A stretch of 32,279 nt of DNA from Alphaproteobacteria bacterium (lineage in GTDB: Bacteria > Pseudomonadota > Alphaproteobacteria > RF32 > CAG-239): contig JAZNVJ010000095.1 of assembly GCA_045592765.1 (NCBI GenBank), positions 1 through 32,279 on the forward strand, written 5' to 3'. Under the pieces are notes generated by a model, which searched no databases, had not been told where the DNA came from, and saw only the letters and a program-made list of their open reading frames with translations. Position 1 is the first letter of the stretch, and each line of letters begins with the position of its first letter. The position numbers were made by a program, and so were the translations under genes. Below, piece after piece: positions 1-32,279 of the stretch.

Positions 1-28
1 TGCTCAGTCAGTATTAAGATTGTTCTAA
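1..28 (+). CDS. 3' end of an upstream flagellin paralogue (partial, runs off the window)
   Basis: Frame 2 reads AQSVLRLF-stop. This nearly matches the C-terminus AAQSVLKLF-stop of the complete flagellin ending at 1431, and the nucleotide similarity is visible too. Confidence 0.75.
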
Positions 29-50
29 GACTATTAATACAGATTCTGAG

Positions 51-83
51 ATCCCGCCTTAAAATTTTGAGGCGGGATTTTTT
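51..83 (+). terminator. Rho-independent terminator after the upstream flagellin
   Basis: ATCCCGCC (51-58) pairs with GGCGGGAT (71-78) and is followed by TTTTT (79-83). Confidence 0.8.
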
Positions 84-282
84 GTACCACATCTCTTGCA
101 AACAGCAAAAAACATCTTATCTTAAAGTTATGCACAGCAATTTATGCATTATTGACAATAAGTTATAATTGAATGAAAATCTTAGCAGATGAAAGCCAGT
201 AGGCTTAGAATAAAGAAGTTTAAAATCGCACAGTAGGCGTTACCAGTAGGTGTATATTGTGCAAAAAAATATGGAGAATAAA

Positions 283-1431
283 ATGGCCGATATTTCACTT
301 ACTGCATCTATGCGCTCTAATCTATTATCGTTACAAAACACCCAAAGCTTAATGGACACGACTCAAGAACGTCTTTCTACAGGAAAGAAAGTTAACTCAG
401 CTATTGACAACCCGTCATCATATTATACCGCTCGCTCTTTGACTAACAGAGCAAGTGATTTAAGCGCTTTGCTTGATTCTATGGGACAGGGAATATCAAC
501 CATTAAGGCTGCCAATGAAGGTATTGAAGCTATTACTACATTTGTGGAGCAGGCAAAAGCTTTGATTAATACAGCTCTCGATACCACAGCATCATCTTTG
601 AATGATGGAGTTGAATCTACTGGTACTTTTGCTGCAACAGCGGCTGCGGATGCTGATGTAACATTGAAGGTTACCGTTAATGGTGTAGAAACAGATGTTA
701 CTGTCGAAGATGTAGGAACAACAACTGATGAAGATGATCGCACAGTTGATACATTAGTTACTAAAATTAATGCCGGTTTGACTACTGCGGGACTCAACAC
801 CACCATTACTGCCACTAAAAATGCTGACGGACAAATTGTTATTCAAAGCAATGACAAGAATGAGACTGTTTTTGTTAGTGGTACAATTAATGGACTTACA
901 TTTGATGGCACTCAAAAAGCTTCACAACCTAATGACCGTACAGCATCCCAAGATCAATACAATGAAGTTTTGCGTCAGATCAATATGATCGCAAAAGATT
1001 CTGGCTACAAAGGAGTTAACTTGTTGCAAAACGAGAATTTGACCGTTAACTTCAATGAAGATCGTTCTTCTTCTTTGACAGTAGTTGGTAAGCAAGCTGA
1101 TTCTACAGGTCTTGGATTGATTGAAGCTGTAGCATGGGACACTGCGGACAATGTTGAGCTTAAGGATGCCCTTGAAGGAGTAGAAGGAGCTATCAGCAAA
1201 TTGCGTAACTGGGCAGCAGAATTTGGTAACAACTTCTCTGTTTTGCAAAATCGTGAAGACTTTACCGAAAAATTAATTAACGTTCTCACTGAAGGTTCTG
1301 ATAAGTTAACCTTGGCTGATATGAACGAAGAATCTGCTAATATGCTTGCATTACAAACAAGACAACAGTTGGCTATCAACTCTTTGTCTTTGGCATCTCA
1401 AGCTGCTCAGTCAGTGTTGAAATTATTCTAA
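283..1431 (+). CDS. Flagellin
   Basis: The N-terminus MADISLTASMRSNLLSLQNT...STGKKVNSAIDNPSSYYTA and the C-terminus ...LALQTRQQLAINSLSLASQAAQSVLKLF are the conserved flagellin terminal helices. The centre is Thr/Ala/Asp-rich and variable. I moved the start from ORF-track 250 to ATG 283 because GGAG (273-276) lies 6 nt upstream and flagellins start close to this motif. Confidence 0.9.
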   Translation: MADISLTASMRSNLLSLQNTQSLMDTTQERLSTGKKVNSAIDNPSSYYTARSLTNRASDLSALLDSMGQGISTIKAANEGIEAITTFVEQAKALINTALDTTASSLNDGVESTGTFAATAAADADVTLKVTVNGVETDVTVEDVGTTTDEDDRTVDTLVTKINAGLTTAGLNTTITATKNADGQIVIQSNDKNETVFVSGTINGLTFDGTQKASQPNDRTASQDQYNEVLRQINMIAKDSGYKGVNLLQNENLTVNFNEDRSSSLTVVGKQADSTGLGLIEAVAWDTADNVELKDALEGVEGAISKLRNWAAEFGNNFSVLQNREDFTEKLINVLTEGSDKLTLADMNEESANMLALQTRQQLAINSLSLASQAAQSVLKLF

Positions 1432-1446
1432 TCGCATATTTTATCA

Positions 1447-1481
1447 AACCCCGTTTCTTGTTTACAGAAACGGGGTTTTTG
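1447..1481 (+). terminator. Rho-independent terminator after flagellin
   Basis: A 12-bp stem AACCCCGTTTCT (1447-1458) / AGAAACGGGGTT (1466-1477) runs into a T-tract. Confidence 0.85.
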
Positions 1482-1549
1482 CTTGCCAAAAAAAACTATT
1501 GAGTATAAACTTACTAAAACCAAGTTAAAAATTTTACAATGGAATATAG

Positions 1550-2668
1550 ATGAAAAAACTTATTACTTTATTATCTTTTTTTATGTTTATAAACCCTCTT
1601 TTTGCATCAGATGATGCATTGTTATCGTTATTTGAACCATCATCAGAAGTCAAAGAACAGGCCGCCAACAAAGAAAAACAAGACGAAAAAAGAATCGTCA
1701 GCTCGGATGAAAACAAAGAAAAAGAGGATAACAAAAGTTTTTTTTCTTTTTTTAACTTCAGCAAAGCCCGACAAGGCGCTCAAGACGCTTCTAAAAGTAG
1801 GTTATCTGATCTAGAGCAAACAATTAAATCTGCGGATAATGGAGATATCAGCTCTCAATTGTTATTAGGATATTCATATCTTTATGGAACGAACGGACTG
1901 TCGGTTGATTATGATAAATCATTTTATTATTATGCCAAAGCTGCACTACAAAATGATCCAACTGGATTAAATAATCTTGGTAGCCTTTATTATAGCGGAA
2001 TAGGGGTCTCTCGAGATACAGCAAAAGCGGCCATTTTATTTGAAAAAGCAGCAAACATTGGCAATCCTGAAGCGGCTCTCAATCTAGCTTTTATATTGAT
2101 TAGTGGTAATGGACACCCAAAGAATCCTCAACTAGCAATGACCTTTTTCCAAAAGGCGGCAGATGGCAAAAATCCTACCGCACTGTTTATGGTTGGCTAC
2201 GCACATTATCGCGGAAAACTTTTGGAAAAAGATTATTTTAAAGCTGCTCCAATGATAAAAACAGCTGCAGATGCCGGATTTGATGAAGCTCAAATTGTTA
2301 TGGCACAAATTTACATTAAAGGTTTAGGTGTTCCACAAAATTACAAAAATGCAATTAAATATCTTCAGAAAGCCGCCTATCAAAATGATGGGAAATCAAT
2401 GATGGATATCGGAGAAATTATTGCAGAAGGACAAAAACAAGAAAAAAACCTTTTAAGCGCACATGTTTGGCTTAATCTTGCCGCTGTAAGAGGCATTAAA
2501 GGTGCTGCTGAAAAAAGAGATGATATTGAAAAGAAATTAAAAGTAGATCAAATAATATTAGCACAATCTCAAGCAGAACAATTTTCCCCCAAAATATCTG
2601 AACTTACAGACTACATACGAAAAACTTTTGGAGAAAATATTCGCGATTATATTGATAATGCCTTTTAG
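1550..2668 (+). CDS. Secreted Sel1-like (SLR/TPR-family) repeat protein
   Basis: Signal-peptide-like N-terminus MKKLITLLSFFMFINPLFA. Repeated units of about 36 aa carry the Sel1 signature, e.g. YYYAKAALQNDPTGLNNLGSLYYSG, ILFEKAANIGNPEAALNLA, TFFQKAADGKNPTALFMVGYAHY and KYLQKAAYQND. Confidence 0.8.
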   Translation: MKKLITLLSFFMFINPLFASDDALLSLFEPSSEVKEQAANKEKQDEKRIVSSDENKEKEDNKSFFSFFNFSKARQGAQDASKSRLSDLEQTIKSADNGDISSQLLLGYSYLYGTNGLSVDYDKSFYYYAKAALQNDPTGLNNLGSLYYSGIGVSRDTAKAAILFEKAANIGNPEAALNLAFILISGNGHPKNPQLAMTFFQKAADGKNPTALFMVGYAHYRGKLLEKDYFKAAPMIKTAADAGFDEAQIVMAQIYIKGLGVPQNYKNAIKYLQKAAYQNDGKSMMDIGEIIAEGQKQEKNLLSAHVWLNLAAVRGIKGAAEKRDDIEKKLKVDQIILAQSQAEQFSPKISELTDYIRKTFGENIRDYIDNAF

Positions 2669-2699
2669 CAACAGATTAACAAATCTCAAATACAAAAAA

Positions 2700-2729
2700 C
2701 AAGAGAGTAAGTGTCTTCTTACTCTCTTG
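2700..2729 (-). terminator. Strong hairpin whose T-tract lies on the minus strand (possibly bidirectional)
   Basis: A perfect 12-bp stem CAAGAGAGTAAG (2700-2711) / CTTACTCTCTTG (2718-2729). On the plus strand it is followed by CTTGACC, with no U-tract. On the minus strand it is followed by TTTTTTG. Confidence 0.5.
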
Positions 2730-3000
2730 CTTGACCTTCAGAAGAGGTTAATGAAATTATCTTTCTTTTACCAATTCTTTATTTAAAGAAGGAGCCTTTG
2801 CTTATTCACTCATATTGGCTACAAGAAATATAATTTCAAATCACCAACATCATGAATAATAAAGATATATGTTGGATATACGCAATTTCAATATAGATAT
2901 TTGGTATTACATATAAAATATTTGATCAAATAAAAAAAATACTGGATTTTTAAAAAAAATTCTGTTATATGGGATGCATAATTAATAATAATATTAGATG

Positions 3001-3028
3001 AGCGGGGCAAAAGCCTCGCTATTTTATT
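3001..3028 (+). promoter_or_regulatory. Leader hairpin plus U-tract immediately upstream of the rimP RBS (candidate attenuator)
   Basis: AGCGGGGC (3001-3008) pairs with GCCTCGCT (3013-3020), including one G-U pair, around an AAAA loop. It is followed by ATTTTATT. The SD AGGAG lies at 3029-3033 and the ATG at 3042. Confidence 0.45.
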
Positions 3029-3041
3029 AGGAGAATCGGCA

Positions 3042-3536
3042 ATGTCCGAGATGAAAGAACTTGAAAATTTGTTAGCCCCGATAGTTGATGCTATGGGGTT
3101 TGAGATAGTAAGAATTATGACTATCGGAGTAAAAAATCCTACTTTGCAGATTATGATTGAACGCAAAGATAGAGAATCTTTGGTGGTGGATGATTGCGCT
3201 ATGGTGAGCAGAGCCATTTCTGAAATTTTAGATGAAAAAGACCCGATAGATGGGGAATATTCTTTGGAAGTTAGTTCTCCGGGGCTTGATCGACCATTAA
3301 CCAAGTTGGAAAATTTTGAGCGATTTGTTGGTTATGAAACTAAAATCGAAACTAAAATGGAAGTTGAAAGTCGTAAACGTTTTAAAGGTAGAATTTTAAG
3401 CGTTGATGGCAACGAAATTATACATTTTGAGATGGATGGTAAGGAATATCTTAACCCTTATAATCGTATCGCAAAAGCAAAATTAGTATTAAATGATGAG
3501 CTGTTGGCAGAAGCTGCTGCGGCTATGGAAGATTAA
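3042..3536 (+). CDS. rimP: Ribosome maturation factor RimP
   Basis: The SSPGLDRPL motif, the size of about 160 aa, and the conserved position directly upstream of nusA. Confidence 0.9.
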   Translation: MSEMKELENLLAPIVDAMGFEIVRIMTIGVKNPTLQIMIERKDRESLVVDDCAMVSRAISEILDEKDPIDGEYSLEVSSPGLDRPLTKLENFERFVGYETKIETKMEVESRKRFKGRILSVDGNEIIHFEMDGKEYLNPYNRIAKAKLVLNDELLAEAAAAMED

Positions 3537-3561
3537 TAATTTAACTTTATTGAGGATAAAA

Positions 3562-5079
3562 ATGGAAACTACAGAAAATATGCCCAGACCCGAAATTGTT
3601 TTGGTTGCCGATACAGTTGCTCGGGAAAAAAACATTGAGCGTGACGATGTGTTGGAAGCTATGGAAATTGCAATTCAAAAGGCTGCTCGTTCAAAATATG
3701 GTTTTGATCATGATATCAGAGCTAAAATTGATCGCAAAACCGGCGCCATCAGCTTGGCCAGATATCGTGAAGTGGTTGAAAACGGAACAGAGCTTGAAAA
3801 TGAATCAGCTCAACTTTGGCTCGATGACGCTCAGGCATATGATGAAAATATTCAAGTTGGTGAGTTTTTGATTGATCCTTTACCGCCAATTGATTTTGGA
3901 CGAATTGCAGCTCAAACCGCCAAACAGGTTATTGTCCAAAAAGTTCGTGAAGCTGAGCGCAACAAACAATTTGAAGAATATAAAGAAAAAATCGGAACTG
4001 TTATCAACGGAACGGTTAAAAGAGTTGAGTTTGGCAATGTGGTTTTGGATATTGGTAAAACCGAAGCCATATTGCGCAGAGATGAAACCATTGCCAGAGA
4101 AAAATTCAAAAATGGTGACAGAGTTCGTGCATATGTTTTGGATGTGCGCAGAGAAAACAAAGGTCCGCAAATCTTTTTATCTCGTACTTGTCCTGAATTT
4201 TTGGCAAAATTGTTTACCTCAGAAGTGCCGGAAATTTATGATGGTATCGTAAAAATTATGGGTGTAGCTCGTGACCCCGGTTCTAAAGCAAAAATTGCGG
4301 TTAGAGCCGAAGATATGACCATTGATCCGGTTGGAGCTTGCGTTGGTTTACGAGGTATCAGAGTACAAGCTGTAGTTACTGAATTACAAGGCGAAAAAAT
4401 TGATATCGTACCTTATTCTGAAGACAGAGCTCAATATATTGTTAGCGCTTTAGCTCCGGCTGAGGTTACTAAAGTAGTTATTGATGAAGAAAACAACCGT
4501 ATTGAGGTTGTTGTTCCGCAAGAACAATTCTCTCTTGCTATCGGACGCAGAGGACAAAATGTTAAACTAGCTTCTCAATTGCTTGGTTGTGATATTGATG
4601 TTTTAACCGAAGAGCAAGAACAAGAACGCAGATCAAATGAAAACAAAGTTCGCTCACAACGCTTTATGGAAGCTTTGGATGTAGATGAGATGATTGCCCA
4701 CTTGTTGATTGCTGAAGGTTTCTCAAAAGTTGATGAAATTGCTATGGTTGATCTGTCCGAATTGGCTGAGATTGAAGGTTTTGATGAAGATGTTGCTCAA
4801 GAGTTGCAATCTCGTGCCAAAGAATATGTTGCCAAACGTGACAAAGAGTTTGAAGAGCAAAGTAAATCTCTTGGTCTTGATGATAAACTGGAAACAGTTG
4901 AAGGTTTAGATAGAGATATGTTGCTTACTTTGGCCAACAACGGAATTAAAACAATTGATGATTTAGCGGATTTAGCAGCTGATGAATTGATTGAAATCTT
5001 GGGTGAAAGCACTATTTCTGTACAAGAAGCCAATGGCATTATTATGAATGCTCGTGAACATTGGTTTGTTGAAGAGTAG
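3562..5079 (+). CDS. nusA: Transcription termination/antitermination factor NusA
   Basis: S1 region GTVKRVEFGNVVLDIG, KH motifs VGACVGLRGIRVQ and AIGRRGQNVKLASQL, and an acidic C-terminal helix-hairpin-helix repeat region. I moved the start to ATG 3562 (GAGGA at 3552-3556). The ORF-track start at 3493 would overlap the end of rimP. Confidence 0.92.
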   Translation: METTENMPRPEIVLVADTVAREKNIERDDVLEAMEIAIQKAARSKYGFDHDIRAKIDRKTGAISLARYREVVENGTELENESAQLWLDDAQAYDENIQVGEFLIDPLPPIDFGRIAAQTAKQVIVQKVREAERNKQFEEYKEKIGTVINGTVKRVEFGNVVLDIGKTEAILRRDETIAREKFKNGDRVRAYVLDVRRENKGPQIFLSRTCPEFLAKLFTSEVPEIYDGIVKIMGVARDPGSKAKIAVRAEDMTIDPVGACVGLRGIRVQAVVTELQGEKIDIVPYSEDRAQYIVSALAPAEVTKVVIDEENNRIEVVVPQEQFSLAIGRRGQNVKLASQLLGCDIDVLTEEQEQERRSNENKVRSQRFMEALDVDEMIAHLLIAEGFSKVDEIAMVDLSELAEIEGFDEDVAQELQSRAKEYVAKRDKEFEEQSKSLGLDDKLETVEGLDRDMLLTLANNGIKTIDDLADLAADELIEILGESTISVQEANGIIMNAREHWFVEE

Positions 5080-5089
5080 AACTAAATAT

Positions 5090-5119
5090 TAGGGAGTGAT
5101 TTGCAAAAGTCACTCCCTA
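5090..5119 (+). other. GC-rich intercistronic stem-loop between nusA and ylxR
   Basis: TAGGGAGTGA (5090-5099) pairs perfectly with TCACTCCCTA (5110-5119). No U-tract follows. Confidence 0.6.
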
Positions 5120-5138
5120 GAGCTATAAGGTTTTAGAA

Positions 5139-5711
5139 ATGGAACAGGAAGAAACAAACAGAAAATGCATTGCAAGTGGAAGTATTTTGCCAAAAAGTGC
5201 TTTGTTGCGCTTTGTGGCAGGGCCTGACAATGTAATTATTCCTGATTTCAAAAAAAGATTACCCGGTAAAGGAGTTTATGTTTCCAACTCCAAGCAAATG
5301 CTCCAAAAAGCAATTGAAAAAAATTTGTTTGCTAAAGCATTAAAAACAAAAGTTAAACCGGCAGATAATTTGAGCCAAATGGTAGAAAATATTTTACGCA
5401 AATCAGCATTGGATGCGGTTTCTTTGGCCAGAAAAGCCGGATGTTTTGTTTGTGGAATGGATAAAGTTTGTGAAGTTTTGAAAAAAAATAAAGTTGCTTT
5501 TTTATTAGAGGCGACTGATGCCGGTGCTGACGGAACCGAGAAAATAACCCGCCATGCCGGAGATTTAAAAATATTTAGGCTGTTTACTACAGAGGAGTTG
5601 GACAAGGCACTGGATAAAATTAATACGGTTCATGCCGCTTTGCTCAAAAGCGATATGGCAGAAATGGTTAGTCATAAGTTTGAACAAATGACAGATTTTT
5701 TGGATTTATAG
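5139..5711 (+). CDS. ylxR: YlxR/DUF448 RNA-binding protein fused to an L7Ae-like C-terminal domain
   Basis: N-terminal RKCIASG...LLRFV motif of the YlxR family. The conserved slot between nusA and infB. The length of about 190 aa fits the fused form. Confidence 0.75.
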   Translation: MEQEETNRKCIASGSILPKSALLRFVAGPDNVIIPDFKKRLPGKGVYVSNSKQMLQKAIEKNLFAKALKTKVKPADNLSQMVENILRKSALDAVSLARKAGCFVCGMDKVCEVLKKNKVAFLLEATDAGADGTEKITRHAGDLKIFRLFTTEELDKALDKINTVHAALLKSDMAEMVSHKFEQMTDFLDL

Positions 5712-5743
5712 ATTTTTAGTTAAAAATACGGAGATTTTTATAT

Positions 5744-8248
5744 ATGACAGAAGAAAACACCAAAGGAAAACTCACATTATCGGGTAAGTCTACTTTGACG
5801 TTAAAAGGTTTGGGTGATGCAAATCGCACCCATGGACGTGATGGCAAAAAAATTGTGCAAGTTGAAGTGCGCAAAAAAAGAATTATTACTCCGGGCGCTC
5901 CCAAACCGGAAAAAAAGGTTGAAATTGATGAAGAAACCGCAGCAAAATTACGTTTGATTGCTGAAGCTAAAGAGTTTGACAATAAGCGCCGTCAGGAAGA
6001 AGAAGAACGTAATATTTTACGTCAAAAACAACGTGAGGAAGAAGAACTTCTGCGCAAAGAAAAAGAAGCTCAAGAAGCCGAAGTTGCGGTCGAAAAAGCT
6101 AAGCATGAAGCTAAAGTTGTTGCCGAAAAGGCAAAAACAGAGCAAACTAAAACATCTCAGCCTATGTCGGAACCGGAAAAAGAAAATGACTTTAGAAACA
6201 AATCTAAAGATAAAAGAAATGCTAAAGATTATGATGATGAGGAAGATGAGGAAGAAATTTCATCTTCTAAAAAATATAATCGTCCGATAACCAAAGAAGA
6301 GGTATTTGAGCAAGAGCGCAAAAAAGTTATGAAGCGCAGTTTTGAACCTCAGCGTCGTGGCGGTAAAGTGAATCTGTATAATATCGGAACAGATGATGAC
6401 GATGATGATTATGGATTTGGAGCTCCACGTCGCAGATTTAAGAAAAAACAACCTAAACCGGTACAAACCCAACAACAACCTCAAGAAAAAGTTATTAAAG
6501 AGGTTATCATTCCTGAAGTTATTACCGTTCAAGAATTGGCCAACCGTATGGCTGAAAAAAGTGCTGAGGTTATTAAAAAACTTATGTCTTTAGGCGTTAT
6601 GGCAACCATCAACCAACCGATTGATGCGGATACTGCTCAAATTATTGTTGAGGAGTTCGGACATAAATTTAAACGTGTTGCGGATAGCGATGTTGAACAA
6701 GCTCTGCAACTAGAAGAAGACACCGAAGAACAACTTCTTCCAAGAGCTCCGGTTGTTACAGTTATGGGGCACGTTGATCACGGTAAAACCTCTTTGCTTG
6801 ATGCATTGCGTGAGACAAACGTTGTGGCCAGAGAAGCAGGTGGTATTACTCAACATATCGGTGCTTATCAAATTACGGTTTCTACCGGAGATAAAATAAC
6901 CTTTATTGATACACCGGGACACGAAGCATTTTCTGAAATGCGTGCGCGTGGTGCAAAAGTTACCGATATCGTGGTATTGGTAGTTGCTGCCAATGATGGT
7001 ATTATGCCTCAAACCGTTGAAGCCATTCGCCACGCCCAAGCTGCTGAAGTACCTATCGTAGTGGCAATCAATAAAATTGACTTACCGGGGGCAGACCCGA
7101 TGAAGGTTAAAACAGCATTGCTGCAACATGGAATTGGTGTGGAAGAAATGGGTGGCGAATGCCTATGCGCCGAAGTTTCTGCTAAAAAACGCATCAATAT
7201 TGATAAATTGGTTGAGGCTATTTTATTGCAAGCCGAAATGCTCGACCTTAAAGCAAATCCCAATCGTAAAGCCGAAGGTGCTGTTGTTGAAGCAAAAATG
7301 GAAAAAGGCCGAGGCACCGTTGTAACTGCCTTAGTACAAAAAGGAACTTTGCGAATTGGTGATATTTGTATTGCCGGCAAGGAGTGGGGACGTGTTCGTG
7401 CAATGTTTAATGAACGCGGACAAAAAGTGCAAGAAGCAGATCCGGCCACTCCGGTTGAAGTTCTCGGTTTACAAGGAACTCCATCTGCCGGTGATGATTT
7501 TGTAGTAGTAACAGATGAAAACCAAGCTAAAGAAATTACCGGATATCGTATTCGTAAAGAACGTGAAGCTAAATTAGTAAAATCTGCTAAATCTGCAATG
7601 GAAATGATGCTTGATAAGATTAAATCCGGTGAAGTTAAACACCTTCCGCTTATTATCAAAGCAGATGTTCAAGGTTCTATCGAGGCTATTGAAGGTACTG
7701 TAAGTAAGCTTTCTAACGATGAAGTCAGTGTACAAATCCTGCACTCTGCAGTCGGCCCAATCTCTGAATCTGATATTACTTTGGCAAAAGCATCTCATGC
7801 CTTGGTTATCGGCTTTAATGTTCGTGCAACTCCTCCGGCCAGAGATATGGCTCGTCGTGACGGGGTAGAGATTAAGTACTATTCAATCATCTACGATGTT
7901 CTTGATGATGTGAAAAAAGGTTTGGAAGGTATGCTTTCACCCGAACTGCGTGAAAAACTACTCGGTTATGCCGAAATCAGAGAAGTATATAACATTACCG
8001 GCGTGGGTAAAGTCGGCGGATGTATGGTTACTGAGGGTATGGTTAAACGTGGCGCTAAAATCCGCTTGTTGCGTGACAACGTGGTTATTCATGACGGTTC
8101 CATCGGACAGCTTAAACGTTTCAAAGAAGATGTAAAAGAAGTTAAAGAAGGTTATGAATGCGGTATTTCCTTTGAAAATTATAATGATATTCAAAAAGGT
8201 GACCTTATTGAATGTTATGAGATTGAGGAAATTGCTGCTAAATTGTAA
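5744..8248 (+). CDS. infB: Translation initiation factor IF-2
   Basis: G-domain motifs [24 protein letters not shown] and NKID. The N-terminus is highly charged Lys/Glu-rich low complexity. Conserved C-terminal domains. Confidence 0.95.
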
Positions 8249-8296
8249 AAGTTTTAATAATTAATTTTTATGTATAATCATTAATCTATATTTATT

Positions 8297-9193
8297 ATGA
8301 AAAATTTTATTTTAAAACAAAGTGATGATAAAAAATATCACTTGTTTGTATGGGATTCTGCAACCGGTAAAATATCTCATATCGCTCGCAGCAATGAGGT
8401 GAAAAAGCTGGGATATGACAGCTATATCATCAGAAAAAATAAGTCTCAGTATCAACTGTTTATTGGACGTAACGGTATAATTAGAAAAGTTATCGTTTCT
8501 AATGCAAATGTTGAAAGATACTTAGGCTATTTTATCTGGAAGGATAAAGATGTTTGGTATCTTTATGACAGTGAAACAGAGCAAACAGAAATGTTGGGTG
8601 ACCAACGTTTTGAAGCGCAAATTAGTTTGGGCATAAGAGCGTGGCTTGAGATACCTAGTTGGCCTTATTTTATGGTAAAACAGGATGGCGGAACTTTTAA
8701 CCTGACTTTTATCACAGGAAAAGGTATTTATCGTTGCGGGCCTTATAAAAGCCTAAAACAAGGATATGCGGACAAACTTATTGCGTATAAGGATGATATG
8801 TTTTGTGATGTGTATGTTCCTTATCCGCCATATTTGTTGGCTCCAAAATCAGAAGAACAAAAGTTTGATAACTTTATTGCTTCAAATAATGCGTTTTATT
8901 GGCAAGATAAAACCAATGATTGGCTATGTTTAGAAGGTGGACGAGCATTAGGAAACAATGCGTTTCAGGAGCATTATTTAATAGAAAATATTCCTTATGC
9001 CCGCCTGTATGAGCTGATCGGAACTGAGAAAAAGCTTATTGCTGACGGTAAATTTCAGGTCGATAAGTGCAATGAAAAAATTGCCACTTGCATTGATGGC
9101 ATATGCTATTTCCTGCAAGGAAATAAAATCGACTTTGCTAATCCGAAGATGCTTTTTTCTCGTAAAATAAAAAAGTTTTTTACCAGCAAATAG
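8297..9193 (+). CDS. Hypothetical protein (orphan; aromatic-rich with a repeated beta-hairpin-like pattern)
   Basis: An intact 298-aa ORF with its own terminator. It has no signal peptide and no motif I recognise. Recurrent units resemble YHLFVWDSATGK, YQLFIGRNGI, VWYLYDSETE, FNLTFITGKG and CYFLQGNK. Confidence 0.6.
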   Translation: MKNFILKQSDDKKYHLFVWDSATGKISHIARSNEVKKLGYDSYIIRKNKSQYQLFIGRNGIIRKVIVSNANVERYLGYFIWKDKDVWYLYDSETEQTEMLGDQRFEAQISLGIRAWLEIPSWPYFMVKQDGGTFNLTFITGKGIYRCGPYKSLKQGYADKLIAYKDDMFCDVYVPYPPYLLAPKSEEQKFDNFIASNNAFYWQDKTNDWLCLEGGRALGNNAFQEHYLIENIPYARLYELIGTEKKLIADGKFQVDKCNEKIATCIDGICYFLQGNKIDFANPKMLFSRKIKKFFTSK

Positions 9194-9199
9194 AGAAAG

Positions 9200-9228
9200 T
9201 CCTTCTGCTTTTGCGGAGGGATTTTTTT
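9200..9228 (+). terminator. Rho-independent terminator
   Basis: A 9-bp stem 9200-9208 / 9213-9221 (TCCTTCTGC / GCGGAGGGA, with two G-U pairs) around a TTTT loop, then TTTTTTT (9222-9228). Confidence 0.7.
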
Positions 9229-9229
9229 A

Positions 9230-9258
9230 TTGCAAAATAATGCACTATATGGTATATA
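9230..9258 (+). promoter_or_regulatory. Candidate sigma70-type promoter for the second orphan gene
   Basis: TTGCAA (9230-9235), a 17-nt spacer, then TATATA (9253-9258). Confidence 0.45.
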
Positions 9259-9299
9259 GTGTCTTAATACATTTATTATTAATTAAAAAAAAACTCATT

Positions 9300-10202
9300 A
9301 TGAAAAAATTTATTATTAAGAAAATTCTGGCAGCGCCAGATTTGTCTACTCTAGAGAGAAAGATACTTAAGGTTTTGAAGGATGAGGATCTATCCGATAT
9401 CGTTTCAGAATGTACTCTCCCTTTAGGAGAAGAACAGGAGCTCATCGTAGCAAAGCGATGTTTTGAAACAGACATTATGAGATGTATAACCATGCTGAGA
9501 GCACCATCAAAAGATGTCCTTAAAATATTGACTGACAGACAAATGTATCTAGCTCTAAGCGTTGCTAATCTGGAGTCATTGGATATGTTTTCTGCAGATA
9601 GCATTTTGGATAATCCGCAAACAACTCCAGCTCTTCGCATGAGAATTATCTCAGAATGCAAAATTAGCGATAGCTCTTATAAGAAGCACCTGGAAGAAAA
9701 AGGGAATCACTTGGAGCTTCTTCTCTACCTGGGCAACAAACAAACATCAAAAGTATATCCTTCACAAGTCAAATTCTTTCTTAAACGTAATGATAAGAAT
9801 GAAATTGAGGCGATGATAGCAAAGGGTTTGGCTCCAGATGCTTGGTATTTATTGCTTGAAAATACAGATTGGAAAGCTCAAGCCTTTGAACGCTTGGAAA
9901 AAGAACCATTAAGCAAATGGGCTACCGAAGTAGGCAAGTTTATATTCACCAAAGGGTCAGCTGCTGACAAGGATAACTTTATGCAGATATTCTGCGAGAA
10001 GTATAAGTCTGAAAAGACTATACTTCCTTCTGAAGTGATGCGTATCCTCATTAGCAATAGAGAATTTAAGCATTTGATATCCTATTTTGAGGTGGGAGGA
10101 ATGGTTGAAAAGCCAGTATATCAATTACTGATTGAAGCTAATGTTCCTGAGGTGATTCAGGCAATGAAAACTTGGCCAACGCACAGCAGAATCCAAAAGT
10201 AA
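9300..10202 (+). CDS. Hypothetical protein (orphan; predicted all-helical)
   Basis: An intact ORF. I placed the start at ATG 9300 (MKKFIIKK...) because the ORF-track start 9240 lies inside the candidate promoter. I recognise no motif. Confidence 0.55.
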   Translation: MKKFIIKKILAAPDLSTLERKILKVLKDEDLSDIVSECTLPLGEEQELIVAKRCFETDIMRCITMLRAPSKDVLKILTDRQMYLALSVANLESLDMFSADSILDNPQTTPALRMRIISECKISDSSYKKHLEEKGNHLELLLYLGNKQTSKVYPSQVKFFLKRNDKNEIEAMIAKGLAPDAWYLLLENTDWKAQAFERLEKEPLSKWATEVGKFIFTKGSAADKDNFMQIFCEKYKSEKTILPSEVMRILISNREFKHLISYFEVGGMVEKPVYQLLIEANVPEVIQAMKTWPTHSRIQK

Positions 10203-10205
10203 ACA

Positions 10206-10238
10206 AAAAGCAGCCCTTATCGGCTGCTTTTGTTTTTT
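10206..10238. terminator. Bidirectional terminator shared by the orphan gene and comF
   Basis: AAAAGCAGCC (10206-10215) pairs with GGCTGCTTTT (10222-10231). An A-tract lies upstream and GTTTTTT downstream. It sits between convergent genes. Confidence 0.8.
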
Positions 10239-10956
10239 AAATAACTCGTCCTAAAGTTAAATTATCAACCGATTTTGCTCCTGCTCGTTTGAGAGCATAA
10301 GCACATTCTTTTAACGTAGCACCGGTAGTTAACACATCATCTATCAAAAGAATTCTTTTGCCTTTAACCGCATCAATATTTTTTACGCTAAAAACATTGC
10401 GAACATTGCGCTGTCTTTCCATGCCAGAAAGCTCAACCTGAGGTCTGGTTTTGCGGTGACGAATCAGTGATAAATTATCAACTTTAATATTTATTAATTT
10501 ACCTAACTCATTACATAATAATGCTGATTGATTATACCTACGTTTTATTAATCTGGTATAATGTAATGGTACCGGCATTATGACATCTATACCGGCCTCC
10601 CATATATCTTTGCCGGCTATAAACAACATTTTTGCTAAAACATTAGCGTTATCAGTACGATCATGAAATTTGAAATCTAAAATAAGTTTTTTAGAATCTT
10701 CATCATATATAAATGCTGAACGGCTAAGACGAAAAGGTGTGCGTTTGTTTTTTAAACAATTACCACACAGTAACTTACCGGATTTTTGCTCTAAAAACTC
10801 AAAAGGATGACCGCATTTATAACAATATGGTTCTGTAATAAAATGAATTTCCGCTAAGCAATCATCACATAAGCCTAAATCTTGGCTTAAAACCTTACCA
10901 CATTTTTGGCAACGAGGTGGCAATAAACAGTTTAGTAAGGTCTTAAAAAATTGCAT
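10237..10956 (-). CDS. comF: ComF-family protein (zinc-finger plus phosphoribosyltransferase domain)
   Basis: N-terminal Cys pairs CQKCG...CDDC and CYKCG...CGNC. C-terminal PRTase loop ILLIDDVLTTGATL. Confidence 0.85.
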   Translation of the reverse strand: MQFFKTLLNCLLPPRCQKCGKVLSQDLGLCDDCLAEIHFITEPYCYKCGHPFEFLEQKSGKLLCGNCLKNKRTPFRLSRSAFIYDEDSKKLILDFKFHDRTDNANVLAKMLFIAGKDIWEAGIDVIMPVPLHYTRLIKRRYNQSALLCNELGKLINIKVDNLSLIRHRKTRPQVELSGMERQRNVRNVFSVKNIDAVKGKRILLIDDVLTTGATLKECAYALKRAGAKSVDNLTLGRVI

Positions 10957-11823
10957 TTATAATTCACTCAAACGCAAATGAATATCATTAATATTATCAA
11001 CCACTATCATACCAGCATCTTCTAAGGCATCTTTTTTATCTTGGGTAGAGACTCTACCTCTGGTAATCACATCACCGGCATAGCCCATTTTGTGTCCAAA
11101 AGGAATCGCACTACCGGCAACAAAAGCAATAACGGGTTTGCGATTTTTTAGATTTTTGTAGTAATCTGCGGCAGCTTCCTCAAACATACCACCCAATTGC
11201 CCGATTAAAACAATGGCTTTAGTTTTATCATCTTGATGAAATAATCTTAGGGTCTCTACAAAATCGATACCTATCAACATATCATCACCTAAACCTACAA
11301 CCGTAGTTTCTCCCTTACCTGCACGACCAATCTCTAATACAGCCTCGTAAGTCAATGTAGATGATCTTGACACAACTCCAACATCACCAACTTGATGAAT
11401 GTTTTCCGGAAAAATACCCAATCTTGCTTGATTTGGGGTAATAATACCCGGAGTATTAGGTCCTATAAGCTTTGTTTTACTCCCCTTGAGTATGGATTTA
11501 ATCTCCAACATATCTTTTAAGGGTACACTATCAGCAATACATACAGCCAAATCTAATTCAGCTTCTGCAGCCTCAATTACTGCAGATTTGACAAATTGAG
11601 CAGGAACATACATTACGCTAGCATTAGCACCGGTTGCTACAACTGCATCTTTTACATTATTAAAAACTGGTACGCCTAAATGTTCACTACCTCCTTTGCC
11701 CGGAGTAACACCACCTACAACTTTTGTACCATATTCCATTGAACGACGAATATGAAAAGTTGCTTGGGTTCCTGTAATACCCTGGCATAGCACTTTTGTT
11801 TGAGCATCTATTAAAATAGACAT
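10957..11823 (-). CDS. sucD: Succinyl-CoA synthetase alpha-subunit-like protein, divergent; the catalytic His is replaced by Tyr
   Basis: It starts MSILID..K..CQGITGTQ, GGVTPGKGG and VSRSSTLTYE, as SucD does. The phosphohistidine loop reads KMGYAGDV instead of RMGHAGAI, and IGEIGG is IGQLGG. Confidence 0.8.
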   Translation of the reverse strand: MSILIDAQTKVLCQGITGTQATFHIRRSMEYGTKVVGGVTPGKGGSEHLGVPVFNNVKDAVVATGANASVMYVPAQFVKSAVIEAAEAELDLAVCIADSVPLKDMLEIKSILKGSKTKLIGPNTPGIITPNQARLGIFPENIHQVGDVGVVSRSSTLTYEAVLEIGRAGKGETTVVGLGDDMLIGIDFVETLRLFHQDDKTKAIVLIGQLGGMFEEAAADYYKNLKNRKPVIAFVAGSAIPFGHKMGYAGDVITRGRVSTQDKKDALEDAGMIVVDNINDIHLRLSEL

Positions 11824-13025
11824 TATTCACTTGCCTCCATCGCTTCAACCAACATATTAACAGCTTCTTCCATAGTTTCTGCCATAATGATAGGAAGTTT
11901 GGATTTTTGCAAAATATCTTTTGCCTCTTCTTTATTAGTACCTTCAAAACGTACAACTAACGGAACATTAAGTCCAACCTCAGATGCTGCAGAAACTATT
12001 CCTTCTGCTATAAGATTGCAACGTAAAAATCCACCTAAGATATTGATCAAAATACCTTCTACCCGAGGGTTGGTCATTATAATTTTAATTCCTGAGGCAA
12101 TTTTGTCTTTATCTACACCACCTTTAACATTCAGAAAACAAGCTGTTCCTACGCCTTGTTTGCTAAGCAAGTCCATTGCCGCTAACGCAACGCCATCTCC
12201 ATTAACAATACAACCGACAGAACCCTCAAATTCACTATAGCCAAATTTATATCTAGCTGCTTTTAATTCTCTATCGGAGACTTCATAATCATCTTGTAAT
12301 GAGCTAATATCTTTATGACGAAATAAGGCGTTATCATCAAAAGATATTTTAGCATCCAATGCTATTAAGGTTCCATTTTTTAACATTCCTACCGGATTTA
12401 TCTCTATCATAGTTGCATCATAATCTAAAAACAAACGATGCATACCATTAATTAATCTTTTCATGCTATTGGCGCTTTTACTCGGAAGACGTAAAAATTC
12501 CATGACCTGCCTTACTTGTGCCATATTAGTTTTTTCTTCCAACGCTAATGGCAAACGAATAATTTTTTCAGGATGATTTATGGCTAATTGAGTAATATCC
12601 TCACTATTAGTTGATGCTGCCAATAAAGTAAGACAAGCTTTAACTCTGTCAACAGCTATACAGATATAAAAAGATTGTTCTACCCGATTAAATGCTTCAA
12701 CATATAAACGACTAACTGTTTTTCCTTTAGGTCCGGTTTGAATGGTTACCAAGGTAGAACCAAGCATTTGTTCAGCATTTTTGCTTATCTCAATACGCTT
12801 TTTTATTTTTCTGATACCACCGCCTCGGCCTGTTCTTTTTTCTAAAAAATAACCTTTATTACGAGCACCGGATTGAATTTGAGCTTTTAACACCCAAGGA
12901 CCTCTTGAAGAAACTTTGGCTGCAACACGTCTGGCTTCTATTGGAGTATACGCAACTCCTCCTTTAGGGATATTTATCCCGTATTTACTTAAAATTCTTT
13001 TGGCTTGGTATTCATGAATATTCAT
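11823..13025 (-). CDS. sucC: Succinyl-CoA synthetase beta-subunit-like (ATP-grasp) protein, divergent
   Basis: MNIHEYQAK..., IEINP, LDAK..DDNALFR, GCIVNG and INILGGFLRC align with SucC. The glycine-rich loop carries an insertion (SGARNKGYFLEKRTGRGGGIR) and several motifs are altered. Confidence 0.8.
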   Translation of the reverse strand: MNIHEYQAKRILSKYGINIPKGGVAYTPIEARRVAAKVSSRGPWVLKAQIQSGARNKGYFLEKRTGRGGGIRKIKKRIEISKNAEQMLGSTLVTIQTGPKGKTVSRLYVEAFNRVEQSFYICIAVDRVKACLTLLAASTNSEDITQLAINHPEKIIRLPLALEEKTNMAQVRQVMEFLRLPSKSANSMKRLINGMHRLFLDYDATMIEINPVGMLKNGTLIALDAKISFDDNALFRHKDISSLQDDYEVSDRELKAARYKFGYSEFEGSVGCIVNGDGVALAAMDLLSKQGVGTACFLNVKGGVDKDKIASGIKIIMTNPRVEGILINILGGFLRCNLIAEGIVSAASEVGLNVPLVVRFEGTNKEEAKDILQKSKLPIIMAETMEEAVNMLVEAMEASE

Positions 13026-13038
13026 TTATAATCTCGCC

Positions 13039-13437
13039 TCATAAAATATCGGCATAATGCCTTATTTTTGCTGTCATCGAAAGAAGACCGTTACGACGGC
13101 TTGGTGACAAATGCTCACTTAATCCGAGTTTAGCAAAAATATCTTCAACTGCAATAGCTTTAATTTCAGATGGGGATTTATTGTTATAAATTGAAAGAAC
13201 AATGGCTATTAAGCCTTTAACTATCATAGCATCACTATCGCCATGAAAACTTATTTTATCTTCATGACGACATGGAACAAGCCAAACTTGAGATTGACAG
13301 CCTTGAACTTTCCACTCATCAGTATGATATTCTACCGCTAACGGAGAAATCTTTTCTCCTAAATCGATAATATAACGATATTTATCTTCCCACGAATCTA
13401 AAAATTCAAAATTTTCTATCAAATCTTCTATTGTCAT
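13039..13437 (-). CDS. sufE: Cysteine desulfuration (sulfur acceptor) protein SufE
   Basis: The motif KVQGCQSQVWL with the persulfide-acceptor Cys. The size of about 130 aa. The suf context. Confidence 0.88.
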   Translation of the reverse strand: MTIEDLIENFEFLDSWEDKYRYIIDLGEKISPLAVEYHTDEWKVQGCQSQVWLVPCRHEDKISFHGDSDAMIVKGLIAIVLSIYNNKSPSEIKAIAVEDIFAKLGLSEHLSPSRRNGLLSMTAKIRHYADIL

Positions 13438-13445
13438 TTAGCACC

Positions 13446-13877
13446 TTAAAAAAACTCAAACATTGCTCTGGCTTCATCACTTAAATTTTCAATACTCCAA
13501 GCTGGCTCCCAAACGACTTTTACGGTTACAAAGCCTATCCCTTCTATAGAAGCTACGGCATCGGCTGCTTGTTGAGGTAAAACCCCAGCCACAGGACAAG
13601 TCGGTGCGGTAACGGTCATATCAATATCAACATCTCCGTTTTCTTTTTGCTCAATACGATAAATTAATCCCATATCCCAAATATTTATCATTATCTCCGG
13701 ATCTGAAACTGTTTTTAGAGCATCAATAATTTCCTCTCTGGAAACGCTTCTCAGACAATTATCTAATTTACTTCCGGCATAGGCAATATAATCTTTTTGC
13801 ATAGCTCCATCTTCACCAAGCCCCATGGCATTTAGCAACTGTTCTTCGTTTTTATCTAAAATTTTATTATCAGACAT
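13446..13877 (-). CDS. sufT: DUF59/MIP18-family Fe-S assembly protein (SufT-like)
   Basis: The motif MTVTAPTCPVAG and the surrounding DUF59 pattern (DPE..INIWDMGLIY). The suf context. Confidence 0.75.
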   Translation of the reverse strand: MSDNKILDKNEEQLLNAMGLGEDGAMQKDYIAYAGSKLDNCLRSVSREEIIDALKTVSDPEIMINIWDMGLIYRIEQKENGDVDIDMTVTAPTCPVAGVLPQQAADAVASIEGIGFVTVKVVWEPAWSIENLSDEARAMFEFF

Positions 13878-13970
13878 ATATTATCCTACTGCATAAGTAT
13901 CAAAACAATTATTGATATCAACAATATACCTATAGCAATAAAATTGCAATGAGGATATTTTTTCGTATAC

Positions 13971-15185
13971 TTAAAAAAATGTTTTTGCCTTTTTTAGGGC
14001 ATTGATAAAATTATCTGTATCTTCTTTATTGGTATATAAACCAAACGATGCTCTGGTAAGATTTTCATATCCCATACGACGAACCAACGGTGCTGCACAA
14101 TGATGCCCCACCCTTACTGAAACACCCTCTTTATCTAAAATAAAAGCTAAATCTTGAGGGTGAATACCATCTATAATAAATGAAAAAACTCCACCTTTGT
14201 CTTTGGCTGTTCCCACTTCTTGTAGTCCGGATATTTCAATAATGCGAGAATGTAAATATTTCATCAACTCTTGCTCATGAGAATAAATATTATCCATTCC
14301 TAAATTCATCATATATTCTAAAGCTGCCCCTAATCCTATTGCTTGAACTATTGCCGGTGTTCCAGCCTCAAAACGAGCCGGAGGATTATCAAATGTTGTA
14401 CTTTGATATGTTACAACATTTACCATATCTCCTCCAAATTGGTAAGGAGGCATAGCTTCTAATAATTCTGACTTACCATACAATACCCCTATTCCGGTTG
14501 GTCCATAAGTTTTATGTCCGGAAAAAGCTAAAAAATCACAGTCAAGATCTTGAACATCTGTAGGACTATGGACAACATACTGACAACCATCAACCAAAAA
14601 CTTTGCCCCAACATTGTGTGCCGCTTCAATCATCTGTTTTATAGGAAATACCGTCCCTAATACATTGGACATTCCCGTAACTGCAACTAATCTGGTTTTA
14701 CCACTCAAAAGTTTGCAATACTCATCCCAATTAAATGATCCGTCATCATTAATTTTAAAAATTTTAAGTTCAAAACCAATCTCATCTCTTAACATTTGCC
14801 AAGGCACTAAATTAGCATGATGCTCTGCTTCAGAAATTAATACCTCATCAATTTTGGTTAAAAACTTTTTGCCCCAAGTTGATGCGACCAAATTTATTGC
14901 CTCAGTAGCATTACGAGTAAAAACAATTTCGTTTTCGGATTTAGCGTTAATAAATTTTTGAACAATTTTACGAGCCTGTTCATAAGAAGATGTAATTTCT
15001 TCTGACAACATATATGAACCTCGATGTACGTTGGCATATTGATTGGTGTAAATATCTACAATTTTATCAATAACAACTTGCGGTTTTTGTGCCGAAGCAG
15101 CAGAATCCAAAAATGTATTGGGTTTACCATTAATCTTACGTTTTAGAATCGGAAAGTCATTACGAATTGTTTCTACATCATACAT
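13971..15185 (-). CDS. sufS: Cysteine desulfurase SufS (class II)
   Basis: PLP-lysine motif SGHKTYGPTGIGVLYG and catalytic Cys loop RVGHHCAAP. Confidence 0.92.
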   Translation of the reverse strand: MYDVETIRNDFPILKRKINGKPNTFLDSAASAQKPQVVIDKIVDIYTNQYANVHRGSYMLSEEITSSYEQARKIVQKFINAKSENEIVFTRNATEAINLVASTWGKKFLTKIDEVLISEAEHHANLVPWQMLRDEIGFELKIFKINDDGSFNWDEYCKLLSGKTRLVAVTGMSNVLGTVFPIKQMIEAAHNVGAKFLVDGCQYVVHSPTDVQDLDCDFLAFSGHKTYGPTGIGVLYGKSELLEAMPPYQFGGDMVNVVTYQSTTFDNPPARFEAGTPAIVQAIGLGAALEYMMNLGMDNIYSHEQELMKYLHSRIIEISGLQEVGTAKDKGGVFSFIIDGIHPQDLAFILDKEGVSVRVGHHCAAPLVRRMGYENLTRASFGLYTNKEDTDNFINALKKAKTFF

Positions 15186-15197
15186 AATTTAATCCCT

Positions 15198-16454
15198 CTA
15201 TTTACACTTTGGTTGTGCAAATGATTTAATCCATTCTCGAATATTTTCATCCTGTATTTTAGTAATAACTTCATCTAAATAAGCATCTATCAAAATTTGT
15301 TTGGCTTCTTCCTCACCAATACCTCGAGAACGCATATAAAATAACTGATTTCCATCAAGTTCTCCGCTTGCTGCTCCATGTGAACATTTTACATCATCAG
15401 CAAAAATTTCCAGTTCAGGCTTAACATCAACTTCGGCGGTATCAGACAATAACAATGCTTTATGCAATTGATTACCTTCTGTTTTTGTTGCATTAGGAGC
15501 AATATGAATTTTACCTTGAAAAACCCCTTTAGCATCACCACCGACAACACCTTTAATTAATTGATGTGAATAAGTACAAGGAGATAAATGCTCAATATTT
15601 GTTGTCGTATCCAGTGTCGCCCAACCATTCATAATATATGCTGCATTAATTTCGGTAATCGCCCCTTCTTCTTGCAATTTAACTAATGTTTCATTGCGGC
15701 CGATGTTTGCACCTGTTTGCAAACAAAAACTATTATAGATCGTATCTTTTTTTAACTCTGCTACATTTAAAGCGATGTGATTGGCTTTAAATGCTTCAGA
15801 TTGCACTTTATAATGATTAAGTTTAGCTCCTTCAGCTAAATAAATCTCATTAACAATATTAGCAAAATATCTGGATTTTAATTCTCCGCTATAAGTATAA
15901 TATTCTAAAATATTAGCTGATGCACCACGTTCTACAACAATTAAATTACGCAGATTAAAAAATAAATTATTATTGCCGGAAGTTGTATGATTAATAATTA
16001 CCAATGGTTTTTTTATATCAACATTTTTATCTATACGAATATAAACCCCTTCATTCAGATACGCTTGATTTAGTGCTGCAAAAGGGTACTTTCTTATATC
16101 TGCTAAACAACCAAAATATTTGTGTAATTCGGGATGAAACATTGCTGCTTCAATAAGAGGTATAACCTCAACTCCTTGAGGCAAGTCACTTTCTTGAGGA
16201 CAAAACCATCCATTCTCAAAACGAATCTGATAACAAGAAAATGGTATTTTTATATGTTTTACTCGTTCCGCAAAACATTGATTAACAACAAAATCATCCG
16301 CATTTAATTCTCGAGGTTTAGTATATTTCCATGCTTCGGTCTTGGCAGTCGGGACACCTTGAGCCAAAAATGCTTCCATACCGGATTTTCTTAGGCTCGA
16401 AAGCCAAGGATACTCATTTCCGATTAATTTTATATCTTGCAACAATCCTGACAT
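15198..16454 (-). CDS. sufD: Fe-S cluster assembly protein SufD
   Basis: C-terminal SufB/D signature KCSHGAASGELD..QLFYMRSRGI. The position after sufC. Confidence 0.88.
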   Translation of the reverse strand: MSGLLQDIKLIGNEYPWLSSLRKSGMEAFLAQGVPTAKTEAWKYTKPRELNADDFVVNQCFAERVKHIKIPFSCYQIRFENGWFCPQESDLPQGVEVIPLIEAAMFHPELHKYFGCLADIRKYPFAALNQAYLNEGVYIRIDKNVDIKKPLVIINHTTSGNNNLFFNLRNLIVVERGASANILEYYTYSGELKSRYFANIVNEIYLAEGAKLNHYKVQSEAFKANHIALNVAELKKDTIYNSFCLQTGANIGRNETLVKLQEEGAITEINAAYIMNGWATLDTTTNIEHLSPCTYSHQLIKGVVGGDAKGVFQGKIHIAPNATKTEGNQLHKALLLSDTAEVDVKPELEIFADDVKCSHGAASGELDGNQLFYMRSRGIGEEEAKQILIDAYLDEVITKIQDENIREWIKSFAQPKCK

Positions 16455-16455
16455 T

Positions 16456-17214
16456 TTATTTGCCCTTCATAAACTCAGAATAACCTTTTTCTTCCAGTTC
16501 AAGAGCAAGTGATTTATCACCGGATTTTACAATTTTACCATCGGCATAAATATGAACAAAATCAGGGACGACATAGTTTAATAAACGCTGATAGTGTGTA
16601 ATAACCAACATTGAACGTTTACCATCTTTTAAACTGTTAATTCCCTCAGATACAACTCTTAGCGCATCTATGTCCAAACCGGAATCGGCTTCATCTAAAA
16701 TTGCAAATGTCGGTTTGAGAATGGTCATTTGCAGTGTCTCTAAACGTTTTTTCTCACCACCGGAAAATCCTACATTCAGCGGACGTTTTATCATATCTGC
16801 ATCTATACCTAATTTACGCCCCTCTTCTCTAACCATTTTAATAAATTCCATAGTATCAAGTTCAGGTAAATTTTGATATTTACGAATAGCATTAACAGAA
16901 TGCTTGAGAAAAGTAGAAGTTGGCACTCCGGGAATTTCCACCGGATATTGCATTGCTAAGAAAATTCCTTCTCTGGCACGCTCCTCAATATCCATAGACA
17001 ATAAATCTTTACCTTTAAAACGAATCGACCCCGAAGTAACTTCATAACCTTCTTTACCGCATAATACATTAGATAAGGTAGATTTTCCGGCACCATTGGG
17101 TCCCATAAGCGCATGAACCTCGCCTTCATTAATTGTAAGGTTAAAACCCTTGATAATCTCTTTATCACAAACTCTGGCACATAAATCTTCAATTTCTAGC
17201 AATGGTGTAGACAT
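16456..17214 (-). CDS. sufC: Fe-S cluster assembly ATPase SufC
   Basis: Walker A GPNGAGKST, ABC signature FSGGEKKR, Walker B ILDEADSGLD, and the H-loop ITHY. Confidence 0.95.
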   Translation of the reverse strand: MSTPLLEIEDLCARVCDKEIIKGFNLTINEGEVHALMGPNGAGKSTLSNVLCGKEGYEVTSGSIRFKGKDLLSMDIEERAREGIFLAMQYPVEIPGVPTSTFLKHSVNAIRKYQNLPELDTMEFIKMVREEGRKLGIDADMIKRPLNVGFSGGEKKRLETLQMTILKPTFAILDEADSGLDIDALRVVSEGINSLKDGKRSMLVITHYQRLLNYVVPDFVHIYADGKIVKSGDKSLALELEEKGYSEFMKGK

Positions 17215-17492
17215 TATTTTTTATCCCAATCATTTAATCTTTGTTCAATAAGTTTAATTTTATCGGCTTTATAAGCGGATACTTGATCAATTATTTGATA
17301 ATTTTCTTTTAACTGCTCTAACATTATTTCAACATCAGCTGTTTCTTCTATAAGCTCTGATATATTATTTTTGCCTCGAGATATATTTTTTAGAATCTCT
17401 TTGGTGAGCTCTGACATTTCTTCTACCACCATTAACATTTGGGCTCTTTCGCCCCACGTATTCAAGGCTCTTTTTAAAACAGGATGAGTCAT
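17214..17492 (-). CDS. Small MazG-like all-alpha NTP pyrophosphohydrolase-family protein
   Basis: A 92-aa protein with EEMSE (EExxE) followed about 20 aa later by EETAD (EExxD), the acidic metal-binding tetrad of MazG-like proteins. It overlaps both the sufB stop and the sufC start by 1 nt (TAATG). Confidence 0.55.
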   Translation of the reverse strand: MTHPVLKRALNTWGERAQMLMVVEEMSELTKEILKNISRGKNNISELIEETADVEIMLEQLKENYQIIDQVSAYKADKIKLIEQRLNDWDKK

Positions 17493-18937
17493 TATCCCAC
17501 ACTCCCTTCTAATGAAATATTTATAAGCTTTGCGGCTTCAATTGCAAACTCCATCGGCAGATGTTGCATAACTTCTTTACAAAAACCATTAACTATGAGG
17601 CTGACAGCCTCTTCTTCTCCGATACCTCGCTGACGACAGTAAAACAATTGCTCATCACTAATTTTTGAGGTTGTTGCCTCATGCTCCAACTTGGCACTTT
17701 TGTTGCGATTTTCCACATAAGGAATTGTATGTGAACCACAAGTTGCACCAATTAACAAACTATCACACTGTGAATAATTACGCGCATTATGAGCAGAAGG
17801 ACTAACTTTTACCAATCCCCGATATGTCTGATTCGAAAAACCAGCAGAAATACCTTTGGAGATAATTTTAGATGAAGTATTTTTACCGATATGAATCATT
17901 TTAGTTCCGGTATCTGCCTGTTGTTTATTGTTAGTTATCGCAACAGAATAAAACTCACCAACAGAATTATCTCCCTGTAAAACACAAGAAGGATATTTCC
18001 AAGTAACTGCCGAACCGGTTTCAACCTGCGTCCAAGAAACTTTAGAATTTTCACCCCTGCATGCAGCTCTTTTGGTCACAAAATTATATACACCGCCTTT
18101 ACCATCTTTATCTCCGGGATACCAATTTTGAACCGTTGAATATTTAACCTCAGCATCTTTGAGAATCACTATTTCTACAATTGCAGCATGAAGCTGATTT
18201 TCATCCCTTTGCGGAGCTGTACAGCCCTCCAAGTAGGAAACATAGCTTTCATCATCGGCAACAATAAGGGTTCTTTCAAATTGTCCGGTATTTTGCGCAT
18301 TAATCCGAAAATAAGTAGACAACTCCATCGGACACTTAACCCCTTTGGGAATGTAAACAAATGAGCCATCAGTAAACACTGCGGAATTTAAACAAGCAAA
18401 AAAATTATCCGTATATGGCACAACCGAGCCCAAATATTTGCGTACCAAATCAGGATGCTCTTTTACCGCCTCAGAAATAGAACAAAATATAACTCCTTTT
18501 TCTGCCAACTTAGCACGATAAGTCGTAGCAACAGAAACACTGTCAAAAACAGCATCAACCGCCACAACTCCAGCTAACACTTCTTGCTCTTTTAAAGGGA
18601 TACCCAGTTTCGCATAAGTATCAAGCAATTCAGGATCAACATCTTCCAGACTTTTAGGGGTTGCCTTTCGCTTTGGAGCCGAATAGTAATATAAATCCTG
18701 ATAATCTATTTTGTCATAAACCAATTTTGCCCAAGAAGGCTCTTTCATTTCTTTCCAAAAAGCAAACGCACGCAAACGAAAATCAAGCAACCACTCCGGC
18801 TCACCTTTTTTAGATGATATCAAACGAATAATATCTTCATTTAGTCCTTTGGGTATAGTCTCAGATTCAATATCGGTAACAAAACCATATTTGTATTTAT
18901 CGCCTGAAGCATCAGTTATATTTTCTATTTTACTCAT
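17492..18937 (-). CDS. sufB: Fe-S cluster assembly scaffold SufB
   Basis: A 481-aa protein with SufB-type motifs (HIGKNTSS..., [15 protein letters not shown]). It is the first gene of the suf string. Confidence 0.95.
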
Positions 18938-19061
18938 TTTTCTCTCTTTTAATACCCCCTAAAATTAGAGTTTTTTTTGCTAAATTGCAACCTCTATTTA
19001 ACCTTATTTTAGCTTTTGAGTTATTATTTTAAAATAAATGGTAATTTGAAAGGTTATACCA

Positions 19062-20096
19062 ATGATTTATCTTGTTTTATGCATTTTAATTTTAATCACT
19101 ACAGGTTTTGCTTTCTGGAATTTAATATTATGGAAAAAACTTAAGCAAACTAAACTCAGCTTGAAAGAATTGCTAAAAGAAGCTGAAGAATTACAATCTG
19201 ATGAAACAGATAACGAAACAGAAATATACTTTAAAGCCGATAGCGAATTTAATATTACATTTATCAGCGAATCGGGAGCAAAATTATTGGGCTATTCTTG
19301 TAATGAACTGCAAGACAAACCCTTAATCGGAACATTATTGGAGAATACACCTGCGCAAATAGAATTACTAAACTCAACCTTAAATAAAATGCGTAAAGAC
19401 CAAAATACATTAACATCTCAATTGTCAATTATTTTGAGCGACGGACAAAAAAAACTTATGTTGTGCAGACTTCGTCCGATATTAAATGAAATTTTGGAAT
19501 GTGCCGGAATTAGCTTTTTATGCACAGACATCTCCGAAGCCTATACTTGGAAGCAAAATCTCACTAACTTTCAAAAAACAGATATTGTAACCAACACCCT
19601 CAATGAAGCTGCTTTATTACATAAATTTGCTCATGATTTTCAATTAGCTAAACGATATAATCGTGAATTTTCTTGTATTGTAATAGAGCTTAAAGATATT
19701 TATGAATTTATCAGCAAAGGAATCGACTTCGAAACTGCAGATAAAATGTTAAGAACAGTTAGTGAGGTATGCGTAAAAACTTTGCCAAACAATGCTGCAA
19801 TCGGGAGAGTTGATAAAACAAAATTCTTTATATTTGCTTCAGGTTGCACAAAAACAGATGCCCATAATTTGGCCGAAACCATACTCCAAAAATCCGTACC
19901 AGCAATTAAAAATCTTCGAGTAGATGAATACAATGCACAAATGATGGTAATAACCTATGCTAACCGCAAAAATTTTAACGATACTTACGATACTATGCTA
20001 TCAAGAGTAAGACGACACATAAACGTTGCATTACGTCAGAGAAATTATGGCATAGTCTCTGCCGATGAACGCAATATTACAAAAATTTATCAGTAA
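19062..20096 (+). CDS. Membrane-anchored PAS sensor with a degenerate GGDEF domain
   Basis: An N-terminal TM helix (LVLCILILITTGFAFWNLILW). A PAS-like segment (FNITFISESGAKLLGYSCNELQDKPL). A GGDEF-fold segment in which the GGDEF signature reads VDKTKF. Confidence 0.6.
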   Translation: MIYLVLCILILITTGFAFWNLILWKKLKQTKLSLKELLKEAEELQSDETDNETEIYFKADSEFNITFISESGAKLLGYSCNELQDKPLIGTLLENTPAQIELLNSTLNKMRKDQNTLTSQLSIILSDGQKKLMLCRLRPILNEILECAGISFLCTDISEAYTWKQNLTNFQKTDIVTNTLNEAALLHKFAHDFQLAKRYNREFSCIVIELKDIYEFISKGIDFETADKMLRTVSEVCVKTLPNNAAIGRVDKTKFFIFASGCTKTDAHNLAETILQKSVPAIKNLRVDEYNAQMMVITYANRKNFNDTYDTMLSRVRRHINVALRQRNYGIVSADERNITKIYQ

Positions 20097-20160
20097 TAAA
20101 ATGTTAAGGTGTATGTGTTATTTTTTATAATAAAAGTTAACATATTGATATGATGGTGTT

Positions 20161-21090
20161 GTGAAATTTAATTTAATAATAGCCAAGCTATTAGTCTTTG
20201 GATTTTTAATTACAGGGTGTTCGGGAAACAGAATCCCTTTGTTTAACTATACTCTTGATACTTGGTGGGGAGGGGCCGGACAAACACCATCCGCCGTTAT
20301 AGTGAAAAAAGGTGATACCTTATACAGCATATCCAGAAAATATCATGTTCCTTTAAGAGAGGTTATTGAAACTAACAATTTACGCCCTCCTTATGCTTTA
20401 AGAATCGGACAAAGATTAAAAATGCCTACGGCAAAATATCACGTTGTCAGTAAAGGCGATACATTATACAACATATCCAAAAGATACAACGTTGATATGA
20501 GCTCATTAAGCAGAACAAACAAATTACAAGCACCTTATTCACTCAAAATAGGACAACGTTTATTGCTTCCCGGTGAAGTTGTAAGTAAACTGCAAGCAAC
20601 TCACTACGTTGCGAACACGCCTAAAGCAACATCACAGTGGCAAAAAAAACAATCAGCAAAAAGTAGCTCATCTGTCAGGTATTCACACTCATATACCCCT
20701 CCGGTACAAAAGCGAAACTCAAAGTTTGCATGGCCTATACAAGGAAAAGTTATCTCTAAATATGGGGTTATAGCTAAAGGACGTAATAATGACGGCATAA
20801 ACATTAAAGCTCCATTAGGAACACCTGTTAAAGCTGCAGATAACGGAACAGTAGCTTATGCCGGCAATGAATTAAAAGGATTTGGCAATCTTATTTTAAT
20901 TAAACACAATGGCGGATGGATTACTGCATATGCTCACAACGATAGACTCAACGTAAAAAAAGGACAAAAAGTTAATAAAGGCGATAAAATAGCAACCGTC
21001 GGAAGCACCGGTGGTGTCAGCTCTCCGCAATTGCATTTTGAAGTGCGAGCAGGAAAAAAAGCGGTCAATCCTTTAACATATCTTCCATAA
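20161..21090 (+). CDS. nlpD: NlpD-like lipoprotein (2x LysM plus degenerate LytM/M23 domain)
   Basis: GTG start and lipobox LITGC. Two LysM repeats (KKGDTLYSISRKY..., SKGDTLYNISKRY...). An M23 fold whose metal ligands are substituted (NDGIN for HxGxD, PQLHFE for PHLHFE), as in the amidase activator NlpD. Confidence 0.8.
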   Translation: MKFNLIIAKLLVFGFLITGCSGNRIPLFNYTLDTWWGGAGQTPSAVIVKKGDTLYSISRKYHVPLREVIETNNLRPPYALRIGQRLKMPTAKYHVVSKGDTLYNISKRYNVDMSSLSRTNKLQAPYSLKIGQRLLLPGEVVSKLQATHYVANTPKATSQWQKKQSAKSSSSVRYSHSYTPPVQKRNSKFAWPIQGKVISKYGVIAKGRNNDGINIKAPLGTPVKAADNGTVAYAGNELKGFGNLILIKHNGGWITAYAHNDRLNVKKGQKVNKGDKIATVGSTGGVSSPQLHFEVRAGKKAVNPLTYLP

Positions 21091-21201
21091 ATACATACTC
21101 TTCCCATAAAAAACTTGTGAAATAATAAAAATTACCCTATATATGCAATAATAATTATTTTATAGTAATAAAAACTTTCAATGGATTAAGGAGAGAAAAT
21201 T

Positions 21202-21579
21202 ATGTTTATAAGTTCAGCTTTTGCAGCTGCCGAAGCCACCTCCGCTCAAGGAGCATCAGGTACAAGTATGATTGTTCAATTGGTTTTGATTATGGCTGTG
21301 TTTTATATATTTTTAATTCGCCCGCAACAAAAAAAGATGAAACAGCATGAACAATTATTACAATCTATAAAAAATGGCGATAAAATAATTACCGGAGGCG
21401 GAATTGTTGCTAAAGTTTTAGATGCAAAAGATCCTTTTGAATTATCCGTTGAAATCGCAGACGGCGTAAAAGTTAAAATATATCGTGCAACCGTGCGTGA
21501 CGTTTTAACCGAAAATGAAAATAAAGAAAAAACTACCGTAAAAAAAGCTGTAAACACTAATAAAAAAACAAAAAAATAG
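21202..21579 (+). CDS. yajC: Preprotein translocase subunit YajC (with a Lys-rich tail)
   Basis: LVLIMAVFYIFLIRPQQKKMKQH...GDKIITGGGIVAKV is the YajC signature. SD AAGGAGAG lies upstream. Confidence 0.9.
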   Translation: MFISSAFAAAEATSAQGASGTSMIVQLVLIMAVFYIFLIRPQQKKMKQHEQLLQSIKNGDKIITGGGIVAKVLDAKDPFELSVEIADGVKVKIYRATVRDVLTENENKEKTTVKKAVNTNKKTKK

Positions 21580-21590
21580 GGTATTTAATC

Positions 21591-23135
21591 ATGTATAAAC
21601 TATCTAAATCTCGCATTATGATTATTGTTGCGATTTGCGCTATCGGTATATTTTTTGCCATTCCAAATTTAATCAACAATAAGAATGCTTTGCCCTCTTG
21701 GTGGCAACCTATTAACCTTGGACTTGATTTGCAAGGCGGTTCAAATTTGTTGTTGGAAGTAAAACTTGATGAGGTGATAAAAGAAAGAATGACCTCTATT
21801 GAAGATTCTGCCAGACAATTATTGCGAGAGAATCGTATAAGATACCAAAACTTAAATTTAGGAGATACTTCGGTTAAAGTGAAAATAGAAAACACCAATG
21901 CTCGCAATAAAGCTGCAGGATTATTCAGAGGTATAGACACCGGAATCGAAGTTGTTGAAGAAGCTGACGGGACATTGGAAATTAAATATTCTGATATAGA
22001 ACTAAATAAATTAAAATTAAGAGTTGTTGACCAATCAATTGAAATTGTTCGTCGTCGTATTGATGAGTTGGGCACTAAAGAGCCGGTTATTCAAAGTCAA
22101 GGAACGAATAGAATCGTCGTTCAACTTCCCGGTTTACAAAATCCTGAATATGTAAAAACACTGCTTGGTAAGACAGCTAAAATGACCTTTCATCTTGTAG
22201 ACTCCCGCTCCAGTGCCGCAGATGCTCGCAGAGGAAAATTGGCTTCTACATCTAGATTGGTACAAGGAACATATGGTGAAACTTATGTTATTAGCAGAAA
22301 GCCTGTTGTAAGTGGTGAAAACTTGGTTGATGCTCAACCTTCATTCCAAGATGGGCAAGCGGTTGTTAGTTTTAAGTTTAATTCATTGGGAGGAAAAAAA
22401 TTCGGTGAAGCAACTAGAGATAACATCGGTGAGCGATTAGCAATAGTGCTTGATAATGAAGTTATTTCTGCTCCCACCATTCAAACAGCAATCATGGGCG
22501 GAAATGGAGTTATTACCGGAAACTTCACCGTAAAATCAGCTAATGACTTAGCTTTATTATTACGCTCCGGAGCATTGCCTGCTCCATTAGAAGTGTTGGA
22601 AGAAAGAACTGTAGGTGCAGGACTCGGAGCCGATTCAATTAAAGCCGGCGTCATTGCTTCAATTATCGGTTTAATTGCTGTGGTTTTATTTATTACTGCC
22701 GCTTATGGCTTGTTTGGTATATTTACCACCATATCAGTATTTATGAACTTATTCTTGATGCTAGGAGTATTAAGTGCCATGGGGGCAACTTTAACCTTAC
22801 CAGGTATTGCCGGAATCATCCTAACTATCGGCATGGCTGTTGATGCTAACGTACTAATTTTTGAACGTATGCGAGAAGAGGTTAAAAATGGACGTTCAAC
22901 CAGAGATGCTGCAGATGCAGGATTTAATGAAGCATGGACAACAATCGTTGATTCTAACCTCACAACATTAGTTGCTGCTTTTGTATTGTTTTATTTTGGC
23001 ACCGGTCCGGTTAGAGGATTTGCAGTTACTCTCGCAGTAGGTATTGCAACTTCTATGTTTACATCTGTAACAGTTACCAGACTAATTATTACAGCTTGGT
23101 TAAACAAATACAAACCAACCAAATTGCCGATTTAG
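21591..23135 (+). CDS. secD: Protein translocase subunit SecD
   Basis: GLDLQGG, a large periplasmic domain, and the C-terminal TM bundle with GIAGIILTIGMAVDANVLIFERMREE. Confidence 0.93.
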   Translation: MYKLSKSRIMIIVAICAIGIFFAIPNLINNKNALPSWWQPINLGLDLQGGSNLLLEVKLDEVIKERMTSIEDSARQLLRENRIRYQNLNLGDTSVKVKIENTNARNKAAGLFRGIDTGIEVVEEADGTLEIKYSDIELNKLKLRVVDQSIEIVRRRIDELGTKEPVIQSQGTNRIVVQLPGLQNPEYVKTLLGKTAKMTFHLVDSRSSAADARRGKLASTSRLVQGTYGETYVISRKPVVSGENLVDAQPSFQDGQAVVSFKFNSLGGKKFGEATRDNIGERLAIVLDNEVISAPTIQTAIMGGNGVITGNFTVKSANDLALLLRSGALPAPLEVLEERTVGAGLGADSIKAGVIASIIGLIAVVLFITAAYGLFGIFTTISVFMNLFLMLGVLSAMGATLTLPGIAGIILTIGMAVDANVLIFERMREEVKNGRSTRDAADAGFNEAWTTIVDSNLTTLVAAFVLFYFGTGPVRGFAVTLAVGIATSMFTSVTVTRLIITAWLNKYKPTKLPI

Positions 23136-23154
23136 AAAATAAGGACAAATAACT

Positions 23155-24093
23155 ATGATGAAAATATTTAAATGGGTCACTAAAGATACGACTATTGACT
23201 TTATGAAAGCCAGAAAGTTAACTTACACTTTGTCTATATTTATGACTTTAGTGTCAATAATTTGTATTGCAGTTAAAGGACTTAATTACGGAATTGATTT
23301 TTCTGGTGGAATATTGATGGAGCTTAAAAGTGCTAAACAAATTGATGTTGAAGCTTTACGCCAAGAATTATCTGGAGTTAAATTGGATGAAATAAATCTT
23401 CAAAGCATTGGTGAAGAAGGCAATGAAGTGGTTTTGAGAGCCCAAGCATCTAATTTGGATGAAAAACAACAAATGGCCGCAGTTAATGAAATAAAATCAG
23501 TTCTAGGTACTGACTATGAATATCGCAGAGTGGAATTGGTCGGCCCACAAGTAGGTAATGAACTAAAAAAAGCAGGTATTATCGCTTCATTAATTGCGGT
23601 TCTTGCCATTTCGGCCTATATTTGGTTTAGGTTTGAATGGCAATTTGCAGTCGGAGCGCTAATAGGCTTATTTCACGATTTGATAGTGACTGTCGGTTTA
23701 TTGTCTTTGTTCGGATTTGATTTCAGTTTAACCACTATTGCGGCAATTTTAACTTTAGCTGGTTACTCCGTAAATGATACAGTAGTTACGTATGATCGCA
23801 TTAGAGAAAATCTGCACAAATATAAAAGAATGCCCCAATACGACCTCTTAAACAAAAGTATAAACGATATATTCTCACGCACAATCTTAACCGGATTTAC
23901 AACATTGTTCGCATCACTGGCATTATTAATCTGGGGTGGTGATACTTTGCGTAGTTTTGCGTTCACAATCTTTTGGGGGGTAATTGTCGGAACATATTCT
24001 TCAATTTATGTTTCAGCAGTATTTTTGAATTTATTTAATCTACGAGCTGCACAAGATGATAAAGTTTTAAATCCTTTTGGAAACGTTGAATAG
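23155..24093 (+). CDS. secF: Protein translocase subunit SecF
   Basis: GIDFSGG and LAGYSVNDTVVTYDRIREN. It follows secD. Confidence 0.93.
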   Translation: MMKIFKWVTKDTTIDFMKARKLTYTLSIFMTLVSIICIAVKGLNYGIDFSGGILMELKSAKQIDVEALRQELSGVKLDEINLQSIGEEGNEVVLRAQASNLDEKQQMAAVNEIKSVLGTDYEYRRVELVGPQVGNELKKAGIIASLIAVLAISAYIWFRFEWQFAVGALIGLFHDLIVTVGLLSLFGFDFSLTTIAAILTLAGYSVNDTVVTYDRIRENLHKYKRMPQYDLLNKSINDIFSRTILTGFTTLFASLALLIWGGDTLRSFAFTIFWGVIVGTYSSIYVSAVFLNLFNLRAAQDDKVLNPFGNVE

Positions 24094-24101
24094 GATAAAA
24101 G

Positions 24102-24845
24102 ATGGCAAAAATTTCTTGGAAACCAGGAGCAATGCTCTTTCCGCTTCCGCCAGTAATGGTTACGTGCGGAACCATGAAAAAACATAACGTTCTGACTATA
24201 GCTTGGACGGGAATTATAAATTCTGATCCTCCAATGACTTATATATCAGTAAGACCTAGTAGACATTCTTATGGTATAATAAAAAGTCATGGAGAATTTG
24301 TTATAAATATAACAACTCTAGAGTTGGCTAAAGCTTGTGATTATTGCGGAGTAAAATCTGGAAAAAATACTGATAAGTTTAAAGATATGGAACTGGAAAT
24401 TGAGCCTTGTTTAAAAGTAAAGGCTCCAATGTTAAAAAAAGCTCCAGTGTGTTTGGAGTGTAAGGTTTTAGGTTCTAAGCTTTTGGGCACTCATGAAATG
24501 TTTATGGCTGAGATTATCAATGTAAATATTGACAATAAATATATTGAAGCTGATGAACGTCTTGCTTTGGAAAAAGCTGGGTTATTGGTCTTCGCTCATG
24601 GCAGATATTATACTATGGGTAGAGATTTGGGCGGTTTCGGTTTTTCGGTTGATAAAACAAAAGAAAACAAAACCAAACCTCGCAAATCAAAATTTATGGA
24701 GCTTTTAAAACTTGAGCAACAAATTAAAAAAGGAACAGAAAAAATAAAACAAGGAAGACTCCATAATAAATCTCGCCAAAATGAAAAAAAACATTTTAAT
24801 AAAAAGAAGCTTACTACAAAATCCAAGTCTAAATCCCCGAAATAA
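24102..24845 (+). CDS. Flavin reductase-like (FMN-binding split-barrel) protein with a Lys-rich C-terminal tail of about 60 aa
   Basis: The N-terminal 185 aa or so match the flavin_reduct pattern (NVLTIAWTG...DPPM..ISVRPSRHSY..GEFVINI). The tail is KTKENKTKPRKSK...KKKLTTKSKSKSPK. Confidence 0.7.
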   Translation: MAKISWKPGAMLFPLPPVMVTCGTMKKHNVLTIAWTGIINSDPPMTYISVRPSRHSYGIIKSHGEFVINITTLELAKACDYCGVKSGKNTDKFKDMELEIEPCLKVKAPMLKKAPVCLECKVLGSKLLGTHEMFMAEIINVNIDNKYIEADERLALEKAGLLVFAHGRYYTMGRDLGGFGFSVDKTKENKTKPRKSKFMELLKLEQQIKKGTEKIKQGRLHNKSRQNEKKHFNKKKLTTKSKSKSPK

Positions 24846-24859
24846 CTTCGGGGATTTTT
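24832..24859. terminator. Terminator hairpin between convergent genes
   Basis: A 10-bp stem AATCCCCGAA (24832-24841) / TTCGGGGATT (24847-24856) followed by a T-tract. The flavin reductase TAA stop (24843-24845) sits in the loop. Confidence 0.8.
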
Positions 24860-24863
24860 AATA

Positions 24864-25976
24864 TTACATAGACTGTCCTTGATATGCTTTGACTTGAGAG
24901 ACAAATCGTTGAGAAATTATTTGACGATTTTTATTTTCTCTATCATCACCGCCTTTTTTATAAGCTCTATCTAAAGTAGCCTTATAATCACGACCTAATT
25001 TAGTCATAGTATTTAAATATCGCCTATCTTTATCACTAATTTTACCATCTTTGGCAGCTTGCTGAAGTACGACCGTGGCGTCTAAAATACTTTTTTGTTT
25101 TTTAGTTAAACCATTGTATTCTTCTGTCTTTTTAAATTCCTCATATTTGTTAGGATTCATATCCTTATCAGTAACTTTGGCTAAAGCATCTAATCCTTGA
25201 GCAACTTTTTTTTCTGCAACCTCTTTGGTTGTTGAACGTATATCCGAAGCCAAATCAATATTATGCTCCAACATCTCTTTTGCGCTCATAAAATCTTGAT
25301 CATTTACTTCTTGAGGAGCAATTTCTTGAGAAGCAACATTTTCTGGAACTTCTTCTTGCTTCATACCATCTGTTTCTGACAACTTGGCTTGGCTTAGCAA
25401 TTCTTGACGTTTTTCAGTCAAATTGCTAATCGGCATATTACATTCTTGTGCTGCAGCAACAAGCCTATCCAAAAATTCTTGAGATTTGACAGTCCCTAAA
25501 CTAATGCTAGTTTTGCCATCTTGTTGCATAGCCTTAATGATATTTATCAAATCTTCTTTATCTGCTACTTTTTTATTTCCGCTTGAATCCTTAGCAGAAA
25601 CAACATAATTATCAGCATCAGGGCGTTCTACAGACACAAAATTTCCATTTTTAAGATTTTTATATACTAATGTATCTTTACCATAGTCACCAACAACAAT
25701 GCTATACTCAGCAGATTGCATAATATTATCTAGAATAGATTTACTTGTTTGAGAGGCTGGTTTGTTTTTATCTATATCTTCTTCTTGGGGTTTAATCTCA
25801 TTTAATTTACTCTCTTCGGCAGACTTTTTCTGCTCTTTTAATTTTTCAATTTCTTTTTTGAGTGCATTTGAAGCTTCTTCTTTTACTTCTGCAGACATAC
25901 CTTCTGGTAAATTAGCAATCATCCCTTCCAGTTGCTCGATTTTTGTGTTAATATCATTAATCTCATCATTAGTCAT
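24864..25976 (-). CDS. Hypothetical acidic, coiled-coil-rich protein (orphan)
   Basis: An intact ORF. I moved the start to the ATG at 25976 (MTNDEIN...), which is preceded by GAGGAGGA. The N-terminus is Glu/Lys-rich and heptad-like. I recognise no motif. Confidence 0.6.
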   Translation of the reverse strand: MTNDEINDINTKIEQLEGMIANLPEGMSAEVKEEASNALKKEIEKLKEQKKSAEESKLNEIKPQEEDIDKNKPASQTSKSILDNIMQSAEYSIVVGDYGKDTLVYKNLKNGNFVSVERPDADNYVVSAKDSSGNKKVADKEDLINIIKAMQQDGKTSISLGTVKSQEFLDRLVAAAQECNMPISNLTEKRQELLSQAKLSETDGMKQEEVPENVASQEIAPQEVNDQDFMSAKEMLEHNIDLASDIRSTTKEVAEKKVAQGLDALAKVTDKDMNPNKYEEFKKTEEYNGLTKKQKSILDATVVLQQAAKDGKISDKDRRYLNTMTKLGRDYKATLDRAYKKGGDDRENKNRQIISQRFVSQVKAYQGQSM

Positions 25977-26213
25977 AATATCCTCCTCATACATATAGTT
26001 ATATTATAGCTAAATATTGATTAAGGTGCAATTAATTTATATCTAAAAAAATAAGTATAAAAATAAATTTATGAAAATTGCTTTACAATTTAAGGAGATT
26101 TCTTAGTATAAAAATTACGAATAAAATTCGGGGTTTTAATCTTCTTTTTCAACTTGACTTATATTCTCATTTATTTTAGCTTTTTGTTTATGAAACATAT
26201 AAACTTGTTTCTA

Positions 26214-26464
26214 GTACCTGCAGTAAAGGTACGGAGCCGTCAGAAGCTCTTTTGATATACTCGGTGCGTAGATATAGCATCGTTAATTGGTATAGGTATG
26301 GTGTTATATCTATAATCCGATAATATATCCCCGGCTATAAGCATAATGGTCGGGGAGCTTTGGGTGTATGTCCAGAAGTAAACACTTTAAAGACTCAAAG
26401 GAGCATTTAGTATATCATGCTTTCTGAACTCTCCGACCACCTTTCCAGCAGGTGGTTTTTCTTT
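26214..26464 (+). ncRNA. Structured 5' leader (riboswitch-like transcription attenuator) of the RgpF-like/glycosyltransferase operon; class unassigned
   Basis: A G+C-enriched island in an AT-rich spacer. It has several hand-foldable helices plus mutually exclusive anti-antiterminator, antiterminator and terminator pairings. Details are in the findings. Confidence 0.55.
26436..26464 (+). terminator. Intrinsic terminator of the leader, 20 nt upstream of the rgpF-like ATG
   Basis: ACCACCT (26436-26442) pairs with AGGTGGT (26450-26456) around the loop TTCCAGC, followed by TTTTCTTT. Confidence 0.75.
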
Positions 26465-26483
26465 ATCTGCGTGGAGAGATTAG

Positions 26484-27374
26484 ATGCAAACAATTACCCA
26501 ATTACCAGCTTTAGTACATGTACATATATATTATACTGAAATGTGGGATGAATTAAAATCTCACTTAAACAACATTACAATCCCTTATGATTTGCATGTA
26601 ACCTTAGTTAAGTCCAATAAGGTTTTAGAAAATGAAATTATAAATTTCAATCCTCAGTCTAAAATCTGGTTAGTAGAAAATCGAGGTTATGATGTATGGC
26701 CATTCATTAAAGTTTTACAAAATGTAAATCTCGATAAATATGAATTTATAATAAAAATGCATACCAAACGAAACACCGAAGATATTAATGTCAATGGATA
26801 TTTATTTGTCAATGATGAATGGCGCAAAAGTTTGCTTAGATTTGCCGATAGCCGGATGCGCTTTGAAAAAGCTCTAAATAGCTTTAATAATGACTCTTCT
26901 TTGGGAATGATAACATCGTTTGACTGTATTCAACCGATGAAAAAATATAAAGATGTTATCAAATTTGCGAAAAAAAAGTTTCCCAATCATGTGTTCGGGC
27001 TTCGTAATTATAGTTTTGTTGCCGGAACTATGTTTATGGCAAAAGCCTCTATTTTTAAGCCCATTCAAGAAATGAAAATTTTTGCAGAAATGTTTGATAT
27101 TCCGGATAAAGAACATAGCTTGCAGTTTGCTCATGTTTTAGAACGTGTTTTTGGAGAAGCTGTTAAATTTGCTAAATTAGAAATTAAAGATGTTATATCT
27201 ACTGATATTGAAAGAAAAAAGCCACGACAATTTCAAGGGTTTGACATAAACATTTTAGGTTTTAGCTTATTGAAATTAAAGAAAACAAAAAAAGGAAAAT
27301 ACTTACTCAAATTTTGTAAAATACCTATTTTCTCCTTTTTACCTTACAAAAAATCTAAAGGAGAAAAAATATGA
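26484..27374 (+). CDS. Rhamnan-synthesis protein F (RgpF)-like polysaccharide biosynthesis protein
   Basis: VHVHIYYTEMWDEL..., LHVTL, ENRGYDVWPF and IIKMHTKRN follow the RgpF-family pattern. SD GGAGAG lies at 26473-26478. Confidence 0.65.
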   Translation: MQTITQLPALVHVHIYYTEMWDELKSHLNNITIPYDLHVTLVKSNKVLENEIINFNPQSKIWLVENRGYDVWPFIKVLQNVNLDKYEFIIKMHTKRNTEDINVNGYLFVNDEWRKSLLRFADSRMRFEKALNSFNNDSSLGMITSFDCIQPMKKYKDVIKFAKKKFPNHVFGLRNYSFVAGTMFMAKASIFKPIQEMKIFAEMFDIPDKEHSLQFAHVLERVFGEAVKFAKLEIKDVISTDIERKKPRQFQGFDINILGFSLLKLKKTKKGKYLLKFCKIPIFSFLPYKKSKGEKI

Positions 27375-28399
27375 AAAAGAAAAAATCGATTTTATTTACC
27401 GGATTATTTTTTAATTATTATTCCGGTAGTCAAAAATATATTTCAGAAATGGCACTATATATCAAAAAAAAGTATCCTGATTATAACATACAAATAACAT
27501 CTCCTTATATAAAAAAAGAGATTGTCGAACATTTAATAAAAAATGATATTTCGGTTGTCACACCGGATAATATTTGCAACAATATGCTATGGGATATCAT
27601 TATTGCAGCGCATCATTCAATAATTAACACCCTATTAATGCAAAAAATTAAATATAAAAAAATCATAAACTTGATACTTTCACCACACATAAACTTAGAA
27701 AATCCGGTATATTTTCATAAAAAATGCAGTCTGGTTGTAGCTAATTCTGAAGAAACCAAACAAAAATTAATTAAAATCAATAACGTTAAACCTGATAAAG
27801 TTTTTGTTTTACCTAATTTTTTGCCTGATGAATTTATAAATATAGCCCCCTCTAACCATCAACTAAAAAAAATTGCAATTATATCCAACCATGTTCCCTC
27901 TGAATTAAAACTTCTTCCGGTTTTTTTACCTAATATTGCTATAGATTTCATTGGCAGCGAATATAATCAGATAAATGTATCTCCAGAATTTATGGCTGAT
28001 TATGATTTAATTATAAGCATCGGCAAAACAGTCCAATATGCCTTGGGAATGAAAATACCTGTATATGAATATGATGTATTTGGCGGTTGTGGTTATATTA
28101 CTACAAAAAATTTCGTTAACGAAGCCGAGCTAAATTTTTCAGGAAGAGCAACTCGGCGAAAGCTATCTGCAAAACAAATAGCAAACGAAATAATCAATGG
28201 ATATTCATCAACAATAAAACAAATATCGGTTTTACAGCAAATGGCGGTTAAAAAGTTTTCAATGAAAAATATTGATATTTTACTTAATAGCATAAACAAA
28301 CAGCCTTTAACCCCAAAAATAGGCAAGCTCCTGCATATAACTATGCTTTGGCTATCAAAATTTGGCAAATGTAAAAATATACCTTTAAGTAAAGTATAA
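27371..28399 (+). CDS. Putative glycosyltransferase (GT-B-like fold)
   Basis: ATGA overlap with the upstream gene. GT4-like landmarks are present (SILFTG..., LVVANSEETK, KVFVLPNFLPDEF), but I saw no clear EX7E motif. Confidence 0.4.
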   Translation: MKKKKSILFTGLFFNYYSGSQKYISEMALYIKKKYPDYNIQITSPYIKKEIVEHLIKNDISVVTPDNICNNMLWDIIIAAHHSIINTLLMQKIKYKKIINLILSPHINLENPVYFHKKCSLVVANSEETKQKLIKINNVKPDKVFVLPNFLPDEFINIAPSNHQLKKIAIISNHVPSELKLLPVFLPNIAIDFIGSEYNQINVSPEFMADYDLIISIGKTVQYALGMKIPVYEYDVFGGCGYITTKNFVNEAELNFSGRATRRKLSAKQIANEIINGYSSTIKQISVLQQMAVKKFSMKNIDILLNSINKQPLTPKIGKLLHITMLWLSKFGKCKNIPLSKV

Positions 28400-28401
28400 A
28401 A

Positions 28402-29055
28402 CTATTGCTGTTCAAAGAATTCTTTACCTACTCCACACAAAGGGCAAAGATAATCATCCGGCAAATTTTCAAAAGGAATGTCTCCATCATAGACATAACC
28501 ACATACAGTACAAACCCATTTTTTATCACTATTTGTCATTTTGTTTTCTCCTTTTGGCTTGGTATTATATTTTTGAAAACTGTCCATAACATCTTTTTTG
28601 AAGTATGAACGATAGTCCAAATAGGTTAAAGGTTCGGCATCTTTTTCGGAACATGCCTCTATTACTTCAGCAACATATAGCGTATTGCTGTCTAAAGTAT
28701 ATGTATGTATTACTTTACAACGAAAGCGAGCCAAACTGTCAGTTAAATAAGGTAAATCATTTTCCGTAAAATGGTTGACATTTTTCCATTTATCAATGGT
28801 GCGAGAGCTCTGAAACCCAAAGTTAGCTACCACAAACGGGTCAACTCCTTTACAAAGTACAGATAAAGAAAACTCTCCGGTTTTATCAATACACGATTTG
28901 GTATACCCATTGTTGGCACAAGACAAAGCTATTGCAACAGGCTTATTGGCTACTTGCATAACCGCATCAACAATACAGCCGCAAAAACCTTTTTCATCTT
29001 TTGCTCCAAGAACATATAATCCATGGGTCAGTTTATATAAGGCTTCTAAATCCAT
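28402..29055 (-). CDS. Flavin reductase domain fused to a C-terminal rubredoxin (high-molecular-weight rubredoxin type)
   Basis: An N-terminal flavin_reduct-like domain. The C-terminus [12 protein letters not shown]...[16 protein letters not shown] is a canonical rubredoxin with CxxC...CxxC. Confidence 0.8.
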
Positions 29056-29103
29056 TGTTTTCTCCTTGTCTGCTATATAATCACATATTTTACTAATACA
29101 AGG

Positions 29104-29307
29104 CTAGTAATGTGGTGGTGGCGTTTCTTCACTCTGAGGTTTTAGGGAAGAATGATCAACCATATTTAATAAATATTGGTTTTGCTTGACCAATGCAGCA
29201 ATGGTTTTGCCCTGCTCTATTACCACCTGATTTAGCTCATCTAGCATTTTTTGTTGTTCGGCAATTGCCATTTCAATATCAATAAATCTATCTTCGGAGG
29301 TTTGCAT
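29104..29307 (-). CDS. slyX: SlyX-family coiled-coil protein
   Basis: A 67-aa protein. RFIDIEMAIAEQQKMLDELNQVVIEQGKTI matches the SlyX pattern. Confidence 0.75.
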   Translation of the reverse strand: MQTSEDRFIDIEMAIAEQQKMLDELNQVVIEQGKTIAALVKQNQYLLNMVDHSSLKPQSEETPPPHY

Positions 29308-29380
29308 ATCATAAACTTTCTTCTTGTTTGCAACTCTTTATATGCTATCATCTATTTAATTTTTTACAATCGGAAATAAA

Positions 29381-30895
29381 ATGCCTCTACAATTAGAAAT
29401 AAATCAGCAATTTACGCAAGCTATTGAACTTGTGGAAAACACAAGTAAGCATTTATTTATTACCGGAAAAGCCGGCTCGGGAAAATCAACCCTGCTCAAC
29501 TATATCAGAGAAAACAGCAAAAAGAATATGGCTGTTATCGCTCCCACCGGAGTTGCGGCACTTAATGTTAAAGGGCAAACAATTCATCGTTTTTTTGCTT
29601 TTCCGATTAATGTTACACCGGAAAAAATTGCCAACTTTCAGGTAACTCCTCGAGTAAAACGCATATACAAACAACTGCAAACATTGATTATTGATGAAGC
29701 TTCAATGCTAAGGGCGGATATTTTTGATTGTATTGATGTTTTTTTGCAAATATATGGCCCCTCACCGGACAAAGCTTTTGGCGGAGTGCAAATTATTTTG
29801 GTGGGAGATTTATTGCAACTTCCGCCGGTTGTCGGCACTCAAGAAAACAACTATTTTCGGCAAAAATATAATTCTCCGTATTTTTTTGGCGCAGATGCTT
29901 TTCGCAAAATCAATATGGAGATTATTGAATTAAATAAAATATATCGTCAAAAAGATAGTGAGTTTATAGAATTGTTAAGCAGAATCCGCTCTAATACAGC
30001 TACTATAGATGACCTTAACAAGTTAAATCAACAACATGAGGCTAAAACAGGTGATGATAAATTTATCATCAATCTTACAACCACCAACAAAATGGCAGAA
30101 GAATACAACCAACAAAAATTGCAACAACTCCCTTGCCGAAGTTTTTGTTCTCAAGCGGTTATTGAGGGCAATTTTAGCGCAGAATATTACCCGACAGCCG
30201 AAGTTTTGGAGCTGAAAGAAGGTGCGCAAATAATGTTTCTGAATAACGACATTAAAGGGCGTTGGGTTAACGGTAGTCTGGGAAAAATTGAAAAAATCAA
30301 ACTTAATGAAGATAAAATCAGATATCTTTGTATCAGATTGCAAGATAATGCCAAACTGGTGGAGGTTTTTCCTTATGAGTGGGAAATATATAAATATTCA
30401 TTAGTCGGCAGAGAAATTATTTCCGATGTGGTGGGGAGTTTCAGACAGTTTCCGTTACGTTTGGCGTGGGCAGTTACTATACATAAAAGCCAAGGGCAAA
30501 CTTTTGATAATGTTTATATTGATATCGGTAATGGTACTTTTGCAGCCGGACAACTTTATGTAGCTCTTAGTCGCTGCACTTCTTTGGAAGGAATCAGTCT
30601 CAAACAAAAACTAAAACATCAACATATTTTGTGTGATGAAAGAGTATGCGCATTTATGGAGCAATTTATGCCGCCACAAAATCCTCAAGATAAAATTAAA
30701 TTTTTGCTAAATGCGGCGCAAAGGAGGCAAAAACTGCAAATAAAATATCAAAAGATTGATGGCAATGTTTCAGAAAGAATTATTATCCCGCTTAACATAA
30801 AAGAAGAAAATTTGCTTGCTTTTTGCACCCAACGTCAAGAACAAAGAAGTTTTAATTTGCAAAGAATTTTAGAAATAAAAAGCTTTAATGATTGA
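29381..30895 (+). CDS. pif1: PIF1-family SF1B DNA helicase with a C-terminal WYL-like domain
   Basis: Walker A GKAGSGKST, Walker B IIDEASM, ILVGDLLQLPPV, AVTIHKSQGQTFD and YVALSRCTSLEGI. The C-terminal 70 aa or so, ...LLAFCTQRQEQRSFNLQRILEIK, resemble a WYL domain. Confidence 0.85.
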   Translation: MPLQLEINQQFTQAIELVENTSKHLFITGKAGSGKSTLLNYIRENSKKNMAVIAPTGVAALNVKGQTIHRFFAFPINVTPEKIANFQVTPRVKRIYKQLQTLIIDEASMLRADIFDCIDVFLQIYGPSPDKAFGGVQIILVGDLLQLPPVVGTQENNYFRQKYNSPYFFGADAFRKINMEIIELNKIYRQKDSEFIELLSRIRSNTATIDDLNKLNQQHEAKTGDDKFIINLTTTNKMAEEYNQQKLQQLPCRSFCSQAVIEGNFSAEYYPTAEVLELKEGAQIMFLNNDIKGRWVNGSLGKIEKIKLNEDKIRYLCIRLQDNAKLVEVFPYEWEIYKYSLVGREIISDVVGSFRQFPLRLAWAVTIHKSQGQTFDNVYIDIGNGTFAAGQLYVALSRCTSLEGISLKQKLKHQHILCDERVCAFMEQFMPPQNPQDKIKFLLNAAQRRQKLQIKYQKIDGNVSERIIIPLNIKEENLLAFCTQRQEQRSFNLQRILEIKSFND

Positions 30896-30943
30896 GATTT
30901 TAAGATTATATAGTAAATATAGACCTATTAACGGAGAAAACAG

Positions 30944-31816
30944 ATGAAAAAAGTTTTGGCATTTGATATCGGCGGAACCAAAATTGCTTATGCAATTATT
31001 GATGAAAACGGCAAATTTGTTAATGAAGTAATTAAGGTTACAACGCCTAAAACTTCTGCCGGAATATTTGAACTGCTCAAAACCGTAATCAAAGGGTCTG
31101 AAGATGATATTGACGGAGTTGCAATTGCAACTGCCGGAGCAATAAATAATGATAATAATAAAATTATCAGCCATGTGGGAAACCTGCCGGAAGGATATAA
31201 CCAACTAGACTTCATGGCTCTTAGCAACAAGCCTATTTTGCTTGAAAATGATGCCAATGCCGCCGGTTGGGCTGAGTTCAAACTCGGAGCCGCAAAAGGA
31301 ACACAAAATGCGGTTATCTTAACTTTAGGAACAGGAGTTGGCTCCGGTATTATTGTTAATGGCAAACTTTTGAAAGGAAAATCCGGTGCCGCCGGTGAAA
31401 TGCATATGAGAATCGGACATACTAATGAGCGCAAATGTACTTGCGGACTATGGGATTGTTTGGAAACATATGTTTCGGGAAATGCTCTTACCACCGATGC
31501 TAAAATATATATATCACCGGATGCGACCAGTTATGATGTTATCAGAGGACTAAAAGAAAATAATCAAAAAGCTCGAGCTGCTTTTGACCATTGGCAAGAA
31601 TATTTGGAAAATACTTTGGTAATGATTGGCAATCTGTTTGATCCGGAAGTGATTGTTTTATCTGGCTCAATGGCACAGTTTGTGGAATATGATAAATTAA
31701 ACAAACAAGCCAATGAAGATATTCTGACCAGACCTTTTGAACTAAAACAAGCTAAATTTGAAAATAATGCCGGTATGCTCGGCGCTGCACTTTTATTATT
31801 GGAGAAACTTAAATAA
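30944..31816 (+). CDS. ROK-family sugar kinase (glucokinase-like)
   Basis: AFDIGGTK, LGTGVGSGII and the ROK zinc motif CTCGLWDCLETYVSG. Confidence 0.85.
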   Translation: MKKVLAFDIGGTKIAYAIIDENGKFVNEVIKVTTPKTSAGIFELLKTVIKGSEDDIDGVAIATAGAINNDNNKIISHVGNLPEGYNQLDFMALSNKPILLENDANAAGWAEFKLGAAKGTQNAVILTLGTGVGSGIIVNGKLLKGKSGAAGEMHMRIGHTNERKCTCGLWDCLETYVSGNALTTDAKIYISPDATSYDVIRGLKENNQKARAAFDHWQEYLENTLVMIGNLFDPEVIVLSGSMAQFVEYDKLNKQANEDILTRPFELKQAKFENNAGMLGAALLLLEKLK

Positions 31817-32190
31817 TGAAATACGCACTACCTGTACATGAATTTTCTTTTAATAAAATCAAAAACGGAACCAGAAAAGTAGGTGTACATTTGTTTGACA
31901 AGCAGGCTCAGCAAATTAAACTGCACGATATTTTGGAAATGCATAACACTTCTAATAGTGAAATATTAGAATGTGAAGTGTTGGGAATCGCGGTTTTTGA
32001 TAATTTTAATGATTTAGTTGATGCACTTTCTCCGCAAGCTCTGGGGTATAACGATAAAAAAGAAGTCCTGTTACGTTTTAATCGAATATTTTCGGCAGAT
32101 GCACAAAAAGCATGTAATGTAGTCGGATTTTTCTTGAAAAAACTGGACGATGATGTGAATTTCAATCTAAGACCGGAACTGGAAAGATAA
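31816..32190 (+). CDS. ASCH (PUA-like) domain protein
   Basis: The size of about 124 aa and the pattern F..IK.G.RK.....FD.....IK..D...........LECEVLGI...FNDL fit ASCH proteins. It overlaps the ROK gene by 1 nt (TAATG). Confidence 0.5.
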   Translation: MKYALPVHEFSFNKIKNGTRKVGVHLFDKQAQQIKLHDILEMHNTSNSEILECEVLGIAVFDNFNDLVDALSPQALGYNDKKEVLLRFNRIFSADAQKACNVVGFFLKKLDDDVNFNLRPELER

Positions 32191-32217
32191 AAAAATAAAA
32201 AAAATAAAAAATAGGAC

Positions 32218-32245
32218 TTGCATTTTTTTTAAGATATGCTATTAA
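32218..32245 (+). promoter_or_regulatory. Candidate strong sigma70-type promoter for the downstream tRNA
   Basis: TTGCAT (32218-32223), a 16-nt spacer, then TATTAA (32240-32245). It is preceded by an A-rich UP-element-like tract (32188-32214). Confidence 0.5.
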
Positions 32246-32263
32246 GTATCTCGTTCTACCGAT

Positions 32264-32279
32264 GCGGGCGTAGCTCAGG
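32264..32279 (+). tRNA. 5' end of a tRNA gene (truncated by the window edge; isotype undeterminable)
   Basis: GCGGGCG-TA-GCTC-AGG has the canonical layout of a 7-nt acceptor strand, the U8/A9 positions, and the GCTCAG D-arm start. Confidence 0.55.

Follow-up and report, generated by a model that had tools for sequence, protein, structure and literature searches.

The c-di-GMP riboswitch classes are associated with adhesin, pili-like, secreted and polysaccharide genes. EAR and put RNAs are pseudoknotted RNAs that act in cis and affect read-through at terminators, while the alpha-r14 and alpha-r15 types are multicopy small RNAs of Alphaproteobacteria that carry anti-Shine-Dalgarno motifs and are encoded as stand-alone genes of 100–150 nt in varied orientation. 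In this study, we relate these systems to a leader RNA found on a 32,279-nt stretch of alphaproteobacterial DNA (contig JAZNVJ010000095.1, referred to below as the window), where it precedes a gene for an RgpF-like protein; all coordinates refer to the + strand. We found this leader to be one copy of a large, previously uncatalogued RNA family. Judged by its sequence features, it appears to be a new family of riboswitch-like attenuators with a putative ligand, and its most likely role is to determine whether RNA polymerase continues past the terminator.

The leader family and the genes behind it

The spacer in front of the RgpF-like gene spans 489 nt (25995–26483), rather than the 507 nt given in a preliminary description of this DNA, and is, as that description had noted, AT-rich in its left half (19% G+C) and richer in G+C to the right (41% at 26214–26464). 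Folding of 26198–26483 yielded -98.5 kcal/mol, compared to -69.6 ± 5.2 kcal/mol for shuffled sequences (z = -5.6), and 0 of 200 shuffles matched this energy. No known RNA family had been recognised by eye, and cmscan against Rfam 15 (4227 models) agrees for both the window copy and its relatives: the whole window returned 0 matches at the gathering score, the segment 25950–26550 returned noise only at E ≤ 10 (E > 1), 20 diverse family members gave three unrelated weak matches at E ≤ 1 (best E = 0.12), and copies of a sister family (see below) gave no meaningful match. A literature search found no prior description of the family, a result that applies to published descriptions and not to the individual sequences in bulk candidate lists (for example PMC8040213, a survey of the human microbiome from 2021). 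Within the 32-kb window there is no second copy, which rules out a local or mobile repeat inside it.

Outside the window, a degenerate-pattern search returned over 120 copies from metagenomes, of which about 50 are non-redundant, together with five matches in viral contigs, and a covariance model gave 157 matches in the collected DNA. Several copies can share a contig, and tandem copies occur. The most prevalent member, the L035 type, is represented at 24 loci. A sister family of 165 nt represents a smaller form of the leader. The family belongs to gut Alphaproteobacteria that have not been cultured and to part of their mobile elements; a plasmid collection gave no match. The exact 20-mer GGAGCTTTGGGTGTATGTCC was without a match in the first metagenome scan, and an 18-mer match in viral contigs (L032) proved to be a chance match within a high-G+C coding region. 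Across loci whose adjacent RgpF-like proteins share only 48–52% identity, the leader itself is 84–86% identical.

Conservation and covariation of the helices in relatives, the check suggested in the preliminary description, gave a strong result on two alignments: A5, a MAFFT alignment of 50 members built from sequence only and fitted to no structure, and A6, which was model-fitted. On A5, 92.5% of cells were pairable for the proposed pairs versus 34–46% in slid controls, and compensatory changes were present in 51 of 70 pairs, amounting to 480 cells versus 141 in shuffles (0 of 500 shuffles reached these values). The picture on A6 agrees (61 of 71 pairs). The large number of G-U pairs ties the fold to the + strand. 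The leader therefore contains a conserved structured domain supported by covariation, as is expected of a riboswitch.

Every complete copy has the same order of predicted promoter, terminator, ribosome-binding site and start codon. Among 46 distinct contexts with enough DNA, 44 have a same-strand open reading frame that begins no more than about 195 nt from the CTCTCCG tail (25–144 nt in the cases found), against an expectation of 50% (binomial p = 1.5e-11), and in 44 the same-strand start codon follows the terminator U-run by 10–60 nt. By this arrangement, the leader would lie 5′ of, and in cis to, the gene it controls, a position typical of riboswitches. The genes themselves include autotransporters, nucleases, lipoproteins, XRE regulators and glycosyltransferases; XRE-type regulators are the commonest, another follows the sister family, and very short genes (61–77 aa) are also found behind the leader. 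Control of cell-surface polysaccharide synthesis, as first suggested, is thus too narrow a description: about 44 unrelated protein families follow the leader, with no shared pathway, and the family is not specific to polysaccharide synthesis.

Promoter, helices and terminator

A predicted leader promoter, recognised by its match to the consensus, is situated at 26154–26182, with a -35 box TTGACT (26154–59), a 17-nt spacer and a -10 box TAGCTT (26177–82), the start of transcription being a predicted one. All close relatives retain the -35 box unchanged and in register, and a -35/-10-like pair ending 25–39 nt before P1 was present in 36 of 50 non-redundant members, in a scan for which the sequence of the window clade was incomplete. 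As modelled from the family, the fold that follows is one of ten helices (P0–P9), with a pseudoknot from the P2 loop to the tail and with P9 crossing P3.

At the 5′ end, P0 is a variable hairpin (GAAACA 26192–97/UGUUUC 26207–12) that lies directly next to P1 in about 45 of the 50 members; it is without sequence conservation, has a mean z of -2.9 versus shuffles and shows compensatory changes in close relatives. P1 (GUACCU/AGGUAC, 26214–26232) and P2 (GGAGC/GCUCU, 26233–26250) correspond to two hairpins previously drawn by hand (H1, 26214–19/26227–32; H2, 26233–37/26246–50), and both exist and covary in relatives on A5 and A6. On A5, both partners change in five of the six P1 pairs, and the share of paired cells is 92.6%; in P2 all four of four stem pairs covary. 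The P2 loop UCAGAA (26240–45) is the 5′ strand of an H-type pseudoknot whose 3′ strand, UUCUGA, lies at 26422–26427, with compensatory changes in 6/6 pairs and 94.3% of cells pairing on A5 (examples of variants are UCAUCG/UGAUGA, UCGAAA/UUUCGA and UAAGAA/UUCUUA). RNAalifold had offered closing pairs GGAG/CUCC and GUGC/GCAU here, which we rejected because distant members show GGAGC to be local (P2), with the loop, not the stem, pairing long-range. P1 as a mimic exchanging strands with the terminator was also rejected, as its covariation, in L035 for instance, does not follow that of the terminator.

The multi-helix core is closed by P3, in which GAUAUACU (26254–26261) pairs long-range with AGUAUAUC (26409–16); 8/8 pairs covary, with 90% of cells paired on A5 and 98% on A6. 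Within it, P4 (26262–26282) is a hairpin CGGUGC/GCAUCG with the loop GUAGAUAUA (family consensus AGGAUAU) and is 97% paired on A6, and P5 (26286–26321) has an outer part AUUGG/CCGAU, whose pairs covary on both alignments, and an inner part UAUAGGUAUG/UAUAUCUAUA. In this region the hand fold had placed a long rod, composed of an outer helix (26254–64/26317–29) around a 15-bp hairpin (26269–83/26298–312). This is foldable in the window clade only, and the family consensus replaces it with the long-range helix P3 and the hairpins P4 and P5. The P4 loop is complementary to AUAUC(C) preceding P6 in 43 of 50 members, both sides being invariant and the contact putative. A CsrA-type GGA loop in P4 was dismissed, since the window clade has AGA and the motif is not invariant.

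P6 (26329–26355, CCCCGGCU/GGUCGGGG, -15.0 kcal/mol) is the proposed anti-antiterminator. It confirms the hairpin H4 of the hand fold, here at 26329–36/26348–55, and is 94.5% paired and nearly invariant, a near-invariance partly fixed by the search pattern, with compensatory pairs limited to 1/8 on A5 and 3/8 on A6; in copies recovered by the covariance model alone it reads UCUCGAC/GUCGGGA. P7 (26358–26400) pairs CUUUGGGU (26358–65) with ACUCAAAG (26393–400), with 7/8 pairs covarying and 97% pairing, and encloses the hairpin P8 (26375–79/26384–88, 3/4 pairs covarying) with a conserved internal loop GUAUGU...UAAAG. P9 (26402–26421; AGCAU 26402–06/AUGCU 26417–21) flanks the 3′ strand of P3 and so crosses P3 as a second pseudoknot-like crossing; all 5/5 pairs show some compensatory change, 87–90% of cells pair, and its variants include GCAU/AUGC, UCAU/AUGA, GCCA/UGGC, GUCU/AGAC and CAUUG/CAAUG. 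The promoter, P0, P7, P8, P9, the pseudoknot 26240–45/26422–27 and the P9–P3 crossing were absent from the earlier hand fold.

The intrinsic terminator (26435–26462) consists of a stem GACCACCU/AGGUGGUU around a loop of 7 nt and of the U-run behind it, and was located by a consensus scan. Its existence was correctly recognised before (here 26435–42/26450–57 plus U-run): it is present in 49/49 complete non-redundant members and 97% of cells pair in the family, with covariation limited to 2/8 pairs on A5 and 6/8 on A6. The sequence of its stem is unusually conserved for a riboswitch expression platform. Also as described before, about 20 nt separate the end of the U-run from the ATG at 26484, and this interval contains only the ribosome-binding site GGAGAG (26474–79). 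Because the terminator immediately precedes ribosome-binding site and start codon, as it does in essentially all copies, downstream expression must come from read-through, in line with the original proposal. The RgpF-like gene with its ribosome-binding site occupies 26474–27374 (Pfam RgpF, E = 3.7e-20); its stop is overlapped by the start of a GT4-like gene (27371–28399; Pfam Glyco_transf_4 below the curated cut-off, E = 8e-6), the second of the presumed controlled unit, and the pair is probably conditionally expressed.

Proposed helix competition and rival explanations

The preliminary description had pointed to an alternative 11-bp pairing of UGGUCGGGGAG (26347–57) with CUCUCCGACCA (26429–39), and this pairing is present, with a duplex energy of -19.8 kcal/mol. 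Its proposed 3′ strand belongs to the conserved tail ACUCUCCGACCA (26428–26439), which overlaps the terminator 5′ strand at 26435–39. Across 66 distinct sequences, 97.9% of antiterminator cells are pairable. Formal covariation is weak because both strands are almost invariant: only one pair, with two cells, is compensatory, control shuffles are often as high, and the invariance in metagenome matches is partly built in by three antiterminator blocks fixed by the search pattern. Matching changes nevertheless occur in individual copies, namely GGUCGGGAUG with CAU(A)CCCGACC and a P6 5′ strand UCUCGAC (L074), GGUCGGGGUG with CAC(U)CCCGACC (L149), and GGUCGGGGUG with CGCCCUGACU in an upstream copy (L105). 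The 165-nt sister family keeps the antiterminator logic in other letters (GGUGGAG/CUCCACC, and GAGGAG/CUCCUC in L040). Against this stands one copy (L044:1-171) with an uncompensated A-to-U change. Of the three-helix competition claimed earlier, the conserved complementarity of P6, antiterminator and terminator stands, while formal covariation of the antiterminator is its weak part. Family, fold, position and this conserved complementarity make up the observed portion of the explanation that we consider best.

In the proposed mechanism, a sigma-70-type promoter would start a leader of about 270 nt, which would fold into P0–P9. The 3′ strand of P6 plus AG (UGGUCGGGGAG) would then serve as a shared strand with two alternative partners. 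Pairing with its hairpin partner (P6) would leave the tail free, allowing the terminator to form and transcription to stop; pairing with the tail CUCUCCGACCA would remove the first five bases of the terminator stem, and RNA polymerase would read into the gene. The choice between P6 and antiterminator would most likely depend on a cellular signal that binds to the folded core, as in a riboswitch. P6 (-15.0 kcal/mol) together with the terminator (-10.2 kcal/mol) is opposed to the antiterminator duplex (-19.8 kcal/mol); as calculated, these energies would allow a switch, with the terminator state ahead by about 5 kcal/mol in a nested calculation. In topological terms the antiterminator crosses both P3 and the pseudoknot, and would therefore need a partly unfolded core or a further pseudoknot. 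We thus regard 26154–26483, with moderate confidence, as a self-contained control module built as a terminator/antiterminator switch, for which a core-bound signal (a riboswitch) is most likely; action in cis, a working competition and small-ligand sensing are what we infer from it.

The same cis leader and terminator competition could instead answer to a trans-acting macromolecule, such as an RNA-binding protein dedicated to antitermination, a specialised factor of the NusG type that is loaded at the leader, or a further RNA, with the core a binding platform, not an aptamer. That the downstream genes resemble a regulon of accessory, surface and mobile-element genes, not a pathway, speaks for this; a gene set without a common pathway fits a protein-controlled regulon equally well. 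Also in its favour are the conservation of tail and terminator in sequence as well as structure and the prevalence of XRE-type regulators downstream, one of them also behind the sister family. However, an RNA of about 240 nt with ten helices and two pseudoknot-type crossings exceeds the known protein-binding antiterminator targets (RAT, ANTAR and PyrR sites), which are far smaller and less intricate. Furthermore, no candidate protein gene is consistently adjacent, no NusG-like neighbour was seen, and no protein-binding leader of Rfam matches. The ops element GGCGGTAG, searched in 24152–28081 with up to one mismatch, has no match near the leader, which also removes an ops/RfaH (JUMPstart) leader from consideration. 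Overall, we consider control by a trans-acting macromolecule rather unlikely.

Three further explanations concern the product, the polymerase and chance. If the terminated RNA of about 270 nt were itself the product, either as a small RNA that acts in trans and is encoded in multiple copies or as a leader with a dual function, its single-stranded C/U-rich tail ACUCUCC would base-pair with ribosome-binding sites of target mRNAs. Its own promoter and strong terminator, the several and partly tandem copies per contig, upstream tandem copies without a gene directly behind, and a conserved unpaired CUCUCC that borders the terminator on its 5′ side and could pair with ribosome-binding sites of the form GGAGAG/GGAG all speak for such a role. 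A stand-alone small RNA would be free in orientation and spacing, however, and both are fixed in 44 of 46 contexts, where the same-strand gene begins 10–60 nt past the U-run and leaves no space for a second promoter; the tail is moreover complementary to an internal conserved strand, as in an expression platform, and size and pseudoknots go beyond the needs of seed-type small RNAs. We therefore judge this distinctly improbable, though the leader may have a dual role. Still less probable, in our view, is a constitutive action on polymerase or message that senses no signal, be it processive antitermination after the manner of the put RNAs of phage HK022 or the eps-associated RNA (EAR) of Bacillus, or stabilisation of the 5′ end: the pseudoknotted fold, the position ahead of long surface-protein and polysaccharide units and the occurrence in phage-like contigs would suit it, but the leader also precedes genes of 61–77 aa, Rfam models of processive-antitermination elements do not match, and complementarity of the terminator 5′ flank to an internal helix strand is a signature of conditional attenuation, not of processive antitermination. 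A leader-peptide attenuator was rejected, in keeping with the preliminary description: the AUG in P9 runs into the covarying pseudoknot strand, the reading frame is not conserved, and across the conserved tail it differs between members, with an extra base in L035. Chance structure in an ordinary intergenic spacer has a negligible probability; it is refuted by the folding strength (z = -5.6) and more than 150 homologous copies with strong covariation, and retained no support after comparison with relatives.

Broader reading and relation to known systems

Under the riboswitch reading, the variety of downstream genes makes a global signalling molecule likelier than a pathway metabolite. Tentatively, and with clearly less assurance than for the switch itself, the leader may represent a new class of riboswitch, in which a form of about 250 nt stands beside a smaller one of about 165 nt. 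The class would sense a global signalling molecule (a cyclic dinucleotide or other second messenger) and be present in dozens of copies per genome. It might then turn a surface and secreted repertoire on or off in the uncultured Alphaproteobacteria of the gut and in their prophages, a repertoire that includes polysaccharide genes and a set of XRE regulators as well as autotransporter adhesins, extracellular nucleases, lipoproteins and pseudopilins. If so, a large RNA class absent from Rfam 15 and the searched literature, with a complex fold and a size rare among cis-regulators, would come from poorly known, uncultured bacteria of human and animal guts. The downstream gene set (adhesins, secreted nucleases, polysaccharide enzymes, regulators, prophage cargo) would amount to a regulon map of co-switched functions, pointing to a global signal that should be biochemically identifiable. 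With about 50 non-redundant sequences, strong covariation and a sister form, the family is suited to ligand screening, structure work and metatranscriptomes.

Compared to known systems, the leader shares with the alpha-r14/alpha-r15 'cuckoo' small RNAs an alphaproteobacterial origin, several or tandem copies and a C/U-rich unpaired motif by the terminator; unlike them, it consistently runs into the start of the gene that follows, its fold is much larger and it is without an Rfam match. T-box leaders are equally unmatched in Rfam, and the downstream genes are not aminoacyl-tRNA related. Like the RfaH-ops/JUMPstart and LoaP leaders and UpxY 5′ UTRs, it is a conserved leader before hypervariable polysaccharide and surface clusters, whose genes have diverged far more than the leader itself, but its conserved element is a large covarying RNA fold, not a short DNA or RNA signal. 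The EAR (Bacillales) and put (phage HK022) RNAs are likewise structured, pseudoknotted, cis-acting and linked to polysaccharide or phage units. They act on distal terminators, without a conserved terminator of their own and a complementary internal strand, whereas the leader has both, stands also before single short genes and has no Rfam match.

A further close likeness is to transcriptional riboswitches, especially those for c-di-GMP (GEMM-I, RF01051, and c-di-GMP-II), with which the leader has in common a 5′ position and a covarying, pseudoknotted core. The consensus of these classes (the GEMM fold; the class II pseudoknot with kink-turn) gave no cmscan match to the window copy (E ≤ 10) or to 20 relatives (E ≤ 1), and the likeness to c-di-GMP-I/II as such is one of gene context and copy pattern only. 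At about 240 nt the leader exceeds those aptamers in size two- to threefold, its terminator stem and tail are conserved in sequence, and its ligand is putative. What it shares with the c-di-GMP riboswitches is an intrinsic terminator within the leader, opposed by a helix that would compete with it, a high copy number per genome, with copies in tandem and in phage-like DNA, and a mixed set of downstream genes rich in adhesins and in pili-like, secreted and polysaccharide functions.

The leader locus and its relatives beside RgpF-like genes

In the window, the gap between the end of a minus-strand ORF (25994) and the ATG of the RgpF-like gene (26484) is 489 nt, and not 507 nt as given in the preliminary description, whose division of this spacer into an AT-rich left and a G+C-richer right part nevertheless stands (19% G+C in the left part of the gap and 41% at 26214-26464, against 35.5% for the window). 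RNA 26198-26483 folds at -98.5 kcal/mol, compared with -69.6 ± 5.2 kcal/mol for dinucleotide-preserving shuffles (z = -5.6; 0/200 equal it), and 26435-26457 resembles a terminator, with a hairpin and a U-run. The chromosomal setting is ordinary, with flagellin, Sel1, rimP-nusA-ylxR-infB, sucCD, the suf operon, an M23 peptidase, yajC-secD-secF and a flavin reductase. Directly upstream of the leader, the divergent 376-aa ORF (24864-25994, minus strand) had no Pfam match; on the 3′ side of the leader, the RgpF-like gene overlaps a GT4-like gene, and beyond this pair lie a convergent flavin reductase-rubredoxin gene, then a PIF1-type helicase and a ROK kinase.

Relatives of the RgpF-like protein comprise one at 99% identity, one at 71%, embedded in another operon without a leader (L002/L003), and others at 56% or below. 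A genome scan for them yielded 16 loci, the nearest in gut Alphaproteobacteria MAGs. By blastn, the leader itself was matched at loci L005, L006 (two copies), L007, L021-L028 and L031 with 84-86% identity over ~250 nt, while the adjoining proteins are just 48-52% identical, and a TTGACT upstream of the leader is invariant and fixed in position. Conservation of a noncoding stretch far above that of its flanking genes, together with the invariant TTGACT, makes a chance fold impossible, and we have ruled it out.

In these relatives the leader usually follows two outer-membrane beta-barrel genes and precedes genes for RgpF-like, RmlD and WsaF-like glycosyltransferase proteins, and the unit ends either with a resolvase (serine recombinase) gene (L007:5990-6559, L021:5557-5984, L031:5437-5861) or with a second copy of the leader ahead of another RgpF-like gene (L006:4362-4612, L023, L024). 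Since both ends occur in strains with an identical first RgpF-like protein, cassette exchange or recombination at this locus is suggested. In L005:2860-2975, L006:1180-1290 and L021:2485-2590, ~90 nt are inserted between leader and RgpF-like start, a partial duplicate of the 3′ tail and terminator (GAACUAUGGGACCACCUUAUGCCGGGUGGUUUUUU) within a short ORF that starts at the position homologous to the window ATG; in L005 this ORF (29 aa) stops where the RgpF-like gene starts, the two overlapping in ATGA, whereas the L006 and L021 versions are in frame, and gene callers merge them into a 327-aa product. The 99% identical strain L001 (L001:1650-1760 versus window 26100-26215) matches near-perfectly from ~26210 rightwards, at ~75-80% identity in the promoter region and not at all left of ~26100. 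Upstream of its leader are two outer-membrane beta-barrel genes, where the window has the 376-aa ORF on the opposite strand; window 26118-26137 is a surviving relic of the upstream terminator. This comparison points to the leader promoter as the likely breakpoint of a recombination or rearrangement.

Extent and fold of the family

In a phage collection, blastn picked up three distant copies with 70-79% identity across the 3′ half, in "unverified bacteriophage" scaffolds from human stool. Blocks common to these and the window gave the search pattern TATATCCCC-N(8-28)-CGGGGAGC-N(58-84)-CTCTCCG, which matched at least 120 metagenome stretches and 5 viral contigs, with one false positive (L077); the matches listed reduce to 81 unique sequences, or 51 at identity below 90%. 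A covariance model of this large family, R1, found 157 copies in the collected DNA, including tandem copies and diverged variants outside the pattern. Predicted viral contigs with the leader are L156-L160 (IMG/VR) and L033-L035 (GenBank MT835859, MT837206, MT835708), with genes for a PLD-type nuclease and YpsA/SLOG behind it; L034 additionally has a large serine recombinase, and at least one scaffold, L033, looks chromosomal by eye (SecB-like and MltA-like ORFs). Tandem arrays hold two or three copies ~300 nt apart (L054:8593-9509, 5′ of a RadC-like gene; L064:7731-8568(-); L105:1917-2462; L044:1-773), and their upstream copies, each with its own promoter-like site, often lack a terminator or amount to degenerate 3′ halves.

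Structure was assessed on a MAFFT alignment of 50 non-redundant members fitted to no structure, with helices read by eye. Standard pairs fill 92.5% of cells, falling to 34-46% when 3′ partners are slid by 1-3 columns, and 51 of 70 pairs show compensatory changes (480 compensatory cells against 141 ± 11; 0/500 shuffles reach any measure). The model-fitted alignment, which leans towards the model, gives 95.2% paired and 61/71 pairs compensatory. The fold begins with P0 (26192-97/26207-12), conserved in structure and not in sequence, followed by P1 (26214-19/26227-32) and P2 (26233-37/26246-50), whose loop forms a pseudoknot with the 3′ tail (26240-45/26422-27; 6/6 pairs covary). A long-range helix, P3 (26254-61/26409-16), spans the short hairpin P4 (26262-67/26277-82), the separate hairpin P5 (26286-26321), P6 (26329-36/26348-55) and P7 (26358-65/26393-400) enclosing P8 (26375-79/26384-88); P9 (26402-06/26417-21) flanks the 3′ strand of P3 and so crosses it, and the terminator (26435-42/26450-57) precedes the U-run. 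Because G-U pairs are frequent, the fold is specific to the plus strand. The relatives preserve the helices drawn by hand in the preliminary description as H1 (P1), H2 (P2), H4 (P6) and the terminator, and its 11-bp alternative pairing was likewise recovered in place. Its long rod can form in the window clade only; strand 26254-64 covaries with 26409-16 instead.

A sister family of ~165 nt (covariance model R2, 11 copies) shares P1, P2, the pseudoknot, P3, a short P6 and the tail/terminator, without P4 and P5. Its copies, including L079:11718-11889, L124:2418-2597(-), L096:5447-5622 and L040:1163-1343(-), lie 3′ of an autotransporter gene and directly 5′ of a gene for a 77-aa XRE-like regulator, and have no Rfam match.

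Position and downstream genes

A promoter-like -35/-10 pair ends 25-39 nt 5′ of P1 in 36 of 50 members, and an 8-bp terminator with U-run closes every complete non-redundant member. In 44 of 46 distinct downstream contexts (binomial p = 1.5e-11), an ORF on the same strand, preceded by a ribosome-binding site, begins 10-60 nt past the U-run, leaving no room for another promoter. No reading frame is conserved across the leader among family members, in agreement with the earlier view that there is no leader peptide with a credible ribosome-binding site, and no ops element was found near it.

The downstream proteins fall into ~44 unrelated clusters. Secreted or surface proteins include autotransporter beta-domain proteins of ~1000 aa, PLD-type and staphylococcal-type nucleases, about eight small lipoprotein/secreted proteins, a pseudopilin-like protein, DUF805 and ankyrin proteins; polysaccharide enzymes are RgpF-like, GT8, a DXD-type glycosyltransferase and an epimerase; cytoplasmic or regulatory proteins are XRE-type regulators, YpsA/SLOG and RadC-like. 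This diversity means that the RNA is not polysaccharide-specific, and the control of cell-surface polysaccharide synthesis proposed previously is too narrow: the RNA is a general leader of accessory, surface and mobile-element genes.

A candidate switch and its interpretation

The P6 3′ strand together with AG (26347-57) has its complement in the tail CUCUCCGACCA (26429-39), whose bases 26435-39 also belong to the terminator stem. In 66 distinct sequences, pairing is possible for 97.9% of tail/P6-strand cells (50-74% when slid). Switch letters differ in the sister family, where GGUGGAG accompanies CUCCACC (GAGGAG with CUCCUC in L040). The model-only copy L074 has GGUCGGGAUG as P6 3′ strand, UCUCGAC as 5′ strand and tail CAU(A)CCCGACC, so that both partners carry the match to a G-to-A change and an A-U pair is turned into U-A; another, L149, has GGUCGGGGUG with CAC(U)CCCGACC, and the L105 upstream copy GGUCGGGGUG with CGCCCUGACU. 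One copy (L044:1-171) carries an uncompensated A-to-U change. L074:7009-7248(-) and L149:5119-5372(-) represent a diverged subtype with altered P6 and tail (56-60 bits with R1), the latter back-to-back with a standard copy on the opposite strand, 140 nt apart. For the window, energies are -15.0 (P6), -10.2 (terminator) and -19.8 kcal/mol (antiterminator duplex), and the nested terminator state is favoured over a forced antiterminator state by ~5 kcal/mol. The proposed competition between anti-antiterminator, antiterminator and terminator is backed by conserved complementarity, although formal covariation of the antiterminator is weak (1 pair, 2 cells), because both strands are almost invariant and partly fixed by the search pattern. 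Judged from these sequences, the competition likely operates, and it may turn the downstream gene either on or off.

The terminator loop CUUUCCA (26441-26447), which in relatives reads CUCUCCA, complements the ribosome-binding region UGGAGAG (26472-26478), a pairing contained in the minimum-energy fold of 26198-26483. In read-through transcripts of the window clade, a ribosome-binding site masked in this predicted way could add a translational layer. The terminated RNA may alternatively have a trans-acting or dual role; CUCUCC, exposed in this RNA, is complementary to ribosome-binding sites. The main rival retains the same switch and has the fold read by a protein or RNA factor; the size of the leader and its two crossings of pseudoknot type speak for a sensor that is sufficient in itself and against a simple protein site. 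The downstream gene set argues for a global signal, and a second messenger would be our best guess. The window also encodes a PAS-GGDEF protein (19062-20096, plus strand; weak GGDEF domain match, E = 4.5e-7); the organism probably makes cyclic di-GMP, a point that bears on this speculative ligand.

At gathering thresholds, cmscan of the whole window against Rfam 15 gave no matches, and a permissive scan of 25950-26550 returned noise alone (E > 1); the window copy, within the previously delimited 26150-26500, is thus without match to any Rfam family, and 20 diverse members matched none either. We found no prior description in the literature searched; bulk candidate-RNA lists from human microbiomes (PMC8040213) may contain the family unnamed. 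The putative order of promoter, intricate covarying fold, conserved strand with dual pairing, terminator and start codon, seen family-wide, looks like that of a transcription-attenuating riboswitch, and we rate the leader family as a new class whose mechanism would be of a known kind.
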